A stretch of DNA of 64,000 nt from a virus (IMGVR_UViG_3300023180_000051:1320-65319); one strand, 5' to 3'. Positions 1 through 64,000 are shown, counted from the first letter of the stretch. Numbers and translations: made by a program. Notes: a model not told the origin generated them from the letters alone.

Positions 1-80
1 ATCTCTACATTATTAAATAGAGTTCCAAAAGCAATGACAGTTCTTCGTATAGTTTCGTTATAAAAATGAGATCCTAACAT
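1..80 (-). CDS. gp15: Tail sheath stabilizer/tail terminator, 5' end only (runs off window)
   Basis: Manual translation from ATG at 80 gives MLGSHFYNETIRRTVIAFGTLFNNVE, the typical gp15 N-terminus. It overlaps the gp14 stop (TAATG) and matches the T4 order 13-14-15. Confidence 0.9.
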   Translation of the reverse strand, partial: MLGSHFYNETIRRTVIAFGTLFNNVE

Positions 81-1021
81 TAGAAGACATCAGTAAAGTT
101 TCCATATTCGCCAAATGGATTCCTCTCTGTAAAGTCGAGAATGTCATCCGCTTCAACTTCTATGTATTTATTATCATCATATTCACTATTGCTGTCATCA
201 ATATTGACAGTAGGACTTTGATCTCCTATAATGTATACACCATCACTGGTATAAGAAGATCCACTTTGTTTTAGTACAGCTTGTCCTTCTGCAAAGTCTC
301 CAGTAATATTGATTAGTTTCAATGATCTAGTTGGTGCATCCCAGTCTGCTACCTTAGCAGTTATACCAGTTGGAGTATATGTTGTATTACCTAACAACTC
401 ACCAACAGTGTGATATTCTATAATATCATTTTGATAGTAGTTGCCAGTTCCACCTTCATCCAATACAAGAGTAATGGAGTAATCTGTTTCTAGTGCGTCA
501 TCATCAATCTCAGGAATTCCAGTATTGAAATCATCGCTACCAACATCATAGATTTCACAAGTTAGAGTATAGAAATATACTTTACCTAACTGATAGAAAG
601 GTTGTTCTCTTTCTACAAATTTTATTTCATATATATCTTCTGTTAGTGGGAAGTATATTAGATCACCTTCATTGGGTCTTGTCATAATTTCTAGATTTTT
701 CAATCTAGGTGCTTCTTCATCCCATCGTCTTGCGGAGATAGTAATCCTGATTTCATCAGTAATCTTTAGACCAAACTTACTGATAAATTCTGAAGTATCT
801 CCAAATCCTTCTACGTTTTGTAAGAACGCTTCTATAACTATTTTCTCATTGAACTCTGAGAAGATAATGTCACCAAGAACTCCATCTTGAGTTGTCTTTC
901 TAGAGAGATAATAGACATCACTACCGAAGAGCTTGATCTGCTCATCTACTAAATCTTGAACTAGGTTTTGTTCCCCACTATCATTTTTTAGATAGAGTGG
1001 AAAGTAATGACTGGTAGGCAT
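80..1021 (-). CDS. gp14: Neck protein (head closure)
   Basis: EQNLVQDLVDEQIKLFG, SKFGL, RPNEGDLIYFP, EIKFVE..PFYQLGK and C-terminal DFTERNPFG motifs; lies next to gp13. Confidence 0.93.
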   Translation of the reverse strand: MPTSHYFPLYLKNDSGEQNLVQDLVDEQIKLFGSDVYYLSRKTTQDGVLGDIIFSEFNEKIVIEAFLQNVEGFGDTSEFISKFGLKITDEIRITISARRWDEEAPRLKNLEIMTRPNEGDLIYFPLTEDIYEIKFVEREQPFYQLGKVYFYTLTCEIYDVGSDDFNTGIPEIDDDALETDYSITLVLDEGGTGNYYQNDIIEYHTVGELLGNTTYTPTGITAKVADWDAPTRSLKLINITGDFAEGQAVLKQSGSSYTSDGVYIIGDQSPTVNIDDSNSEYDDNKYIEVEADDILDFTERNPFGEYGNFTDVF

Positions 1022-1022
1022 C

Positions 1023-1823
1023 TTATCCGATCATGTCCATAGGTGGAATAGCATACTTGCTGAGGACTTCACTTTCTATTTGCATAATCTCTCCAACAGC
1101 ATCTTCATACAACTGTCTTCCATTCATGGTAATACCACCAGGAAGTTGTACGTTATTAAACTTGATCATGTTTTGACCCCACTGTCTTTTGATTAGAGCA
1201 GTAGCGTATCTCTTCAAGAACATATCATTATACATTTCGGTTGCGTCTGTAGGATCAACAAGACGATGTGCCTCAATCAATAACCAAGTATCCTCTTTGA
1301 GGAATGCCTTATTGATATCAAGATATAAACGATCACGACGCATTGTGTATCTGAACTGCTGGAATGATCCATTGTTGAGGACCATATCCAGTGTCTCTAG
1401 ATACTGCTTGTTCATATAGTAGTTGAGGATATCTAGTGATCCAAACGCATACAGATCGTTCAGGAACAACTGATACTCAACACCAAAAAGGTTAGAACGG
1501 ATTGAGTTGCTGACTAGACCAAATACTCTTGTAATGCCAACAACGTGATTAGGAATAGGAATATAATTTGTTGCCTCTTCCCAATTAGTAGTTCCAGATG
1601 TTGTAGTTAGTTCTCCATCAAATCTTGTTAGATCGTCAGCAGTAATTTTGTGTCTTAGGTAAGCACGCTCAGCACCATTGTAGCAGTTCTCTTGAAAAAA
1701 CTGAATGGCATCATCAATCAGATCATCAACTTGATCATCATCAACGTTGATTTCTAATACTGGTGCGCCTAATTTTCTTAGGCAGTAATCAGTAAACTCT
1801 GCCCTAGATGCTGGTTGAGCCAT
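1023..1823 (-). CDS. gp13: Neck protein (head-tail adaptor)
   Basis: YCLRKLGAPVLEINVDDDQ N-terminus and KRQWGQNMIKF..VQLPGGITMNG motif. Confidence 0.95.
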   Translation of the reverse strand: MAQPASRAEFTDYCLRKLGAPVLEINVDDDQVDDLIDDAIQFFQENCYNGAERAYLRHKITADDLTRFDGELTTTSGTTNWEEATNYIPIPNHVVGITRVFGLVSNSIRSNLFGVEYQLFLNDLYAFGSLDILNYYMNKQYLETLDMVLNNGSFQQFRYTMRRDRLYLDINKAFLKEDTWLLIEAHRLVDPTDATEMYNDMFLKRYATALIKRQWGQNMIKFNNVQLPGGITMNGRQLYEDAVGEIMQIESEVLSKYAIPPMDMIG

Positions 1824-1845
1824 CCTTACAACCTACTTTATTAAG

Positions 1846-1853
1846 TATTTATC
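1846..1853 (-). promoter_or_regulatory. T4-type late promoter (GATAAATA) for gp13
   Basis: NATAAATA box about 22 nt upstream of the gp13 ATG. Confidence 0.7.
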
Positions 1854-2385
1854 AAAAGAAGGTAGAGAAGGAATATGCTCCTCCGCCAACTGGAGCAACC
1901 GTATAGTCAGCAATCCATTCGGCAGTATCAACTTCTACATATCTTCTATTACTTCGTCTTCCACTAGCACCACCAGTCTGAATAATACCAACCTCAACGT
2001 TAGCTCCAGATAGTGCTGCTAGAATATTGGCATTCCAGGTAAATGATATGGTTTGACCTGTGGTAGATGATACCGTAATATTATTACTAGATGTTCCTGT
2101 AGAACTTCCAGACTCATAGACAACTAACTGAACTGTTGGATTATTTCCACCGCTAGCATTTTTCTTTACAACTGCCCTAAAGGTTTGTAAGTTTGCTCCA
2201 CTAGTTAGAGTGTCTGTTGGTGATGGAAAAGAAAGAATTATTTCAGTTGCTCCACTAGTATCAGCAGTAGCAAACGTTCCATCAGCATTAGCAACACCTT
2301 CATCCAAATTTGCAATTACAGCGTCATTGTTAAATCCTACAGGAGTTCCTATTACTGCATCAGGTAATAAAGTTTCAGTTGCCAT
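1852..2385 (-). CDS. Hypothetical virion protein (beta-rich, fibre-associated)
   Basis: 177-aa ORF rich in G/T/S/A, within the fibre cluster. Confidence 0.65.
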   Translation of the reverse strand: MATETLLPDAVIGTPVGFNNDAVIANLDEGVANADGTFATADTSGATEIILSFPSPTDTLTSGANLQTFRAVVKKNASGGNNPTVQLVVYESGSSTGTSSNNITVSSTTGQTISFTWNANILAALSGANVEVGIIQTGGASGRRSNRRYVEVDTAEWIADYTVAPVGGGAYSFSTFF

Positions 2386-2387
2386 AA

Positions 2388-2528
2388 TTATTCAGTGGGT
2401 TGTTGTGATTCGCTGTCGTCTAATAAATTTTTATTTTCTTCTAGTTTTTTCATAGACTCTAGTTGACTAGCATCTAGAGAACTTCTGTGGTCTTTATTTC
2501 TTTGTGCTAATTTTTTACTAAATGTCAT
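2388..2528 (-). CDS. Small hypothetical protein (46 aa), not in ORF track
   Basis: MTFSKKLAQRNKDHRSSLDASQLESMKKLEENKNLLDDSESQQPTE fills the gap between flanking genes with 5-nt and 2-nt spacers. Confidence 0.55.
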   Translation of the reverse strand: MTFSKKLAQRNKDHRSSLDASQLESMKKLEENKNLLDDSESQQPTE

Positions 2529-2533
2529 GATTA

Positions 2534-4246
2534 TTAACTGGGTACTAAACGTAATGCGACTGTAACTCTTGTAACAGTTGTAGCAGAGTCAACTTCAAAT
2601 TCTATCACATCTCTTGCGGATAGTGTAGTTGTCCATGAAGATAATGTGAGATCTTCTGCTTTCTGTGCTGAAGATAATGTTGGAAGTTCCGTTCCAGCAA
2701 TAGAAGATGTTGTTGGGAATCCTGTGAAAGTAGAACGGTTTACATCAACTACAATACTTCCAGATTGATCTGCAATAATCGTCCAACCAGTTACTGTATA
2801 ATCTCCATCAATAACAATTACTCCTTTCTTTCCAGTAGTAATTGCAGAACCACCACCATCAATTACAAAGTTGAGAGTTCTGGTATTTGAAACAAATGAA
2901 GCATTTTGAGATCCGTCAAACTGGAGAATGTCATTTGCAGCACCCCCTGCAGCAGGGAGAGTGATAATATAATCATTAGTTACATTTGCTGGTGCTTGTA
3001 TAAGAACTGTATTAGTTCTGTCGTCATCTTGTAATGATATTCCTTGACCTATAGCAACACCATCGGGAGAAATCTGAAAAACACTAGTGCCCTGATATGT
3101 ACAACTAAGTAATCTTGAATCTGCTCCGACACTTACGTTGCTTGTGCTACCTCCAGAATCATTTGTGCATTGTATAGTAAATCCAGTATAATTAACGCTA
3201 GCGACTGGCCAGTTTGCAACTACACTAGATCCATTGCTTGTAGAATAAAAAGATCTTGAAACAATGCCAAGATTTCCTGCATCTTTATTAGAAAGATAAA
3301 CACTAAAACTTGAAGTTGGTCCAATAGATCCAGATGTAGTGCCATCTTCATCTGGATCTTCTATCTGGGAAATTATTGTCGTGTATCCATATCCCTGCTG
3401 CACTCCTGATGGCGGACCAGCATCATAAGCACCAAGCCAATCAATTGACGCCATGAAATCATCTGCTGCTGGACTAAGTGATTCTCTTATTAAGTTTGTA
3501 ATTGGACCTCTGTTTGCTCCTGATTCGCTAATTTTAATAGCAACTGGGGTAAACACAGTGCCTTCAACAAAGAGATTTCCACTAGCATCAGTTTTATTAC
3601 CAATATTCAAACGTGTATTAGTAGCATCAAAGTTGATATCCGTGTCTGATGTAAAGTTTCCAGCACCGTCACTGAACTGAATATCACCAGATCCACCAGC
3701 AGCAGATTGAGTTGTTCCAGAAGCATTTGCCCAAACTAGAGTAGCATCAGTTGCTGTTGGTGTTGGAGAAGAAGCAATCTGCAATATGTCTCCAGCTGAA
3801 CCAATTGTTGCTGGTAATGTATAAGTTCGAACTGCTCCAATAGAAGCAGGAGCTTGAAAAGCAAGATAGTTTGTGCCATCTCCAAGTCTTAGATCTCCTT
3901 GACTATCAATAAGAAGATTGCTGCCGTCTGTAGTAATTCCAGTAGCACCAGCAAATGATCCAGAACTATTATATTGTATTTGTGTATCAGATCCTGCAGC
4001 AGATGCTCCTGGTGCATCTACCCAAGATAAAACTCCAGTTCCATTAGTTTGTAAATATTGATTTGCTGTACCATCATCTGCTGGCAAAGTCAGAGTATAA
4101 TTTGCTGCTAATGAATCTGGTGCTTTTAAAGAAACAGTATTTGTTCCATTTGTAGAACCCTCATAAAAAATTAGAGATGCTCCGTCTGCTGCTACTCCAC
4201 TTATAATTTCTGGATTTATTAATATCTGTCCTCTAGTTAGTGCCAT
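2534..4246 (-). CDS. Tail fibre-like protein
   Basis: Likely start is MALTRGQ at 4246 (TAATG overlap with upstream stop). Has three xAPxxxxxxYTxTLPxxxG repeats, GSDTQIQYN-type fibre motifs and a C-terminal FVIDGGGSAITTG domain. Confidence 0.75.
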   Translation of the reverse strand: MALTRGQILINPEIISGVAADGASLIFYEGSTNGTNTVSLKAPDSLAANYTLTLPADDGTANQYLQTNGTGVLSWVDAPGASAAGSDTQIQYNSSGSFAGATGITTDGSNLLIDSQGDLRLGDGTNYLAFQAPASIGAVRTYTLPATIGSAGDILQIASSPTPTATDATLVWANASGTTQSAAGGSGDIQFSDGAGNFTSDTDINFDATNTRLNIGNKTDASGNLFVEGTVFTPVAIKISESGANRGPITNLIRESLSPAADDFMASIDWLGAYDAGPPSGVQQGYGYTTIISQIEDPDEDGTTSGSIGPTSSFSVYLSNKDAGNLGIVSRSFYSTSNGSSVVANWPVASVNYTGFTIQCTNDSGGSTSNVSVGADSRLLSCTYQGTSVFQISPDGVAIGQGISLQDDDRTNTVLIQAPANVTNDYIITLPAAGGAANDILQFDGSQNASFVSNTRTLNFVIDGGGSAITTGKKGVIVIDGDYTVTGWTIIADQSGSIVVDVNRSTFTGFPTTSSIAGTELPTLSSAQKAEDLTLSSWTTTLSARDVIEFEVDSATTVTRVTVALRLVPS

Positions 4247-7137
4247 TATGCTTGTGCCTCCGTCCAACGAAGAATGATATCAACAGTTGCTGACTGGGAA
4301 TTGTTATTAGCAATGGTAAATACAATTACTTCTGGTCCATCTGGATAAGTAGAGTCTCCACCAATGATAGAGTTTTGAACTTCTTTGATAGCAGACAAAT
4401 CATATGTAGCAGTTCCAGAAGCAGAAAGATATCTAAATAAAATCTCTCCATCTTCTGGTGCTGTTGTTGTTCCAGCAAGAGTTCCACCTGAAGTAGCATA
4501 TTGTGCAAATGATGGTTGGAAAGCAGTTACAGTTCTAACAGTAGTGGTATTAGCATTCTGCCAAGTTGCTGCTCCAACGTTACTTGGATTCAAGATAGCG
4601 GCAATCTCAAGGTTTCTGCTTGAGTTGTTATTCAATTCTAAACTTTGTAGCTTGATCTGTGATCTATTAATAATTTCTCTTTCTCCAAGAAGACCAGGAA
4701 TTGTATCTGAAACTGATGGAGCAGGACGGAACAACAATAGATTTTGAATACCATTACCAGCAATAGTTACGTTTGTTACTGACAAACTAAACAGATAACC
4801 AGTATCTTCTTGGAATTCTCCATCCATAATTACAGCAGAACCCCAGTGTGAAATTGTTGGAGCACATGTTGTATTCAATAGAATTGCACTTGAACCTGCT
4901 GGGTGATTATATGCTGTGGTTGCTCCACTAAATGATCTAGATGCTCCAGCGAGGAATTGTGTATAAGAATCTGCTCTAGTAGTTCCAGTCAATACATTTC
5001 CAGATTTGCCAGTATAACTAATAATTTCATGTCTAATAGTTCCAGATTGATTACTTGTAACCATAACATGTTCTGGATATGTTGCTGATGCTTCTGGGAA
5101 TCTGGAAGCATCTGCCAATGTAATGTCTCCAGTAGTTCCTGATGCTGATGCTAATTTATCTAAAGCTGAATAATTTACAACTTCATATCTTGCTGGCAAG
5201 TTTCCAGATCTCATATAAGCTTCTGCGTTGAAGTTACTGTTTGATATTCTATGAACAGTAACAAAGTTTCCTTCTGGACCTCTCAGCATGAAGTCAATAA
5301 ATCCAGCACCATACCATGAATACTGAATGGCAACCATCTGCATCTTGGATAGATCTATATTATATCCAGATGCTCCTTTTCCATCAATTTTATCGTAGTT
5401 GAATTTACTTTGTGGAACGCGAAGTTCCCTAATAATCGTCGGTTTTGAATTAGTTACAGTAGCACCTCTATTTTCTGGAGATACTGAAATAGAAGTATCA
5501 CTAGTAATAGTAGTTACCAGATATCTTTGACCTTTGATTAGAATATTATCACCAACTTTTAATTGTTCTGTGAATCTTGTATTTGTTCCTGTAACTGCCT
5601 GTGATCCATTTGTAATAGAGCAGACACCAGTAAGTTGGAATGTAGAAGAACGACGAACTACATTCAGTTCTTGTCCATCAAATTCCCAAAAAACTCCGTT
5701 AGTATCGTCAAACAATCCACAACGAATAGATGATCCAGACCATTTCGTAATAGCAATTCTTGGTTGGTTATCAAGAACGGCAGCGGCATCGGTTGGCGCT
5801 GATGCTCCTTCATCTACTCTAAATGTTTTATCATCTACAATAGTTTTTACAATATATGTTCCGTTGTAATTTGTCGAAGAGATACCATATAATTCAATAG
5901 TAGCACCTGCTTGTAATCCATGAGATAATTGAGTTTCAATCGTGATTTCATTTGTGCCAGAACTCCACGATGCTGACTGTAAATCAAAGATTGGATTGAA
6001 CAGTGCTCCAGTGGAATACAAAATTCCCTTACCAGATTGATAACGGAAGTATCTTTTTGATTGTCTCTTTGCTTCTAATCCATGAATAGGTAAGTATGGA
6101 CCTACGAGAACACCACCATCAAATGGTCTATGAATAAAGAAACTATCATTGATTGCTATTAGACTAACATTAGTCGTTGTAATAGAACCACTAGTTACGG
6201 TCTGACCAGCATCATAAACAATAGTATCTCCATCTGTTACTTCCGTAACAAAGAATCTACCTTCATGTGATTGAGTTCCTGCGGTGGTATCAACAACAAG
6301 AATAGGCGAACCTGGAACTAGACCATGTGGACTATTGAATGTAACGGTTACATTACCACCAGCACCATCACCAGTCATTGTATTAATATCCATAGGAGAA
6401 CCAACATAAGTTCCTCCTTCTTTTACTACTACCGTTGGGTTGTATATACTTCCAGTAGCAATACTTCCTTTGACTAGAACATCAAAAGTAGATAATGTAG
6501 GAGAGTTATTTGCGTTAACAACAAACAAACCATTCGCCAAATCACTATCAGTGCCAGTAATTGAAACTGGTGTTCCCACATCAGGAGCAGTTCCAGTAGT
6601 AACTGTTACTCTCACTGTTGAAAAGGTAGCAGCTCCTAAAGACTCTATTTCAGATGCTACTAGTGCTGGTCCAGGAAATTCAAAGAACGAAGGGATATTT
6701 CTATTCAGTCCAACCGACTGCCATTTAGTTGCTTGTAATCCATATTCAAAGTCAGCGTCAATTAGTGACTGTGGATTAGCAACACGTATTCTTTCAATTG
6801 CGTCTGTGCCAAAATCGAAAGGACGAACCTTTAGTCCCTGAGCATTATCTTCAACGTAGATGAGCAACTCATCCGTATCACTCATCGATGTTGTATCAAA
6901 ATCTAATGTGAAGACACAATGACCATCAATAGAATATGGGAAGTCTGGGTCAGTTCCTAGCTCTGGGTGTGTATGAGACTTAGTTCCTCCTTTCCCAGCA
7001 ACTCCAACCGAATATATTACAGTATCTGCAGTTACATTAATAATCAATAGAAGATCATTTAGATCTCTATGACCAGGAATTTTTACGGTCTTCGCACTAG
7101 CATCAAATAAGTATTGTTTTTCTTGTCTTTTTGCCAT
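4246..7137 (-). CDS. Virion structural protein (963 aa)
   Basis: R(I)RVANPQSLIDADFEYGLQ, RQSKRYFRYQSGKG and YSWYGAG motifs, typical of a conserved cyanomyovirus structural family. Confidence 0.75.
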   Translation of the reverse strand: MAKRQEKQYLFDASAKTVKIPGHRDLNDLLLIINVTADTVIYSVGVAGKGGTKSHTHPELGTDPDFPYSIDGHCVFTLDFDTTSMSDTDELLIYVEDNAQGLKVRPFDFGTDAIERIRVANPQSLIDADFEYGLQATKWQSVGLNRNIPSFFEFPGPALVASEIESLGAATFSTVRVTVTTGTAPDVGTPVSITGTDSDLANGLFVVNANNSPTLSTFDVLVKGSIATGSIYNPTVVVKEGGTYVGSPMDINTMTGDGAGGNVTVTFNSPHGLVPGSPILVVDTTAGTQSHEGRFFVTEVTDGDTIVYDAGQTVTSGSITTTNVSLIAINDSFFIHRPFDGGVLVGPYLPIHGLEAKRQSKRYFRYQSGKGILYSTGALFNPIFDLQSASWSSGTNEITIETQLSHGLQAGATIELYGISSTNYNGTYIVKTIVDDKTFRVDEGASAPTDAAAVLDNQPRIAITKWSGSSIRCGLFDDTNGVFWEFDGQELNVVRRSSTFQLTGVCSITNGSQAVTGTNTRFTEQLKVGDNILIKGQRYLVTTITSDTSISVSPENRGATVTNSKPTIIRELRVPQSKFNYDKIDGKGASGYNIDLSKMQMVAIQYSWYGAGFIDFMLRGPEGNFVTVHRISNSNFNAEAYMRSGNLPARYEVVNYSALDKLASASGTTGDITLADASRFPEASATYPEHVMVTSNQSGTIRHEIISYTGKSGNVLTGTTRADSYTQFLAGASRSFSGATTAYNHPAGSSAILLNTTCAPTISHWGSAVIMDGEFQEDTGYLFSLSVTNVTIAGNGIQNLLLFRPAPSVSDTIPGLLGEREIINRSQIKLQSLELNNNSSRNLEIAAILNPSNVGAATWQNANTTTVRTVTAFQPSFAQYATSGGTLAGTTTAPEDGEILFRYLSASGTATYDLSAIKEVQNSIIGGDSTYPDGPEVIVFTIANNNSQSATVDIILRWTEAQA

Positions 7138-7140
7138 GAT

Positions 7141-7602
7141 CTATACTCCAAATACTATGCTATTTACGATTGATTGTTCTTGTGTAACATAAGCATCTAA
7201 TTCAGTAGTAGAAGTTGTCAACCCAAAAACTACACCAAAAAAGTCTTGACCTGCTTTTGGCGCTTCTACAAAATTAATTACAATAGGATCTGTCGTCAAA
7301 TCCGTTCCACCAGAAATATAAAATCCACTTGATTGAGTTGGATCTGGTTGTTGAATCACACCACCAACTGATATCATTACTCTCGCTGCTGTTGTTATTT
7401 CACTATTTATGAACTTGTTCGTATTGCTAGTAAGAGTAAATGCTGTTGTAGTTCCATTAAAAGAAGACGCAATATTATCGATAATTTTATACTCAGTGTT
7501 TAGTGGAACTATTTGCCATGCTGCACCATTGTATTTCCAAGTTTTTGTTCCAATAGTAACAGTATCATTCAAACTTGGTGATGCTGGAAAATCTAATGCC
7601 AT
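7141..7602 (-). CDS. Fibre adaptor-like protein
   Basis: N-terminal DFPASP..WKYNGAAW module, IDNIASSFNG..SVGGVIQ.P..FVEAP..FFG domain, and hydrophobic C-terminal SIVNSIVFGV. Confidence 0.65.
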   Translation of the reverse strand: MALDFPASPSLNDTVTIGTKTWKYNGAAWQIVPLNTEYKIIDNIASSFNGTTTAFTLTSNTNKFINSEITTAARVMISVGGVIQQPDPTQSSGFYISGGTDLTTDPIVINFVEAPKAGQDFFGVVFGLTTSTTELDAYVTQEQSIVNSIVFGV

Positions 7603-7605
7603 TTT

Positions 7606-7803
7606 TTATACCTCCTCTGGTGTTACAATACCAAAGAATTCACATGCTTCTGTCTGACTATCAAACCAATACCATCCATCAACAGGATATGTATGGTCAT
7701 CCTTAGACTCTTTTCTCAATTCATAATTAGAATTCATTACAAAATTTGGTCCATAAAGTAATGTACCATTATCATTCTTATAAAATCCTTGTGTGTTTTC
7801 CAT
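7606..7803 (-). CDS. Small hypothetical protein, possible partner/chaperone of the upstream LRR protein
   Basis: 65 aa, GFYK..LLYGPNFV..YPVDGWYWFDS; good SD (AGGAG) upstream. Confidence 0.7.
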   Translation of the reverse strand: MENTQGFYKNDNGTLLYGPNFVMNSNYELRKESKDDHTYPVDGWYWFDSQTEACEFFGIVTPEEV

Positions 7804-7818
7804 AGTTAATCTCCTAAA

Positions 7819-9582
7819 TTATCCCGTAACAGTCCAACCTTTGTCTGTAGCAATAGAAGTATTGTCAGCAACTGTCCCAGGATTACTAGATACAGTTATA
7901 GTTTGTGAAGTAACAGTTGATAAGTTTGTGTATATTTCATTCAATGAATTAAAGGATAACTTGGCGTTCGCAACTGAAAATGAAACGTCATATAAATCAG
8001 TAGATTCTATTCTTTGTAGTGATGCGCATCCACTAATAGAAAGACCAGAAGATGAAGTTCCAGTGCCAAAATTCCAATGACTGGGAATAACTTGAATATT
8101 TGCACAATTGTATAATACACTACTTCTGCCATTGTTCATATTTGGCATATTATATCTTGGAAGTTTTTCTAAAGAAATGCAATTGCTAAAATGATCATCC
8201 CAATTAGTACATGAAGTATAATCAGTATCTGGAACTTTTCTCAAAGCCACACAATTTGAGAAAACACTTCTTGCTTGATCTACTCCACTACTATTAAAAT
8301 TTAAAAAGTTTGGAGCTGTAATCAATGATCTACAGTTTGAAAACATAAAATTTACGCTTGTAACACTGGTCATATCAAAATCTGCTACTTTTGCAAGTGA
8401 ATAACAACTTGAAAAGCAAGATGAAAAAGATAGAACTAATCCTGTATTTAAATATGGAACTTCTTTCAAAGAGTAACAACTTGCAAACGTACTACTCATA
8501 ATTGTACAACTACTAAAATCAAATTGTGGAATCTCTTCTAAAGAAGTACATGATTGAAAAGCAGCGGTAGCGTTTGTGACAGAACTAAAATCATATAAAG
8601 GCAATTTTTTTAATTTAAAGCATTCATTGAACATAAAAGATATGTTTGTAGCACTGGAAGTATCAAGATACGGAGCTCGATCAAGATTATAACAATCAGA
8701 AAAAGCACTACTAAAACTAGTTACATTTGATGAAAGACTAGGATCTATAACAAAATTTTGTAGGTTAGTGCATCCACTACACATATTTTGAAAACTAGTA
8801 ATGCTACTACTAAGATTGTAAATTTCTATACTTTCTAAATATTTCGCCATAACCGCAGTAAAATCAGAGATATTACTAAGTTGTAGACTTGTGCAACTTG
8901 GAAGTGAAAGTTTTATTTCTAACCAACCACTAGTATATCCACCTCTAGAAAAAGGTGCAAATTTATTATCAAGATCGAGTCTCTCAATGTTACCAGATGT
9001 TGGCGTAATTTTTATAGTTTCTATTTTATATGGCAGCAATGATCCAGATCCATCAGTAGTTAGTGCCACAGCACTACCAGATTCTGTTGCTGAGATTTGA
9101 AATGTATTTGTTGTTGGATTTATTACATAATAATCTTTTCCTTCTGTTATTCCAGTTGTTGATGAAATGCGGTAGAATTGTACAATGTCTCCTTCAATAT
9201 ATCCATGAGAACTTCTTGTTACTACATCTCCAGTATCTGTAAAAGTAACAGTGGCATCATATAATGCATTATTATCAAAAGGAGTTGCCCATTCGACATA
9301 TTGATTAGTCGATCTGTTTGTTGTACTAATACCGACACGCTCAACTTGATAAGTACCACTGTTAGACACTTGACAAGTTACTGAACTTTCATTGCCATTA
9401 TTTCCAGTGTTATCTCCTGGCCAAACAGCACACAACCCAACAAATTTTTCATCACTACTAGAAACTGACTCTGGAAATTCTGGCCATGCTTTGTTTCTTT
9501 TCCATATTTGTTCACTAGTATTTGTCGATACAGATCTTGTACTAGACTGAATACTAAATGATTGATTATTGCGAATTGCCAT
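7819..9582 (-). CDS. BspA/DUF285-like leucine-rich-repeat protein, candidate receptor-binding protein
   Basis: About ten ~24-aa repeats FxxCxxLxxxPxxDxSxxTxxxxxF and a C-terminal IATDKGWTVTG cap; N-terminal HGY..GD.VQF..YYV..TFQISAT module. Confidence 0.75.
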   Translation of the reverse strand: MAIRNNQSFSIQSSTRSVSTNTSEQIWKRNKAWPEFPESVSSSDEKFVGLCAVWPGDNTGNNGNESSVTCQVSNSGTYQVERVGISTTNRSTNQYVEWATPFDNNALYDATVTFTDTGDVVTRSSHGYIEGDIVQFYRISSTTGITEGKDYYVINPTTNTFQISATESGSAVALTTDGSGSLLPYKIETIKITPTSGNIERLDLDNKFAPFSRGGYTSGWLEIKLSLPSCTSLQLSNISDFTAVMAKYLESIEIYNLSSSITSFQNMCSGCTNLQNFVIDPSLSSNVTSFSSAFSDCYNLDRAPYLDTSSATNISFMFNECFKLKKLPLYDFSSVTNATAAFQSCTSLEEIPQFDFSSCTIMSSTFASCYSLKEVPYLNTGLVLSFSSCFSSCYSLAKVADFDMTSVTSVNFMFSNCRSLITAPNFLNFNSSGVDQARSVFSNCVALRKVPDTDYTSCTNWDDHFSNCISLEKLPRYNMPNMNNGRSSVLYNCANIQVIPSHWNFGTGTSSSGLSISGCASLQRIESTDLYDVSFSVANAKLSFNSLNEIYTNLSTVTSQTITVSSNPGTVADNTSIATDKGWTVTG

Positions 9583-9908
9583 TATGTAATCTCCGATCCA
9601 AATAGACTAAAAGATAAATTAACACTCGATGCGTACACTGTTACAACATCTGTAGTTGCTAATGTAATACCTAGAGTGAGGTGAAGAGAGTCAGTTTGAG
9701 CTATAACTGTATCGTATATTACATAGTGTTGATTGGCAATAGCTGCACCAGATGGTCTAACAGCAACTCTAACTGATGCCGCTGATCCACGATTGCATAT
9801 AGAAAGCGTTGATACTACAGTACTAGTAGATGCTGGAACTGTGTATAAATCTGTGTTTGTTGTAGCAGATGGAGAACTTTGTCCAAGTACTTTATATGTT
9901 GTTGCCAT
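9582..9908 (-). CDS. Small fibre adaptor-like protein
   Basis: 108 aa MATTYKVLGQ..LYTVP..ICN..FSLFGSEIT, a common phage fibre-associated family; translationally coupled to its neighbours. Confidence 0.7.
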   Translation of the reverse strand: MATTYKVLGQSSPSATTNTDLYTVPASTSTVVSTLSICNRGSAASVRVAVRPSGAAIANQHYVIYDTVIAQTDSLHLTLGITLATTDVVTVYASSVNLSFSLFGSEIT

Positions 9909-9909
9909 T

Positions 9910-11193
9910 TTATGCTCCCATTAATAAAAACGAACTGATAGTTTCTTGTGCAGCTGCAGGTTCTGTTGCACCAGTTACTGTATATGAAGAACCAAATTCA
10001 ATCCACTGTGAACTATTTCCGTCGTTGTAGTAAACGTAACAAATTCCGTCGTCAGAATCTACCCAGCGATCTCCTACACTTGGAGATGTTGGCGCTGTTG
10101 ACTGGAAGTAATTTTCTCCGCCATTACTAACGGATCCATCTGCCATTAAATACTGTGATGCAGTTCCGCCAGATTTTATAAACGAAGTCGCTTTTATATT
10201 ACCTTGTACATCTAATTTTTCAGTTGGATCTATTCCAATACCAACATTATAATTCTCATCTCCAACAATCCAATAGTTTGCTGCTCCACTACTTGTTCTA
10301 TTTCCTATAGCAAGTTGCTCATTGCTAGTTGTATCTGGCGCATCAAATAAAAATGATTCACTAAATCCATTTCCTATGATAACTTTATTTGATGCAGTTG
10401 TAGATATTCCTCCATATTTTCCAATAAAAATATTGGAAGATCCTGTAGTATTATTATTTCCTGATAGTGTGCCAATAGAAACGTTATCTTGCCCTTCTGT
10501 AATAGAAGGTCCAGCAATATATCCAATCGAAACATTTTCTGATCCAGTAGTATAACCAGGTGATGGAAAATATCCTAGGAAGACGTTATGATTACCAGTT
10601 GCACCACTATTTGCTCCTTCACCAGCACCTTCTCCTATGCATACATTATAACTAGCAGATGTAATTTCACCACCAGCATTAACTCCAATAAAAACATTAT
10701 TAAATGCACCGTCAAAATTAAGTCCCGCAAATCTACCTATAGAGATATTTTGATTACCATCGGTATTAGCTGAACCAGCAAGTTGACCGATAGATATGTT
10801 ATAAACACCACTAGTAAGTGATTCCCCCGACTGGTCGCCAATAAGAATATTATCAGTTCCTGTCGTCAGAGCAGCACCTGTGGTTGTTGAACTGCCAACT
10901 AAAAAATTCTGATTATTACTTAGAACAATTTTGTCGTCATTCAGAAGAATGTTATTACCATTTGAATCTAAGTCTCCACCAAGTTGTGGAGTGGTATCTT
11001 CTACTACATTAGATATTCCTCCTCCCCCAGCACCAGCACCAATCTCTACGATGCTTTCTGTGCCGTTGTCTTTCTTGATAAACAGTTTGCCATCAAACGT
11101 GTTGATAGCAACTTCTCCTAATGCTAATTGTGCAGTAGTTGGTACTGCAGATTGTGTGGCTGATCGCCTCAGCCTTACTACTGGTGTTGCCAT
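9910..11193 (-). CDS. Tail fibre protein with gp37/Mtd-type N-terminal domain and YadA-head-like beta-roll repeats
   Basis: N-terminal VRLRRS..P..LALGEVAINTFDGKLF, a DTTPQLGGDLD motif, and ~14-aa periodic N(I/V)xIGxxAG repeats. Confidence 0.8.
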   Translation of the reverse strand: MATPVVRLRRSATQSAVPTTAQLALGEVAINTFDGKLFIKKDNGTESIVEIGAGAGGGGISNVVEDTTPQLGGDLDSNGNNILLNDDKIVLSNNQNFLVGSSTTTGAALTTGTDNILIGDQSGESLTSGVYNISIGQLAGSANTDGNQNISIGRFAGLNFDGAFNNVFIGVNAGGEITSASYNVCIGEGAGEGANSGATGNHNVFLGYFPSPGYTTGSENVSIGYIAGPSITEGQDNVSIGTLSGNNNTTGSSNIFIGKYGGISTTASNKVIIGNGFSESFLFDAPDTTSNEQLAIGNRTSSGAANYWIVGDENYNVGIGIDPTEKLDVQGNIKATSFIKSGGTASQYLMADGSVSNGGENYFQSTAPTSPSVGDRWVDSDDGICYVYYNDGNSSQWIEFGSSYTVTGATEPAAAQETISSFLLMGA

Positions 11194-11212
11194 TTTTTAT
11201 CCTATATAGGTT

Positions 11213-11437
11213 TTAAAATGTGCCACCATCCTGATCTGTATCTACAGACTTTTTACGGGTGGTGGTTTTCTTGGTAGGAGCAGATTCAGAAGCATTATTT
11301 AATGCCTCGGTCAATGCTAAGTCAAATGCTCTTACCTTCGCTTCTAACGCAACAATCTGATTGAGTTGAGAGGAAATTTTTTCCTGCATCACCTCAATCA
11401 GAATTGCGTAATCTACTTGTACTTGATTTTGGATCAT
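11213..11437 (-). CDS. Small coiled-coil protein ending DGGTF
   Basis: 74 aa with a heptad segment ISSQLNQIVALEAKV. Confidence 0.7.
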   Translation of the reverse strand: MIQNQVQVDYAILIEVMQEKISSQLNQIVALEAKVRAFDLALTEALNNASESAPTKKTTTRKKSVDTDQDGGTF

Positions 11438-11459
11438 AACAAAATAATACTGTTAGTAT

Positions 11460-11467
11460 TATTTATC
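11460..11467 (-). promoter_or_regulatory. T4-type late promoter (GATAAATA)
   Basis: NATAAATA box about 22 nt upstream of the 74-aa ORF. Confidence 0.65.
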
Positions 11468-13406
11468 AATAAGTACCAGCATCAACTGTTAGGTTCTGAA
11501 GATATCTTCCAGCGGTTGAACCATCGGGAGCAGAACCAGCAGCAAGATAACTTACAATCGCTTGATTAGCTCCAGCGGTATCTGTTACGTTTAGAGCACC
11601 ACAAAGAACTGCAATTGGAGTAGGTGAAAGATCAGTACCCGAACCAGTGCCAGTAGTAGTACCAGTAACAAATAGATCTAGACCTTCGTCATAACCGATG
11701 AAGATGTTGTCATCATCACCACGCTCAATTACGATACCAGAATCTGCAGTTGGATTACCAGTAGTACCGTTTGCTAATTCAAGCAGTCTATCTGAAACTA
11801 CGGTGTTGGTAGTATTGATGGTTGTGGTAGTACCATTGACTGTTAAGTTACCAGTGATAGTGACGTTAGAATCAAACGTACCGTCTCCAGTAACATCAAG
11901 AGTACCAGGAACATCAATATTTGATGCCCACTCAACACCTGTACCAGCAGCATCTGTTTGAAGTAACTGACGAGCAGTTCCATTTGCTAGTTTTGAAACC
12001 GCAATCTCAGCAGTAGCAGAGATATCTCCATCTACAATTACACCAGAACCAATGCTAGCAGCGCCGCCAGCAGCAATAGTGATATCGCCAGATACCTTAC
12101 CGAAAGTATAATCAGCAACTCTCGTTACTGCTGCTTTGCGGTTAGTACCAGCGCCACCATCATCGACAGCGATAAGATCAGCATCTGCAAGTGCAGCACC
12201 GATGTCAGTCATGCCATCGATGTCAAGTGCTAACTCATGAGAAATTCCTTCACCTGATGTAGCACCACTGGTAGAAATACCACCATTAGCAGTTACTGAA
12301 ACATCAGCAACATAATCACCAGTAGTATCTGTTCCAAGTGCAACAGAGTTAGCAGCAATTGTGGCAACACCAGATGAGTTGAAAGTTACATCACCAGTTG
12401 CTTCTTGAAGAACATATAGTGCTAAATTAGCAGCAGTAATCTTATTATGACCGACACCATTGACACCATCAACAGTGTCATAGAATGCTAGTTCGTCAGC
12501 ATCAGCAATAGTGTCAGTATCTAAACCATTGATGTCTAGTGCAACGTCATCTGCGTTGACTGTGATACCTTCACCAGCACCAATTGCTAGATCAACGGTT
12601 TGACCTTCACCAGCAGAAGAAGTCTTAGCAAGACCTGCACCTGCGGTTACATCTTCGACATAGTTGCCAGTTGTCTGAGTTCCTAGAGCAACAGAGTCGT
12701 TCTGGATTGTTGCAGTGCCGTTTGCTGCAACAGCAATATCGCCAGCAATATCAGCAAAAATAACAGTCTCAAGATTTGAAATTGTTACCTTCTTATTTGC
12801 TGTTGCTGATGCATCATATACTGCAAAAGAATCAGCAACGACTAGAGGATCAGTGCCACCTTCTGCATCTAGTGCAGTTAGTTCGTTAATGTCTAGAGCA
12901 GTTGTAAGAACATTAGTTGCCGTAGCATAGGTCTGTGAAATACCAGACCCACCAGTAAATGTTACGGTATCTGTAGAAGCAATGTTCTCTGAGTTAGAAC
13001 CATCAGATACTGTCCAACCAGAATAACCTGATGTTTGATCTACCCAAGAAAGATTTCCATTAGCATCGGACTGAAGAATCTTTGCTCCTGTTGGAGCTGC
13101 TGGCCAAGTATATGTTGAATCTGTTGCGATATCAGCAACATCAAAAGTTACCGATCCTCCACCAGATACATCAGTTCTTGCTAGAATAGTTACTTCGCCT
13201 GAAGTAGTTGCCGCCGCGGCTGTGAGTGACTCATCAACTCTTGCTGTATATGAAGTACCACCAACATGAACAAAAGAAGATGCGCCATCTGCAACGTAAA
13301 GGTTGCTTGCGCTAGTATCAAAAAATGGTTCACCAGAAAGAGCAGTTGACACATTTCCTACTGGGGTGGATGATCCCCTACGTAGTCTTAAACGTGGTGC
13401 TGCCAT
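11466..13406 (-). CDS. Tail fibre protein
   Basis: N-terminal RLRLRRG..LSGEPFFDT domain, three internal repeats, GNLTVNGTTTTIN..DRLLEL..DSGIVIERG fibre motif; ends DAGTY. Confidence 0.8.
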   Translation of the reverse strand: MAAPRLRLRRGSSTPVGNVSTALSGEPFFDTSASNLYVADGASSFVHVGGTSYTARVDESLTAAAATTSGEVTILARTDVSGGGSVTFDVADIATDSTYTWPAAPTGAKILQSDANGNLSWVDQTSGYSGWTVSDGSNSENIASTDTVTFTGGSGISQTYATATNVLTTALDINELTALDAEGGTDPLVVADSFAVYDASATANKKVTISNLETVIFADIAGDIAVAANGTATIQNDSVALGTQTTGNYVEDVTAGAGLAKTSSAGEGQTVDLAIGAGEGITVNADDVALDINGLDTDTIADADELAFYDTVDGVNGVGHNKITAANLALYVLQEATGDVTFNSSGVATIAANSVALGTDTTGDYVADVSVTANGGISTSGATSGEGISHELALDIDGMTDIGAALADADLIAVDDGGAGTNRKAAVTRVADYTFGKVSGDITIAAGGAASIGSGVIVDGDISATAEIAVSKLANGTARQLLQTDAAGTGVEWASNIDVPGTLDVTGDGTFDSNVTITGNLTVNGTTTTINTTNTVVSDRLLELANGTTGNPTADSGIVIERGDDDNIFIGYDEGLDLFVTGTTTGTGSGTDLSPTPIAVLCGALNVTDTAGANQAIVSYLAAGSAPDGSTAGRYLQNLTVDAGTY

Positions 13407-13434
13407 TTTAGTTCCTTAAAACCTGTTACTTATA

Positions 13435-13441
13435 TATTTAG
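13435..13441 (-). promoter_or_regulatory. Late promoter variant (CTAAATA)
   Basis: Located about 28 nt upstream of the 646-aa fibre gene, with SD AAGGA between. Confidence 0.55.
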
Positions 13442-13821
13442 TAAGTTCCATAGTCTAAAGCATCATCATCAATATTATCAGATCTATCAACTATTTCAAA
13501 TGGTGAAACATATTCATGCTTTTGTAATGATTCATTCCAAACTAAAACATAGTTATTATTTCTATTTGATGTATCGACATCATTAGAACCAGATAATGAT
13601 CCTGCTACTGGTAAACTATAAACATGAGCTTGTTGGGTTTCATCCCAAGTCACAACGTATTGATCTAATCTACCAGAAGTGTTGACATCATCAAGTGTGG
13701 ACAAATTTCCTTCTAGCTGCTGAGGAGCTTCATCTACGTCTACAATTTGTTTTCTATCTGTTCTTGTAAAAGTTACATTATAATTATTTGTGCTGCTTAC
13801 TGTAACTTGATACTTGCTCAT
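13438..13821 (-). CDS. Fibre connector-like protein ending DYGTY
   Basis: 127 aa with two LSxxxDVxTS..YVxxW(D/N)E repeats. Confidence 0.7.
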   Translation of the reverse strand: MSKYQVTVSSTNNYNVTFTRTDRKQIVDVDEAPQQLEGNLSTLDDVNTSGRLDQYVVTWDETQQAHVYSLPVAGSLSGSNDVDTSNRNNNYVLVWNESLQKHEYVSPFEIVDRSDNIDDDALDYGTY

Positions 13822-14171
13822 AGTACTCCTGGCATTACTGTGACCACTCCTTCAATTACTTTATCCGTTGTTCCTCCAGGACTAGTAATAAAAAGATTCC
13901 ATACATATCTTCCTTTTTTGAGGTCTGTTGTTTTTTGTACCAATGATCCTCCACTGTTTGCCATAGAGAGTTTTACTTCACCAGTAGTAACATCAGTTAC
14001 AGTAGCACCTAAACTATACTTGGTTGTTGTAGTATAATTTCTTGCCATATATGCAGACACAGCATATCCAGTCATATCTAGAAAGTTTCCATTCTCATCT
14101 CTTAGGTTGAATGAAACTTCCCAGTCAGCACCAATCTCTATTTGTAGATTTACTGGTATAGCAGTAGCCAT
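13818..14171 (-). CDS. BppU/LtfC-like Ig-fold fibre attachment protein
   Basis: NLQIEIGADW...DMTGY...GEVKLSM...GRYVW...KVIEGVVTV.PGV, a widespread small virion family. Confidence 0.7.
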   Translation of the reverse strand: MATAIPVNLQIEIGADWEVSFNLRDENGNFLDMTGYAVSAYMARNYTTTTKYSLGATVTDVTTGEVKLSMANSGGSLVQKTTDLKKGRYVWNLFITSPGGTTDKVIEGVVTVMPGVL

Positions 14172-14175
14172 GAAA

Positions 14176-14211
14176 ATACCCCTCTATACTTGTATTTATA
14201 CAGAGGGGTAT
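14176..14211 (-). promoter_or_regulatory. Late promoter TATAAATA (14193-14200) inside an SD-sequestering hairpin
   Basis: Minus strand ATACCCCTCTGTA-TAAATACAAG-TATAGAGGGGTAT, then TTTC-ATG. Confidence 0.75.
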
Positions 14212-14214
14212 CTA

Positions 14215-14397
14215 TCAAGATTCTTCGCTTGGAGCGTCTGGTGAATCATGCTCTAATAAATTTAGAGTCTCTAGACCACCAGTAAGTTTTGTTCTATACT
14301 CTTTTGCTTTTACTAGATTTTGTTCTAGTTCTTTAATTTGACTATCAGTTTGAGCAATTTGATCTTCAAAATTTTTTCTAAGTGTTGCAGGATCCAT
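14215..14397 (-). CDS. Small coiled-coil hypothetical protein
   Basis: 60 aa MDPATLRKNFEDQI..KLTGGLETL with its own late promoter. Confidence 0.75.
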   Translation of the reverse strand: MDPATLRKNFEDQIAQTDSQIKELEQNLVKAKEYRTKLTGGLETLNLLEHDSPDAPSEES

Positions 14398-14421
14398 GAT
14401 ATATCATGATGACATCACTAA

Positions 14422-14429
14422 TATTTATA
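14422..14429 (-). promoter_or_regulatory. T4 late promoter (TATAAATA)
   Basis: Perfect consensus overlapping the stop codon of the 4038-aa gene. Confidence 0.7.
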
Positions 14430-17400
14430 GACCCTGTGCGAACGCAAACTCGCTAGACAGGTGAGCAATATCCGAAATAAAGATTCTAGAATTACTATCT
14501 AAGAACACACCGTTTGCATCAAAGAACATTATATAATACAAACTAGAATTTAGAAGGTTCTTGTACAATACTGCATAACCAGAAGTGCCTGCTTGAGCAC
14601 CATAAACACTATACTGTTTATAATTTACATTATTATTGAATGAAATAATAGCTCTTTCATCTTCAACACCTTCCTCATATGGCGCAACATTTAGAACTCC
14701 ATTGGGATCTATACCAGTGTTATTAAGTAAAATTAGTCCTCCTTGCAGTTCTGCTAAGTCTGAATAGAATTTGCCATTTTGTGTGACGGTTACTGTATCT
14801 ATTTCACCTTCTTCATTTGTTCCGCAAGTTAATAGTGCATCTAAACCAAACTCAGAACTTACCCGACAATTACTAAAAGTAGTCAAAGGTTCATATCCAG
14901 TTCCAGCACGAACAATTCTAGGTTCAATAAGACCTTCTTCAAACAATGATAATGGAGCAGATGTAAAGATAGGATCGCCAAATGTTGGAGATTCTGGATC
15001 ATTATCAGTTCCAATTTGTTCTGGAGCAGTTCTAAAGTCTGGTACAATCAAACCATTATATTCATAATAGTTGCATGTTTGACAACCAATAACTTTGTAT
15101 TCGTTCAACTCGTTTGTTTCTACTGGAGCACCAGACTCGTATTTGAAGTATACTAAGTTTGTACCATCCCATGCAAGTAAATTTCCTTCAAGGACAGAAG
15201 ACTTGTATCTATAGAGAGTTGTATTACCGACATTTTCAATAACTCTGAACGTTCCATTGTCAACATCATATTGTTCTGGATTCAGATCACTTGTTGCTGG
15301 TAATGGTAAAGCAGAAAGTACAAATCTTGTCTGTAGAGTTATTGGGTTATGTACAGCAGCAACGTACTTATTAAATCCAGCATATTCAATTGCTGTTATA
15401 TGTTCGTCTTCTGAAATTAGATTTAGAGACAAATCAATACATGATCCTACTCCAGTTACAGCAACACCGTTATAAGTAAATCTAGTTCCAACATCAAATC
15501 CTGCAGGAGCACCAATGTCTGTCCAATTTGTATCTTCTACAAGGTCAATAGTATACTCTTGACCAGATATCATTTCGGTTGCTGGAATTTCTTTATCACG
15601 ATATAGTTCTGTATCAATCCAGACTCTAGCGTTAGGTGAATATCTTATAAACTGCCTTCCAGTATTGAGATTCGTACCTGCACAAATAAATTGACCATCG
15701 TTAAATGTCAATGCTTTGACATCAAATTCTTCGGTACTTTCTGGAGAAGTAATATCAGAGAAGTTTTCATATTCGTAAATTTCAATAAATGGACTTTGGT
15801 ATACTCCTTGGAAGAATACTCTATATCCTGCCTCAACAAACTTACCAAGACCATAAGTTACTGCAGTAGTTTTGATTGGAGTAAAGACATTGTTGTATCC
15901 TTTTATTCTGTCAGCAACAACATCAATATCTAGATTTAGTCCTGTTATATTTGATAGAACAAAGTTTTTATAGAAATTAGTTGAAGATGCAATATCATAA
16001 ATCAGAACATAATTATAATCATCAAACTCTGCTTCAATTACGGTGTTAGTATTGTTTACAGTAATTGAGTACCATACAATACTATCTGCTGAAACTGAAC
16101 TTGGATTTGTGCTGGTATAGTATACTAAATTATCTCCTTGAGCAAATGTATAACTACCAATCCTCTTTATAAATTTCACATTTGTTTCAGATAGCAAACT
16201 GTAATCTACTCCATTACCAGAAGAAATATCAGTAATAGATAGTGATTTGAACGTTCCATTTGCAAATGCAATCAAAATATTAGAACTTGGTTCATCGTAA
16301 GATATGTGATTGATTGTATTTGCTAAAGTTCTATTACTCCAGTTTTCTCCATCGAATGACCAGTAAAGACTTGTTCCAGAGAATGAAGCAAAGAAAGGAA
16401 GATCTAGATATAATCCAGAAATAATTTTCTCTACGGGAGTATTAGCAAAGAAAGTTGGTTGTGTGACAACTTCATTCCAATAAATTGGTCTGTTCTTTGA
16501 AATAAAGTTTCTTTGTTTGAATACAAATCTACCAAGAGTTTTACCAACAGATGTTGTAAACATCTCTCTAGTTGCTCTGGTCTGAACGGTTTCAATATCA
16601 TAGATTGCTCCGTCAGTTCCATCAGCAATAACACTAGTGTTTACAATCTGCTGTCTCTGATTATTCTTGAATCCTCCAAGTTCAACAGCACCAATTTCAA
16701 AATCTCTTGTAGAGAATCCATCTTTACTAGCAATGTACATAATGTTAGAACTAGGCGTTGAACTAGAGTTAGAATTTATTGTCAGTGATGTTTCACTAAA
16801 AACATTAGAAACATAATATTTTATGGAACTTCTGTTGATATCGATTGGTTCACTGGGATTAGGAGAAATAATAAATGAAACGGTATCACCAATAAAGACA
16901 TTGTTTGTGTCTCCATTGACTATAGTTACATTGTACTTATATCTTCTTACATAAAATCTTAGATTGCTTGGATCACCGAGCAATGATTGTGTCAAATAAA
17001 CTACATTGTTAACATAATCAATTGATTTTACTTTTGTTCCTGGTTTTATATTTGTACCAGTAACAAAGAGATCCTCAGAATGCAATTCATTTACATCAGA
17101 TAAGATTACATATGAATTGATATCTCCAGCCTCGCTAAATGAAGCGGAGGTTTTTAGTGATTTCAAAACAGAGTAAACATATGATCGACTATAACTGCTA
17201 GATGTTATAACAGCTTTATAGTTATCAAACAGAACTGCTTTTTGTGGTCCATAAACCAAACCTCTAACGTTAGGAATTCTTTGATAATCAGTTCTGTAGT
17301 CTTGTGATTTTACAATAACAGTATCTTTATAAGTTGAAGCGATCTTTAGTGGTGTTGTAAGATTTACCTTAATGTAATTTTTTTCTAGATCAATCAATGT

Positions 17401-20400
17401 TCCAAATACATTTGGAGCAAAAGGAAGAACTACATCGTAATATGTGTTAGAAGCATTGTTTATAGATAATTGTTGATCTTTATACCATCCATAAGAATAG
17501 TTGGAAGTGTATGGTTCGGTTCTGTTAGATGGTAATTGTATATCAAAGAAATTGTATTGAGTTCCAGCATCATCAAGATTGAATGCCGATCTACCATATG
17601 GTCCATTGATATCGCCAGGAGCAGAAGATAAATCTAGGCGAGCAAGGAATCCTCCTCTACTAGAATTATTTTTATATGTGAATCCTGTCAAATAACATAC
17701 ATCGTTTTCTACATATATCGATTTATTTCTATTTCTAATATCTACCAAAATACCATCAGATAAATCAGAACCAAATTCTTTTGCTAGCAATAAATTTCCA
17801 TTAGTATCTAATTTATAGAGTATCAAATCACTACCAGTATTACCACTGGTAGTATACCCATAATGATAAGTAGTTCCAGTAGTTTTATCAATATCAATTC
17901 CTCCATAAGAGTATTCAGATGCATTTGCATCAAACACTTTACCCCATTGATATGTGCCATTAGTATCTAACTTCATAACAAACGTATAGTAAGCTTGGTA
18001 TGTTGGATCGCTATTGTATGAATAACTATATCCACCAATGTATACGTTATCATTATCATCTAATACTAAACCATTTATATATTCAGCTCCATTATATGTA
18101 AGGTCAATTTGAGAATATACTTTGCTCCATATTGCAGTAGGATTATTTGGATTTGAAGTAATGTCAAATTTGTATATGCCCAATAACTGATCATATATCG
18201 CTGCAGCAAGATACATGTATCCTTGAGAATCAAACTTGATATCTCTAATTCTCCATTGATACTCACTAGTACCAATACGCCAATCATCTAATAATGTTAG
18301 GGTGGTACTATCTAATTTTACAACCATTCCACCTTGGTATGCTCCTGTCAAACTCATACCAGTATTAATCTGGTCATTAGATCCATGCATACCAGTAAGG
18401 AAATTGAAATCGTTGTAGTTCCAAACTACTTGATTGTTATCAGTAAATGTAACATTGATTTCTTTCAGGTCAATATTATCCATATAAGTTGACCAGTAGT
18501 AACCACCAGCAAATATACTGAAATAGTATTCATTAGAATCAAATGCTTGAATTGTAAATGTATGCTGAGGTGATGCTGGTTTTACATTTGTCTTATCATA
18601 ATAAATTTCCATTTGTGAAGTAGATGGGTTGTAGTCCATCCAATAGAAAACATTCTGTTTGATACCAACAAATGGTGCAGTACCAGATAGAATATTCAGA
18701 TCAACTGCCTGTTGTTCGAATGGAGTAGTTCCTGAATATCCATCTGTTTTATAATATCTAACAGTATTATCAGTATCTCTCCATACATCACCAGTAAAAA
18801 CAAATGAAGCATACTCCAAACTACTACTTGTATGTTTTTGTAACCAGTAGTAACTACCATGCTTATCATTTTGTTTTGTCCAACCAATACCAAATACTCC
18901 AGACTGAGTATTATTATTTGGATCAGACATTTCAATATTGAATGAAATGCTAAATGGTCTATTCCATAGATACTTATTTTCTGTGTAGAAATTATTGGTT
19001 TGGTAATTAGCATTATAATGGCACATTCTCAAGTCTTTACTATTGACTATGCTATATCCAGAACTTTGATTATCATGACCATCATACAAAGTATGAAGAG
19101 CAAATCTCCAACCACTTGTATTTGGAACAGATGGTAAATCCCATCTATAATGTCTGCCAGAATAAGTCCACGAAAGACTTGCTACTCTTTCTCCTTCAAA
19201 AGAAAATGCACCGCCACCACTAGCAGAGTTTGCTCCAGATGAATAAGAATTATCATTAATTTCTGTAGAAAGTTCTACTCTTGTTTGTTCATTTTCATAG
19301 AATCTCAACTCGTGGAATTTAGTTGGAGATCCTAGAGACCCACTACTACTTGTGCTTCCTTCGTAAACTACATGATATATTCTATTAGGAGCAGTTCCTG
19401 TAATACCATATCTAATTCTTTGACATGAGTAATTAGATCTACATCCAAAGAAAAGTTTATCTTCTGCTGGACTAGTACCTGACATATTAGTTATGGCAAG
19501 TGGATCGTATGCTCCAAATATTATTGCACCTTTAGTGCTCACATATGCAGTATTATGAAGTCTTCCTTGGAAATTGACACTCCAGGGTAGAGCAAGTTCC
19601 CAATAACCATTGTAATTAGTACCTACTGTTGGAGTTTCTGAAGATGACCAATCTCCTGGGAATAGTCCATTAAATTTTGTACTTCCAGTAATCCATAGAT
19701 TTCCAGTGCTATCAAATTCAAACCCACCATATGGATATTCTTCTCCACCAGAACTTATTTTTTTGTCTAGTAAAACAGTTCCATTTGTATCATATTTTGC
19801 TATGTGAATAGAATTATCAGTACGATTTCTAGTCAAACAATATATCTGGTCATTATAAACCTGCACTCCTTCTGGACGATAATCAAAATCAAATGTACTC
19901 TCTGCTGCTTTTGCCCAAACAACATCTCCAGCAGAATCAAACTTGATTAAGAACTGCCTATCTCCAGTACTAGATGATTCATAATATCCAGTTGCTAGTG
20001 TATAAATGTTTCCTAAAGAATCTTTTGCTACACCGCAAGTTGATAACTGGTAATTTGATGATGGATTTCCAAATGTCGTAATGAAGTTAGCTGCGTTTTC
20101 TTCTCCCTGTGTTCCTTCTGGATATTCAAGCGATTGAATTTCATAATCATTTCCTTCAAATGACAAAATATAATTTCCAGTATTTTTGATTCCAGTCTCT
20201 GGATCATACTTTGGTTCTAGACCTGTCAGACTTTCTGGATCTAGAATGGTATCAGAAAGGAATAGTGTTTTGGAGAATTTTTCTGACGCAAAAGAAACAT
20301 ATTTTGATGTCAAACATTTCACTGGTTTAATATCCAAGCATCCAGACAGAGGAATGTATTTGAATCCTCTACCGTTATTGAATTTGTTTGCAGCAGTAAC

Positions 20401-23400
20401 CAAACCATCATTCAAACCAGCAAGAATTTGGGAGTCAACAATGTACATCTTTCTGAAAGGAGTACATTGGTCATTCGAAATAGATGTGTTTACTGTTGGT
20501 TTGTTTATGTAGAAACTTGTGGAGTCTTTTAGTAGTGAGACTTTGTAACCAGGACCAATTGCATGTGTAGTTTGAATTAGTAATTCATCACCAGGAGTCA
20601 ACTCTGTTATAATACTACCAGCTTCCAATTCTAGGGTAGATGAATCGATATAAGTACATTCTTTAGTAGGATCAATTTTTATTGAGAAAATATTATTTAC
20701 ATTAATCTGATCAGTTGTGGGACTTATAGCAGACATTCCATTGAAGATATATGGATTATCAACTTCTAAACCAGCAACTTTAATTTGAACAGATGCTGAT
20801 GGATTTGGTTGATAAGTATCTGTTACAACTACACGAATATTTGAAAGTTCATCTGATCCATTATAGATAATAGAATTTTCTTTGATAGCATTATATGGAC
20901 TGAATGAAATTATTGCTCCAGCAGAATGATTTTCTTTGATAATACAATCACCAAAATATTTGTTTGTTCTGTATCCATAGTAAATAATTTCATCGTCAAT
21001 TCTTATGTTTCCAAACTGTGGCAATGATGCATCAATTGCATCTGGAATCATATACCTGAGACCAGTAGATTCATTTGTTAGATTTTGTGCCTCGTAAGTT
21101 TCAGTTGAAACTTTTGTATAAGAAATTCCATCATCTGATGTAAACGCCTGGAATGCTGATGGGAATGATCCGTAGTATGAAGTACCACGAACAATATCAT
21201 ATGCATCTACTAACACAGGATTTGCAAATTCCATTATGATAGTTGTAGATCCAACAGAACCATGGTTGAAATCAATAAAATTGCTATCTAGATTACCATC
21301 GGTAATGTAACCTATTTGTGTTGCATTCGCAGATGTTCCAGGTGCAGTAACAGTGACATTTGTATATGGAACTTGAGTACCATCGTAATAAAGTCTGATC
21401 TGACCAAGAGATGTGTAAGAATAATTTGTAAAATGAGTTTCTGTAATAACAAATTTATAAAATCTTCTTGCAGTAATTGGATCTCGAAGTACTTCAATTT
21501 TTGAATCGGAAGCACTAATAGAATTTTCTAATTGTGATTGTGGATATCTTACTGCTATCTTTGTTTGGGGAATTGCCCAGAACTGATTTAGTTCTGTTAC
21601 TGGTAATGTAAATGTATATGTGTTGTTATCAAAAGTACGACCAGTATAATTATATAAAGTATTTCCTATTGTAACTTGCCCAAATGTTGGAACTAATTCT
21701 TCTTCTAAGTTTTCTGGTGCTTGGTTGAATGTATCTTGAGTAGTAATACTATTGAAACCAGTAATACTAAAAGTTTCTGGTTGGTTTTTATTATTATTTA
21801 CTTGAGCATCCAGAGTTGCTTCTGTTGCGTTACCACTAGAATTACGAGTAACATCAATAATTGTTCTAAATTCTGGAGAGGTAATTCCTGGACCATATAC
21901 TTTTTGTCCTATTGTTATACCTATTGCTGGGTTTGAAAATGTAACAACTTCTTTAAAAGTCGTTGCTTCAAAATCTTGATATAATTGTTGAGGAACTCTT
22001 GCTTTTAGTTTGTATCCAGATCCTGTTGGGAACGTAATTGGCGATCCACCTTTTGTGGCAGAAATACTTATATCAGAATTAGAAACAGAATTTGTTGAAA
22101 TTACATAATATACTACTCCTTCGGTTAGAAGTGAAGATAATGCAGATGGTATATTAGTGAAGCAAACTGGAACATCAATTGCAAATTGTAGACTAGGGAA
22201 AGCAAAACTATTTACAAAATTAGTTTGAATGAGTTCAGTTCCTGCACTAGATTCTATAGTATATGTTTTTTGATCTGCTCCTGCTATGTGGAAATAACGA
22301 GACTCTTCATTCTTATCTAATAACCAATAGACCGAAGGATCATACTGGTCAGGAACATAGTAAGTAGATAGTTCGATATCACCTTCATTCCATTGAGTTG
22401 CAAACCAGACAACTTTACCATTATCTAAAGAATATCTAGTATTCTTGTTTAAGTTTGGAATAGGATCGATTCGATATTCTTGTTCTACTGGAGTAGTGTT
22501 TGATAAATCTGAAATTTTTCTAATGTTTACAATTTCACAAACAGAAGGAATACCCCTCAAGTACGTGTTATATGTTTCAATGGTCTCTGGATCTTCCAGT
22601 GTTACATTATTTACATAAACATAATAATACTCAACTTCTGTTGGATGATTTTCAAAACCTATAACGGGAGCATTATAATCATTGCCAGTATATAAAATTA
22701 CATCTGTAATATCTTCATATACAGGATTGAAATAGCTGTTAGATATTTTAGAGATATGTGAAATATTTGCTTGTAAATTTCCAATATCTGCTTTTTTCAA
22801 TTTGAATCTAGCACATGGTTCTCCACCAAATGCTGCTAGTGAATAATCATAAATGATAATGTCTGAATATTTTTGTCTCTTTGTTCTGGTTTTAATTTTT
22901 ACTGGACTATAATATCCACTACCAATTAACCATGACGAACTTATGCCACCAACCCAAATTGGATTTGGATTTAGATACACATAAGTTCCCCATGTATATT
23001 GATAAACCCTGCTGACAGTAAATGGTGTGTCTGGAAACGCAGATGATGTAGCAATTGAACCTGTCGTAATTTTATCTCTATCGTCTACACCATTTTGTAT
23101 AAAGAAATATGCATAAGAATATCCATTACTATATCCCCAAGTATTATTAATCGAAACACTTCCTGGATATAATTGTAGTGGATACTCAGGACCATACTGT
23201 TCTAATGACCAGATAACTGCTCCATCATTTGGAAGATCTGGTCCGAATATTACATCACCAACACCAATACCAGAACTATCATTTAGTACAATAGTTTCAT
23301 TGTCGGAAATTGGTTCATATAAGTACTTTAATCTAGTAGAAGGAATACTTTCGTTTGAGAAGAATTGGTCTCTAGATGCTTGGATCAAAAACGTTTCTGT

Positions 23401-26400
23401 TTGAGTACGAGGAGCAAAATAAGTTTCATCATCATCTTGAATTCCTGTAATTTGATTTCTTGAAGAAACAAATGCTTGATACACAGTTCCATACAAATCT
23501 TCGTATGCTCTATTACCGATTGGATATGGTTCTAGGTAATATTTTATTTGTATAGTTTCGGTTGTATATGATGCATATTGATATTGTTTAACTTTTGCAA
23601 ATCCTTTATCATTCACTCCAAACATAGCAATATAAGGAGTCTGTCCATCTGCAGTTGAATTGAACTCTATCGTTGCAGTATTTCCAACCATTGCACCTTC
23701 TGCAATATTTGGATCAAATATAGTAGTAGTAGATTCCAAGAATACTTTTCTATTGATTATATCGATAGAAGATATTGTAATTGTACTGGAATTTTCTAGT
23801 CCACTGCATATAATTCTCATCTTTGGTGCTAATCCAGCAACCTCATCAAGTTTCAATGAATTTTCTAAGTAATTTACATCTTCAACTACCCTTTCAAATG
23901 TAAGACCATTTGGATACAATCCCTTTGAGAAGAAGTAATTTGGTCCATACAATGGAGTCTGATATCTATAACGATATGTAGAGTCCGAAGTTATTTTTCC
24001 AATAGTTGTTTGGTAATCATTTGTATCATATGGTCTTTCTCTCGTATATGTTCCTTGTCTCCAATAAAACTGTTTAGTAGTTCCTATTACAGTTCCGTCT
24101 GAATTGAATGGTTTGTTTCTTGCTTCTTCTGGTACGACATATTCGTATATTAGTTTTATAACACTTGTACTGTCAAATCCCTGGTGCGCTACTGCAGTAG
24201 TACCACACTCACCACGAGTAACACCTATGAGTTCATATCTATTTTCAGAAACTTCTGCATAATTTGTATAACTGATGATCTCATTATCAATCTGGATATA
24301 GTATTTGAAATTATATGTAGTACCATTCCATTGATAGGAAGTTCCATAATTATCTTCTCTTGGATATTCAACATAATAATATCTAGTTTCAGTTTGAGTC
24401 AGGATAGGTTCTGATGTTCCGATTCTTTCATTCCAAGAAATTGATTGTACATCACCAACTAAGTTTGCTAATATAATATTCTGAGTAGTTCCTCCACTGT
24501 TGATATCAGACATCAATTGTGGTTTATCTGCATTAGCAGTTCCTTTTGGATAAAGATTGATATACTTAATTGGAGTACCTGCTGTCAATCCATCTGTGCC
24601 ACGCTCTGTATTGTAATCTTGATATGAATTCAATCTAAGAATTTCGTATGCTCCGCCGCCTTGGGTACTGACAGTAGGACCATTACTTGAGGTCGTTTCG
24701 TACGTATAAATTCTGATTCCTATTCTGTCTTTAGAACGTACATCATTACCACTGTTTGCATTATTGAGATTAGTGTCTCCATAAGCATAAGCATAATATG
24801 TTTGTTGTAATTCATAACTGTCATCGACGCTATCCCACCGTGGAGTATAAAGTCTTCCATACCAACGCCAATTTGCACCGCTCATATAAAAGTAGTATGT
24901 TGATGGCCAATTAGTAGCGTTGATATCGCTAGTTGCCCAAGCATACATGATGCTGGTGGTTCGATTTCTAAAACAATCTAAAACTCCGCCAACTGCGGAT
25001 GCTTTATCTACAGCATCATCTACACTAACAAGATCATATTCAAAATTAAATCCAATAGAAGTATAAATTCCCCTAAACTCTATCGATACTGGTAGATTTG
25101 GTATAGTATCTAATACCCAATTAGAACTAAGTTGTTTTAGTGTATTTTTATATAATACAGAATATTGTAATATATTATCCTGATTTATGCTAACTCTAGA
25201 TGGATACTTGAAATTTATATAATACTCATAGTATGTTTCTCCATCATCATTTGTTTTTGTCGCAACTTTATTGTATCCACTAATAGGAGTAGAATCCCAC
25301 TGATAATTGGGGATATTAGAATCACCACTATCTTCCCATACTTGGGTGTAAAAAGAATACTCTTCGTCTTTTGGAGTTGGTATTGCTACCGATAAATCTG
25401 TTTTTGTTTGTACTTTTATAGATCTTGTATATTTTGGATAGTTTAGATCTCCAGAAGTAGCAGATATCACATTGCAATGAATTGAATCTCTAAACAGATA
25501 TCCATAGTATTGTCTTCTGATCTGAGACGATGAACCTCTATTTAATTTTGACCAAAGTGAATTACTGCCTCTTTCAAGAATAACCTCATCACCAGATACT
25601 ATTGGTGTATCTGGAAATACTGATAAATATATGTTGTAAAATTCTGAAGAGTCTGCATTTTCTTCAATGAAAGTTACATAAGCATTTCTAAAAACAGAAC
25701 TAACAATAAAATCATTGATAGTGATTCCAGTATCTAATTGTGATTTTTCAATTGTAATATTATAACCAGATAATTGAATGTTATCTAGACGAATGTCATC
25801 AATTCCATCTACTCCACCAAATTGACTTCCCGAGATATAAAGGTCTTCATTAGCATTGTATCCACTACCAGATGAAATAATAGAAACTCCAACAACTCCA
25901 TATGATCCACTAGCTTCAGAATCAGATCCTCCTTGTCCGTCGTCAACATCTTCGAAGTTTGGTGCTAAAACAACTAGAAATGTTGCACCAGTTCCGCCAG
26001 ATGATGCAGGTTGATGTTCGCAAATATATTCAAAGACATCCTCTTCTAAAATAATTTCATGTAAAAGATTACTATCCCCATCAACACTATCGATGTTCAA
26101 ACTTGTGTTATTTAGATCATAAACATTGCTCCAACCAGCAACACCATCAGTTGGAACTAATTCTACATCAGATATTAAAACTCTATATTGATCAATAAAA
26201 TCTTTCCTAATCCAAGTTTGACTAAGATCACCAGTGCCACCAACTGATCCTAAATTTCTTCCCAACCAATCAGTATCTGGGATTACTTTTGCATCTGTTA
26301 GTGTCGCGGTAGCAAATCTATTAAAATATTGCGCTCCAAGAGTTGTACTACCAACATTTTCTGCTTCTAAAGCATCATTCAAACTTATGAGAACTGTAGA

Positions 26401-26541
26401 ATCGGTTGCCCAATTCTTGAAGTCCGCCATGTTGACGGAATCATCAGTTTGTATTAAAATGTCTGCGGTTGATGGTAATTTACCTATAGAAGCTCTGGTG
26501 ATCTTCTTGGAGAAAAACGATCTTGATACTACTGCCGACAT
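14425..26541 (-). CDS. Giant mosaic virion protein (4038 aa) with discoidin-like, SBBP beta-propeller and lectin-like domains
   Basis: Uninterrupted 12.1-kb ORF with GSGY phage repeats, IQIDNEII.Y..RG..GT.A..H modules, DSxGNxY propeller blades and an F5/8C-like segment. Confidence 0.8.
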   Translation of the reverse strand: MSAVVSRSFFSKKITRASIGKLPSTADILIQTDDSVNMADFKNWATDSTVLISLNDALEAENVGSTTLGAQYFNRFATATLTDAKVIPDTDWLGRNLGSVGGTGDLSQTWIRKDFIDQYRVLISDVELVPTDGVAGWSNVYDLNNTSLNIDSVDGDSNLLHEIILEEDVFEYICEHQPASSGGTGATFLVVLAPNFEDVDDGQGGSDSEASGSYGVVGVSIISSGSGYNANEDLYISGSQFGGVDGIDDIRLDNIQLSGYNITIEKSQLDTGITINDFIVSSVFRNAYVTFIEENADSSEFYNIYLSVFPDTPIVSGDEVILERGSNSLWSKLNRGSSSQIRRQYYGYLFRDSIHCNVISATSGDLNYPKYTRSIKVQTKTDLSVAIPTPKDEEYSFYTQVWEDSGDSNIPNYQWDSTPISGYNKVATKTNDDGETYYEYYINFKYPSRVSINQDNILQYSVLYKNTLKQLSSNWVLDTIPNLPVSIEFRGIYTSIGFNFEYDLVSVDDAVDKASAVGGVLDCFRNRTTSIMYAWATSDINATNWPSTYYFYMSGANWRWYGRLYTPRWDSVDDSYELQQTYYAYAYGDTNLNNANSGNDVRSKDRIGIRIYTYETTSSNGPTVSTQGGGAYEILRLNSYQDYNTERGTDGLTAGTPIKYINLYPKGTANADKPQLMSDINSGGTTQNIILANLVGDVQSISWNERIGTSEPILTQTETRYYYVEYPREDNYGTSYQWNGTTYNFKYYIQIDNEIISYTNYAEVSENRYELIGVTRGECGTTAVAHQGFDSTSVIKLIYEYVVPEEARNKPFNSDGTVIGTTKQFYWRQGTYTRERPYDTNDYQTTIGKITSDSTYRYRYQTPLYGPNYFFSKGLYPNGLTFERVVEDVNYLENSLKLDEVAGLAPKMRIICSGLENSSTITISSIDIINRKVFLESTTTIFDPNIAEGAMVGNTATIEFNSTADGQTPYIAMFGVNDKGFAKVKQYQYASYTTETIQIKYYLEPYPIGNRAYEDLYGTVYQAFVSSRNQITGIQDDDETYFAPRTQTETFLIQASRDQFFSNESIPSTRLKYLYEPISDNETIVLNDSSGIGVGDVIFGPDLPNDGAVIWSLEQYGPEYPLQLYPGSVSINNTWGYSNGYSYAYFFIQNGVDDRDKITTGSIATSSAFPDTPFTVSRVYQYTWGTYVYLNPNPIWVGGISSSWLIGSGYYSPVKIKTRTKRQKYSDIIIYDYSLAAFGGEPCARFKLKKADIGNLQANISHISKISNSYFNPVYEDITDVILYTGNDYNAPVIGFENHPTEVEYYYVYVNNVTLEDPETIETYNTYLRGIPSVCEIVNIRKISDLSNTTPVEQEYRIDPIPNLNKNTRYSLDNGKVVWFATQWNEGDIELSTYYVPDQYDPSVYWLLDKNEESRYFHIAGADQKTYTIESSAGTELIQTNFVNSFAFPSLQFAIDVPVCFTNIPSALSSLLTEGVVYYVISTNSVSNSDISISATKGGSPITFPTGSGYKLKARVPQQLYQDFEATTFKEVVTFSNPAIGITIGQKVYGPGITSPEFRTIIDVTRNSSGNATEATLDAQVNNNKNQPETFSITGFNSITTQDTFNQAPENLEEELVPTFGQVTIGNTLYNYTGRTFDNNTYTFTLPVTELNQFWAIPQTKIAVRYPQSQLENSISASDSKIEVLRDPITARRFYKFVITETHFTNYSYTSLGQIRLYYDGTQVPYTNVTVTAPGTSANATQIGYITDGNLDSNFIDFNHGSVGSTTIIMEFANPVLVDAYDIVRGTSYYGSFPSAFQAFTSDDGISYTKVSTETYEAQNLTNESTGLRYMIPDAIDASLPQFGNIRIDDEIIYYGYRTNKYFGDCIIKENHSAGAIISFSPYNAIKENSIIYNGSDELSNIRVVVTDTYQPNPSASVQIKVAGLEVDNPYIFNGMSAISPTTDQINVNNIFSIKIDPTKECTYIDSSTLELEAGSIITELTPGDELLIQTTHAIGPGYKVSLLKDSTSFYINKPTVNTSISNDQCTPFRKMYIVDSQILAGLNDGLVTAANKFNNGRGFKYIPLSGCLDIKPVKCLTSKYVSFASEKFSKTLFLSDTILDPESLTGLEPKYDPETGIKNTGNYILSFEGNDYEIQSLEYPEGTQGEENAANFITTFGNPSSNYQLSTCGVAKDSLGNIYTLATGYYESSSTGDRQFLIKFDSAGDVVWAKAAESTFDFDYRPEGVQVYNDQIYCLTRNRTDNSIHIAKYDTNGTVLLDKKISSGGEEYPYGGFEFDSTGNLWITGSTKFNGLFPGDWSSSETPTVGTNYNGYWELALPWSVNFQGRLHNTAYVSTKGAIIFGAYDPLAITNMSGTSPAEDKLFFGCRSNYSCQRIRYGITGTAPNRIYHVVYEGSTSSSGSLGSPTKFHELRFYENEQTRVELSTEINDNSYSSGANSASGGGAFSFEGERVASLSWTYSGRHYRWDLPSVPNTSGWRFALHTLYDGHDNQSSGYSIVNSKDLRMCHYNANYQTNNFYTENKYLWNRPFSISFNIEMSDPNNNTQSGVFGIGWTKQNDKHGSYYWLQKHTSSSLEYASFVFTGDVWRDTDNTVRYYKTDGYSGTTPFEQQAVDLNILSGTAPFVGIKQNVFYWMDYNPSTSQMEIYYDKTNVKPASPQHTFTIQAFDSNEYYFSIFAGGYYWSTYMDNIDLKEINVTFTDNNQVVWNYNDFNFLTGMHGSNDQINTGMSLTGAYQGGMVVKLDSTTLTLLDDWRIGTSEYQWRIRDIKFDSQGYMYLAAAIYDQLLGIYKFDITSNPNNPTAIWSKVYSQIDLTYNGAEYINGLVLDDNDNVYIGGYSYSYNSDPTYQAYYTFVMKLDTNGTYQWGKVFDANASEYSYGGIDIDKTTGTTYHYGYTTSGNTGSDLILYKLDTNGNLLLAKEFGSDLSDGILVDIRNRNKSIYVENDVCYLTGFTYKNNSSRGGFLARLDLSSAPGDINGPYGRSAFNLDDAGTQYNFFDIQLPSNRTEPYTSNYSYGWYKDQQLSINNASNTYYDVVLPFAPNVFGTLIDLEKNYIKVNLTTPLKIASTYKDTVIVKSQDYRTDYQRIPNVRGLVYGPQKAVLFDNYKAVITSSSYSRSYVYSVLKSLKTSASFSEAGDINSYVILSDVNELHSEDLFVTGTNIKPGTKVKSIDYVNNVVYLTQSLLGDPSNLRFYVRRYKYNVTIVNGDTNNVFIGDTVSFIISPNPSEPIDINRSSIKYYVSNVFSETSLTINSNSSSTPSSNIMYIASKDGFSTRDFEIGAVELGGFKNNQRQQIVNTSVIADGTDGAIYDIETVQTRATREMFTTSVGKTLGRFVFKQRNFISKNRPIYWNEVVTQPTFFANTPVEKIISGLYLDLPFFASFSGTSLYWSFDGENWSNRTLANTINHISYDEPSSNILIAFANGTFKSLSITDISSGNGVDYSLLSETNVKFIKRIGSYTFAQGDNLVYYTSTNPSSVSADSIVWYSITVNNTNTVIEAEFDDYNYVLIYDIASSTNFYKNFVLSNITGLNLDIDVVADRIKGYNNVFTPIKTTAVTYGLGKFVEAGYRVFFQGVYQSPFIEIYEYENFSDITSPESTEEFDVKALTFNDGQFICAGTNLNTGRQFIRYSPNARVWIDTELYRDKEIPATEMISGQEYTIDLVEDTNWTDIGAPAGFDVGTRFTYNGVAVTGVGSCIDLSLNLISEDEHITAIEYAGFNKYVAAVHNPITLQTRFVLSALPLPATSDLNPEQYDVDNGTFRVIENVGNTTLYRYKSSVLEGNLLAWDGTNLVYFKYESGAPVETNELNEYKVIGCQTCNYYEYNGLIVPDFRTAPEQIGTDNDPESPTFGDPIFTSAPLSLFEEGLIEPRIVRAGTGYEPLTTFSNCRVSSEFGLDALLTCGTNEEGEIDTVTVTQNGKFYSDLAELQGGLILLNNTGIDPNGVLNVAPYEEGVEDERAIISFNNNVNYKQYSVYGAQAGTSGYAVLYKNLLNSSLYYIMFFDANGVFLDSNSRIFISDIAHLSSEFAFAQGL

Positions 26542-26546
26542 TTCTT

Positions 26547-29500
26547 TTAGACATCAAAGGTGTTTACGTTGTAGAGAATTCTATCAGTACCATAGATGAA
26601 GTAGTTGATAATAAAATCTCCTACAACGCCATTCTCTCCCGTATCAGTATTTAGCCAAGCATTCTTGATAGAATACCATCTATTGCCACCTGTAGAAGCA
26701 ATTCTTTCTAACCCTTTGATAACTGTTCCTTCTGTGTTTTGTGTAGAAACATAGATAAATCCAGATACACCTAAGTTAGCAGTAAGAACGGTATCAGATA
26801 ATCTTCCAATTCTTAGTAGTCCTTCGTCTGTATCTAATTCTGCTGTTGATGGTGAGTATGAGAAGTTTACACCATTTTCCAAATTGTAAACAAAGTTTCC
26901 ACCTGACAATGCACCAGCTTCATAATTACCATCATCATCAACATAAATTTGCCACGTTGTTGGAGCAGGTGATCCAGTTAGTTTATTTGCATATGCCCAC
27001 TGGAATAGTCCAGCAGGTGTGACAAACACATCATCAATTGATGCTGCTGATGGACCCCAGTTTTGTGTTGAAGATACTTTCTTAGTAAATCCAAACTTAT
27101 CTTCTGTAGCAACTGGGAATCTAAACAAAGCATTTGGTTGTGCTACCTGAGAATCTTTTAGTTCAAGGCTAGCACCATCTTTTAGTTTGAGAACGTTGGA
27201 AACTTCAATATCAGCAACAGTTACTTTGTCATATGTAACCGTCTTAGAAGACGCTTCTGCTAACTGAATACGTGCGGATGACTGCAAGATAGTAGAGAAT
27301 GCTTCTAGGTTTCCAACTCCGCTACTGGAAGCAGCAGTGATGTATAGATAATCATTTGGATTGATTAGTCTAGTCTGAGCACTAGTTTTTAGTTTAGGTA
27401 CATTGACTGTTTCTGACTGACTACCCTTGGTGTCAATAATTTGAGAACCAATGAAGAAGTCTCCATTTGAGTTAGTGCCACTAGATCCGTTGAATCCACC
27501 ATCAAGTTCTTGAGTTTGAGCATTAATAGTTTGCTGTTTGTTTAGAACAATAGTTTGGAAAGCAGGGAAACCAGTTGAATAGTTACCAGGACCAAATCCA
27601 ACATATTCCCAAGTGTGACCAGATGCTCTAATATTACTTGGTCTATGTAGTTTGACTGTAATTGGTGCTAATCCATCCTGATCTTCAAACAATAGCATTC
27701 TATTGCTATATGCAGATCCGTCGTTTCTGGACGTTTCATTTACAACAGTGAAATCATCAAACAAATCATCATCAATACCAATATCATTTTCAATATTTGA
27801 TCCGCCAACTTTTTTGTATGGTTCGTTTGATTTGAAATTAACTCTCTTCAACTTGACACCAACTAAAGCAGAATCTCCTGCTGCTATAGCATTACCACCT
27901 GTTAGTTTTTTGAATGTAATTTGGTTTGTTGAAGTCGATGATATTCTATAGAAAGTATCTGTATCAATTACAGATGATGTGCCTACAGAACAGAATTTTA
28001 CAATATCGCCTACAACTAGATTATTAGTTCCAGCAGTTAGAGTTACAGTTGTGCCAGCATTAGATCCAATAGTATACAAAGAAACACCAGAATTAATGTT
28101 TACACCAGACTGTAGATACGTGACAAAAGTTTCTATAGTTTCTGCTGTAGTAGAATATTCTGATCTTCTTTCATAACCATCTGCCTCTAAATTGGATGCA
28201 TCTACAGTCACAGTTTTGATTGTTGGAGTTGTGTCATAGATGCTGTATGCTTTTTTAGGATTCCATTCTGGTTTATCAAGATTTACATCTGGATATAAGA
28301 AATATTGATTCTGTGCATATCCAATTGGTAATTCATCATTTGTTCCCAAAATATTCTTGACATTAGCATTACTAACGGTTAAGATATAGTATCCATCCTG
28401 CTGGTTGTATTGATACTCAACTTGAGTTTCTACATTATAAATGTAATAACTATTAGCATATGATGGTGCTTGGTCAAGTGATAACTTGATTACATACTTT
28501 CTTTCGGGTGGTTTTGATATTGTTTCTTTTGGAATTTTATAAAGAACTCTCCAGATATGATCTGTTTGTAATCTATTGTCTGGTGTTCTCTTAACAAACA
28601 AACTTGGGAAAGAAGAATTTTCTCCAAACTCTCTACTATCAAGAGTATTCAACGCATAATCCGTATTAGAATCATACCTCATCGTGATTCTCTTCAGCAA
28701 TGTATTTTCTGTAGTAGAATCAATTGGATCTGCTTGAGAAAAATCAGCGTTCAACTGCGTAGCAGCAAAAGAAGCAGCATCTACAAATTCATAGTAACTT
28801 CCATCACCTGCTTGTGACCAATAAAATACATCATCATTTGCAACAGCATCTTTGATGTAGATAACAACATGACCATAATATAGACCGCCTTGTGTCTCTG
28901 AATATTCCCATCCATAATACTGTCTAGTATCATTTTCGGGAATAGAAATTGGAGTTGAATCTGCTGCAGTTTGATTTACATCTGCATCAATACAAACTTC
29001 TCCCTTTTCATTTTCATTTTCAGTAGCAGTTCCTTTTAGTCTTAGTCTTGCTTTAAATTCTTTCTGAACATCGGATCCAATATATGTTGGGAAAGAAGTA
29101 TAAACATACTCATCAAAATCCGAACTAGTTTCATATTCTTCAGTTTGTGGATTGAAACCAATGTTTCTTCCTTTACCTAATAGATAGTTGATTCCATCTA
29201 ATAGTAACCAACGTTTTTCTTCCGCAGTTCCTTTGTTTTCAATGTACTCAGGAACTTCATCTTGACCATACAATCCATATGGGTTGTTTGGATTCTTGAT
29301 GTAAATTTTACTAATTTTTGGTTTATCTGCTGTAGTAGCATTCTGCCATGTGGAGAATGTTCTTTGATCAATTTCACCAATGCCAATTGGTTGTGTTGTT
29401 CCGTAATTGATTCCTCTTGGGGGAATAACACCAATCAACTGACCAGAAGAATCTTGATCAAATGCTACTCTCTTATAACCAGAACTTAGTGTAGCAATAT

Positions 29501-32500
29501 TACCGAAGTTTGAGTTAGAGTTTGTAATTGATACGTCAGATCCAGTTTCTGAAATAAAGTGATCTGCATAACCAACAGCGAAAACAGATACAACTTGTAG
29601 GAAAGAATCGTTACTACACTTAATGTGGTAATGTCTCCATCCATCTTGATACACTGCATCAACTTTGGTGTGTCTTTGATCTGCTTCAGTAACAACTTTT
29701 GTGCTATCTGCATATGTTGGCCCACCAGAAGGATTGTACAAATATGCTCTGTCGTCTCTTTGTAGTGAGATACCAGTGTACTGTGCAAGAACCATTGATT
29801 TGAAACCAGTGGCATCATCACCATTAGCATGTAGACCACCCATTCCATATACGGAACGTAGTGAGCAGTTGAAGATATATGGAGAAGCAGAACTTACAGT
29901 ATCAATAGAGATAGGTGATGTTGCATCACCAACGATTCTGTTTTCTTCAATTCTGCGAGTCAGTTCCTCTTCACCAATGTCTGGGTTTGTCTGAGCGTTA
30001 TAAATTCTAACTGCTTTTAGATAATACTCATCAAGTTCTTTTGCGTTGGCATACTTGAATGCAACTAGTCTGTGGTGACTACATGGGAAGCATCCAGTAT
30101 CATCAATACCGTTTTGATTATTATAATCAACTAGATTATCATTCACGTCAACATACTGTGGAATGTTGATAGCGTCTTTGATAGTAAGTTGCCAGAAATA
30201 AGAACCACCAGTTACTCTGAAGATAGCACTTTCTTGATCCCTATCAAATCCAAAAGGAACACGTCTGATAGTAGTTGTTGTGCCATCATTAAGAATATCA
30301 ACATACAAATCATATGAAGTAAAAATAGACTGTGCTACATCATTGCATTCTGGAACAGATGGATCAAACAAATCTCCAGATTCAAATTTAGACTCTGAGT
30401 ATGGAATTGCCGTTGAATAGAACGATGCTGCTCTAAATGTGAAGTTTGTATTAGATGCTTGATTTACATCTACAGCAGAATCTAATGTTGCAGATGTAAC
30501 AGCATTATTTCCATCATAAACTACGCTAATAATTTGTCTAGTTCCAGTAATACCAGGACCTTCAATAGTAACACCAGGAACAATACCTAGTTGTGGAGTT
30601 ACAAACGTAACAGTAGTTCCACTTGTAGTTGCTTGATCTACAAAAGAACTGTTTCTCATTGCCATTACTGCCATATGAGAAGCAATACGTAGAGTAGTTA
30701 CAGTATCAGCAACTTCGCTATCTCCTTCAATAGTTCCCGATTTTAGTACCGCTCCATCATAGTAGAATTTTGCGCTATCATAGATGTTTGAGTTGCCACC
30801 TTTCTGAAGATCATCAACTAGAGCATCTAGATAATATCCAATGTCTCTCTTACACTTTGCTTTATTATAATCAAGATTGTTGGCAGCATGATTGCTATCT
30901 TCCTGTAACCATCCAAATGACTCTGCTTGGATAAACTCTCTATTACGGATAATTAGATTGCCACCATCTTGATATCTGTGTGCTGTTGCGGGAGTAGCAG
31001 GATCGGGAACATACTTTGGTCTAAGAATAGTTTTTCTTAGATCCAGACCAATGATAGAAGTACCTCTGGGAACTACAACACCACCAGAAGGTGGGTTAAT
31101 TTTATGGAGGTTTCCAATTAGTTCTTCTTCTGTGTTATAATTTGCTGCTGTATTGAAGAACGAAGCAAAGTCTGCATCAGTCTCTTGCTTTCCTGGTCTA
31201 TTATCAATATCATAATCACCAGGGAATACAATGATTGTATAATATTCGAATGCGTCAACACCAACTTCTTCTGCAATACCAGTACCAGTAGGAGTTTGTG
31301 AATTGGCAATAAATGTAGTTCCAGGATCAGAATTTGCAGCACCAATAGTAGTCCAATTGGTATTACCAGCAATAACAATCTTATACTCTTTTCCAGGTAT
31401 AATCTGCTCTGCTGGAACTTCGCCTAACTGACCCTCACCAGCAATGTATGATTGCTTTGCAACTTCAAACAATGCCCTTTCAATACTCTTGAATGGTTTA
31501 TTTAAACTTCTTCCTGTTTGATCAAAAGCATCTGTTGCAAATTCTTCGTTCTTACTAACGTAGATAGTTCTTTCATTATTTGTAAGTTCAATGTTTGCTG
31601 AGTTTTTGGTAGCAAGACCTTGAGCAACTAGAGTTCCATCAGCACGAAATAGAATTTTTGTGTTTTCATTACCACCAGTTGTAAAGTTTACACCAAAAGT
31701 ATCTCTGTGGAATCCAGTGTTATCTTCGGTATCACTAAGATTTCTAAACGTAAGTGATTGATCTGTAATTAAACCAGCAGAAAGTGTTACATCTGTGGAT
31801 TCAATATTAGGTACAGTTAATTTATTTGTATCTGCATTATATACAAGATCAGTATCATACTGAACACCTTCTGCTGAACTAGTTCCTTCTAAAATAGCAA
31901 GTGGTTTATCTGTAGTTTGTGAAGATGCAGTTAGGATTACTTTTTGAGTTTCTGTAGCAGAAAGGCTAATACTTGATGAAGATAATCCTTGTACTTGGAA
32001 ACGTGCATCTTGGTTTCCACTATCAATTCTTAGAATATCCCCAATTTTATAATCTTGACCCTCTGACGTTACGGTGACGGTCTCTGGTACTGCTCCACCA
32101 GTTCCACCTGTCCAAGAAATAGTAAGAAGACTACCAGTACCAGTTACAGCAACTGTTCCAACATCTGTTCCCGTTGCAGCATATCCAGTACCAGCAACTG
32201 TTCTGAGAAGCTCATTAGCAGGACCAGATCCAATCAAAGTTTCTCTTACTTCATTTACAGCAGAAACAAGATCTGATTTATCTGTAGTAGTTAGAGTAGT
32301 TAGATCTCCAATTCTATCTAATGCTAGATCAGCATGTACCAATCCTGTATCCGCATCTGCCTGTGCTGCTGCAGCATCTAAAACAGCTTGATCTGCAGTC
32401 GTCTTTACTTCATTGATACCATCAACAATATAAACTGCTGTTGTATCTAACGTGCTAACATCGGTAATTTCGGTAACTTGGAATTGAGCATCTCCACTAC

Positions 32501-33464
32501 CAGCAGAAATGGTGACAGTATCTCCTACTCTGTATCCAGATCCAGCAAGGTCAACAGTTACAGTCGCTGGAACTGCTCCACCAGTTCCACCTGACCATCC
32601 AATTTGTAAACCAGTACCATCATTACCAGATGTAGTTGATATAAAATTGTCTGCAGCATCATATCCAGTGCCACCAGATATTCTAGATAGTGTTACAACT
32701 TTACCATTATTAACTATCTGACCTTTTAGTTCATTGATCGCATGAGTAATGTCTGTGTGATCAATAGTAATTAGACGATCTAGATCTCCAATTTTTGTAT
32801 TGACATTACTATCATTTGTACCAACAGTACCATCCAAATTAGACAAATTTGTATCTGTAGTGTCTAGTCTATTTTTCAGTTCATTGATAGCATCAACAAC
32901 AGTTACTTGTGATGTAGTTGCTAGATTGGTTTTATCACCAACATAATCATTGGTTCCCTTAGGACCAATGTATCTCCAACCTTTGATACGAATAAAACCA
33001 GTTGTAGTACCACCAGAATCTACATATGTTGGCAAACTTTCTCCAATAAAAGTAAGCACACCACTGGCATAATCAAAGTGCCATTCGCCAACCCCACTAT
33101 CACCTTGTGGGTAAAGTCTTTGAGTTCCGTTATTTGAATATACTTCTACTTGATACTGCTGCCCAAATTCTGGAGAAATCCAATCAGTTAGACCAGTTGA
33201 CCAAGATCTTTTTGGTTCTTTTGAAGAAAAATTGGCAGTACATGAAACAGCAGTCGAATATTTATCTTCAACATACCCAGCAACTGCTACTGGTGTTGCT
33301 GGAATCTTATCAGAAGCAAACCAGACTAAATCACCTCTAGGAGATTCTACAGATAAAGTAGATTCGTTGTAGAGTAGTTTATCCTCAGCAACATCTGTTT
33401 TGATTTTCTTATGCCCTACCTTTTTGTAGAGATAATCTAACTTTTCAGAATCGGGAATTGCCAT
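26547..33464 (-). CDS. Large virion structural/fibre protein (2305 aa)
   Basis: LTTTDKSDLVSAVNE coil repeats, IYVSK..PFKSIERAL, KCKRDIGY..D...GGN repeat, SASPYIFNCSLRSVYG and RASGHTWEYVGFGPGNYSTG motifs of cyanophage structural proteins. Confidence 0.8.
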   Translation of the reverse strand: MAIPDSEKLDYLYKKVGHKKIKTDVAEDKLLYNESTLSVESPRGDLVWFASDKIPATPVAVAGYVEDKYSTAVSCTANFSSKEPKRSWSTGLTDWISPEFGQQYQVEVYSNNGTQRLYPQGDSGVGEWHFDYASGVLTFIGESLPTYVDSGGTTTGFIRIKGWRYIGPKGTNDYVGDKTNLATTSQVTVVDAINELKNRLDTTDTNLSNLDGTVGTNDSNVNTKIGDLDRLITIDHTDITHAINELKGQIVNNGKVVTLSRISGGTGYDAADNFISTTSGNDGTGLQIGWSGGTGGAVPATVTVDLAGSGYRVGDTVTISAGSGDAQFQVTEITDVSTLDTTAVYIVDGINEVKTTADQAVLDAAAAQADADTGLVHADLALDRIGDLTTLTTTDKSDLVSAVNEVRETLIGSGPANELLRTVAGTGYAATGTDVGTVAVTGTGSLLTISWTGGTGGAVPETVTVTSEGQDYKIGDILRIDSGNQDARFQVQGLSSSSISLSATETQKVILTASSQTTDKPLAILEGTSSAEGVQYDTDLVYNADTNKLTVPNIESTDVTLSAGLITDQSLTFRNLSDTEDNTGFHRDTFGVNFTTGGNENTKILFRADGTLVAQGLATKNSANIELTNNERTIYVSKNEEFATDAFDQTGRSLNKPFKSIERALFEVAKQSYIAGEGQLGEVPAEQIIPGKEYKIVIAGNTNWTTIGAANSDPGTTFIANSQTPTGTGIAEEVGVDAFEYYTIIVFPGDYDIDNRPGKQETDADFASFFNTAANYNTEEELIGNLHKINPPSGGVVVPRGTSIIGLDLRKTILRPKYVPDPATPATAHRYQDGGNLIIRNREFIQAESFGWLQEDSNHAANNLDYNKAKCKRDIGYYLDALVDDLQKGGNSNIYDSAKFYYDGAVLKSGTIEGDSEVADTVTTLRIASHMAVMAMRNSSFVDQATTSGTTVTFVTPQLGIVPGVTIEGPGITGTRQIISVVYDGNNAVTSATLDSAVDVNQASNTNFTFRAASFYSTAIPYSESKFESGDLFDPSVPECNDVAQSIFTSYDLYVDILNDGTTTTIRRVPFGFDRDQESAIFRVTGGSYFWQLTIKDAINIPQYVDVNDNLVDYNNQNGIDDTGCFPCSHHRLVAFKYANAKELDEYYLKAVRIYNAQTNPDIGEEELTRRIEENRIVGDATSPISIDTVSSASPYIFNCSLRSVYGMGGLHANGDDATGFKSMVLAQYTGISLQRDDRAYLYNPSGGPTYADSTKVVTEADQRHTKVDAVYQDGWRHYHIKCSNDSFLQVVSVFAVGYADHFISETGSDVSITNSNSNFGNIATLSSGYKRVAFDQDSSGQLIGVIPPRGINYGTTQPIGIGEIDQRTFSTWQNATTADKPKISKIYIKNPNNPYGLYGQDEVPEYIENKGTAEEKRWLLLDGINYLLGKGRNIGFNPQTEEYETSSDFDEYVYTSFPTYIGSDVQKEFKARLRLKGTATENENEKGEVCIDADVNQTAADSTPISIPENDTRQYYGWEYSETQGGLYYGHVVIYIKDAVANDDVFYWSQAGDGSYYEFVDAASFAATQLNADFSQADPIDSTTENTLLKRITMRYDSNTDYALNTLDSREFGENSSFPSLFVKRTPDNRLQTDHIWRVLYKIPKETISKPPERKYVIKLSLDQAPSYANSYYIYNVETQVEYQYNQQDGYYILTVSNANVKNILGTNDELPIGYAQNQYFLYPDVNLDKPEWNPKKAYSIYDTTPTIKTVTVDASNLEADGYERRSEYSTTAETIETFVTYLQSGVNINSGVSLYTIGSNAGTTVTLTAGTNNLVVGDIVKFCSVGTSSVIDTDTFYRISSTSTNQITFKKLTGGNAIAAGDSALVGVKLKRVNFKSNEPYKKVGGSNIENDIGIDDDLFDDFTVVNETSRNDGSAYSNRMLLFEDQDGLAPITVKLHRPSNIRASGHTWEYVGFGPGNYSTGFPAFQTIVLNKQQTINAQTQELDGGFNGSSGTNSNGDFFIGSQIIDTKGSQSETVNVPKLKTSAQTRLINPNDYLYITAASSSGVGNLEAFSTILQSSARIQLAEASSKTVTYDKVTVADIEVSNVLKLKDGASLELKDSQVAQPNALFRFPVATEDKFGFTKKVSSTQNWGPSAASIDDVFVTPAGLFQWAYANKLTGSPAPTTWQIYVDDDGNYEAGALSGGNFVYNLENGVNFSYSPSTAELDTDEGLLRIGRLSDTVLTANLGVSGFIYVSTQNTEGTVIKGLERIASTGGNRWYSIKNAWLNTDTGENGVVGDFIINYFIYGTDRILYNVNTFDV

Positions 33465-33476
33465 TTTGAAAAACTA

Positions 33477-35258
33477 CTACGCTTGGGTTACTGGTGTAAT
33501 GCTGAGACTAGTTACTGATTGTCCAGATGTTAGTTTAATTCTTACAAAAATATCATTAGTAGAAGAATTAGAACTACTTTCTGATCCGAAAGTACAGCCT
33601 ATCGCTGTATTATTTAGTGCTGTATTGAGAGGTAAGATATAGTCGATAGCGCAACCACCAACGGCAATTCCAGATCCAGAATATCTTTCATATAAATCCA
33701 ACCAACCATTAGTAGCAGCATTCAAAGATTGTACATTAGGAATATTTGAAGTCATCCATATTCCTGCAACTCCACTGGGAGAATTTATATTGATAGTAAA
33801 GTTTTGTACGGAAGATCTGGTAAATTTGAATGTAAAGTATTGAGCACCAGATCTAGATCCACCAGAAAGGTCTGGACCATATGGAAGATATGTAGTAGTA
33901 TAATCAGTTTCGTCGTGACTCAAAACTCCACCAACAACAGTTGCTTCAAAATCGTTAATTGTAATAAATTGATTGAAATTTATCGTGCTTCCATTCCAAA
34001 TATTTGCAGGATTATCAGTTGCACTAATTGAATTTATCCTAACACCATTTCCCGACCCAGAACCAACATTACCAATAACAACATTTTGTTCATCAATTTT
34101 AGTAGAAGATGGTGTTCCACCTTTTACTAAGATTACTTTTGTGTATGTTGGTGTATGATTTCTTGTTGAATATCCATTATCAACAGTAAAAGTTGGAAAG
34201 TTATTAGAAGCAATGTGAGTGTCTCTAATTGGTAAATTTACTGTATAATTTGTAGTAGAAGAACTCAAATAGTTTTGTGGCAATGGTACAGAAATACTAG
34301 CATCTGAATATGTAATATCGTTTACAGTTTCAAAATTGGTAACAGCACTTACTGTAATAAATGTATTGCTAGAAGGAAATACATTCCCAGATAAATTTCC
34401 AAAATTCAATTCCACCTGATATGAATTGGACTGACTAAAATGTGGAATACCACTGCTATAATTATAGTTTGCTGTTAGTGGTTCTGTTATTGTAGAAGTG
34501 CAAGTTGGTTGACCAGGATTTGATGTGTCATACAACCATTGAACTTTTTGTGAAAGAATTGCAGATTGTGAAAATTGCAACTCATTCCATCCACTAGTAT
34601 TAGATCCTGTAGCATAGAAATCATAAGATTGCCAGAACCCCGTTGGATCTCCAGTGATCGTTCCATAATCTACATTATTAGAAATAATCAAATCATCATA
34701 CGTTCCTGAATTATCAGTATCATCAAAAGTTACGGAACCTACACTAGAACCATTTCTGTTTACAGATAATGTTCCGCTATTTCCTGGACCAAAAGTTTCT
34801 TTTAGTTCTGTAACATAATTTGCTGTTCTTAAAACTTTTACTGTACTTCCTGCTCCTGGTAAAGAAGCAATTCCATTATCTAATCCAGTAACACCAGAGC
34901 AATATCTGTACTGAGTATATTGATCTAGATCAATACTAGTATTTGATATAGTTTGTGGTTGAGTGGGAATAATTCTTCCTAAAAAAGTATTCAAACCATC
35001 AACAGCATCTGCTACTTTTGTGTTTTGATCGAGAACAACTGCATAAGTGCTGTTTGTATAAGAACCATCTGTTGGCAAACCAATAACTCCTGCTTCTGCA
35101 GCAGTAAGTGCGTCATAAACTAAATTAACAGCATCAACAACATTTGTAGTTGTGTCAACATCCAAATTGGATATGTCTCCTACGTCTGTAGCAATATTAT
35201 TGATTTCTCTTCTTTGTTGCTCAAACGTGAATGTTTTCGCTACGTTTCTAGTTGCCAT
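33477..35258 (-). CDS. Virion structural protein (593 aa)
   Basis: N-terminal RNVAKTFTFEQQRREIN and C-terminal QYFTFKF..IFVRIKLTSGQSVTSL. Confidence 0.75.
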   Translation of the reverse strand: MATRNVAKTFTFEQQRREINNIATDVGDISNLDVDTTTNVVDAVNLVYDALTAAEAGVIGLPTDGSYTNSTYAVVLDQNTKVADAVDGLNTFLGRIIPTQPQTISNTSIDLDQYTQYRYCSGVTGLDNGIASLPGAGSTVKVLRTANYVTELKETFGPGNSGTLSVNRNGSSVGSVTFDDTDNSGTYDDLIISNNVDYGTITGDPTGFWQSYDFYATGSNTSGWNELQFSQSAILSQKVQWLYDTSNPGQPTCTSTITEPLTANYNYSSGIPHFSQSNSYQVELNFGNLSGNVFPSSNTFITVSAVTNFETVNDITYSDASISVPLPQNYLSSSTTNYTVNLPIRDTHIASNNFPTFTVDNGYSTRNHTPTYTKVILVKGGTPSSTKIDEQNVVIGNVGSGSGNGVRINSISATDNPANIWNGSTINFNQFITINDFEATVVGGVLSHDETDYTTTYLPYGPDLSGGSRSGAQYFTFKFTRSSVQNFTININSPSGVAGIWMTSNIPNVQSLNAATNGWLDLYERYSGSGIAVGGCAIDYILPLNTALNNTAIGCTFGSESSSNSSTNDIFVRIKLTSGQSVTSLSITPVTQA

Positions 35259-35451
35259 TTTTGATTAGCTCTTTTAGTAAAGTTTTTATTTCAGAAACTT
35301 CATTCTTCAAAATATTTATGTCCTCCAAAGCATTGTTTAAAGACTTCAACTTTCTCCTAGCTTCTATTGCTGATGGGTCATGATTAATTATTGCACCAGT
35401 ATTTTTATCTCGCAATAATCCATCATGACCCTTTACTTTTATATAATCCAT
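35248..35451 (-). CDS. Small conserved hypothetical protein
   Basis: IKVKGHDGLLRD..TGAIIN plus a coiled coil, typically found after vrlC in T4-like phages; contains an internal CATAAATA late box (35313-35320). Confidence 0.8.
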   Translation of the reverse strand: MDYIKVKGHDGLLRDKNTGAIINHDPSAIEARRKLKSLNNALEDINILKNEVSEIKTLLKELIKNGN

Positions 35452-38400
35452 TAGAATCCTGCAACCGCACGAATGTCTTGAATCTTAGGAACATATACTG
35501 GATCGGATCCGAGCATTACAATTTTGATAGCAAACGAAGAAAATTCGGGGAGATCTGATACACTATATTTTAGATCTTGATAAGAAGATTGCTTTTCAAC
35601 AACACTGGAAATTGTATTGTTGCTATTAGCAAGTTCACTTGTATCAGGATGACCATTATCATTGAAATAGATCCACTCAATATCATCAAAGTTTTCTTGA
35701 CTTGAAGACTTCTTGAATTTATACAGGACTTGAATATTTTCTATTTCTTTTACATTTGCTAAGAGGTGAACATCAATAGAAGTAGCTGGACTTGCTATGT
35801 AAACTTCTTTAGTTACATACTTGGAAATTGTGGAACTATTGTTTGAAGTATCTTCTTCTACATAATCAACACCATTTTCATATCTAACTCTAGACACTTC
35901 AATGAACAGTGATTCATCATCGGGTTGTGCTGGATAAGATATAATGTCTCCTACACGGAAGATATCGCTGGATTGACTATCGGAATCAGATGCTCTTGTA
36001 AACAAGTTGTTATCAATAATCCTTCCAGTATAATCATCATTGATTGGTCTGAAGTCGGTTCTTAGAGTCAATTCTCTGGAATTTCTATTCCAAATAATTG
36101 AAGTTCCGCTAATAATATTGTCATATGTAATTGTAGGAGTAATTGGATTCCTAGCAGTAATCGTAATCGATTCTCCAGCAGCAGATTGAGTAGAACTATT
36201 GATAACAGGAACAATCAATGATGGTGAAGTTCCAACTGTAATAGTTGGGGGATTATTATCATTGATAAATTGTTCTAGTTGCAGTTCTTCTCCTTGAATA
36301 AATCCTTGTTTTGTTTTTAATTTTACAAATGCATTTGTTCCATCAATCTTGACTATTTGACCAGCAGCTTCAGAAGAAACTCCTTTTACACTCTTGTTAT
36401 TTGTGTAAGTAATGTCTGGTGTGTTAGTTGCAAGAGCAAATGTGTAAACTGGATAAAATTCCAGAATTTGATTCTGCCTTCCATATCTTTGTTCTGTACC
36501 AACAGGATTTTCAATTCTATTAGAAACAGTTTTTACTGAACAGCTAGACAAATCAATCACTGGAGACAAGTATGAAACATCAGATGTCAGATTTATTTTG
36601 TAAACTAAAGAATCATCAATATTGTTGAGAATTTCATTTATGGGAGAACTAATAACTTTTTGATTGTTAAAATAATGACTTTCATTCAAGAATGTTTTTT
36701 CATAATCATTTTGTGAATAAGAAGAGTAATTAGTTGATGTAGAATCAACAGGAACAATGTTGGTGGTTTTTACGAAAGTTTCTAGTTTTGTTCCAGAAAC
36801 AGTAATGTATCTAACTTGTGGATATAGAGTTTCGTATTTTCTATTGTAAGCAGCATATAAGTTATTACCACCTGCAATATCATTTGAAGATGCTTTTCCA
36901 GGAACAATTATATTGTAAGAATCAATTCCAGAGTTTGTAACTTGGAAAAGATTTGTGTTGAATACTGAAGAATTCAAACCACCAACTGATCCAGATCCTC
37001 TATAAAATACATATGAATTTCCATTTCCGTCAAATCCATGATCTCTATGATTTACTTTGACTACATTAGAATTTCCTCTAAACAAGGTAGAAGTTGCAGT
37101 GGATCCAGCAGTAGCATCAGTTTCAAATGTATTTGCAGTTAATTTTTCATATCTAAGTGGGGAATTTTTCAATAACAACTCAGCAGTTCTGCTGATATCA
37201 AATTCGGCACGATACATATTGAACTTTAGATCTTGATCTAGATCTTCTGTCCAATTTTCTGTATTTTGTGATTTGTATAAAGATCCGAGTGATGGTTGAC
37301 TCGTAATAACAGTACTAGTTGAAATATCAGTTTCTCCTAACTTAGAAGACCAGAGTTTATAATCAGTAGAATCTGTTTCTATTACTAACGCATATTCTGT
37401 ATTATTTTCCAAATAAACTGGATAATCGAACATAAAGTTAGTTGGTGTAGTAGACTCTGTGAGACCTTCGAAATCGGTTGCTATGCCCATTCTAACTGCT
37501 GGGGTATCTATCTCTATCAAAGTTTCAATTACGCATCCTCCAGCGCCATTACCGACGCCTTTGATGACAACTGATGGTGCTTCGGTATATCCAAAACCAG
37601 AAATTGCAACATCTACATTATAAATTTTTCCATTGGAAACACTAACTTGAGCAGTTGCTACTGATCCACCAGGAAGTTGTGGACTTTCTATAGTAAGAAC
37701 AGCACTGTCATAATTTGATCCTGTTTCTTTAATAATAATGTCAGAGAGTTTTCCGCTATCTTTTGCAATTTTTAATTTGAGTGAAGTTCCATTTGCAGCA
37801 TTTGCTGTAGTAATTGAAGGAACTTCTAGATCTTCATTTTGACGGAACGACTTTCCATTATGGTTGGATAACACTAATGTGTATACTTGCTCATTTGTTA
37901 GTGAGAAAATTCCTTGTGCATTTGCAACTAACTCTACTCCATTCTTATCAATTATTCTGGAGATTGGTCCAGAAGCAGCAGAAGTAGATCCAACTATGTA
38001 CTCATCTTTTTTGACAGAAACAGATCCTGTAGAGAAACACTTCAAATATGTTTCTGGAGATAATGATTTTTCTGTTCCAGGAACTATATTTTTTGCTGGT
38101 TTTTCATAATTTACATTTGTCAAATAAACTCTTGCGGGAATAGTAGCACTCTTTTCTTTGAAGAATAAATCCAATCCCGTCACAAAAACTCCACCTTCAT
38201 AATTTTCAACTTTGAATATTTGTGCAAGGGGATTTGGTTTTATGGGATTATCAGTATTGCTGTCAACAAATTGAACACCCTCATTTGATTTGAAGTATGA
38301 AGGTTTTGTTGATATAATACTTGAAGGATTTTGAGGAAGTATACCAGAAGCATAATACTTAATTTCTGCATAACTATCTACAGATGTCTTATCTTCATTT

Positions 38401-41400
38401 GTGCTACTGGATGTAAATCTAAATGTTAGTTCTCCTGTAGTAAACTTCAATTCTTCGGAAGATGTATCATAGTCTACAGTAGAGATATCACCTCCCCATA
38501 AAGAATTTTCTTTTGGTGCATAACCAAATGGAAGTAGAATCAACCCACTTGCATTTCCATTACTATCTGTTTTTATTTGACCATTGAAAGCAGATAAAGA
38601 GTTACCAGCAATTCCAGTAAATCTCAAGTCTGGATTTACCCAACGATTGATATTTCTACCTTCTAGGAAAACAGAAATATTAGTATTTGGTTTTAGTCTC
38701 TCTATAGCAAACTTGATTGGTTTTGATCTTGCGAAGAATTGTAGCGAAGATGATACAATGTTTTCTCCAATTTTTTTAGATACAACACCTTTTGCGAGAT
38801 CATTATTTTGTGGACTTACATTTGAACTACTACCAACTGAAGCAACCTGTACAGAAGACTTAGAGATTAGTAGATTGTTTTCTCCTAATGAATTTATTGG
38901 AGTGAAAGCAGTAGAGGTTCCTACCCAATTCACAATATATGAATTGTATAAACTAGACAAACTTTCTTTTGGATCTTCTTTTGCTAAGAAAATATTATAC
39001 AAATTTGTATTTGTATCAATAATTAATGGTTCAATAGTATCGGCATACCATTGATCTATTTGTGGAGAAAGATGTCCCTCTCCAACATATTGAAATACTA
39101 CAAATGGATTTGGATTGATAGTTTTAGAAGCAAAATCATTTCCTAATAGTTTTAGTTCAGTATATGGAAGCGTAACAATATCACCAGATTTCTTATAACC
39201 AGCAACTGTTCTTTGATCTTCTCTCGTGTATAGTTCTTTTAGATCAATTGAATCTTCTTTTGATTGTGGTCTTAATACAGATTGTCTACTATCAATAGAG
39301 CATCTATAATCGGGAGATGATAGGAACCCAATACTATGAGATTCAAAATTATCCACAAAGAAACCACTCTTGAATCTATCAAGACCAACACTATCTTTGA
39401 TTTGCATGTTTAGAGCTTGTTGCTCCAAAATACTCAATGTTGTATAATATTCTAAACGTTCAATACGTTTTTCTAATTTTCCAATATCTTTCATCGTATA
39501 TCTACGATGTTCAACTGGAGTAATTCTTACATTTTTGCTGCTTGGCGTAAAAGCAGGAATGTAAGCATAGAACAATGGAATAGCATCTTTTATGTCATCT
39601 GGTTTGGATGGGTTCAATGAAGAGTTACCTTCTTTGACAACAAACTCGCCTCTCTTGTTCAAGAAAATACCATCAATTCTGTCAAGATACTCTACTTGAC
39701 TAAATGAGAACGTATACTCTAAATTTGCATCTGGCGCAGGAGTGCTAGAAACAACAGATCCAGATCCAGTGAAATTACTAGTAGTTATTTCTAAAGATGA
39801 AGTGTCCTGATATCCAGGAACAATAGTATTTGAATTTACTTTTGGTCTAAAATCAATAACATTTTTTAGATTGATATTTCCAAGAACTGATGAATTGAAT
39901 GTAGGAATTTCATCTTCTAATACACCCGCTTCATGTAAGTAACTATCAATTGTTGCAAAATCACCTTGAGAATGTTCAAAATAATCAAATCCAATAATTA
40001 GTTGTCCAACGGTTGGTTCAAATCCTGGTCTGATTACAATCCTAGAAACATCGTAAATTGTATCTCTTTGACCATCATCAAAGGTAAATCTATTAGTTAC
40101 ATCTTTTCCAGAAATAAGATTGCCTGAGTTATCAACTTCTGGTGGTTGCGTACTTGTACCTTCGTAGATATATCTTATCTTATAAACGTCAGAATATGAT
40201 AGTTTTTCCACAACATCGCTATCATAATTTGTTCCTCTAAGTGGAACTACTCTATCTCCAGAAGAATCAACTACAATTCTTTTATTCTCGATTGCTGTTT
40301 TTAGTCTTGGTTTTGCATTTTCTACTTCTACAGTTGCAGTAAGTTTTAGTTCTGGTGCTGTAAAGTTTGCAATTGATGATACATTTGTATTGAAGTAACT
40401 AGATGGCAATTCTATCGATAGACTTCCTGATGTTAATCCACTCGCAGTGTCTGTAGATGATACAATACTAACACTGTCTGGATCAATGTAAATCAGATCA
40501 CCGTTTTCAACTAAGTCTGCATCATTCTTATTAAGAACAGTGATTACATAATTCTTTTCATTGAAAGTTGTAAATCTCTGAGTACCAAATGGAAGTTGTG
40601 CTGCAAATGTAATAATACCTCCACCAGTAGATCCAGCGGCAACAAAGTCTCTACGGAAATAATATTTGATTTTGCTATCTTCACCGCCAGTAGAAATTTG
40701 TTTTACTTCTTTTCCTCCTGTTGGGAAAAGGAGAGTTCCTGAATTTATATTCTGTACTTTTGGACGTAACAATACAACACTAGTATTATTTACATCGGCA
40801 TATAAAGTTTCATCTAGATAAATTCTAGTTTTAGATGATCCTTTTTGTACCGTAGCATATTGCACTACACCTCTAATAACATTGTTATCTACATCAGAGA
40901 ACTGTACTAAATCTCCCTGAGAAACAACCGAACTAGCATCAGAATTGAAACTTGTAGATTCTAAAAACTTATTTCCTTTGGAACCAAAGAAAGTAAAATC
41001 AGTTACAGAAGAAAGATTTGCATAATCTTTATTATCTAATATTACATCTGCTGTAAATGTATTAATTCCACCAGATCCATAATTACATCCCATGGATTTT
41101 ACATTATTTGGTGCATACGTAGTTACAGTATTTCTGTTTAGAACTGGTACGATAACAGCTTGCTCAGCAACTGTTGCTCCATCGGTATCTAAAGTCACTA
41201 CAGGTGGAATTGTATATTCTTCTGATACTGATGCTTTGTCTAAAATATCAACCTTATAAATTGATTGACCTAAACGACCAACTAAAATCTGACTCTCGTT
41301 ATAGAGAATGCCATTTATTCTTATCTTAGTGGTAGAAGGATATCCGTTTCCTCTCTTCTGTACTATCAAATGAGAAATTGTATTTTCTTTTGCAATGTTT

Positions 41401-43745
41401 AATAGATTACCAGATTCGTCTCTAATTGTTTCTCCTGGAATGAATTTTCCAGAGAGTGTTTTTATGAAAAGAATATTCCCTGTTGAGTAAACACCATTGG
41501 ATGCACCTTCTACGACTCCATATGCTTTGCTAGTCAGACCATAAACATATTCACCTACATCATAAGTTCCCTGTGTTATAATAGTATCTAAAATAATTTT
41601 AGTGTAGAATTGTGGGTCGAAATAAGACAATGCATACTTTGCATTATATGCTTCTCCACCTTGATCTAATACACCTTTAGAAAGAACGATATCGGAGTCT
41701 GGGTTGAATCCATCTCCTCTTTCTTGCAAGTAGAAATTATTTGGTTTTATTGTTCCTATAACAGGAGTAATTGTATCACTATAATCGATTATCTCAGCAA
41801 ACTTAGAAGCTGATAAATCGATAACTGTTCCTTGACCAGTTGGTGTTGTATTATTAGCAACAAACTCTGTTCCTTCATCTGGACTGTCTGCGCCAATTTC
41901 AGTCCAGTTGGTATTTGATGCAGATACAATCTTATATTGTCTTCCTGGTATTATTTCACTTGCATTGAGAACTACTTCATCTGCAGTTGCATCTTGTTCT
42001 GATAAAAATAAAATTCTCCTTTTATTAAATGAAGTCTCATCATATTCCACTAAAACATTTTCTAAGTCTTTTTTATTTCCAGCAACAGTAATTTCTAAGT
42101 ATTTTGCAGATTCTCCTTGTGCTGGATTTATTGCTGGTTTATAAACCTTAGTAAAAGACAGTACTTCAACAGAGTCAACAATATTTTCTGCTGCTCTTGT
42201 TCTTACATACCAAAGATTGGCAAATGTATTTTCTAGATCATTTGCATTGATTGTTTCAATTGCATAATCATCATCAACAATCTGTAGAGTTATAGTTTTG
42301 ATTCCAATGTTAGAATCAAAAAATTGACCTCTTCTACTGATAGAACTTCTATAGTTATCACTAGACTCAGTTCCACTCAAACCTACATATCCGTCATTAA
42401 ATAAGTTTGATAAAAAGATTGTTGGATAAGCAGTTAGTTGAGAACCTTCTTTGTTTAGAGGAACACTTCCAAAAACATTAGTAATATTGAATGTTGGAAG
42501 TCCACTTGCTTTGACAGTAACATTTTCAGAACTTGTACTTTCTCTTGCTTTATTGAGTTCTAAAAATTTTGTTTCTTTATTGACAATTTCATATCCTTTA
42601 ATATATGCTTTACCAGGACCAACGCTGGCAATCATCTTTCTGGATGCTTCTAATTCAGAAAGACCATTATACAATCCAAACTCATCAGCAGAATAGACAC
42701 CGTTATTTTGATTTCTTTGTGAATATTCTCTAATATTGACAGAAAAATCTTCTACTACATAATCACCACTCTCATCATATGTTCTTCTAGCAAGAGTTTG
42801 TTCTAATAAATTGTAGTCTGTTGCTGTTACTTTCTTTTGAATTGCTCCTTGTGATACTGTAATAATTTGAATAAAATTCTTATCAGTAATTTCATTTAGT
42901 TCAAACTTTTTAAGTTCTAACTGAATTCGCAAACGATGCGCTCCAGGAGCAGTTTGGTTTGAAGAACCAATAGCATTATCATATAGTGATAAATCTTTTT
43001 CTGGTGTAACAATATCTTCTACAATAGTAAATCCAATCTTTGCAGAAGGTCTATTGTAATATGAATCAATAACTAAAAGCTCTTCTTGATTTTTTACAAA
43101 ATAACCATTGACAAAATAAATTCCTTCTTCCACCTTTACACCAGAAGCATATCCCATTGCTGGACTTTCTAATGTAATAGTTTGATTTGTATTTGGATTC
43201 GTGACAGAAATACTAGTTGGAAGAACGCTTCCATCAGTACCTACAACCATTAGAGGAGTATTTACTCCATCAACTACTTCCAGAGTTTCTCCTTGTCTAA
43301 AAGTAAGTTCTTCACTAGAATTTCCACTGGTAATATAGTTTACATAAAGAGTATCAGCACTAGAATCTGTCGCTAAATTTACAGACAGAATCACTGCTTC
43401 AACACCAGAAGTCAAACCTTGAACAGTTTGACCAATCAGTTGTGTAATATCATATTTTTTATATACAATATTATTATCTTCATTTACCGCTACTTCGGAT
43501 ACTGAAGATAATTTTACATAGTTTAGTTTCGTATTGAGACTAACTTCTCCAGGTATTACAAGTTCGCCTTGCTTGAAAGAGTATTTTCCAAAACTCTCAA
43601 TTTGATTTTGTAAAATTGATTGGAGTTGTGTTAATTCACGTCCTTGGATGGAATATCCAGGGCGAAATAGTACTTTATAAAAATTCTTATCTGCGTCGAA
43701 ATCGTCGTAGTAAGGATTTACATTAAGGTTAGTCTTCTGTGGCAT
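35451..43745 (-). CDS. vrlC: VrlC-like (DUF4815-type) baseplate/virion structural protein
   Basis: MPQKTNLNVNPYYDDFD..FYKVLFRPG..QGRELTQLQSILQNQ, APGAHR, ARRTYDESGDY, YTMKDIGKLEKRI..LEYYT, RFKSGFFVDNF. Confidence 0.88.
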   Translation of the reverse strand: MPQKTNLNVNPYYDDFDADKNFYKVLFRPGYSIQGRELTQLQSILQNQIESFGKYSFKQGELVIPGEVSLNTKLNYVKLSSVSEVAVNEDNNIVYKKYDITQLIGQTVQGLTSGVEAVILSVNLATDSSADTLYVNYITSGNSSEELTFRQGETLEVVDGVNTPLMVVGTDGSVLPTSISVTNPNTNQTITLESPAMGYASGVKVEEGIYFVNGYFVKNQEELLVIDSYYNRPSAKIGFTIVEDIVTPEKDLSLYDNAIGSSNQTAPGAHRLRIQLELKKFELNEITDKNFIQIITVSQGAIQKKVTATDYNLLEQTLARRTYDESGDYVVEDFSVNIREYSQRNQNNGVYSADEFGLYNGLSELEASRKMIASVGPGKAYIKGYEIVNKETKFLELNKARESTSSENVTVKASGLPTFNITNVFGSVPLNKEGSQLTAYPTIFLSNLFNDGYVGLSGTESSDNYRSSISRRGQFFDSNIGIKTITLQIVDDDYAIETINANDLENTFANLWYVRTRAAENIVDSVEVLSFTKVYKPAINPAQGESAKYLEITVAGNKKDLENVLVEYDETSFNKRRILFLSEQDATADEVVLNASEIIPGRQYKIVSASNTNWTEIGADSPDEGTEFVANNTTPTGQGTVIDLSASKFAEIIDYSDTITPVIGTIKPNNFYLQERGDGFNPDSDIVLSKGVLDQGGEAYNAKYALSYFDPQFYTKIILDTIITQGTYDVGEYVYGLTSKAYGVVEGASNGVYSTGNILFIKTLSGKFIPGETIRDESGNLLNIAKENTISHLIVQKRGNGYPSTTKIRINGILYNESQILVGRLGQSIYKVDILDKASVSEEYTIPPVVTLDTDGATVAEQAVIVPVLNRNTVTTYAPNNVKSMGCNYGSGGINTFTADVILDNKDYANLSSVTDFTFFGSKGNKFLESTSFNSDASSVVSQGDLVQFSDVDNNVIRGVVQYATVQKGSSKTRIYLDETLYADVNNTSVVLLRPKVQNINSGTLLFPTGGKEVKQISTGGEDSKIKYYFRRDFVAAGSTGGGIITFAAQLPFGTQRFTTFNEKNYVITVLNKNDADLVENGDLIYIDPDSVSIVSSTDTASGLTSGSLSIELPSSYFNTNVSSIANFTAPELKLTATVEVENAKPRLKTAIENKRIVVDSSGDRVVPLRGTNYDSDVVEKLSYSDVYKIRYIYEGTSTQPPEVDNSGNLISGKDVTNRFTFDDGQRDTIYDVSRIVIRPGFEPTVGQLIIGFDYFEHSQGDFATIDSYLHEAGVLEDEIPTFNSSVLGNINLKNVIDFRPKVNSNTIVPGYQDTSSLEITTSNFTGSGSVVSSTPAPDANLEYTFSFSQVEYLDRIDGIFLNKRGEFVVKEGNSSLNPSKPDDIKDAIPLFYAYIPAFTPSSKNVRITPVEHRRYTMKDIGKLEKRIERLEYYTTLSILEQQALNMQIKDSVGLDRFKSGFFVDNFESHSIGFLSSPDYRCSIDSRQSVLRPQSKEDSIDLKELYTREDQRTVAGYKKSGDIVTLPYTELKLLGNDFASKTINPNPFVVFQYVGEGHLSPQIDQWYADTIEPLIIDTNTNLYNIFLAKEDPKESLSSLYNSYIVNWVGTSTAFTPINSLGENNLLISKSSVQVASVGSSSNVSPQNNDLAKGVVSKKIGENIVSSSLQFFARSKPIKFAIERLKPNTNISVFLEGRNINRWVNPDLRFTGIAGNSLSAFNGQIKTDSNGNASGLILLPFGYAPKENSLWGGDISTVDYDTSSEELKFTTGELTFRFTSSSTNEDKTSVDSYAEIKYYASGILPQNPSSIISTKPSYFKSNEGVQFVDSNTDNPIKPNPLAQIFKVENYEGGVFVTGLDLFFKEKSATIPARVYLTNVNYEKPAKNIVPGTEKSLSPETYLKCFSTGSVSVKKDEYIVGSTSAASGPISRIIDKNGVELVANAQGIFSLTNEQVYTLVLSNHNGKSFRQNEDLEVPSITTANAANGTSLKLKIAKDSGKLSDIIIKETGSNYDSAVLTIESPQLPGGSVATAQVSVSNGKIYNVDVAISGFGYTEAPSVVIKGVGNGAGGCVIETLIEIDTPAVRMGIATDFEGLTESTTPTNFMFDYPVYLENNTEYALVIETDSTDYKLWSSKLGETDISTSTVITSQPSLGSLYKSQNTENWTEDLDQDLKFNMYRAEFDISRTAELLLKNSPLRYEKLTANTFETDATAGSTATSTLFRGNSNVVKVNHRDHGFDGNGNSYVFYRGSGSVGGLNSSVFNTNLFQVTNSGIDSYNIIVPGKASSNDIAGGNNLYAAYNRKYETLYPQVRYITVSGTKLETFVKTTNIVPVDSTSTNYSSYSQNDYEKTFLNESHYFNNQKVISSPINEILNNIDDSLVYKINLTSDVSYLSPVIDLSSCSVKTVSNRIENPVGTEQRYGRQNQILEFYPVYTFALATNTPDITYTNNKSVKGVSSEAAGQIVKIDGTNAFVKLKTKQGFIQGEELQLEQFINDNNPPTITVGTSPSLIVPVINSSTQSAAGESITITARNPITPTITYDNIISGTSIIWNRNSRELTLRTDFRPINDDYTGRIIDNNLFTRASDSDSQSSDIFRVGDIISYPAQPDDESLFIEVSRVRYENGVDYVEEDTSNNSSTISKYVTKEVYIASPATSIDVHLLANVKEIENIQVLYKFKKSSSQENFDDIEWIYFNDNGHPDTSELANSNNTISSVVEKQSSYQDLKYSVSDLPEFSSFAIKIVMLGSDPVYVPKIQDIRAVAGF

Positions 43746-43749
43746 CGTA

Positions 43750-43791
43750 CTCCGCCAAATACTAGCATCTTGTCCCTAGTATTTAGCGAAG
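43750..43791 (-). promoter_or_regulatory. Late promoter CTAAATA within a 16-bp hairpin covering the vrlC SD
   Basis: Minus strand CTTCGCTAAATACTAG-N10-CTAGTATTTGGCGGAG-TACG-ATG. Confidence 0.75.
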
Positions 43792-43802
43792 TAATCTAGA
43801 GA

Positions 43803-45635
43803 TCAGAATTCAATTACAAGTTTGATGTCTTCAATCTGGTCAGGAGCACGAGTGATTAGACGACGGTTCTCAATATAAATGATTTCGCCTGAATTATTTT
43901 CAATATCACTATTTGCTAAACCAGAAGCAAAAGTAGAACCTAGAAGTGATCCACTGAATCCAGTAACTACAGATCCAGAGGCATTTGATTGAGCACCAGT
44001 AATTGGTTGAGCACCATTGGAAGCGAAATCTCTTACCTCTCCTTGATATGCATGTTCAGTATTAGTTTGGTAGTATTTTAGTACACCATCTGTGGTAGAT
44101 CCTTCATCGAGAGTCCAAGAAACAACAGTTCCATATGCTGTCTCAGAACCTTGTACTTGCTCGATTCTTTCATCTGCAATATAATCTGCAGTAGCACCAC
44201 TAATCTTGATTGCTTTTAGACCAGAAACCGTACTTCTATCTTCAAATGTTGTAGTTCCTTCTTTGTATGGATCTTTTAGAAGACCAATTCTGCGGAAGTC
44301 ATTATCGACTGGGAAGTCACCATCACCTTCAGCATAGGTGAGGCGAACATTTGTCATCACGCGCTTACCATTAAGTTCTTGTTCGTGATTTGATCCATGA
44401 CCACCTTCTGGAGGAAGAATTGCTTCGATTGCTCCAGTAGCAGAATTTCCTACACTAACCGTGCTTGTTAGACCAGAGTCGCTAAAGACAAATCCATCAG
44501 AAAGAAGAACATTTGCATATGTATATCCAGATCCACGAGACTGCACAGAAGCAGAAGTAATAGTTCCAGCACCATTAGTTACAAATCTTACTACACCACC
44601 AGTTCCGTCTCCTTGGATACCAGCATAAAGTGTTGCGGATGATGGTAAATTAGCACCTGCATCCTCAATCAATACCGCGTCAATAGCTCCATCAACGACT
44701 TGTGATACTACACCAATTCTGGAAGGATCTGATGCAAGAACAATTGGCATAAAGTCCGAAGACAAGAACTTAAGAACATCTGAAGTTGGAATAGTATACA
44801 TGTACTTCCAAATGTAACCAGCTCCAGTTGCTTCTGTATAAAGACCAGTGCCACTGTTATAGTTTCCACTTGCAGTTGATGGTTCTTCTGATGCGTTTTG
44901 TCCTAATGGATTAGCAGGAGTTTCTCCATTGTATAGACACTTCCAAACTTCATATGTTGAATTCATTACATAGAACTTGGAATCTGCAATATTGGACTCT
45001 CCCGTTGCTGATTGCTTACCTGTTTGACCGCCACCAGTAGGAGTTGCAGAATAATCGGGCTTCCACATATCAAACTTTGGATTTGCGGTAAGATTCCAGT
45101 TATAACGACGAATAACACTTCTTGCATAAACTGTTGTGATTCTCTTTGCTGCAATGAGTTCGTCGTAAATATCTTTCTTTTCTCTCTGGTTGTCTAAAGG
45201 TAGAGGTGGAACATCCTCCGTTCCATAACGATAAACACCAGTTTTTGCACTTACGCCAGCAGTAATTGTGGAACCAGCATCGCCTGTCTCTGAGATAGTG
45301 CTTCCTACAGTTGGAACAGAAGAAGATGCAGGAGTGCCACTACCAAAAATGTCTGTTAGAAGAAGAGCGTTTTCGTAAACAGCGGAAATAGTTCCTCTAA
45401 AAGCAGTACTTCCGTAGTCTCCAGCAGAAGTACCAACAAAAACTTCTCTACCAACTGTAAATCCAGTAGTAGACTTTGAGTAAATTTCTAAGTATGCTGC
45501 CCAAGGTTGTGGACGACCTACGAAGAAATACATACGTGACCTTTCAGCACTAGCGTCGTTAGGACCTTCGCTGAGCGATTCGAGGAATTGCGTCGCATTA
45601 AAAATTCTAAATTTATCAGAGATAATAGCAGCCAT
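43803..45635 (-). CDS. gp8: Baseplate wedge subunit
   Basis: MAAIISDKFRIFNA, YFFVGRPQPW, FYVMNS.YEVWKCLYNG, GYIWKYMYTI, GEIIYIENR..I.RAPDQIEDIKLVIEF. Confidence 0.92.
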   Translation of the reverse strand: MAAIISDKFRIFNATQFLESLSEGPNDASAERSRMYFFVGRPQPWAAYLEIYSKSTTGFTVGREVFVGTSAGDYGSTAFRGTISAVYENALLLTDIFGSGTPASSSVPTVGSTISETGDAGSTITAGVSAKTGVYRYGTEDVPPLPLDNQREKKDIYDELIAAKRITTVYARSVIRRYNWNLTANPKFDMWKPDYSATPTGGGQTGKQSATGESNIADSKFYVMNSTYEVWKCLYNGETPANPLGQNASEEPSTASGNYNSGTGLYTEATGAGYIWKYMYTIPTSDVLKFLSSDFMPIVLASDPSRIGVVSQVVDGAIDAVLIEDAGANLPSSATLYAGIQGDGTGGVVRFVTNGAGTITSASVQSRGSGYTYANVLLSDGFVFSDSGLTSTVSVGNSATGAIEAILPPEGGHGSNHEQELNGKRVMTNVRLTYAEGDGDFPVDNDFRRIGLLKDPYKEGTTTFEDRSTVSGLKAIKISGATADYIADERIEQVQGSETAYGTVVSWTLDEGSTTDGVLKYYQTNTEHAYQGEVRDFASNGAQPITGAQSNASGSVVTGFSGSLLGSTFASGLANSDIENNSGEIIYIENRRLITRAPDQIEDIKLVIEF

Positions 45636-45672
45636 GGGTTTTCTGTTCCGACGTTGTAATTTGTGCCTGAGT

Positions 45673-45686
45673 TATTTATATTTATA
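45673..45686 (-). promoter_or_regulatory. Two overlapping T4 late promoter boxes (TATAAATATAAATA) upstream of gp8
   Basis: Two perfect TATAAATA copies at 45673-45680 and 45679-45686. Confidence 0.75.
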
Positions 45687-45689
45687 CCA

Positions 45690-48600
45690 TTATGTAGTAA
45701 TCAATTCTACTTGATTATCATCTACTTTAGTTGACCAGTAAATCAAGCGTCCAATAGTACCAGAGAATGGTTTGTCAACAAACGGAGCAATATTGAACTG
45801 ATTATATGTAGACACTTGATAAGGATTAGTATCAGTAACATTTGTCTGTGCTACTCCATCAATATATGCTCCATAACTTGCGACAGGAGCATCATATGAG
45901 AATGCTACTTTGTTTCTATCAATTGTTTGAGTTTGTGCAATTCTAATAGCACTTCCATAATCACTACCAAATACAAATATATCTTGTGTATCTGATTTAG
46001 TATTGTAGAATGTTCCCAGATTTCCATTAGCACCTACATTATAAAGAAGCGTATTTTCATTAGTGCCATCATTATTAGTTCCTTCAAGTGCTTCGTGCTC
46101 AAGATAGAAGGTGCCTTGCTCACCATTAAATCCAAGAGCAGTAAAACTTGTTCCGAGAATGTTGACGGCATCGCGTTGTCTTGTTACTGTGCTTCCGCTG
46201 GTGGGGATGTAGGAAGTGGGAAATCTCCCACGTTCAGCTTGTATATGAGAAACAAGAGATTTTTCACCACCAGAGAAGGTGCCTAATGCCCGCACATATA
46301 TGCTGGGAGTAGCCCCTGCGTTTCCATTTCTAACAATAGCCGTGCATTTGTACAATCCTCCCCCTAAATTTGTAATTGTGGGATCAAGAGCATTTTGACC
46401 TGTTGCAGTAAGAGTAATACCATCTACTGTTGTACTTCTACTAGTTGTAGAAGAATATTGTGAAGCAACTACCAAATAATCCTTGACATCATTATCCGCA
46501 GTATCATAGAGATAGAATGTTACGGTCCACCATACCCCATATTGATCCAGATTACTTCTATTCCATAAATTATGATTGGTTCCTGCAGGCATCGAAAATC
46601 CACCAAACCCAAGTTCGTAAAATTGCTTAGGAGATGTGTACAGAAAATCACTATTTAAAGAATTTGAAACGTAATTCGTCCTCTCCTCCTCCACCAACAA
46701 TCCAAGAGAATTGCCATTTGAATCATGAGTAAATCTTGCCTCATTTGCCTGAGCAGTTTGAATAATGCCATTCTCATCAACGTAAGTAGCAATGCTATTT
46801 CTAGAGAACGTAATTGGATTTGAATTTGTCACTTGGTTGTTGAGTGACTTGGCATTCGCAAAGTTCAAATCTAACTGTGGTTCTTGATATACAGGAGTAA
46901 CAAAACTAGATTCTGATCCAGTATATGGTATAATATCAGAGTTAGGACCAATAGCAAAGTTACCTCTATAATTCACACAATCTTCAAAACTAGATGAAGT
47001 CTTAGAACCATAGTATACAATACCATAGTCTGTTCCATCTGAGTGGTAGAAATATCCAGAACTTGGGAAGAAGTGAGTAGAGTGTACATTTACACTGCTG
47101 CCAATTGGTGTACCACCAGCTACATGTTGTACTGGATTTTGAATAGATGGATTGACGAGGTTTACATAGTCTCTGGAGATAGTGTAACTGGAAAGTTTTC
47201 TATCTGTAAAATCTTGAATTGTCAAAGAATTATAATGTAACTCATATTCTTCAATTGACACACCCGAAACAAACGATTCTCCAGAATCCCAAGACACTGT
47301 ATCTAGATTTCCAATATTTGGTCCTGCATTGAATGGTTCATAGTTTCCAACAAAATAATCATCACTACCAAATTCTATGTTACGTACTGTTACTGTATTA
47401 GATCTTTGTTCTACGACAGTAACATCAACGCCAGTTATTATTCCAGATCTTGTAAGAATATCTTCTGACATGTAGATAGTTTCTACATATCTGTCATAAA
47501 TTCCAGATCCAGGTAAGAACCTAACTGCTTCGCTATTTTTTGTTGGTTCTTCTAATGTTACTATGCTATCTTCGTTATCTCCAAATTCATAATTGAATAC
47601 AATCTCAATTTTAGCACTGGTAGCATCAAAACTTACAGAAGATTCGGATTGAATTGAAGCAACTCCACCAAATGCAACAGATACTAGATCTGGAATTTGT
47701 CTAAGGAACGTTCCAGCTGGCCAGAATTGTGCTGTTGTTCCTTTTTGTGCTCGTTCTACATCAAGGAAACGATCACTAAGCTTTCTTGAGTATCTTACTA
47801 TTTCATCACCAACTAAAAGTATTCCATTAGAACTGAATTTAGTAGTGTCTGGAATGTATAGTATAGTATCTGTAAGAAGAGCATCAATGTCAAGATAAGC
47901 ACCAACTTCATACTGATTGACATTAGATAGTAGTGGATTTGTAATTACGGTGTTTATTACACTAACAAACTCTCTATTTCTAATATCTGTTACGATTGAT
48001 TCGCTGAGTGCTGCTGGTCTTTCTAGTTCAAGTACAGAGATTGCATATGAATTCTTGGTAGGTTGAGGAATAGTAACAGTATCAACGCTAGTAGCAGGAA
48101 TGATAGTGATCTGCTTTGATAAAATTAAATCTGATACATCTACATCTTTTTTTACAAAAAGCGTAATCAATCTATTTTCTAGATTGTTCAGAGTTTCATC
48201 TTCACCTGGCATTTGTACAAATGCACTAGAAGTTACTAAGTCTCCTTGACCTTCTAAAGTTATATCAAGAGAATAACTTACGACAAGACTAAAAGGAGAT
48301 AGAGAAACTTCAAAACTATTATTGATTAAAGAAACACCAATATCTCTGTCTTTTAGAACCGTATAATTTCGTGCAACTCTAACTATAGGTGCTTTAGTAT
48401 AACCAGATCCAGGATTGATCAAGTCTACACTGACTACTTGACCTTTAGAAACACTTACTAATGCACGAGCTCCACCACCATCACCATTTTGTGGTTCAAA
48501 TTCTAAAATTGGTGGAGTATAATACTGATATGCTGTTGGTTGAGTTATTGGTTCATAACTTCTCTGATTCCACTCAAGTCTTTCAATTCTGCCAGTAAGA

Positions 48601-51600
48601 ACCTCATTGCCATTTCCATCATCCACAGTTTCCATGATGGCAACAACTGACAATCCTTCGCCACGAGTGATGCCAGCATAAGATTCTACTGAAACCGTAC
48701 CAAAAATATTATTAGTTATTTGTTCGTTTCTTCTGCCTTCTTTACTAGTAGCAGTACTAGGAAGAGTTTTTATTTTTCTAAACTTATCCTGTCCATCTAT
48801 TTTAATCTGATCTCCTGTTGCTAGATTTACAAATGGAGATCTATAAGATCTGCGTAATGAAGTTCCATACCAGATATTATCTGTTTTTGTTATTTTTCTT
48901 CCAACTTCATCTTCTTCATATGATAAAGTTACGGAAGAAAAATCACTCCAAGGAATTGTAATCCTAGTATCATAAGATCCAGCAATAGCAAATATGATAT
49001 CTTGCTCTTCTATAAATTTAGAAGACTGAGATTTTACCCTATATGTAAGTTCACCATCAGTTCTATATGAATTGTATAGTTCTCCAATAACGTTGTAGGT
49101 TGTATCTTGATTATATTGGAGACAATGAATTCTTTTACCAGCTTCATCTCCTCTCCAGACGTTGGATTCTATTTGATCAAGAACAGTATTGGTAGCTTGT
49201 AATGCTAGTTCACCATAAGCATAGTAGCTATCTGGTTCAAAATCATAAAGATTTAGAAGTTGACCAACTTCTCTTCCATATAAGAGACGCATATCAATAT
49301 TCATCTCTTCTTTGATGGGAACATTGAAGTAGATATTTGGACCAACAACAGTATACGAATATCCCTCTCTTTGCAAAATACCATCAACAAAGACATAAAG
49401 ATATTCTTTTTCTTCAATATTAGTTACAGTGTTATCTTCTACATCTAAAATCAAGAATGGTCCTACTCTAGTTCCATCAAGAAGGGATTTATCAATAGTA
49501 AGTCTCTTGTAATTACCAACACCGATACCAATTACATTTTCGACTGCAGTTGGTTCACCAATACTCTTAGCACCAAAATCTTGATCCCAAATGGGAGCAA
49601 CATCAAATACTATTTTATTGGGGACTGTAGTTCTATCAATATAATAAGAATCTTCTCCAGGATAATCGGCATTGTATTTTGGTCTCTGTAAGACAGCATT
49701 TATTGTTACAAATAAATCTTCATCTTCTTCAGTGAATACTCCAGATCCATCTTCCCAATACAATTCAAAGATTTTGTTTTCTCCATCAATATAATCTGGA
49801 AGAGATCTTGTGTAAGACACACCATTAAATATGTCATCAAGATTATCATATAAAGAATCTATAGATGAGACAACATCATCACATTCTCCATTATATGGTA
49901 AATTTGGATCTGGAATTAGAGTATAATTTACATATGGTTTCAATGAAGTCCAATATCCAGTTTTTGTATCATTTGCAGGTACAATCTCTGTAGTGTAGTT
50001 TCCTTGTAGTGTTTCTTCTAAAATATCTCTAAAAGTATTGAGAGTACTTGCAACATCAGCACAAACGGGAATTTGTGTATCAACAATAACTTCTGGATCT
50101 TGATAAGCATCTGGAACAAACGATGACCAATTATTATCTGATGGTGGTCTACCAGAAAGCGTATTTCTCATTGCTTGAATCATATAATCAGTAGCTTTAC
50201 TCAAAGCAGTCTTTACAATAGTAGAATGCTGCAATATAAAATCTTCTGAATCAACTAAACTTTCTGCAAGTGAATATGGTGCATATAAAAGTGCTGATGG
50301 TGGAGTAAAATCTGCAGTATATGAATATTCTGCAACATCTTTATTTCCTCCATATCTTAGATGATATACTACAGCATCAATATACTTCAGTACTGGATTC
50401 CAAAAATCCCTTGGATTTTCATACCAGTAAGTGTATGATGTTGGGAATGCTTCTTCAACTTCAGCATCACATAATGACTGAGCAGCAATCCATTCTCTAT
50501 TTGCTTCAATTAGATCTGATGCATCATAATATCTGCCACTATTAATTCTGCTAAAGAAGAACGTTGCTGTAGCAGCTCCAGAGAAAGAAGAAGGAACTCC
50601 TACAGTATCTCCTTCATTTACTGTATAAGTAGTTCCTGGTTCAATAATCAAAGTGCTAGTAGGAACAATAGCGTCACCATCAGTATCTCCGTCTAGAATA
50701 GTGTCACCAACAGGAGCACCGCCACCACCACCAGAATTAGATAGTGCTGCATTCGATAATGTTACTTGTGTTTCACTATCAATCGCTACAATTTTTGTTC
50801 CTGCTGGATATGCTTGACCAGAACTAATATGCATTCCGACAGCAAGATCTTTTGTAGATTCTACAGAAAGTTTAAATGATCCCTGTAAATAATTTACCTC
50901 TAAAGTAAGATCCCAATTTCTAACAGCAAGACGTGCTAAATTTGTAGCGTATCTAAAAATATCTAGAGATTCTGTTTTGTTGGTAGTCAAGTAAGAGAAA
51001 TCACTATCATCAACAAATATCTGACTGTAATCAGCAGTTTTTACATTACCGCCAAATCTAATGTCGTGCTGATATGCATCTAAGATATTTCTGATATTAT
51101 CTTGATAATCATCTAATTTTGTGCTCCAATCAAGAGATGGATAAATCTCTCTGCCATATCCAACAGATTCGCCAACAATAAATTCTATATTTCTTTCAAT
51201 CTGATTAGCAGCATCTAACCACCTTCCACTACGTTGGAAAATATTTCTTAATTTTCTGAAATGTTTGTTATTATATTGACTATCTTTGAAACTAAAATAT
51301 CTTCCATAGAAAGTTACTCCAGAATAATCTGTAGTTTCGGAAAGATTAGCACCAGTTAATTTTTGGTTTGGACCCAGTGGTGGTTGAGAGAAAATAATAT
51401 TATTACCAGAAATTGTATATGCTACTTCTGGTTCTTGTAGAACACCATCTAAAGTAACAACTAAATTCTTAGCACTTGGTGGTGTGAATATTTGATCGTT
51501 ATTATTTCTTAGTTGGAAAGTTGTTGTTCCTTGTAGTCTACCGTCATTATCATAGTATCCATCGAAAGAGTTTTTTGACCACCATGATTTACCATCAGCG

Positions 51601-54600
51601 ATAACATCATCATAATATCCAGGAGCATTGTTATAAATCCTGAAAGTAAACGCAACAGATTCATTGAAGTTGAATTCTGTTGAGGAGACAGAACCAAGTC
51701 CTTGTATTTCTCTAGTATTTTCTACTTTTTGAACAATTTGAGTAACAGTTCTTCTAGTATTTTCTACAGTAATTTTATTCTTGTTAGGATCCCATAATTG
51801 TACAATACTAAAATGACTAGACTTTGTTGTGTCAACTGGCATCTCAGTGCCAGAAGATGTCTCAATGTCAACTTGACCAAATAGTCTAAATCCAGCTGGA
51901 TGAGTTGTAGACTTGATTAAATCTCTCCATTGATCAATTGGAGTCTTAGATTTTACAACATAAGAATAATCTTGATAGAAGAAACTATCTAGTAATTTTT
52001 GATTTTCTGCACCAAGTCTACCTCTATCAGATTTGAAGTAACCGATATTATCATAAGAAGAAGTAATATTTTCTTTTAGTGTAGAAACAAATACAGATTT
52101 TACTGTACCAGTGCTGTTAGAAACAAGACCTGTAATACGTACATCTTCTCTAATAGTTCCAACAACGTTTTCTATTTTTAATAAATTTGATCCTACTCTC
52201 GATTCAGATACTCTTGCTCTTAGTACTTCTGTACCATTTACTGTTTGTACTACAGTCTCACCTTTTGCAAATGTTCCAATGGTTGGTGTTGTTAGTGAAA
52301 CGGTATATTTTGAAGTAAAATCTGAAGATATAGTTTTATCGAGGTGGAATGCTCCTCCATTTTGTATAATACTCACACTTTGAGGAATGCCAATAGTAGA
52401 ACTATCAACATATGCTTCTACATCACTTTCTATAATGTTTACTATTGGAGCATATGTATAGTTACGACCAGGATTTTTTACAGTTAGTGAAAATATTTTT
52501 CCATCAGAAGCAACTGCTTCAAATTCTACATCCTCACCATCTCCATCAACTACAACAACTTTTGGTTTTGAATAGTTAGACCCAACTGTATCAATATCAA
52601 TTCCTGTAATTAATTTTGTTTCTTCGTCAAATACAACTGTAGCAGTTGCTATAAAATTGGAGTTTGGATAAACACCAGTAATAATTGGTGTCTTTTTATA
52701 ATCTGATCCTAAATTGATAATTTTATATGAATTGATTTCACCAACGGCAAACTGTCCAGATGTGGTGTATGTAATAGTACCAGATCCATCCCAAAGTGGA
52801 GGAGAATCGATATCATATACAAATCTATTTGGAGTTACATAATTTACAGTTTTTTGTCCTTGTAAAGGATCTTGAACAATAGTCAAATACTTTCCATCAG
52901 AATCTACTATTCCATTTTTATCAAAGTAATAGAAATTGCTAAAATCTGTTCCTACTTTGTTGGTATATTGATTAGTTGCAATTCTAGAACCAAATCCAAA
53001 TTTTACTTCTGTATAAGATCCTGGATTTCCAGGTGCAATTGTTGATACTAATTTTTCTTCGGTAATTATGTTATAATTTTTACTTGGACTTACATCAAAA
53101 GAAATTCCATTCATTGATGGGTGGTAAGTGTCAAAAACATAACGATAATATTCTTGTATTTCAATAATAGGATTTACAACAAATACAGAGTCCACACCAT
53201 CTTGTCCGTTTTCATCACCTTCTGAAAATTCAAACTTATATTCAATTGGTTCTACTGACTTAACGGAAACAGTTCTGGATGGTTGACTTGCGTCAAAGAA
53301 AGATGTATTGATGTTTATAATTTCTGCATTTGATATACCAATATTGTAATTAAATACAATCAATGCTTTTTGTGTTGATTGATCATATGATTTTACATAT
53401 CCAGATCCAGAAGAATTTGATAATTGATAATTTTCTGGGAAATTATAACTTGCTTTGTATAAAGAGACTGGTTGATCGTTATAATGATCTGACTGTTCTG
53501 TATTCTCTCTTCCTGGCAAAACCGTTAGAGTTTTACCACTAATAGATGATACTTCAAGCACCTCATCCCCAACTTTAATCAAATCCCCTTCGACTAATCC
53601 AACAGAACTCGATACAATCAATCTGGTAGAACCTTTTCCATAACCAACATGATCAACATACAAAGTTAGTCTAGATGTGCTCTGTGATGCTAATGCTCTT
53701 CCTAATTGATCATCTTCAACACTAAGGTAATTTGCTTTAGTATATCCAGATCCTTTTGTTTCAATCTGAACATCAGAAACAATACCAGCAGAAGATACTG
53801 TTATATTAGCAGTAAGACCAGTACCATCTCCACCAGTAAGAGGAACATCAGTATATAAACCTGGGGTGTAGTCTGCACCACCATTTAGAATCTGGAATCT
53901 TCCTACACCAGTATCATCAATAGTAGTACTAAACTCTGGAGTTTTTAGAGTTATTTCTTGATATAACCTATTTCTTACAAAATATGTTTTTGTTTTCTCG
54001 CTATCATTTGGGAATATGTCAATACTAACACTGTCACCTATACCAAGACCATGATTTTCTGTAGTCTCTACTAAAGCGACACTTTGATTTACTTCAAATG
54101 GTTCTAGATTATCACTTAATGAAGTAAGAGTTACTACTCTTGAACCAGATGTATTGAAGAAATCATCGGACTGTAAAAAATAATCAAAATCTGGATCATT
54201 AAACTCTAACCAATCTCCAGATAATACTTTTATCTCTAGTGTGTTTTGCTGACTTGTTCCATTCAGAACTTCTCCTGTTGCTACAGCAGCATTGATACCA
54301 TCAGTGAGACTTACTGTAGCTCCTTTAGTAAAAGAACTTTTCTGATCTAGTAATAAGAAGAAGGTTTTGATATCAGCAGAAAATGTTCCTGTATTATCAA
54401 ACGTTCCTACAACATCTTTTAGAACAATAACATTATCATTCTCTATATTGCCTACAATAGTTCCAGAAGCTTGTGATGATGGTTGACGAAGAATATCATC
54501 AGTAAACAAGTAAGCATTTTGAATGGTAGTAAGTTTTACTACTTTGTTTTCGAAACTATCTAAGTATGATACAGTTTTACCTTTTACAGACTCTACTAAT

Positions 54601-57434
54601 GCTTCTGCACTATTACCAAAAGAACCTCTATTATCAAAATATACTCTTGAATTTACAGAAAAATTATCTGATGATTTTACACTAGTGATAGCATCTACAG
54701 TTCCAGATCTAACATCTGCAATTTGTGCAAATACTCCCTCGCCATTTCTTGGTATACCAGGAGAGAAAAATCTTTTTGCTCTTTTTGGTATTTCATTTTG
54801 TGTAATTGGAGAATCATAGTTACTAGAAACTGGCAATGAATAATAATTTTCTCCAATTAAATATGGGAACTGTGGTTCTTGGTTCTCATCAATCGTAATA
54901 AAGTACGCATACGTTCCTTCTGGATAATCAGGTGTTACACAGTATCTTCCATTATTTTCATCAAGTGTTCCTGATTTATGATTATAAGTGTAATCATTTA
55001 CAAATGTTCCTAATGGATAACTAGAAACAAGTGGTCCTTTAGATCTAGTGTTATTCAAACTGTAACTAGAAGTCATTCTAATTACATTGGAAACATCATC
55101 TAGGGGATCTTGATATCCAAATGGACCGTAGATAGGATTCCCATCATAAGCAAATCCTAGGATTGGGGAGTGGGTTTTTGTTGCTGGTTCAGTGTCACCA
55201 AGGTTCAAATTATCATTTTTAGATATTCTTAGTGATTTTGGATTTGCAACATATCCATATCCATATTCTAAAGAAGAAGTATAATTCTGAAAAAGATATC
55301 CATTTTCAGTGTCTAGATCATTCTTTAGTTTTTCGTATCTATTATAATTCCATTCTGTTAGAACTGGTTTTGCAGTAGCACCTGAACCAACAGGAATAAT
55401 ATCAACTCTTACCGTTTGTTGATTATAAAACTTTCCAGTTGCATTTTGAGTAAATCCTGTTATCTGTCCATTGGTATTAACAGTAGCAGTATAATCTGCA
55501 AATTTACCTCTACCATTTGAATCACTGATAACAACTAGTGGTGGAGAAGAATAGTATTCTCCAGGGTTATCAATTACCAAACTAGTAATTTCATCTCCAG
55601 TAACAATTGCACGAATAACTGCTCCTCTACCAGAAGTTACTTCTACTAAAGGATTTCTACGAAAAACTTCTGTAGTGTCTACAACATAACTTTCTACTAC
55701 AGATCCAGAAAGTATTGCTCTTGCTTTATTTGGAACTCCATCAAGTAAAACAAATGGTGGTTTTATATAACCACTACCTCTAACATCAACATCAATCGAT
55801 TCTAAGATACCATAACGAATACTTTCGGTATCTTTATAACTATATGTTCTTATACCATTTAGAAGTATGCCAGTATCAACCTTTGGAGTTTTGTACTTTT
55901 CTGTAGTTCTGATTGCATTCTTTCTAATAATGCGAAGAATATTTTGATCTAAAAGGGTTTCAGATACATCAGAACCAGTCAAGATATCATGTGATGGAAA
56001 TCCTGAAGATGTGATATAATAATATTGATCATCTGCAAAAATAGCAGAAACATCAGTAGACAAATCATCAACTGATTGTTGTAAAGTTGTGTTTGTAGGA
56101 ATACTTACATTTTGATTATTGTAAAGAACCCATCTAGAAACATTTGTACCAGAGTTTACAATTTTGGGGTCCGATGTTTCAAATCCAGGATTAGATACTT
56201 GTACCTGATCTCCTTCAAATGAATGTGGTTGACCATCAGTAATATCAAAATTATATACAATACCGAGAGAAAGCAATTCAACATTGCCCGAAGATAAGAT
56301 AACTGGTTTATATACAGAATCTCCTTCTGAATGATTATATGTAATGTTTCCTCTTTTTTTGATGGTAAACTGAGTTACATTTTTTTCTTCAAATGTAATG
56401 ACTTCAGATCCAATTAAAATACTTCCTGTATTTTCCCATCCAACAGTAGAGAATACATTTACACGTTTTCCAACACCATCATTTTGACTTAGATTTCTTG
56501 TTAGTGTTGTTTTTGTCGAAACAGCAAATTTTCCAGTTACAGTCTCTGGTGCTAAAATAATATCCCAAATTTGTTCGCCATCATAATTACCAGATTCTTT
56601 TACATTATCTACAACTGCAGAAATAAATCCATATTCTTCAGTCTCTGGTTGAACAATTCTTTGACCTACTAAAGATTTTGGATCTCCACTCAAAACTTTT
56701 ACTTTGATGGCATATGCACTAATCCAATCAGATTTTGAAACCTTATATGTAAAATCTTTAGGATTGTATACTTCTGGAGAATCATTAGGTTCTCTAGAAA
56801 CAATAGTATTGAATATAAATTTGATAGAACTCGCAGTTCCTTTTGATTTGTAGAACTTTTGAATGTTTTTGATAAGAGTTCTCTTATCTACTTCACCTTT
56901 AAGATACTTTTCTGGGAATGATCCTAAGTATTGAGATTCAAAGTTTTTTACAAATGCATAAAGAAATAAATTGCTTATATTATAAACAGTTGCCCCAGAG
57001 TAATGAGCACCTGCATCAGTGCTTTGAAAATTGCTAGAAGAATACAGATCTCCTAGTTTAGTATTTCCACTAACACCTCTAAAACACTCTTGTAACTCAT
57101 TTCCTACTTTGGATGCATAAAATATAATTTCATCATTAATTCTTACATAACCATTTTTTTCTGGAAATGATGATGCATCCTCTAATGTAATAGAAGTATC
57201 AGTTTCGCTTATGTTTCCAACCAAAACATCATTTTGCTTGAGAATATCCTTCTCATAAAAATCAATATCTAAGTAAGTTGAAAGATTATTAGCAATGTCT
57301 AAAGGACCGCCTTGAACTTCTTGTGATTCATAATACTTCTCTACAAACCTAGCAAAAAGTTCGTACTCATCAGAAATAAATGAAGGAAGTTGAGACTCAA
57401 TTAGAGTTGAAATTCTCTTAGTCTTAGCAGGCAT
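45690..57434 (-). CDS. gp7: Baseplate wedge initiator (3914 aa), with YHYH-like domain and C-terminal spike/lectin-like domain
   Basis: ISTLIESQLP.F..FV..YY.SQE, LIKNI..FYKSKGT..S, DSFFYQDYSYVVKS..W...HPAGF..FG; located between gp6 and gp8. Confidence 0.88.
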   Translation of the reverse strand: MPAKTKRISTLIESQLPSFISDEYELFARFVEKYYESQEVQGGPLDIANNLSTYLDIDFYEKDILKQNDVLVGNISETDTSITLEDASSFPEKNGYVRINDEIIFYASKVGNELQECFRGVSGNTKLGDLYSSSNFQSTDAGAHYSGATVYNISNLFLYAFVKNFESQYLGSFPEKYLKGEVDKRTLIKNIQKFYKSKGTASSIKFIFNTIVSREPNDSPEVYNPKDFTYKVSKSDWISAYAIKVKVLSGDPKSLVGQRIVQPETEEYGFISAVVDNVKESGNYDGEQIWDIILAPETVTGKFAVSTKTTLTRNLSQNDGVGKRVNVFSTVGWENTGSILIGSEVITFEEKNVTQFTIKKRGNITYNHSEGDSVYKPVILSSGNVELLSLGIVYNFDITDGQPHSFEGDQVQVSNPGFETSDPKIVNSGTNVSRWVLYNNQNVSIPTNTTLQQSVDDLSTDVSAIFADDQYYYITSSGFPSHDILTGSDVSETLLDQNILRIIRKNAIRTTEKYKTPKVDTGILLNGIRTYSYKDTESIRYGILESIDVDVRGSGYIKPPFVLLDGVPNKARAILSGSVVESYVVDTTEVFRRNPLVEVTSGRGAVIRAIVTGDEITSLVIDNPGEYYSSPPLVVISDSNGRGKFADYTATVNTNGQITGFTQNATGKFYNQQTVRVDIIPVGSGATAKPVLTEWNYNRYEKLKNDLDTENGYLFQNYTSSLEYGYGYVANPKSLRISKNDNLNLGDTEPATKTHSPILGFAYDGNPIYGPFGYQDPLDDVSNVIRMTSSYSLNNTRSKGPLVSSYPLGTFVNDYTYNHKSGTLDENNGRYCVTPDYPEGTYAYFITIDENQEPQFPYLIGENYYSLPVSSNYDSPITQNEIPKRAKRFFSPGIPRNGEGVFAQIADVRSGTVDAITSVKSSDNFSVNSRVYFDNRGSFGNSAEALVESVKGKTVSYLDSFENKVVKLTTIQNAYLFTDDILRQPSSQASGTIVGNIENDNVIVLKDVVGTFDNTGTFSADIKTFFLLLDQKSSFTKGATVSLTDGINAAVATGEVLNGTSQQNTLEIKVLSGDWLEFNDPDFDYFLQSDDFFNTSGSRVVTLTSLSDNLEPFEVNQSVALVETTENHGLGIGDSVSIDIFPNDSEKTKTYFVRNRLYQEITLKTPEFSTTIDDTGVGRFQILNGGADYTPGLYTDVPLTGGDGTGLTANITVSSAGIVSDVQIETKGSGYTKANYLSVEDDQLGRALASQSTSRLTLYVDHVGYGKGSTRLIVSSSVGLVEGDLIKVGDEVLEVSSISGKTLTVLPGRENTEQSDHYNDQPVSLYKASYNFPENYQLSNSSGSGYVKSYDQSTQKALIVFNYNIGISNAEIININTSFFDASQPSRTVSVKSVEPIEYKFEFSEGDENGQDGVDSVFVVNPIIEIQEYYRYVFDTYHPSMNGISFDVSPSKNYNIITEEKLVSTIAPGNPGSYTEVKFGFGSRIATNQYTNKVGTDFSNFYYFDKNGIVDSDGKYLTIVQDPLQGQKTVNYVTPNRFVYDIDSPPLWDGSGTITYTTSGQFAVGEINSYKIINLGSDYKKTPIITGVYPNSNFIATATVVFDEETKLITGIDIDTVGSNYSKPKVVVVDGDGEDVEFEAVASDGKIFSLTVKNPGRNYTYAPIVNIIESDVEAYVDSSTIGIPQSVSIIQNGGAFHLDKTISSDFTSKYTVSLTTPTIGTFAKGETVVQTVNGTEVLRARVSESRVGSNLLKIENVVGTIREDVRITGLVSNSTGTVKSVFVSTLKENITSSYDNIGYFKSDRGRLGAENQKLLDSFFYQDYSYVVKSKTPIDQWRDLIKSTTHPAGFRLFGQVDIETSSGTEMPVDTTKSSHFSIVQLWDPNKNKITVENTRRTVTQIVQKVENTREIQGLGSVSSTEFNFNESVAFTFRIYNNAPGYYDDVIADGKSWWSKNSFDGYYDNDGRLQGTTTFQLRNNNDQIFTPPSAKNLVVTLDGVLQEPEVAYTISGNNIIFSQPPLGPNQKLTGANLSETTDYSGVTFYGRYFSFKDSQYNNKHFRKLRNIFQRSGRWLDAANQIERNIEFIVGESVGYGREIYPSLDWSTKLDDYQDNIRNILDAYQHDIRFGGNVKTADYSQIFVDDSDFSYLTTNKTESLDIFRYATNLARLAVRNWDLTLEVNYLQGSFKLSVESTKDLAVGMHISSGQAYPAGTKIVAIDSETQVTLSNAALSNSGGGGGAPVGDTILDGDTDGDAIVPTSTLIIEPGTTYTVNEGDTVGVPSSFSGAATATFFFSRINSGRYYDASDLIEANREWIAAQSLCDAEVEEAFPTSYTYWYENPRDFWNPVLKYIDAVVYHLRYGGNKDVAEYSYTADFTPPSALLYAPYSLAESLVDSEDFILQHSTIVKTALSKATDYMIQAMRNTLSGRPPSDNNWSSFVPDAYQDPEVIVDTQIPVCADVASTLNTFRDILEETLQGNYTTEIVPANDTKTGYWTSLKPYVNYTLIPDPNLPYNGECDDVVSSIDSLYDNLDDIFNGVSYTRSLPDYIDGENKIFELYWEDGSGVFTEEDEDLFVTINAVLQRPKYNADYPGEDSYYIDRTTVPNKIVFDVAPIWDQDFGAKSIGEPTAVENVIGIGVGNYKRLTIDKSLLDGTRVGPFLILDVEDNTVTNIEEKEYLYVFVDGILQREGYSYTVVGPNIYFNVPIKEEMNIDMRLLYGREVGQLLNLYDFEPDSYYAYGELALQATNTVLDQIESNVWRGDEAGKRIHCLQYNQDTTYNVIGELYNSYRTDGELTYRVKSQSSKFIEEQDIIFAIAGSYDTRITIPWSDFSSVTLSYEEDEVGRKITKTDNIWYGTSLRRSYRSPFVNLATGDQIKIDGQDKFRKIKTLPSTATSKEGRRNEQITNNIFGTVSVESYAGITRGEGLSVVAIMETVDDGNGNEVLTGRIERLEWNQRSYEPITQPTAYQYYTPPILEFEPQNGDGGGARALVSVSKGQVVSVDLINPGSGYTKAPIVRVARNYTVLKDRDIGVSLINNSFEVSLSPFSLVVSYSLDITLEGQGDLVTSSAFVQMPGEDETLNNLENRLITLFVKKDVDVSDLILSKQITIIPATSVDTVTIPQPTKNSYAISVLELERPAALSESIVTDIRNREFVSVINTVITNPLLSNVNQYEVGAYLDIDALLTDTILYIPDTTKFSSNGILLVGDEIVRYSRKLSDRFLDVERAQKGTTAQFWPAGTFLRQIPDLVSVAFGGVASIQSESSVSFDATSAKIEIVFNYEFGDNEDSIVTLEEPTKNSEAVRFLPGSGIYDRYVETIYMSEDILTRSGIITGVDVTVVEQRSNTVTVRNIEFGSDDYFVGNYEPFNAGPNIGNLDTVSWDSGESFVSGVSIEEYELHYNSLTIQDFTDRKLSSYTISRDYVNLVNPSIQNPVQHVAGGTPIGSSVNVHSTHFFPSSGYFYHSDGTDYGIVYYGSKTSSSFEDCVNYRGNFAIGPNSDIIPYTGSESSFVTPVYQEPQLDLNFANAKSLNNQVTNSNPITFSRNSIATYVDENGIIQTAQANEARFTHDSNGNSLGLLVEEERTNYVSNSLNSDFLYTSPKQFYELGFGGFSMPAGTNHNLWNRSNLDQYGVWWTVTFYLYDTADNDVKDYLVVASQYSSTTSRSTTVDGITLTATGQNALDPTITNLGGGLYKCTAIVRNGNAGATPSIYVRALGTFSGGEKSLVSHIQAERGRFPTSYIPTSGSTVTRQRDAVNILGTSFTALGFNGEQGTFYLEHEALEGTNNDGTNENTLLYNVGANGNLGTFYNTKSDTQDIFVFGSDYGSAIRIAQTQTIDRNKVAFSYDAPVASYGAYIDGVAQTNVTDTNPYQVSTYNQFNIAPFVDKPFSGTIGRLIYWSTKVDDNQVELITT

Positions 57435-57438
57435 TTAC

Positions 57439-59235
57439 TTACTCTTTGTATGCAGTGAACGATGAATTAGCAACATCAACATCAAGATATACCTCACGGA
57501 GTGCCTTGACATCATTAGACAATGGTTTTACCCTAACAGAAATTCTATTATCAAAGAAACTACCTTTGATAATAGTCAAAGCGTACATTTTTAATTCGCC
57601 TTTTTCATAATCAATATCACCAACTTCGCTGTCAAGAACAACTTTCTCGCCAGTTACGCTATCTAGTCTATATAGGACAATTTTACCATCCCTATCTTCG
57701 AGATAAACATCAAAGTTAGGATACTCAGTAACCCTAAAACCAGTTGTAGAAAGGGTTGGTCCTTCGCAATCTTTATCAAATGCATTTTGATAACAAATTT
57801 CATAATAGAAGGTAGAATTTAACTGAGGATAAAAATCTTTCCTCATTGTTATCTCAGTTAGGTTTGAATTTACAGAGACATCAGAGTCATCAATTACACC
57901 AATAAATTTACTGTATCTGAACTTGCCATTAAACTTTTCAGTGTTTGAATTGTCCAAATATGACTGTACTGATCCTATTGCCATATCTCTAATTTGAGAT
58001 GGAGTTTTATCTGTTTTATTTTTGTCATAGTAAATCTTACTAGACATCTCAATATAAAGTATGGAGGGATCGATAATTACTGGTTCGATAGACGCTACAA
58101 CATATTTTTGTAACTCTTCTACAATTTGATTTTTTGTAAAAGAAGTTAGATAAGAAGCATCAGATGGTTTTAGTACAATAAAAACTTTTCCATATTCTGG
58201 TGGATCTTGATCCTCGCCACCAAAAATAATAATATCACTTACTGCTGGATATATCTTACGGACAATAGCACCATAGTCATCTGCTGTTACTGCTCTATCT
58301 TGTGCTCCATAAGATTTTGGAGCATTGAACTTAATCTTCTTGATAGATTCTACTTCCTCACCACCAGAAGAAGCAACCGTTGAGTTTATAGTAACTGTGT
58401 AGTTGTTTGGTGATACTCCTTCTGGATTTTCGAGAACACCAGAGAAAACAAATGTTTTCACTCCATTTGACTCTGGTCCATTTGTTGTAATATACGAAAT
58501 TTCAATTCGTGATCCGTTTTCTAGTTTTTTCCCTAAAATACCATCACCAAAAATAATTTCATATCTTTCATCTTCAATTTCATCTAAGAAAAATATTTTT
58601 GATTCTGAATTAGCATCAAGAATATTATCGGAAACAGTGTAAGGTTCGCTAAAACTACCACCAGTAGGAAATACTTCTATTCGGATAGTGTTAGTATCAA
58701 TGTTCTTGTTATCTAATATAAATCTTTGTGACTGTAACGAACTATTTACAGTAAATGTATTTGTTACAAATGTTCCTTCTCTTACAGGAATATTTTCAAA
58801 TATTGCTTGATCATTTGATACCTGTGCTTTCACATTTTCAGTTACAACATATTGATATATTGAATTATCATATGAAGCAATGAATCCTGTTCCTTTCTTC
58901 AGTGAAAGTTCAGTATCAGTTGTTGAGTTGCCATATGCAACTGCAAATGATACATATGCTGTCGGAGACGTGATCGACTTGGGTCTGTACCCTAATTGCT
59001 TCGCTAAGGCGACCACGTTGTCCCTGAGGGTGGCAGAATCAATGAATAGTTCATTGACTACCATATTAGTGTTAAACGCCGTATAATAAGTGTTGTAGGC
59101 GAGTGTGTCTATTAGAGTCGCTAATGCACTGCCCTCAAAGTCATAGTCAGTAAAATCTGACTGTGCTCTCATGTATTCTCTGAGAACAGCTTTGATATCA
59201 GCAAAGTCTAAATTGGCAACCTGAGTGTAAGGCAT
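57439..59235 (-). CDS. gp6: Baseplate wedge subunit
   Basis: LDFADIK..FTDYDFEGS..LAYNTYY..NELFIDSATLR, AQDRAVTADDY and GGEDQDPPEYGKVFI. Confidence 0.95.
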   Translation of the reverse strand: MPYTQVANLDFADIKAVLREYMRAQSDFTDYDFEGSALATLIDTLAYNTYYTAFNTNMVVNELFIDSATLRDNVVALAKQLGYRPKSITSPTAYVSFAVAYGNSTTDTELSLKKGTGFIASYDNSIYQYVVTENVKAQVSNDQAIFENIPVREGTFVTNTFTVNSSLQSQRFILDNKNIDTNTIRIEVFPTGGSFSEPYTVSDNILDANSESKIFFLDEIEDERYEIIFGDGILGKKLENGSRIEISYITTNGPESNGVKTFVFSGVLENPEGVSPNNYTVTINSTVASSGGEEVESIKKIKFNAPKSYGAQDRAVTADDYGAIVRKIYPAVSDIIIFGGEDQDPPEYGKVFIVLKPSDASYLTSFTKNQIVEELQKYVVASIEPVIIDPSILYIEMSSKIYYDKNKTDKTPSQIRDMAIGSVQSYLDNSNTEKFNGKFRYSKFIGVIDDSDVSVNSNLTEITMRKDFYPQLNSTFYYEICYQNAFDKDCEGPTLSTTGFRVTEYPNFDVYLEDRDGKIVLYRLDSVTGEKVVLDSEVGDIDYEKGELKMYALTIIKGSFFDNRISVRVKPLSNDVKALREVYLDVDVANSSFTAYKE

Positions 59236-59627
59236 TATCGTGTACGCTCTAGAACGAATTCTACTGCTATTGTCTGATCATCACGACCAATAATCTTATA
59301 TTCCAACTCAACATTATATCCATTATTCACGGAGTCTGGAAATACACCAATATTTTGAACTACAATTCTTGGTTCATATCTTTTTAGTGTTGAGAGAATT
59401 TCTCCTCTAACAATACCAGCAGAACCAAAATCTAATGGTTCAAATAAAACTCGCTTGATATTAGATCCCAAATCAGGTTGAAATGGTCTTTCTCCTTTAT
59501 TAGTAAGAAGTAAGGCAGTGATCGCTTGTGAAATCGCTGCCTTATCCTTAATAGTTACCAAGTCATCCGTAACTGGATGTTTCTTGAATGTAACACTCAG
59601 ATCCTTAAATGTCTGAAAGGTAGGCAT
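59235..59627 (-). CDS. gp25: Baseplate wedge subunit / sheath initiator
   Basis: FKDLS..F..HPVT.D, LLLT..GERPFQP.LGS and YEPRI motifs. Confidence 0.95.
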   Translation of the reverse strand: MPTFQTFKDLSVTFKKHPVTDDLVTIKDKAAISQAITALLLTNKGERPFQPDLGSNIKRVLFEPLDFGSAGIVRGEILSTLKRYEPRIVVQNIGVFPDSVNNGYNVELEYKIIGRDDQTIAVEFVLERTR

Positions 59628-59651
59628 TTAGACACAGCAATAGGCTGTTTC

Positions 59652-59659
59652 TATTTATC
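59652..59659 (-). promoter_or_regulatory. T4-type late promoter (GATAAATA) for gp25
   Basis: NATAAATA box about 24 nt upstream of the gp25 ATG. Confidence 0.7.
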
Positions 59660-59875
59660 TCACTCGTGCCAACGCTCGACATAATCATCAAATCCGCCCG
59701 CGCCTCCACAAGGGCGTTCTAGACGGTCTTCGGGAAGAGGGTATAGTTCTTCCTTCTTCTGTGCTCTACGCTTCCTTGCAGCGGCATCTAGAAGACGATC
59801 ACTGTCTGTTTCGGTGATCAGTGTCATACCTTCTTGTACAAACTCTTCACTTTTGTCTACAGGAAATAGTCCCAT
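59660..59875 (-). CDS. Small hypothetical protein
   Basis: 71 aa PVDKS..F..EGMTLITETDS; SD GGAG upstream. Confidence 0.75.
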   Translation of the reverse strand: MGLFPVDKSEEFVQEGMTLITETDSDRLLDAAARKRRAQKKEELYPLPEDRLERPCGGAGGFDDYVERWHE

Positions 59876-59941
59876 TGGTTTTCTCCGTTAGAAAGTTTTA
59901 TTAGAACTTTTTACGGGGTTACTATCCCTCTCGCTCGGCGC

Positions 59942-60445
59942 TTAGGTCCAATGATTATTTGGTCTCTCCCACCAGAAATGTAAATCTTCACCATTGTCAT
60001 CATAATACAATGAGACCAGATCACTCTTATATTTACTATGAATATTCTCACATAGAGATAAAGTGTAGTAATTCTTCTCGGAGAACTTTTCCATACTCTG
60101 AGTAATCCAAGTATAGTTCCCACCTCTGATAACACCTGCCTCACAAAGTACAAAGTTATCCCAATCCAATACCCATTCCGCAAAATTCAACTCAAAGTTA
60201 ATCATGTACTCGGAAGGGTTTTCATCAGGAAATGGCACATTGACTGCCTCTATATGAAAAATCTCCCGATCCATTGATAATGAATGCGAGAGATGTTGTG
60301 TAACAATACTAGAGTAATCAGGAGAAACACACAAAAAACATGTCTTGCTGGGGTGAATATCCCAACCTGACATTTGAATTTTGTATGACATCTCCTGAAT
60401 GAGTGCCATCTCTTTATCCTGTGAGATGAACAGTAAATCTTTCAT
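59942..60445 (-). CDS. Phosphoribosyltransferase-fold protein (degenerate PRPP loop)
   Basis: FVLCEAGVIRGGNY resembles the type I PRTase loop (hhhhDDhhxxGxT); C-terminal LHFWWE resembles the FPWE end of Gpt-like enzymes. Confidence 0.5.
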   Translation of the reverse strand: MKDLLFISQDKEMALIQEMSYKIQMSGWDIHPSKTCFLCVSPDYSSIVTQHLSHSLSMDREIFHIEAVNVPFPDENPSEYMINFELNFAEWVLDWDNFVLCEAGVIRGGNYTWITQSMEKFSEKNYYTLSLCENIHSKYKSDLVSLYYDDNGEDLHFWWERPNNHWT

Positions 60446-60591
60446 TACTTGCCTTGACCGCGATATTTTTTACGTGCCTTATTACGAGAGGTAGCAGCAT
60501 ACTTTGTATTCTTGCTCTTGCCCTGACGAGTACACTTAGGAGTGGACTCAATCATTTGCTGACCACTTAGACCAATTTTACTTCGTGCCAT
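60445..60591 (-). CDS. Small highly basic protein (48 aa), not in ORF track
   Basis: MARSKIGLSGQQMIESTPKCTRQGKSKNTKYAATSRNKARKKYRGQGK; TAATG-coupled to the next gene and preceded by a promoter. Confidence 0.8.
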   Translation of the reverse strand: MARSKIGLSGQQMIESTPKCTRQGKSKNTKYAATSRNKARKKYRGQGK

Positions 60592-60614
60592 ATGTTTTCC
60601 AAAAAGACTTTATT

Positions 60615-60643
60615 AGTATACCACAAAAACTAATCTTTGACAA
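60615..60643 (-). promoter_or_regulatory. Sigma70-type promoter TTGTCA-N17-TATACT with extended -10 TG
   Basis: Minus strand TTGTCA AAGATTAGTTTTTGTGG TATACT, about 23 nt upstream of the 48-aa ORF. Confidence 0.7.
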
Positions 60644-60950
60644 TCACAGTAGTCGCTGCTGGACCTGCGATAAATGCTCCAGTTGTCTTTGCTCCCACAG
60701 GTGCCAGGAGTCTGCCCTCGCAAATCACAGTAGGATATGCACCTTCAATAACAATATCAACATCACATACAGGTGGTACTGTGCCAGGTATACAATGAAT
60801 ATCAGATGTGTCTCCTACTCGATGCACAGGAAGACCATTCATATACACAGTAGCGGAATGACCTACTCCAGGTGTATTGTAAAATGGTGGTAAGAATGGG
60901 AAGTGGGTTGGGTAAGGTACTGGTACATGTAAAGCGACGGGTTTAGCCAT
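60630..60950 (-). CDS. gp5.4: PAAR-like spike tip protein
   Basis: ATVYMNGLPVHRVGD...H, TVICEGRLLAPVG and ..TTVIV repeats; His/Cys candidate metal ligands; usual position near gp25. Confidence 0.75.
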   Translation of the reverse strand: MAKPVALHVPVPYPTHFPFLPPFYNTPGVGHSATVYMNGLPVHRVGDTSDIHCIPGTVPPVCDVDIVIEGAYPTVICEGRLLAPVGAKTTGAFIAGPAATTVIVKD

Positions 60951-62292
60951 TTTCTTGAACAGATGCTGATTTATTGATGTAAGTATTTAATATATCTCCC
61001 AAGTATATTGGATTATACCTTACTGGCATATAGAAATACCAAATATTTGAAAGTAATTCTGAACTATATTGTTCTAGTCCCAAATCAAGAAGATTCTCAA
61101 GTTCTTCCTCTTCTTCAAATCCATACTCTAATTCATCATCAGGTATAATAATTGTCTGACATGCTACTTTGAATGTTATAACAATTGTATCTAACTCTGA
61201 TACTCTTGTATCATATATCAAACCTGCTTCATATTCTGTATATGGTTGACCTTCTGCATCTAATGCTGGTGAATTACTAGTAAATTCATCCCATATAGGA
61301 CAAAAGGAATCTCCACCTTCTGATATCTTCAAATAATCCTTAAATGAATATGCATCTGGTTTATAGAGTTTGCCATTACGTTCTAATAACTTCCATCCAT
61401 ACACAGCATCTGGTCTACCATCACTTGTCTCCAATGCAGGTTGACCTTGATCTGGTACAATATCTAAACCTTTCTTTACCCATACACCATCACTTCTGAC
61501 TCTAAAAATCTCAGCATACCGATCTGCATCATATCCATTCTGTAATAGATCAATCTCTTCTTCTGGTGTTGTTGCATTCGCAAAGTAATAATTCCTTGCT
61601 ACTGTATCATATTGTACTTGACCAAACTTCGTTCCATTGATTATAATCATCTCATGATCATAAAATGAAAAATCTGTTATCTTTCCACTGACTTGACATA
61701 ATCCTAACATACCATTGAGAACAAATGGACTTGCTAAAAGGTCTGGTAAGTATTGACTTGAATTGTTCTCTATTACAATTCCAGGATCCATTGTATCGGC
61801 TTCTTTAGGATCGTCATATAACCCAACTGGTGTACTGCCTTCATACAATTCATTATAATATGAACTACTATACTTCTTATAATATAAGTTCCTCCTCTCA
61901 GTATGAAATGCATCATCTGGAACAGGTCCTAAGATTGCTTGCACACTCTGATCATCTACAAAAAATGATCCCCTATCCCATACATTGATATGAGTTACCT
62001 CTACTTGCATATCAATGATCTTCTCCCTTCCACCAAATGTACCACCTCCTATCATCCAGATATCAGTGCCTCCCATCTCCTCCCATTGCATCCAGGGAGG
62101 TGTATCCGTAGTTAGCGAAGGTGAATAGATATCTAACTCATCCGCAGTGTTCTTCGGATAAAATCTCCCGTAATAATTTGGTACGTCTGGGTTTTCTCGT
62201 AATAATTTTGCAACAGCAGATCCATCTGCTGGTGGAATAAATCCAATCCCTCCTACCGTATTTGCAAATATATTAAGTACTGGTACTGGCAT
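60943..62292 (-). CDS. Hypothetical acidic protein (449 aa)
   Basis: Long ORF overlapping both neighbours by a few nt; no recognised domain. Confidence 0.7.
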   Translation of the reverse strand: MPVPVLNIFANTVGGIGFIPPADGSAVAKLLRENPDVPNYYGRFYPKNTADELDIYSPSLTTDTPPWMQWEEMGGTDIWMIGGGTFGGREKIIDMQVEVTHINVWDRGSFFVDDQSVQAILGPVPDDAFHTERRNLYYKKYSSSYYNELYEGSTPVGLYDDPKEADTMDPGIVIENNSSQYLPDLLASPFVLNGMLGLCQVSGKITDFSFYDHEMIIINGTKFGQVQYDTVARNYYFANATTPEEEIDLLQNGYDADRYAEIFRVRSDGVWVKKGLDIVPDQGQPALETSDGRPDAVYGWKLLERNGKLYKPDAYSFKDYLKISEGGDSFCPIWDEFTSNSPALDAEGQPYTEYEAGLIYDTRVSELDTIVITFKVACQTIIIPDDELEYGFEEEEELENLLDLGLEQYSSELLSNIWYFYMPVRYNPIYLGDILNTYINKSASVQENG

Positions 62293-62491
62293 TACGTAAT
62301 TCTTCTACATTATTGTGCAAATAATCTAGAGTGTCTGACAATGTTTCGTAATCCCTCCCTGTTGGGCGTCTATACGCAATCGTCGGTCTCTCCAACTGAG
62401 ATACCCTCAACTCCAGACTCTCCAATCTCTGTAACAGCACTAGGAGTTTCTCCTCCAAGTTTTGCTGTGGCTGCTCTGACGACTTCTCCAT
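62273..62491 (-). CDS. Small coiled-coil hypothetical protein
   Basis: 72 aa LE.RVSQLERP...YRRP...YETLSDTLDYLHN; SD GAGGAG upstream. Confidence 0.75.
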   Translation of the reverse strand: MEKSSEQPQQNLEEKLLVLLQRLESLELRVSQLERPTIAYRRPTGRDYETLSDTLDYLHNNVEELRNASTST

Positions 62492-62603
62492 TATTTGTAT
62501 CTCCTCTCATGAATGACTCTGCGGCGCGACTTTCAAACTCGTCGCAGAATTTATCAAAGTTTTCTAATATACCCGTAAAGTTTTCAAAAAGGTTTTCGCT
62601 CAT
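62370..62603 (-). CDS. Small acidic hypothetical protein overlapping the downstream gene
   Basis: 77 aa NFDKFCDEFESRAAE; first gene after the late promoter at 62661. Confidence 0.6.
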   Translation of the reverse strand: MSENLFENFTGILENFDKFCDEFESRAAESFMRGDTNNGEVVRAATAKLGGETPSAVTEIGESGVEGISVGETDDCV

Positions 62604-62660
62604 TTTTTTGCTGGGAAAATTTTTTCTATTTCAAGGTTTTGAAAAATCAATTTTCAAATA

Positions 62661-62668
62661 TATTTATC
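62661..62668 (-). promoter_or_regulatory. T4-type late promoter (GATAAATA) opening the structural module
   Basis: NATAAATA in the intergenic gap downstream of the early-region terminator. Confidence 0.65.
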
Positions 62669-62736
62669 GGTCGTCTGGATACTTTTGTAGGTTAGGGAAG
62701 GGGTAGGAGTCCCAAACCCGCTTGGCGACCCTAATT

Positions 62737-62768
62737 AACAAATAAGGGGGACAAATCACTGTCCCCCC
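62737..62768 (-). terminator. Rho-independent terminator ending the early gene cluster
   Basis: Minus strand GGGGGAC-AGTGATTT-GTCCCCC followed by TTATTTGTT, just downstream of the HicA-like stop. Confidence 0.8.
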
Positions 62769-62781
62769 GTATACCTTACTG

Positions 62782-62958
62782 TCAGGCGCTAAGTGTAACT
62801 AATCGCCTCGCAATGTGTCGTGCTGTGTGTTCCTTTGGTCTGTAGGGAATAGTCATCACATTGCCTGATTTATGCACCCATTTCTCATGCTTACTGCCAT
62901 TGCGTTCTTTAATCCAACCGTTGGCAAGTGCAAGGCGTTTGAGTTGTTTGTCAGTCAT
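62782..62958 (-). CDS. hicA: HicA-like (dsRBD-fold) mRNA interferase, 58 aa, not in ORF track
   Basis: MTDKQLKRLALANGWIKERNGSKHEKWVHKSGNVMTIPYRPKEHTARHIARRLVTLSA matches the HicA layout: helix, GW..R.GS.H..(W/F).H, TIP, helix. Confidence 0.7.
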   Translation of the reverse strand: MTDKQLKRLALANGWIKERNGSKHEKWVHKSGNVMTIPYRPKEHTARHIARRLVTLSA

Positions 62959-62979
62959 GGTGTTGATGTAAAGAATGGG

Positions 62980-63240
62980 TCAAAGATCTGCCATCATTTC
63001 ATTCATCTCATCGGCATCAATGTTCACGTTGTCCCACTCAACACCGTCGCCAGTTTGACCGATGAAACGACCAATCTGCCCCTCCATCATGCAGCGTTGG
63101 AACTTATCCCATGGGGTCTCATCTTCAGAGCAGAACTCTACACATGCCTTGGCAGTGTTGTAGAGAAACTCATCATTACCAATCCACAGGGCAGCATTCC
63201 AGGTCTCGAAGTTTGCCCAACCGTTGTAGTTGCTGATCAT
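62980..63240 (-). CDS. Early hypothetical protein (YNGWxNxETWN family)
   Basis: 86 aa NYNGWANFETWNAALWIGNDE.LY...T.DGV.W. Confidence 0.8.
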   Translation of the reverse strand: MISNYNGWANFETWNAALWIGNDEFLYNTAKACVEFCSEDETPWDKFQRCMMEGQIGRFIGQTGDGVEWDNVNIDADEMNEMMADL

Positions 63241-63269
63241 GGTGTTGTGTGTGTTTGTTTGTTGTGTGT

Positions 63270-63328
63270 ATCCTAGTCGGTCTGCCGCTCAGTGGCGGTC
63301 GCTGATGTGCCAGGTTGTGGATTGGCAC
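63270..63328 (-). promoter_or_regulatory. Putative phage early promoter: GTGCCA-N10-TGGCAC palindrome, 31 nt, then -10 TAGGAT
   Basis: Same geometry recurs at 63466-63523. Confidence 0.6.
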
Positions 63329-63459
63329 TCAGGGGCAGGGAAGGGGAAAGGGCGACCCTCAGCGAACGCCTTACGGTTGGCGGCAGACCGTGCCATCATG
63401 GCGTTGTGCTGACGGGTGTAGTCAGCGAGGATGGCGGCGAGGTCAGGTGTTTTGTTCAT
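63289..63459 (-). CDS. Early hypothetical protein (56 aa), not in ORF track
   Basis: MNKTPDLAAILADYTRQHNAMMARSAANRKAFAEGRPFPFPAPECQSTTWHISDRH, directly downstream of a TATAAT box. Confidence 0.65.
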   Translation of the reverse strand: MNKTPDLAAILADYTRQHNAMMARSAANRKAFAEGRPFPFPAPECQSTTWHISDRH

Positions 63460-63465
63460 GATGAC

Positions 63466-63523
63466 ATTATAAGCACGCCCAGAGCGCGTTTGGCGAGTTG
63501 GTAGACCAGTTTGGGAAGTGGAC
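63466..63523 (-). promoter_or_regulatory. Putative phage early promoter: GTCCA-N10-TGGTCT, 31 nt, then -10 TATAAT
   Basis: Consensus Pribnow box with the same spacing to the near-palindrome as at 63270-63328. Confidence 0.6.
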
Positions 63524-63602
63524 TGCCTGTGCTGTAATTCTCGTGATGAGGGAAGGTCCTAGCGCCCATAACGTGGTAGTGTGGTTGTACTAGTTGAGCC
63601 GC

Positions 63603-63632
63603 GATTCTCAATAAGAAAGTCTATTGAGAATC
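63603..63632. repeat. Perfect 11-bp inverted repeat GATTCTCAATA-N8-TATTGAGAATC
   Basis: Read directly in intergenic sequence. Confidence 0.85.
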
Positions 63633-63653
63633 AGTGATTGCCGCGGCCGAGTG

Positions 63654-63857
63654 TTACTTAGCGTCAGGGATTAGGTCGATCAAAGTATCCTCATCATACA
63701 GATCTTTGATCTCTTCAATCATCTCATCCTCACTCATCTTTTCATACTCATCCATTAACAAATCATGCGCCAATTGCACCAGAGAGTCCATATCCATGCC
63801 ATCGATAATGTGGTTGACATAGTTCTCTTTGAGTTCGAAAAGTTCGAAGCAGTTCAT
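63654..63857 (-). CDS. Early acidic hypothetical protein
   Basis: 67 aa LKENY..HIIDGMDMDSL....D.L...Y......EI...YDE..L. Confidence 0.75.
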   Translation of the reverse strand: MNCFELFELKENYVNHIIDGMDMDSLVQLAHDLLMDEYEKMSEDEMIEEIKDLYDEDTLIDLIPDAK

Positions 63858-63896
63858 GATAACAATGCAGTGGTGAATGTGTGGACTAAGTTATGC

Positions 63897-64000
63897 TCAG
63901 GAGAGCAACAGTTGATGAGACAGAGCACCCATCTTCATACCGTTACGAAACTCAGTGACAAAGAATTCAGTGCCATTGTACAAACGAACGAACCACTGAT
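63897..64000 (-). CDS. 3' end of a hypothetical early gene (runs off window)
   Basis: Open frame ...QWFVRLYNGTEFFVTEFRNGMKMGALSHQLLLS-stop. Confidence 0.55.
   Translation of the reverse strand, partial: QWFVRLYNGTEFFVTEFRNGMKMGALSHQLLLS

Follow-up and report, generated by a model that had tools for sequence, protein, structure and literature searches.

On the minus strand of the window, which is the whole 64,000-nt stretch of viral DNA analysed in this work (IMGVR_UViG_3300023180_000051:1320-65319), lies a tightly packed gene cassette. At its head is the gene of a 117-aa, LtfC-like beta-sandwich protein, presumably an anchor or collar subunit (13818..14171). It overlaps by 4 nt with the gene of a 127-aa adaptor (13438..13821), and this is followed, at spacers of 31, 28 and 19 nt, by the genes of a 646-aa fibre (fibre 1, 11466..13406), a 74-aa coiled-coil protein (11213..11437) and a 427-aa fibre (fibre 2, 9910..11193), all on the minus strand. 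The adaptor combines a beta-strand-like N-terminus (MSKYQVTVSS...) with an internal duplication and an acidic C-terminal tail that ends in DYGTY directly before the stop codon (codons 13441-13455). Fibre 1 starts with MAAPRLRLRRG...GEPFFDT and ends in DAGTY, likewise followed by a stop codon (11469..11483), and the coiled-coil protein, which features a basic SRKKSV stretch, ends in DGGTF (11216-11230). Fibre 2 starts with MATPVVRLRRSAT...LALGEVAINTFDGKLF; it carries no tag and has the C-terminus ...SSFLLMGA. The original prediction, made from this DNA alone, that three consecutive proteins share a C-terminal tag was exact in coordinates and in sequence. Next to the cassette, a gene for a 60-aa helical protein adjoins the LtfC-like gene upstream (14215..14397, minus strand; phrog_580, E 5.7e-18). 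A small gene like it precedes the LtfC-like gene in the related loci L004-L007, L009 and L010, and we regard its product as a conserved neighbour whose membership in the module is uncertain.

The window, both strands counted, contains 246 ORFs with a length of 40 aa or more, and none but these three has [DE]xGx[FY] at its end. Given the amino-acid frequencies of the window itself, the probability of a C-terminal D.GT[FY] is 4.9e-5 per gene; three occurrences in 31 minus-strand genes thus have a joint probability of about 5e-10, and a chance origin of the three tags is excluded. The terminal position also holds beyond the window. In 2132 ORFs, D[GA]G[TS][FY] stands at the C-terminus in 220 cases and elsewhere in the chain in 9, where composition alone predicts 8 occurrences at any position. 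Similarly, in 80 loci selected for the tag, IDGGTF followed by TAA closed an open frame of at least 54 aa in 82/82 matches. Some tags continue for one further residue (DCGTYP, DAGTYW, DGGTFS), so that the aromatic does not strictly need to carry a free carboxylate.

Within the protein families of the cassette, conservation is concentrated at the ends. DYGT[YF] closes all 13 homologs of the 127-aa adaptor (39-98% identity), and within this protein conservation is highest over the final ~20 residues; as a monomer it was modelled as disordered (pLDDT 39), and this model was unusable. In a 41-row alignment of 646-aa orthologs, M1, A2, P4, L6, G11, E26 and P27 are invariant at one end and N638, D642 and G644 at the other. 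Considering the best 120 matches to residues 470-646 of fibre 1, 63 had a relaxed tag at their end, and 57 of these 63 also carried the N-terminal domain. Cultured phages contained no near-DNA match to the window and no match to the 127-aa protein, and for the 646-aa protein only short partial matches were found there (7 records, each covering at most 13% of the query). In the ESM Atlas, the 127-aa and 74-aa proteins matched nothing beyond unnamed viral clusters.

The 117-aa protein matched PHROG 3304, annotated as L-shaped tail fiber protein assembly (E 9.7e-14), and phrog_1084 (E 2.5e-19); its match to the Pfam family LtfC (PF23926) was weak and below the cut-off (E 0.032). Foldseek, run on an AlphaFold2 model (pLDDT 86.8), placed four chains of 137-140 residues at the top of its PDB matches, 7qg9_L/J from the tail tip of T5 and 8hqz_T/Q from the baseplate of DT57C (E 4e-6 to 1.6e-5, TM 0.64-0.67). 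According to this model, the protein has the single-domain beta-sandwich fold of LtfC, and the earlier description of an Ig adaptor at the cassette head was right. In related loci the cassette is likewise headed by a gene of this type.

Both large fibres begin with small, related domains, for which we use the term N-domain, or catcher by analogy. In fibre 1 this is the segment of residues 1-45 (13272..13406, minus strand), which belongs to an 'RRG...GEP' subclass; residues 7-43 resemble Pfam Mtd_N at E 2.9e-4, with 21.1 bits against a cut-off of 26.3. Several 646-aa relatives carry this family (PF18454) in a precomputed table, and 10/17 aligned related N-domains match it, with a best E of 6.1e-9. 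The corresponding gp37-type domain of fibre 2, residues 1-45 (11059-11193, minus strand), gave no Mtd_N match in Pfam and can be aligned with T4 gp37 and six of its relatives; the remaining body of this protein matches phrog_6002, a 'virion structural protein' (E 9.7e-32). Compared with each other by hhalign, the fibre 2 N-domain and the fibre 1 N-domains are related at 95% probability (E 3.3e-8), as had been proposed for the gp37-type starts of the two proteins. Like the tag, the N-domain is bound to a chain end, and 302/308 begin within the first 15 residues. Tag and N-domain fused in one chain, in the manner of a Rosetta stone, were not found; of four internal N-domain matches, one came from a wrongly called start and the other three were weak half-motifs within small adaptors. 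Sequence searches of solved structures returned none for gp36, just a chance match for the 427-aa protein and none at E <=1 for the N-domain profile.

Gene order connects the two elements. In loci selected for the N-domain, a tag-ending frame lies at most 300 nt upstream in 73/80 cases (65/71 distinct N-domains); 7/80 lack it. Conversely, in tag-selected loci the next gene carries an N-domain in 41/66 cases after an exact tag and in 15/26 after other tags, or 56/92 when pooled, versus 34/562 after untagged genes. The enrichment is hence strong in both directions, as the original prediction implied. The rule is not absolute, since no N-domain gene came next in 25/66 exact-tag and 11/26 other-tag cases, and the N-domain fibre of P-SSM2 sits after an HNH endonuclease gene. 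Chains of tags and N-domains also occur in cultured podo-, sipho- and myoviruses; Synechococcus phage S-CBS2 and Vibrio phage 1.208.B are examples of cultured phages that have one.

The further idea that tag variants spell a specificity code kept only a weak signal. On 204 non-identical pairs, tag and N-domain seemed to covary strongly. Once these were de-replicated to 103 pairs, 183/5000 shuffles equalled or exceeded the observed value at position -4 and 959/5000 did so at position -2, and position -1 gave no signal. What is retained is a weak signal at -4, namely the link between an aromatic there and the 'RRG...GEP' domain; positions -2 and -1 dropped out, and we rejected a code at the level of the pentapeptide. 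The generic tag DGGT[FY] precedes many N-domain subclasses.

The proximal joint was analysed by complex prediction with 3+3 chains, combining the C-terminal part of the 127-aa adaptor (residues 80-127) with the N-terminal 90 residues of fibre 1. The complex passed the ipSAE mark of the tool with 0.75 (runs 0.76, 0.75 and 0.66), a mark that 58/80 solved complexes and 2/110 mismatched pairs reach and that, having been calibrated on single-chain pairs with the tool's own alignments, is only roughly valid here. The best of three controls, an unrelated 52-residue peptide, reached 0.53, and the margin above it was just +0.22, with 0.20 needed; when chain 1 was replaced, the tag-bearing partner scored 0.00. 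Contacts agreed between runs by at least 84%, and the pLDDT of the adaptor part was at least 74. The predicted interface joins adaptor residues 119-127 to N-domain residues 3-11, 15, 18-19, 23 and 26-28, and the model places the last nine residues of the adaptor on the RLRLRRG strand. The tag and N-domain residues involved are those invariant in the 127-aa and 646-aa family alignments. No solved homolog is detectable by sequence, and memory is therefore unlikely as the source of this result. A docking interface of the kind originally proposed is thus predicted above controls, and binding of the 127-aa tag to the 646-aa N-domain is supported by the model.

Taken together, we read the cassette in the window as the module that encodes the tail fibre of an uncultured marine phage of the T4-like type, in which separate polypeptides are joined end to end by tag/N-domain joints, and give this reading a probability of about 70%. 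The fibre pieces would connect roughly in gene order, each proximal piece ending in a strictly C-terminal [DE]-x-G-x-[FY]-COOH and the next fibre opening with a small Mtd_N/gp37-type domain. In the proposed joint, we infer trimers on both sides: every chain of the proximal trimer would contribute its final ~9 residues as an extra beta-strand, which pairs with the basic strand (RLRLRRG or VRLRRS) at the N-terminus of a single subunit in the trimer that follows. An Arg would lie opposite the conserved Asp of the tag, and the terminal aromatic of the tag could occupy a pocket made of G11, P15, N18-V19 and the GE-P-F turn. The fibre chain may start at the 117-aa LtfC-like protein, which, by analogy with T5 and DT57C, would hold the N-terminal strands of the 127-aa adaptor; we infer this contact from gene order and from the DT57C precedent. 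DYGTY of the adaptor would then plug into fibre 1. Further out, DAGTY of fibre 1 might take the N-terminus of the 74-aa protein and DGGTF of the latter the N-domain of fibre 2. For this part of the chain we favour, tentatively and with somewhat less than an even chance, such a route, in which the coiled coil would serve as a connecting hinge between fibre 1 and the 427-aa fibre at the distal end.

The joint may indeed be real and its distal half wired otherwise. DAGTY of fibre 1 could insert straight into the N-domain of fibre 2, with the 74-aa protein acting as a non-structural assembly factor, either a chaperone of fibre 1 or a temporary cap or decoy whose DGGTF occupies the fibre 2 N-domain until fibre 1 arrives. 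We consider this wiring a serious possibility, if short of probable. Most N-domain-selected loci have a tag-ending fibre gene directly upstream, at gaps of ~33-100 nt that leave no room for an intervening gene. A small helical protein whose gene directly follows a fibre gene is in many cases a chaperone, and T4 gp57A, by its annotation, has a size similar to that of the 74-aa protein; however, a relationship with gp57A was rejected, as hhalign gave a probability of 0.1% for the 74-aa family against it, which speaks against the chaperone role. The 74-aa protein itself matched no Pfam or PHROG family. A whole-library search returned 9 relatives, and of the 8 that were aligned, 7 end in an aromatic and 5 in [DE]xGx[FY]. 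At the loci of the coiled-coil family the gene is preceded by a tag-ending gene in 14/14 cases, and 6/14 members have a tag of their own; the other 8/14 lack it, so the tag is dispensable for the role of this family, which fits direct wiring. On the other hand, an N-domain gene comes next after 6/6 tagged versus 3/8 untagged members, which suits a structural link and a cap equally well. In 5/14 of these cassettes the tag of fibre 1 is kept with no N-domain gene downstream, and the tag may therefore have another partner. The 74-aa protein is either a connector or an assembly factor.

Two further explanations question the joint itself. The tag could be a feature of the fold of fibre segments that caps the trimer, nucleates folding or is gripped by a chaperone, with its association with N-domains merely following from the adjacency of fibre genes. 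The exact-tag genes that have no N-domain gene next (25/66) would be expected from this, as would tags kept where no fibre 2 follows, the generic DGGT[FY] in front of many N-domain subclasses and the 0.53 reached by an unrelated peptide in the complex test. Yet the predicted interface consists of exactly the tag and the invariant N-domain residues, and replacing chain 1 took the tag-bearing partner to 0.00. Moreover, both elements are strictly terminal, the tag also sits on non-fibrous carriers (the 127-aa adaptor, disordered alone, and the 74-aa coiled coil), and in T4 the C-terminal end of gp36 and the N-terminal end of gp37 are known to meet, as the accessible text of two papers states (PMC9603124, PMC3004832). 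We hence judge a mere fold feature improbable. Far less credible still are three functionless relics of a duplicated C-terminal module. The N-domains of the 646-aa and 427-aa proteins are homologous, and a duplication within the cassette therefore clearly happened; the tag carriers, however, are an adaptor, a long fibre and a coiled coil that are otherwise unrelated, the tag is invariant within the 127-aa family down to 39% identity, and it recurs in T4 gp36 and in hundreds of loci.

No part of a phage genome is harder to annotate than its tail-fibre genes, and most products of such cassettes are labelled 'hypothetical'. Five C-terminal residues from which the first domain of the following gene product can be predicted provide a simple rule that helps to recognise, order and delimit fibre segments. 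It also suggests how distal, host-binding segments may be swapped as whole genes with the remaining fibre undisturbed. For the window, an LtfC-type anchor, a small adaptor, two fibres and a coiled coil are tied into one proposed assembly line. We may further speculate that tag and N-domain form a portable, non-covalent connector used across all three tail types, with interchangeable segments, orthogonal subclasses that fix the order of assembly, and tagged non-fibre parts serving as hinges or branch points. This generalisation is rather unlikely at present; if true, fibre architecture and assembly order would be readable from the genome, and segments would be exchangeable as units. An example of the orthogonality meant here is the aromatic at tag position -4, which would pair only with the 'RRG...GEP' domain.

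In the literature searched, we found no paper on a pairing of tag and N-domain; the motif strings led to no phage paper, and phrases on gp36-gp37 led to general statements only. No experimental structure of such a joint was found either, and the figures or supplements of a T4 cryo-EM study (10.64898/2026.03.06.709160) and of a fibre atlas (10.1101/2024.10.28.620165), beyond their accessible text, could hold a residue-level gp36-gp37 model. Fibre domains spread over adjacently encoded polypeptides, as in the window, have been described for the side fibres of the marine podoviruses ICP2 and SIO1 (Hardies et al. 2016, PMC4819975), although the accessible portions of that work name no terminal tag, N-terminal acceptor domain or gene-order rule. 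Bordetella phage BPP-1, whose Mtd is the founding member of Mtd_N, may offer a related start domain, and its Mtd gene comes right after the putative fibre gene bbp9; the 646-aa protein of the window scores below the Pfam cut-off for Mtd_N. Bbp9 ends in ADLGGIA, which has D-x-G-G without a terminal aromatic, and was not counted as a second textbook example of the tag.

Engineered pairs such as SpyTag and SpyCatcher illustrate how a small beta domain can be completed through strand addition, the added strand being a short terminal peptide. Strand addition by such a peptide is what we propose for the window joint; in contrast, a covalent isopeptide bond is not suggested by our data, and 'catcher' is used as an analogy only. 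For the cassette head, attachment of the lateral fibres in T5 and DT57C, where the N-terminal strands of LtfA sit in a collar ring of LtfC, is the closest parallel. There, as the accessible part of the DT57C study describes, LtfC takes up the N-terminal strands of the fibre by beta-sheet augmentation (PMC10713586), so that beta-strand donation would be common to DT57C and to the mechanism proposed here. The 117-aa protein shares the predicted LtfC fold, its gene stands directly before that of the protein that would start the fibre, and it may likewise form a dodecameric ring on the tail. However, it is just 11-12% identical to the solved chains, the protein that follows it is the 127-aa adaptor and not the fibre itself, and the particle is a siphovirus there and a T4-like myovirus here.

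The T4 joint remains the reference. The facts given on T4 in the original prediction, a gp36 ending in DFGYY and the gp37 N-terminus, hold in the T4 sequences: gp36 ends in ...SVQDFGYY, and its gene lies directly upstream of the gp37 N-domain, the two genes being co-oriented neighbours 8 nt apart. In the T4 genome, gp36 is the only gene end that fits [DE]xGx[FY]-stop; the pattern occurs five times, and the other four matches contain a stop, finish with TGG or fall within gene tk.4. Of the 120 closest gp36 relatives, 118 end in D[FY]Gx[YF]. According to the accessible text of the two T4 papers, gp36 binds with its C-terminal end to the N-terminus of gp37; this text describes the contact at low resolution and names no motif (PMC9603124, PMC3004832). 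The window differs from T4 in that its tag carriers are not gp36 homologs: the 127-aa, 646-aa and 74-aa proteins gave no match to Phage_T4_gp36 (PF03903) at E <=0.1, and the terminal peptide alone is common. In addition, the joint would be used two or more times in succession, its carriers include the 127-aa adaptor and the 74-aa coiled coil, and the cassette has no equivalent of gp34, gp35 or gp38. Like T4, in turn, it has a proximal piece that ends in D-[FY]-G-x-[YF] and a next gene that starts with a gp37-type N-domain, and the aromatic at position -4 is common to gp36 and to the DYGTY of the adaptor. The window pair would thus be the sequence pair of the gp36-gp37 junction, and this long-known, structurally unresolved junction would gain a predicted model at residue level. 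Tags, N-domains, gene order and the predicted 127-646 interface all support the reuse of a gp36-gp37-type joint in this cassette.

The fibre cassette comprises five closely packed genes on the minus strand. The first (13818-14171) encodes a 117-aa protein and overlaps by 4 nt the gene of a 127-aa adaptor (13438-13821), which ends in DYGTY. Spacers of 31, 28 and 19 nt then separate the adaptor gene from that of the 646-aa fibre 1 (11466-13406; start MAAPRLRLRRG...GEPFFDT, end DAGTY), fibre 1 from a 74-aa coiled-coil protein (11213-11437; end DGGTF), and the latter from the 427-aa fibre 2 (9910-11193), which starts with MATPVVRLRRSAT...LGEVAINTFDGKLF. Re-reading the window showed all coordinates of the original prediction to be correct, and its observation of repeated C-terminal tags and related fibre N-termini is confirmed. 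The window covers 64 kb of its source IMG/VR virus record, which has 65,319 bases and a completeness rating of 34%. Nearly all long ORFs of the window are on the minus strand, a run of fibre-like genes among them; upstream of the cassette, 14425-57434 holds four giant ORFs, likewise on the minus strand (4038, 2305, 2764 and 3914 aa).

Among 246 window ORFs of at least 40 aa, just the 127-, 646- and 74-aa proteins end in the relaxed tag [DE]xGx[FY]. For the strict form D.GT[FY], the window's own composition gives p = 4.9e-5 per gene, and about 5e-10 for three occurrences in 31 genes. The N-termini of fibres 1 and 2 are related (profile-profile probability 95%, E 3.3e-8). Pfam Mtd_N matches 10 of 17 aligned N-terminal domains of this type (N-domains; best E 6.1e-9), and fibre 1 itself scores 21.1 bits, under the cut-off of 26.3. 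Tag and N-domain are both strictly terminal features: the tag was terminal 220 times and internal nine times, with eight expected anywhere from composition, and the N-domain began within the first 15 residues in 302 of 308 cases. Homologs of the adaptor end in DYGT[YF] in 13/13 cases at identities down to 39%, the acidic last ~20 residues being the best-conserved part of the family. In a 41-row ortholog alignment of fibre 1, the invariant positions cluster at both ends. Among the 120 best matches to its residues 470-646, 63 end in a tag, 57 of them also starting with an N-domain; the other 57 have the internal region alone in common. The aromatic residue is not always last, as some tags carry one more residue (DCGTYP, DAGTYW, DGGTFS; L008:7310-9037, proteins P0074 and P0075, and loci L026, L035 and L036).

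Tag genes tend to precede N-domain genes. In the best 80 of 548 confirmed IMG/VR stretches picked by N-domain, a relaxed-tag frame lies at most 300 nt upstream in 73 loci, corresponding to 65 of 71 distinct N-domains, and a strict tag in 58. Where both genes are complete (49 loci), the tag is upstream in 47/49 versus 34/366 for other ORFs, and these 34 are further tag-bearing genes upstream within the same chains. The converse selection used the pattern IDGGTF followed by TAA; from the 120 stretches that it gave, 80 loci with 82 matches were examined, and every one of the 82 closes an open reading frame no shorter than 54 aa. Among adjacent same-strand pairs in these loci, the next gene has an N-domain in 41/66 cases after the exact tag and 15/26 after other tags, versus 34/562 after untagged genes. 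The rule is not absolute, and exceptions occur in both sets; in the P-SSM2 stretch examined, no tag-ending gene stands immediately upstream of the N-domain fibre. Twelve IMG/VR loci found via the adaptor family keep the same order wherever the DNA is long enough, namely LtfC-like gene, small (or 340-aa) DYGT[YF] protein, fibre 1, coiled coil and fibre 2. In one clade (L011-L014), the DYGTF carrier is a protein of ~340 aa; its N-terminal part has no relation to the adaptor, and three conserved genes, in place of an LtfC-like gene, precede it. Other lineages have chains of three or four tag-ending genes. Cultured phages have such chains as well: in Vibrio phage 1.208.B (Zobellviridae), proteins ending in NGGVY and DGGAF are followed by an N-domain protein ending in DGGSF and then by another N-domain, and the others are Synechococcus siphovirus S-CBS2, a Ralstonia phage and Achromobacter phage Motura. 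A tag-to-domain 'code' was apparent at first and mostly gone after de-replication. The surviving link joins an aromatic residue at tag position -4 with the 'RRG...GEP' class of N-domains (8/8 representatives), a class that accepts DGGT-type tags too.

A tag/N-domain interface was also predicted structurally. Three copies of fibre 1 residues 1-90 (41-row alignment) modelled with three of adaptor residues 80-127 (14-row alignment) gave an ipSAE of 0.75 (runs 0.76, 0.75 and 0.66) versus 0.53 for the best of three controls. This passes the tool's mark, which 58/80 solved complexes and 2/110 mismatched pairs reach, a calibration only rough for this type of job; the margin over the best control (+0.22) is narrowly above the required 0.20. 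Contacts agreed by at least 84% between runs, with partner pLDDT at least 74. In the model, tag residues 119-127 face fibre residues 3-11, 15, 18-19, 23 and 26-28, with in-register pairs R7/D123, R9/Y124-T126 and R10-G11/T126-Y127, so that the tag looks like a parallel added strand on the N-domain, and Y127 contacts G11, P15, N18, V19 and F28. The modelled contact positions are invariant in the family alignments. Modelled alone, the adaptor is disordered (pLDDT 39). A sequence search of solved structures returned nothing resembling either partner, and recall of a known complex is therefore an unlikely source of the result. The complex model supports adaptor-fibre 1 binding, rather than demonstrating it.

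The LtfC-like protein of 117 aa has a match in PHROG 3304 ('L-shaped tail fiber protein assembly'). Its model (pLDDT 86.8) has as its four best PDB matches ~140-residue tail-tip chains of T5 and DT57C (E 4e-6 to 1.6e-5, TM 0.64-0.67). In DT57C, the LtfC ring grips the lateral fibre via its N-terminal beta-strands, which the ring takes up (PMC10713586). By analogy, the 117-aa protein might hold the strand-like N-terminus of the adaptor. The adaptor contains an internal duplication of a ~37-residue unit (DVNTSGR..YVVTWDE..HVYS and DVDTSNR..YVLVWNE..HEYVS), of which homologs of 86-93 aa have one copy. In other lineages (L021, L022 and L062), small tag-ending adaptors of 115-137 aa contain, internally, a weak match to half of the N-domain motif (...LADQ.F RGTT.P......GD.WYDT..., E 1e-4 to 9e-4).

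The core of the interpretation, a chainable tag/N-domain joint, is supported; the distal arrangement beyond fibre 1 is putative. Searches of Pfam, PHROG and the ESM Atlas gave it no named relatives. A whole-library search found nine family proteins, of which eight were aligned; seven of these end in an aromatic residue and five in the relaxed motif, a looser tag conservation than in the adaptor and fibre 1 families. A tag-ending gene precedes all 14 distinct members found in loci, which, with the tag/N-domain pattern, indicates that the 74-aa protein goes with fibre 1. An N-domain gene is next after all six tagged members. We slightly favour a putative in-line hinge connector: the fibre 1 tag would add onto the N-terminal strand of the 74-aa protein, whose own tag would then enter fibre 2. 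Alternatively, the protein could be a putative non-structural assembly factor or cap. Eight of the 14 members are untagged, and an N-domain gene is next in three of these and absent there in five, where the next gene is, for example, one whose N-terminus may resemble that of T4 neck protein gp13. Comparison with T4 gp57A revealed no likeness.

Tagless distal fibres often have a short hydrophobic tail, as in the window (9910-11193, ...SSFLLMGA), L003:7412-7924, L009:9395-13186 and L219:4001-5854, with ends such as ...AIAYAIAL, ...PFILALGA and, in P-SSM2, ...PLILALGGE; several database matches end in ...AIAMAIAL or ...LGLVIALS. Such tails may be a second type of terminal signature. Within the fibre block, 7819-9582 encodes a 587-aa protein in which DUF285 repeats (PF03382, E 1.1e-16) occur together with a segment that matches tail-fibre PHROGs. 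A 153-aa protein (7141-7602) starts with MALDFPASPSLND...TWKYNGAAWQ, and its N-terminal module also begins fibre-like genes in L073, L075 and L049 and match P0098, so that it represents a third type of fibre start that recurs. Downstream of the block, the genes at 80-1021 and 1023-1823 start like those after fibre cassettes elsewhere (MA.P.SR.E...C.R.LG.PV.EINV... and M...PFF..G...EQ.L...L..E), presumably resembling T4 neck proteins gp13 and gp14.

Among the papers covered by the literature search (main texts), none names the C-terminal tag or the gene-order rule. Hardies et al. describe marine podovirus fibres of multiple polypeptides, with similarity to gp36 (PMC4819975). In Bordetella phage BPP-1, Bbp9 (L222:4599-6125), from a putative fibre gene directly upstream of mtd, ends in ...ADLGGIA, so that the Mtd_N founder lacks an aromatic tag; with its D-x-G-G and no terminal aromatic, this end may be a divergent tag form. 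The T4 features given in the original prediction are correct: gp36 ends in ...SVQDFGYY, and the next gene, 37, opens with the same N-domain. The ends of gp34 and gp35 do not fit the tag, and gp36 is the one fitting gene end in the whole T4 genome. In the gp36 family, a D[FY]Gx[YF] end is shared by 118 of the 120 closest members, and the remaining two have another end or are seemingly cut short. According to reviews, the C-terminal end of gp36 binds the N-terminal end of gp37 at a junction without an atomic structure (PMC9603124, PMC3004832). We rate the module of the window as the T4 gp36-gp37 joint, with the difference that in the window this type of joint is generalised and used in series.
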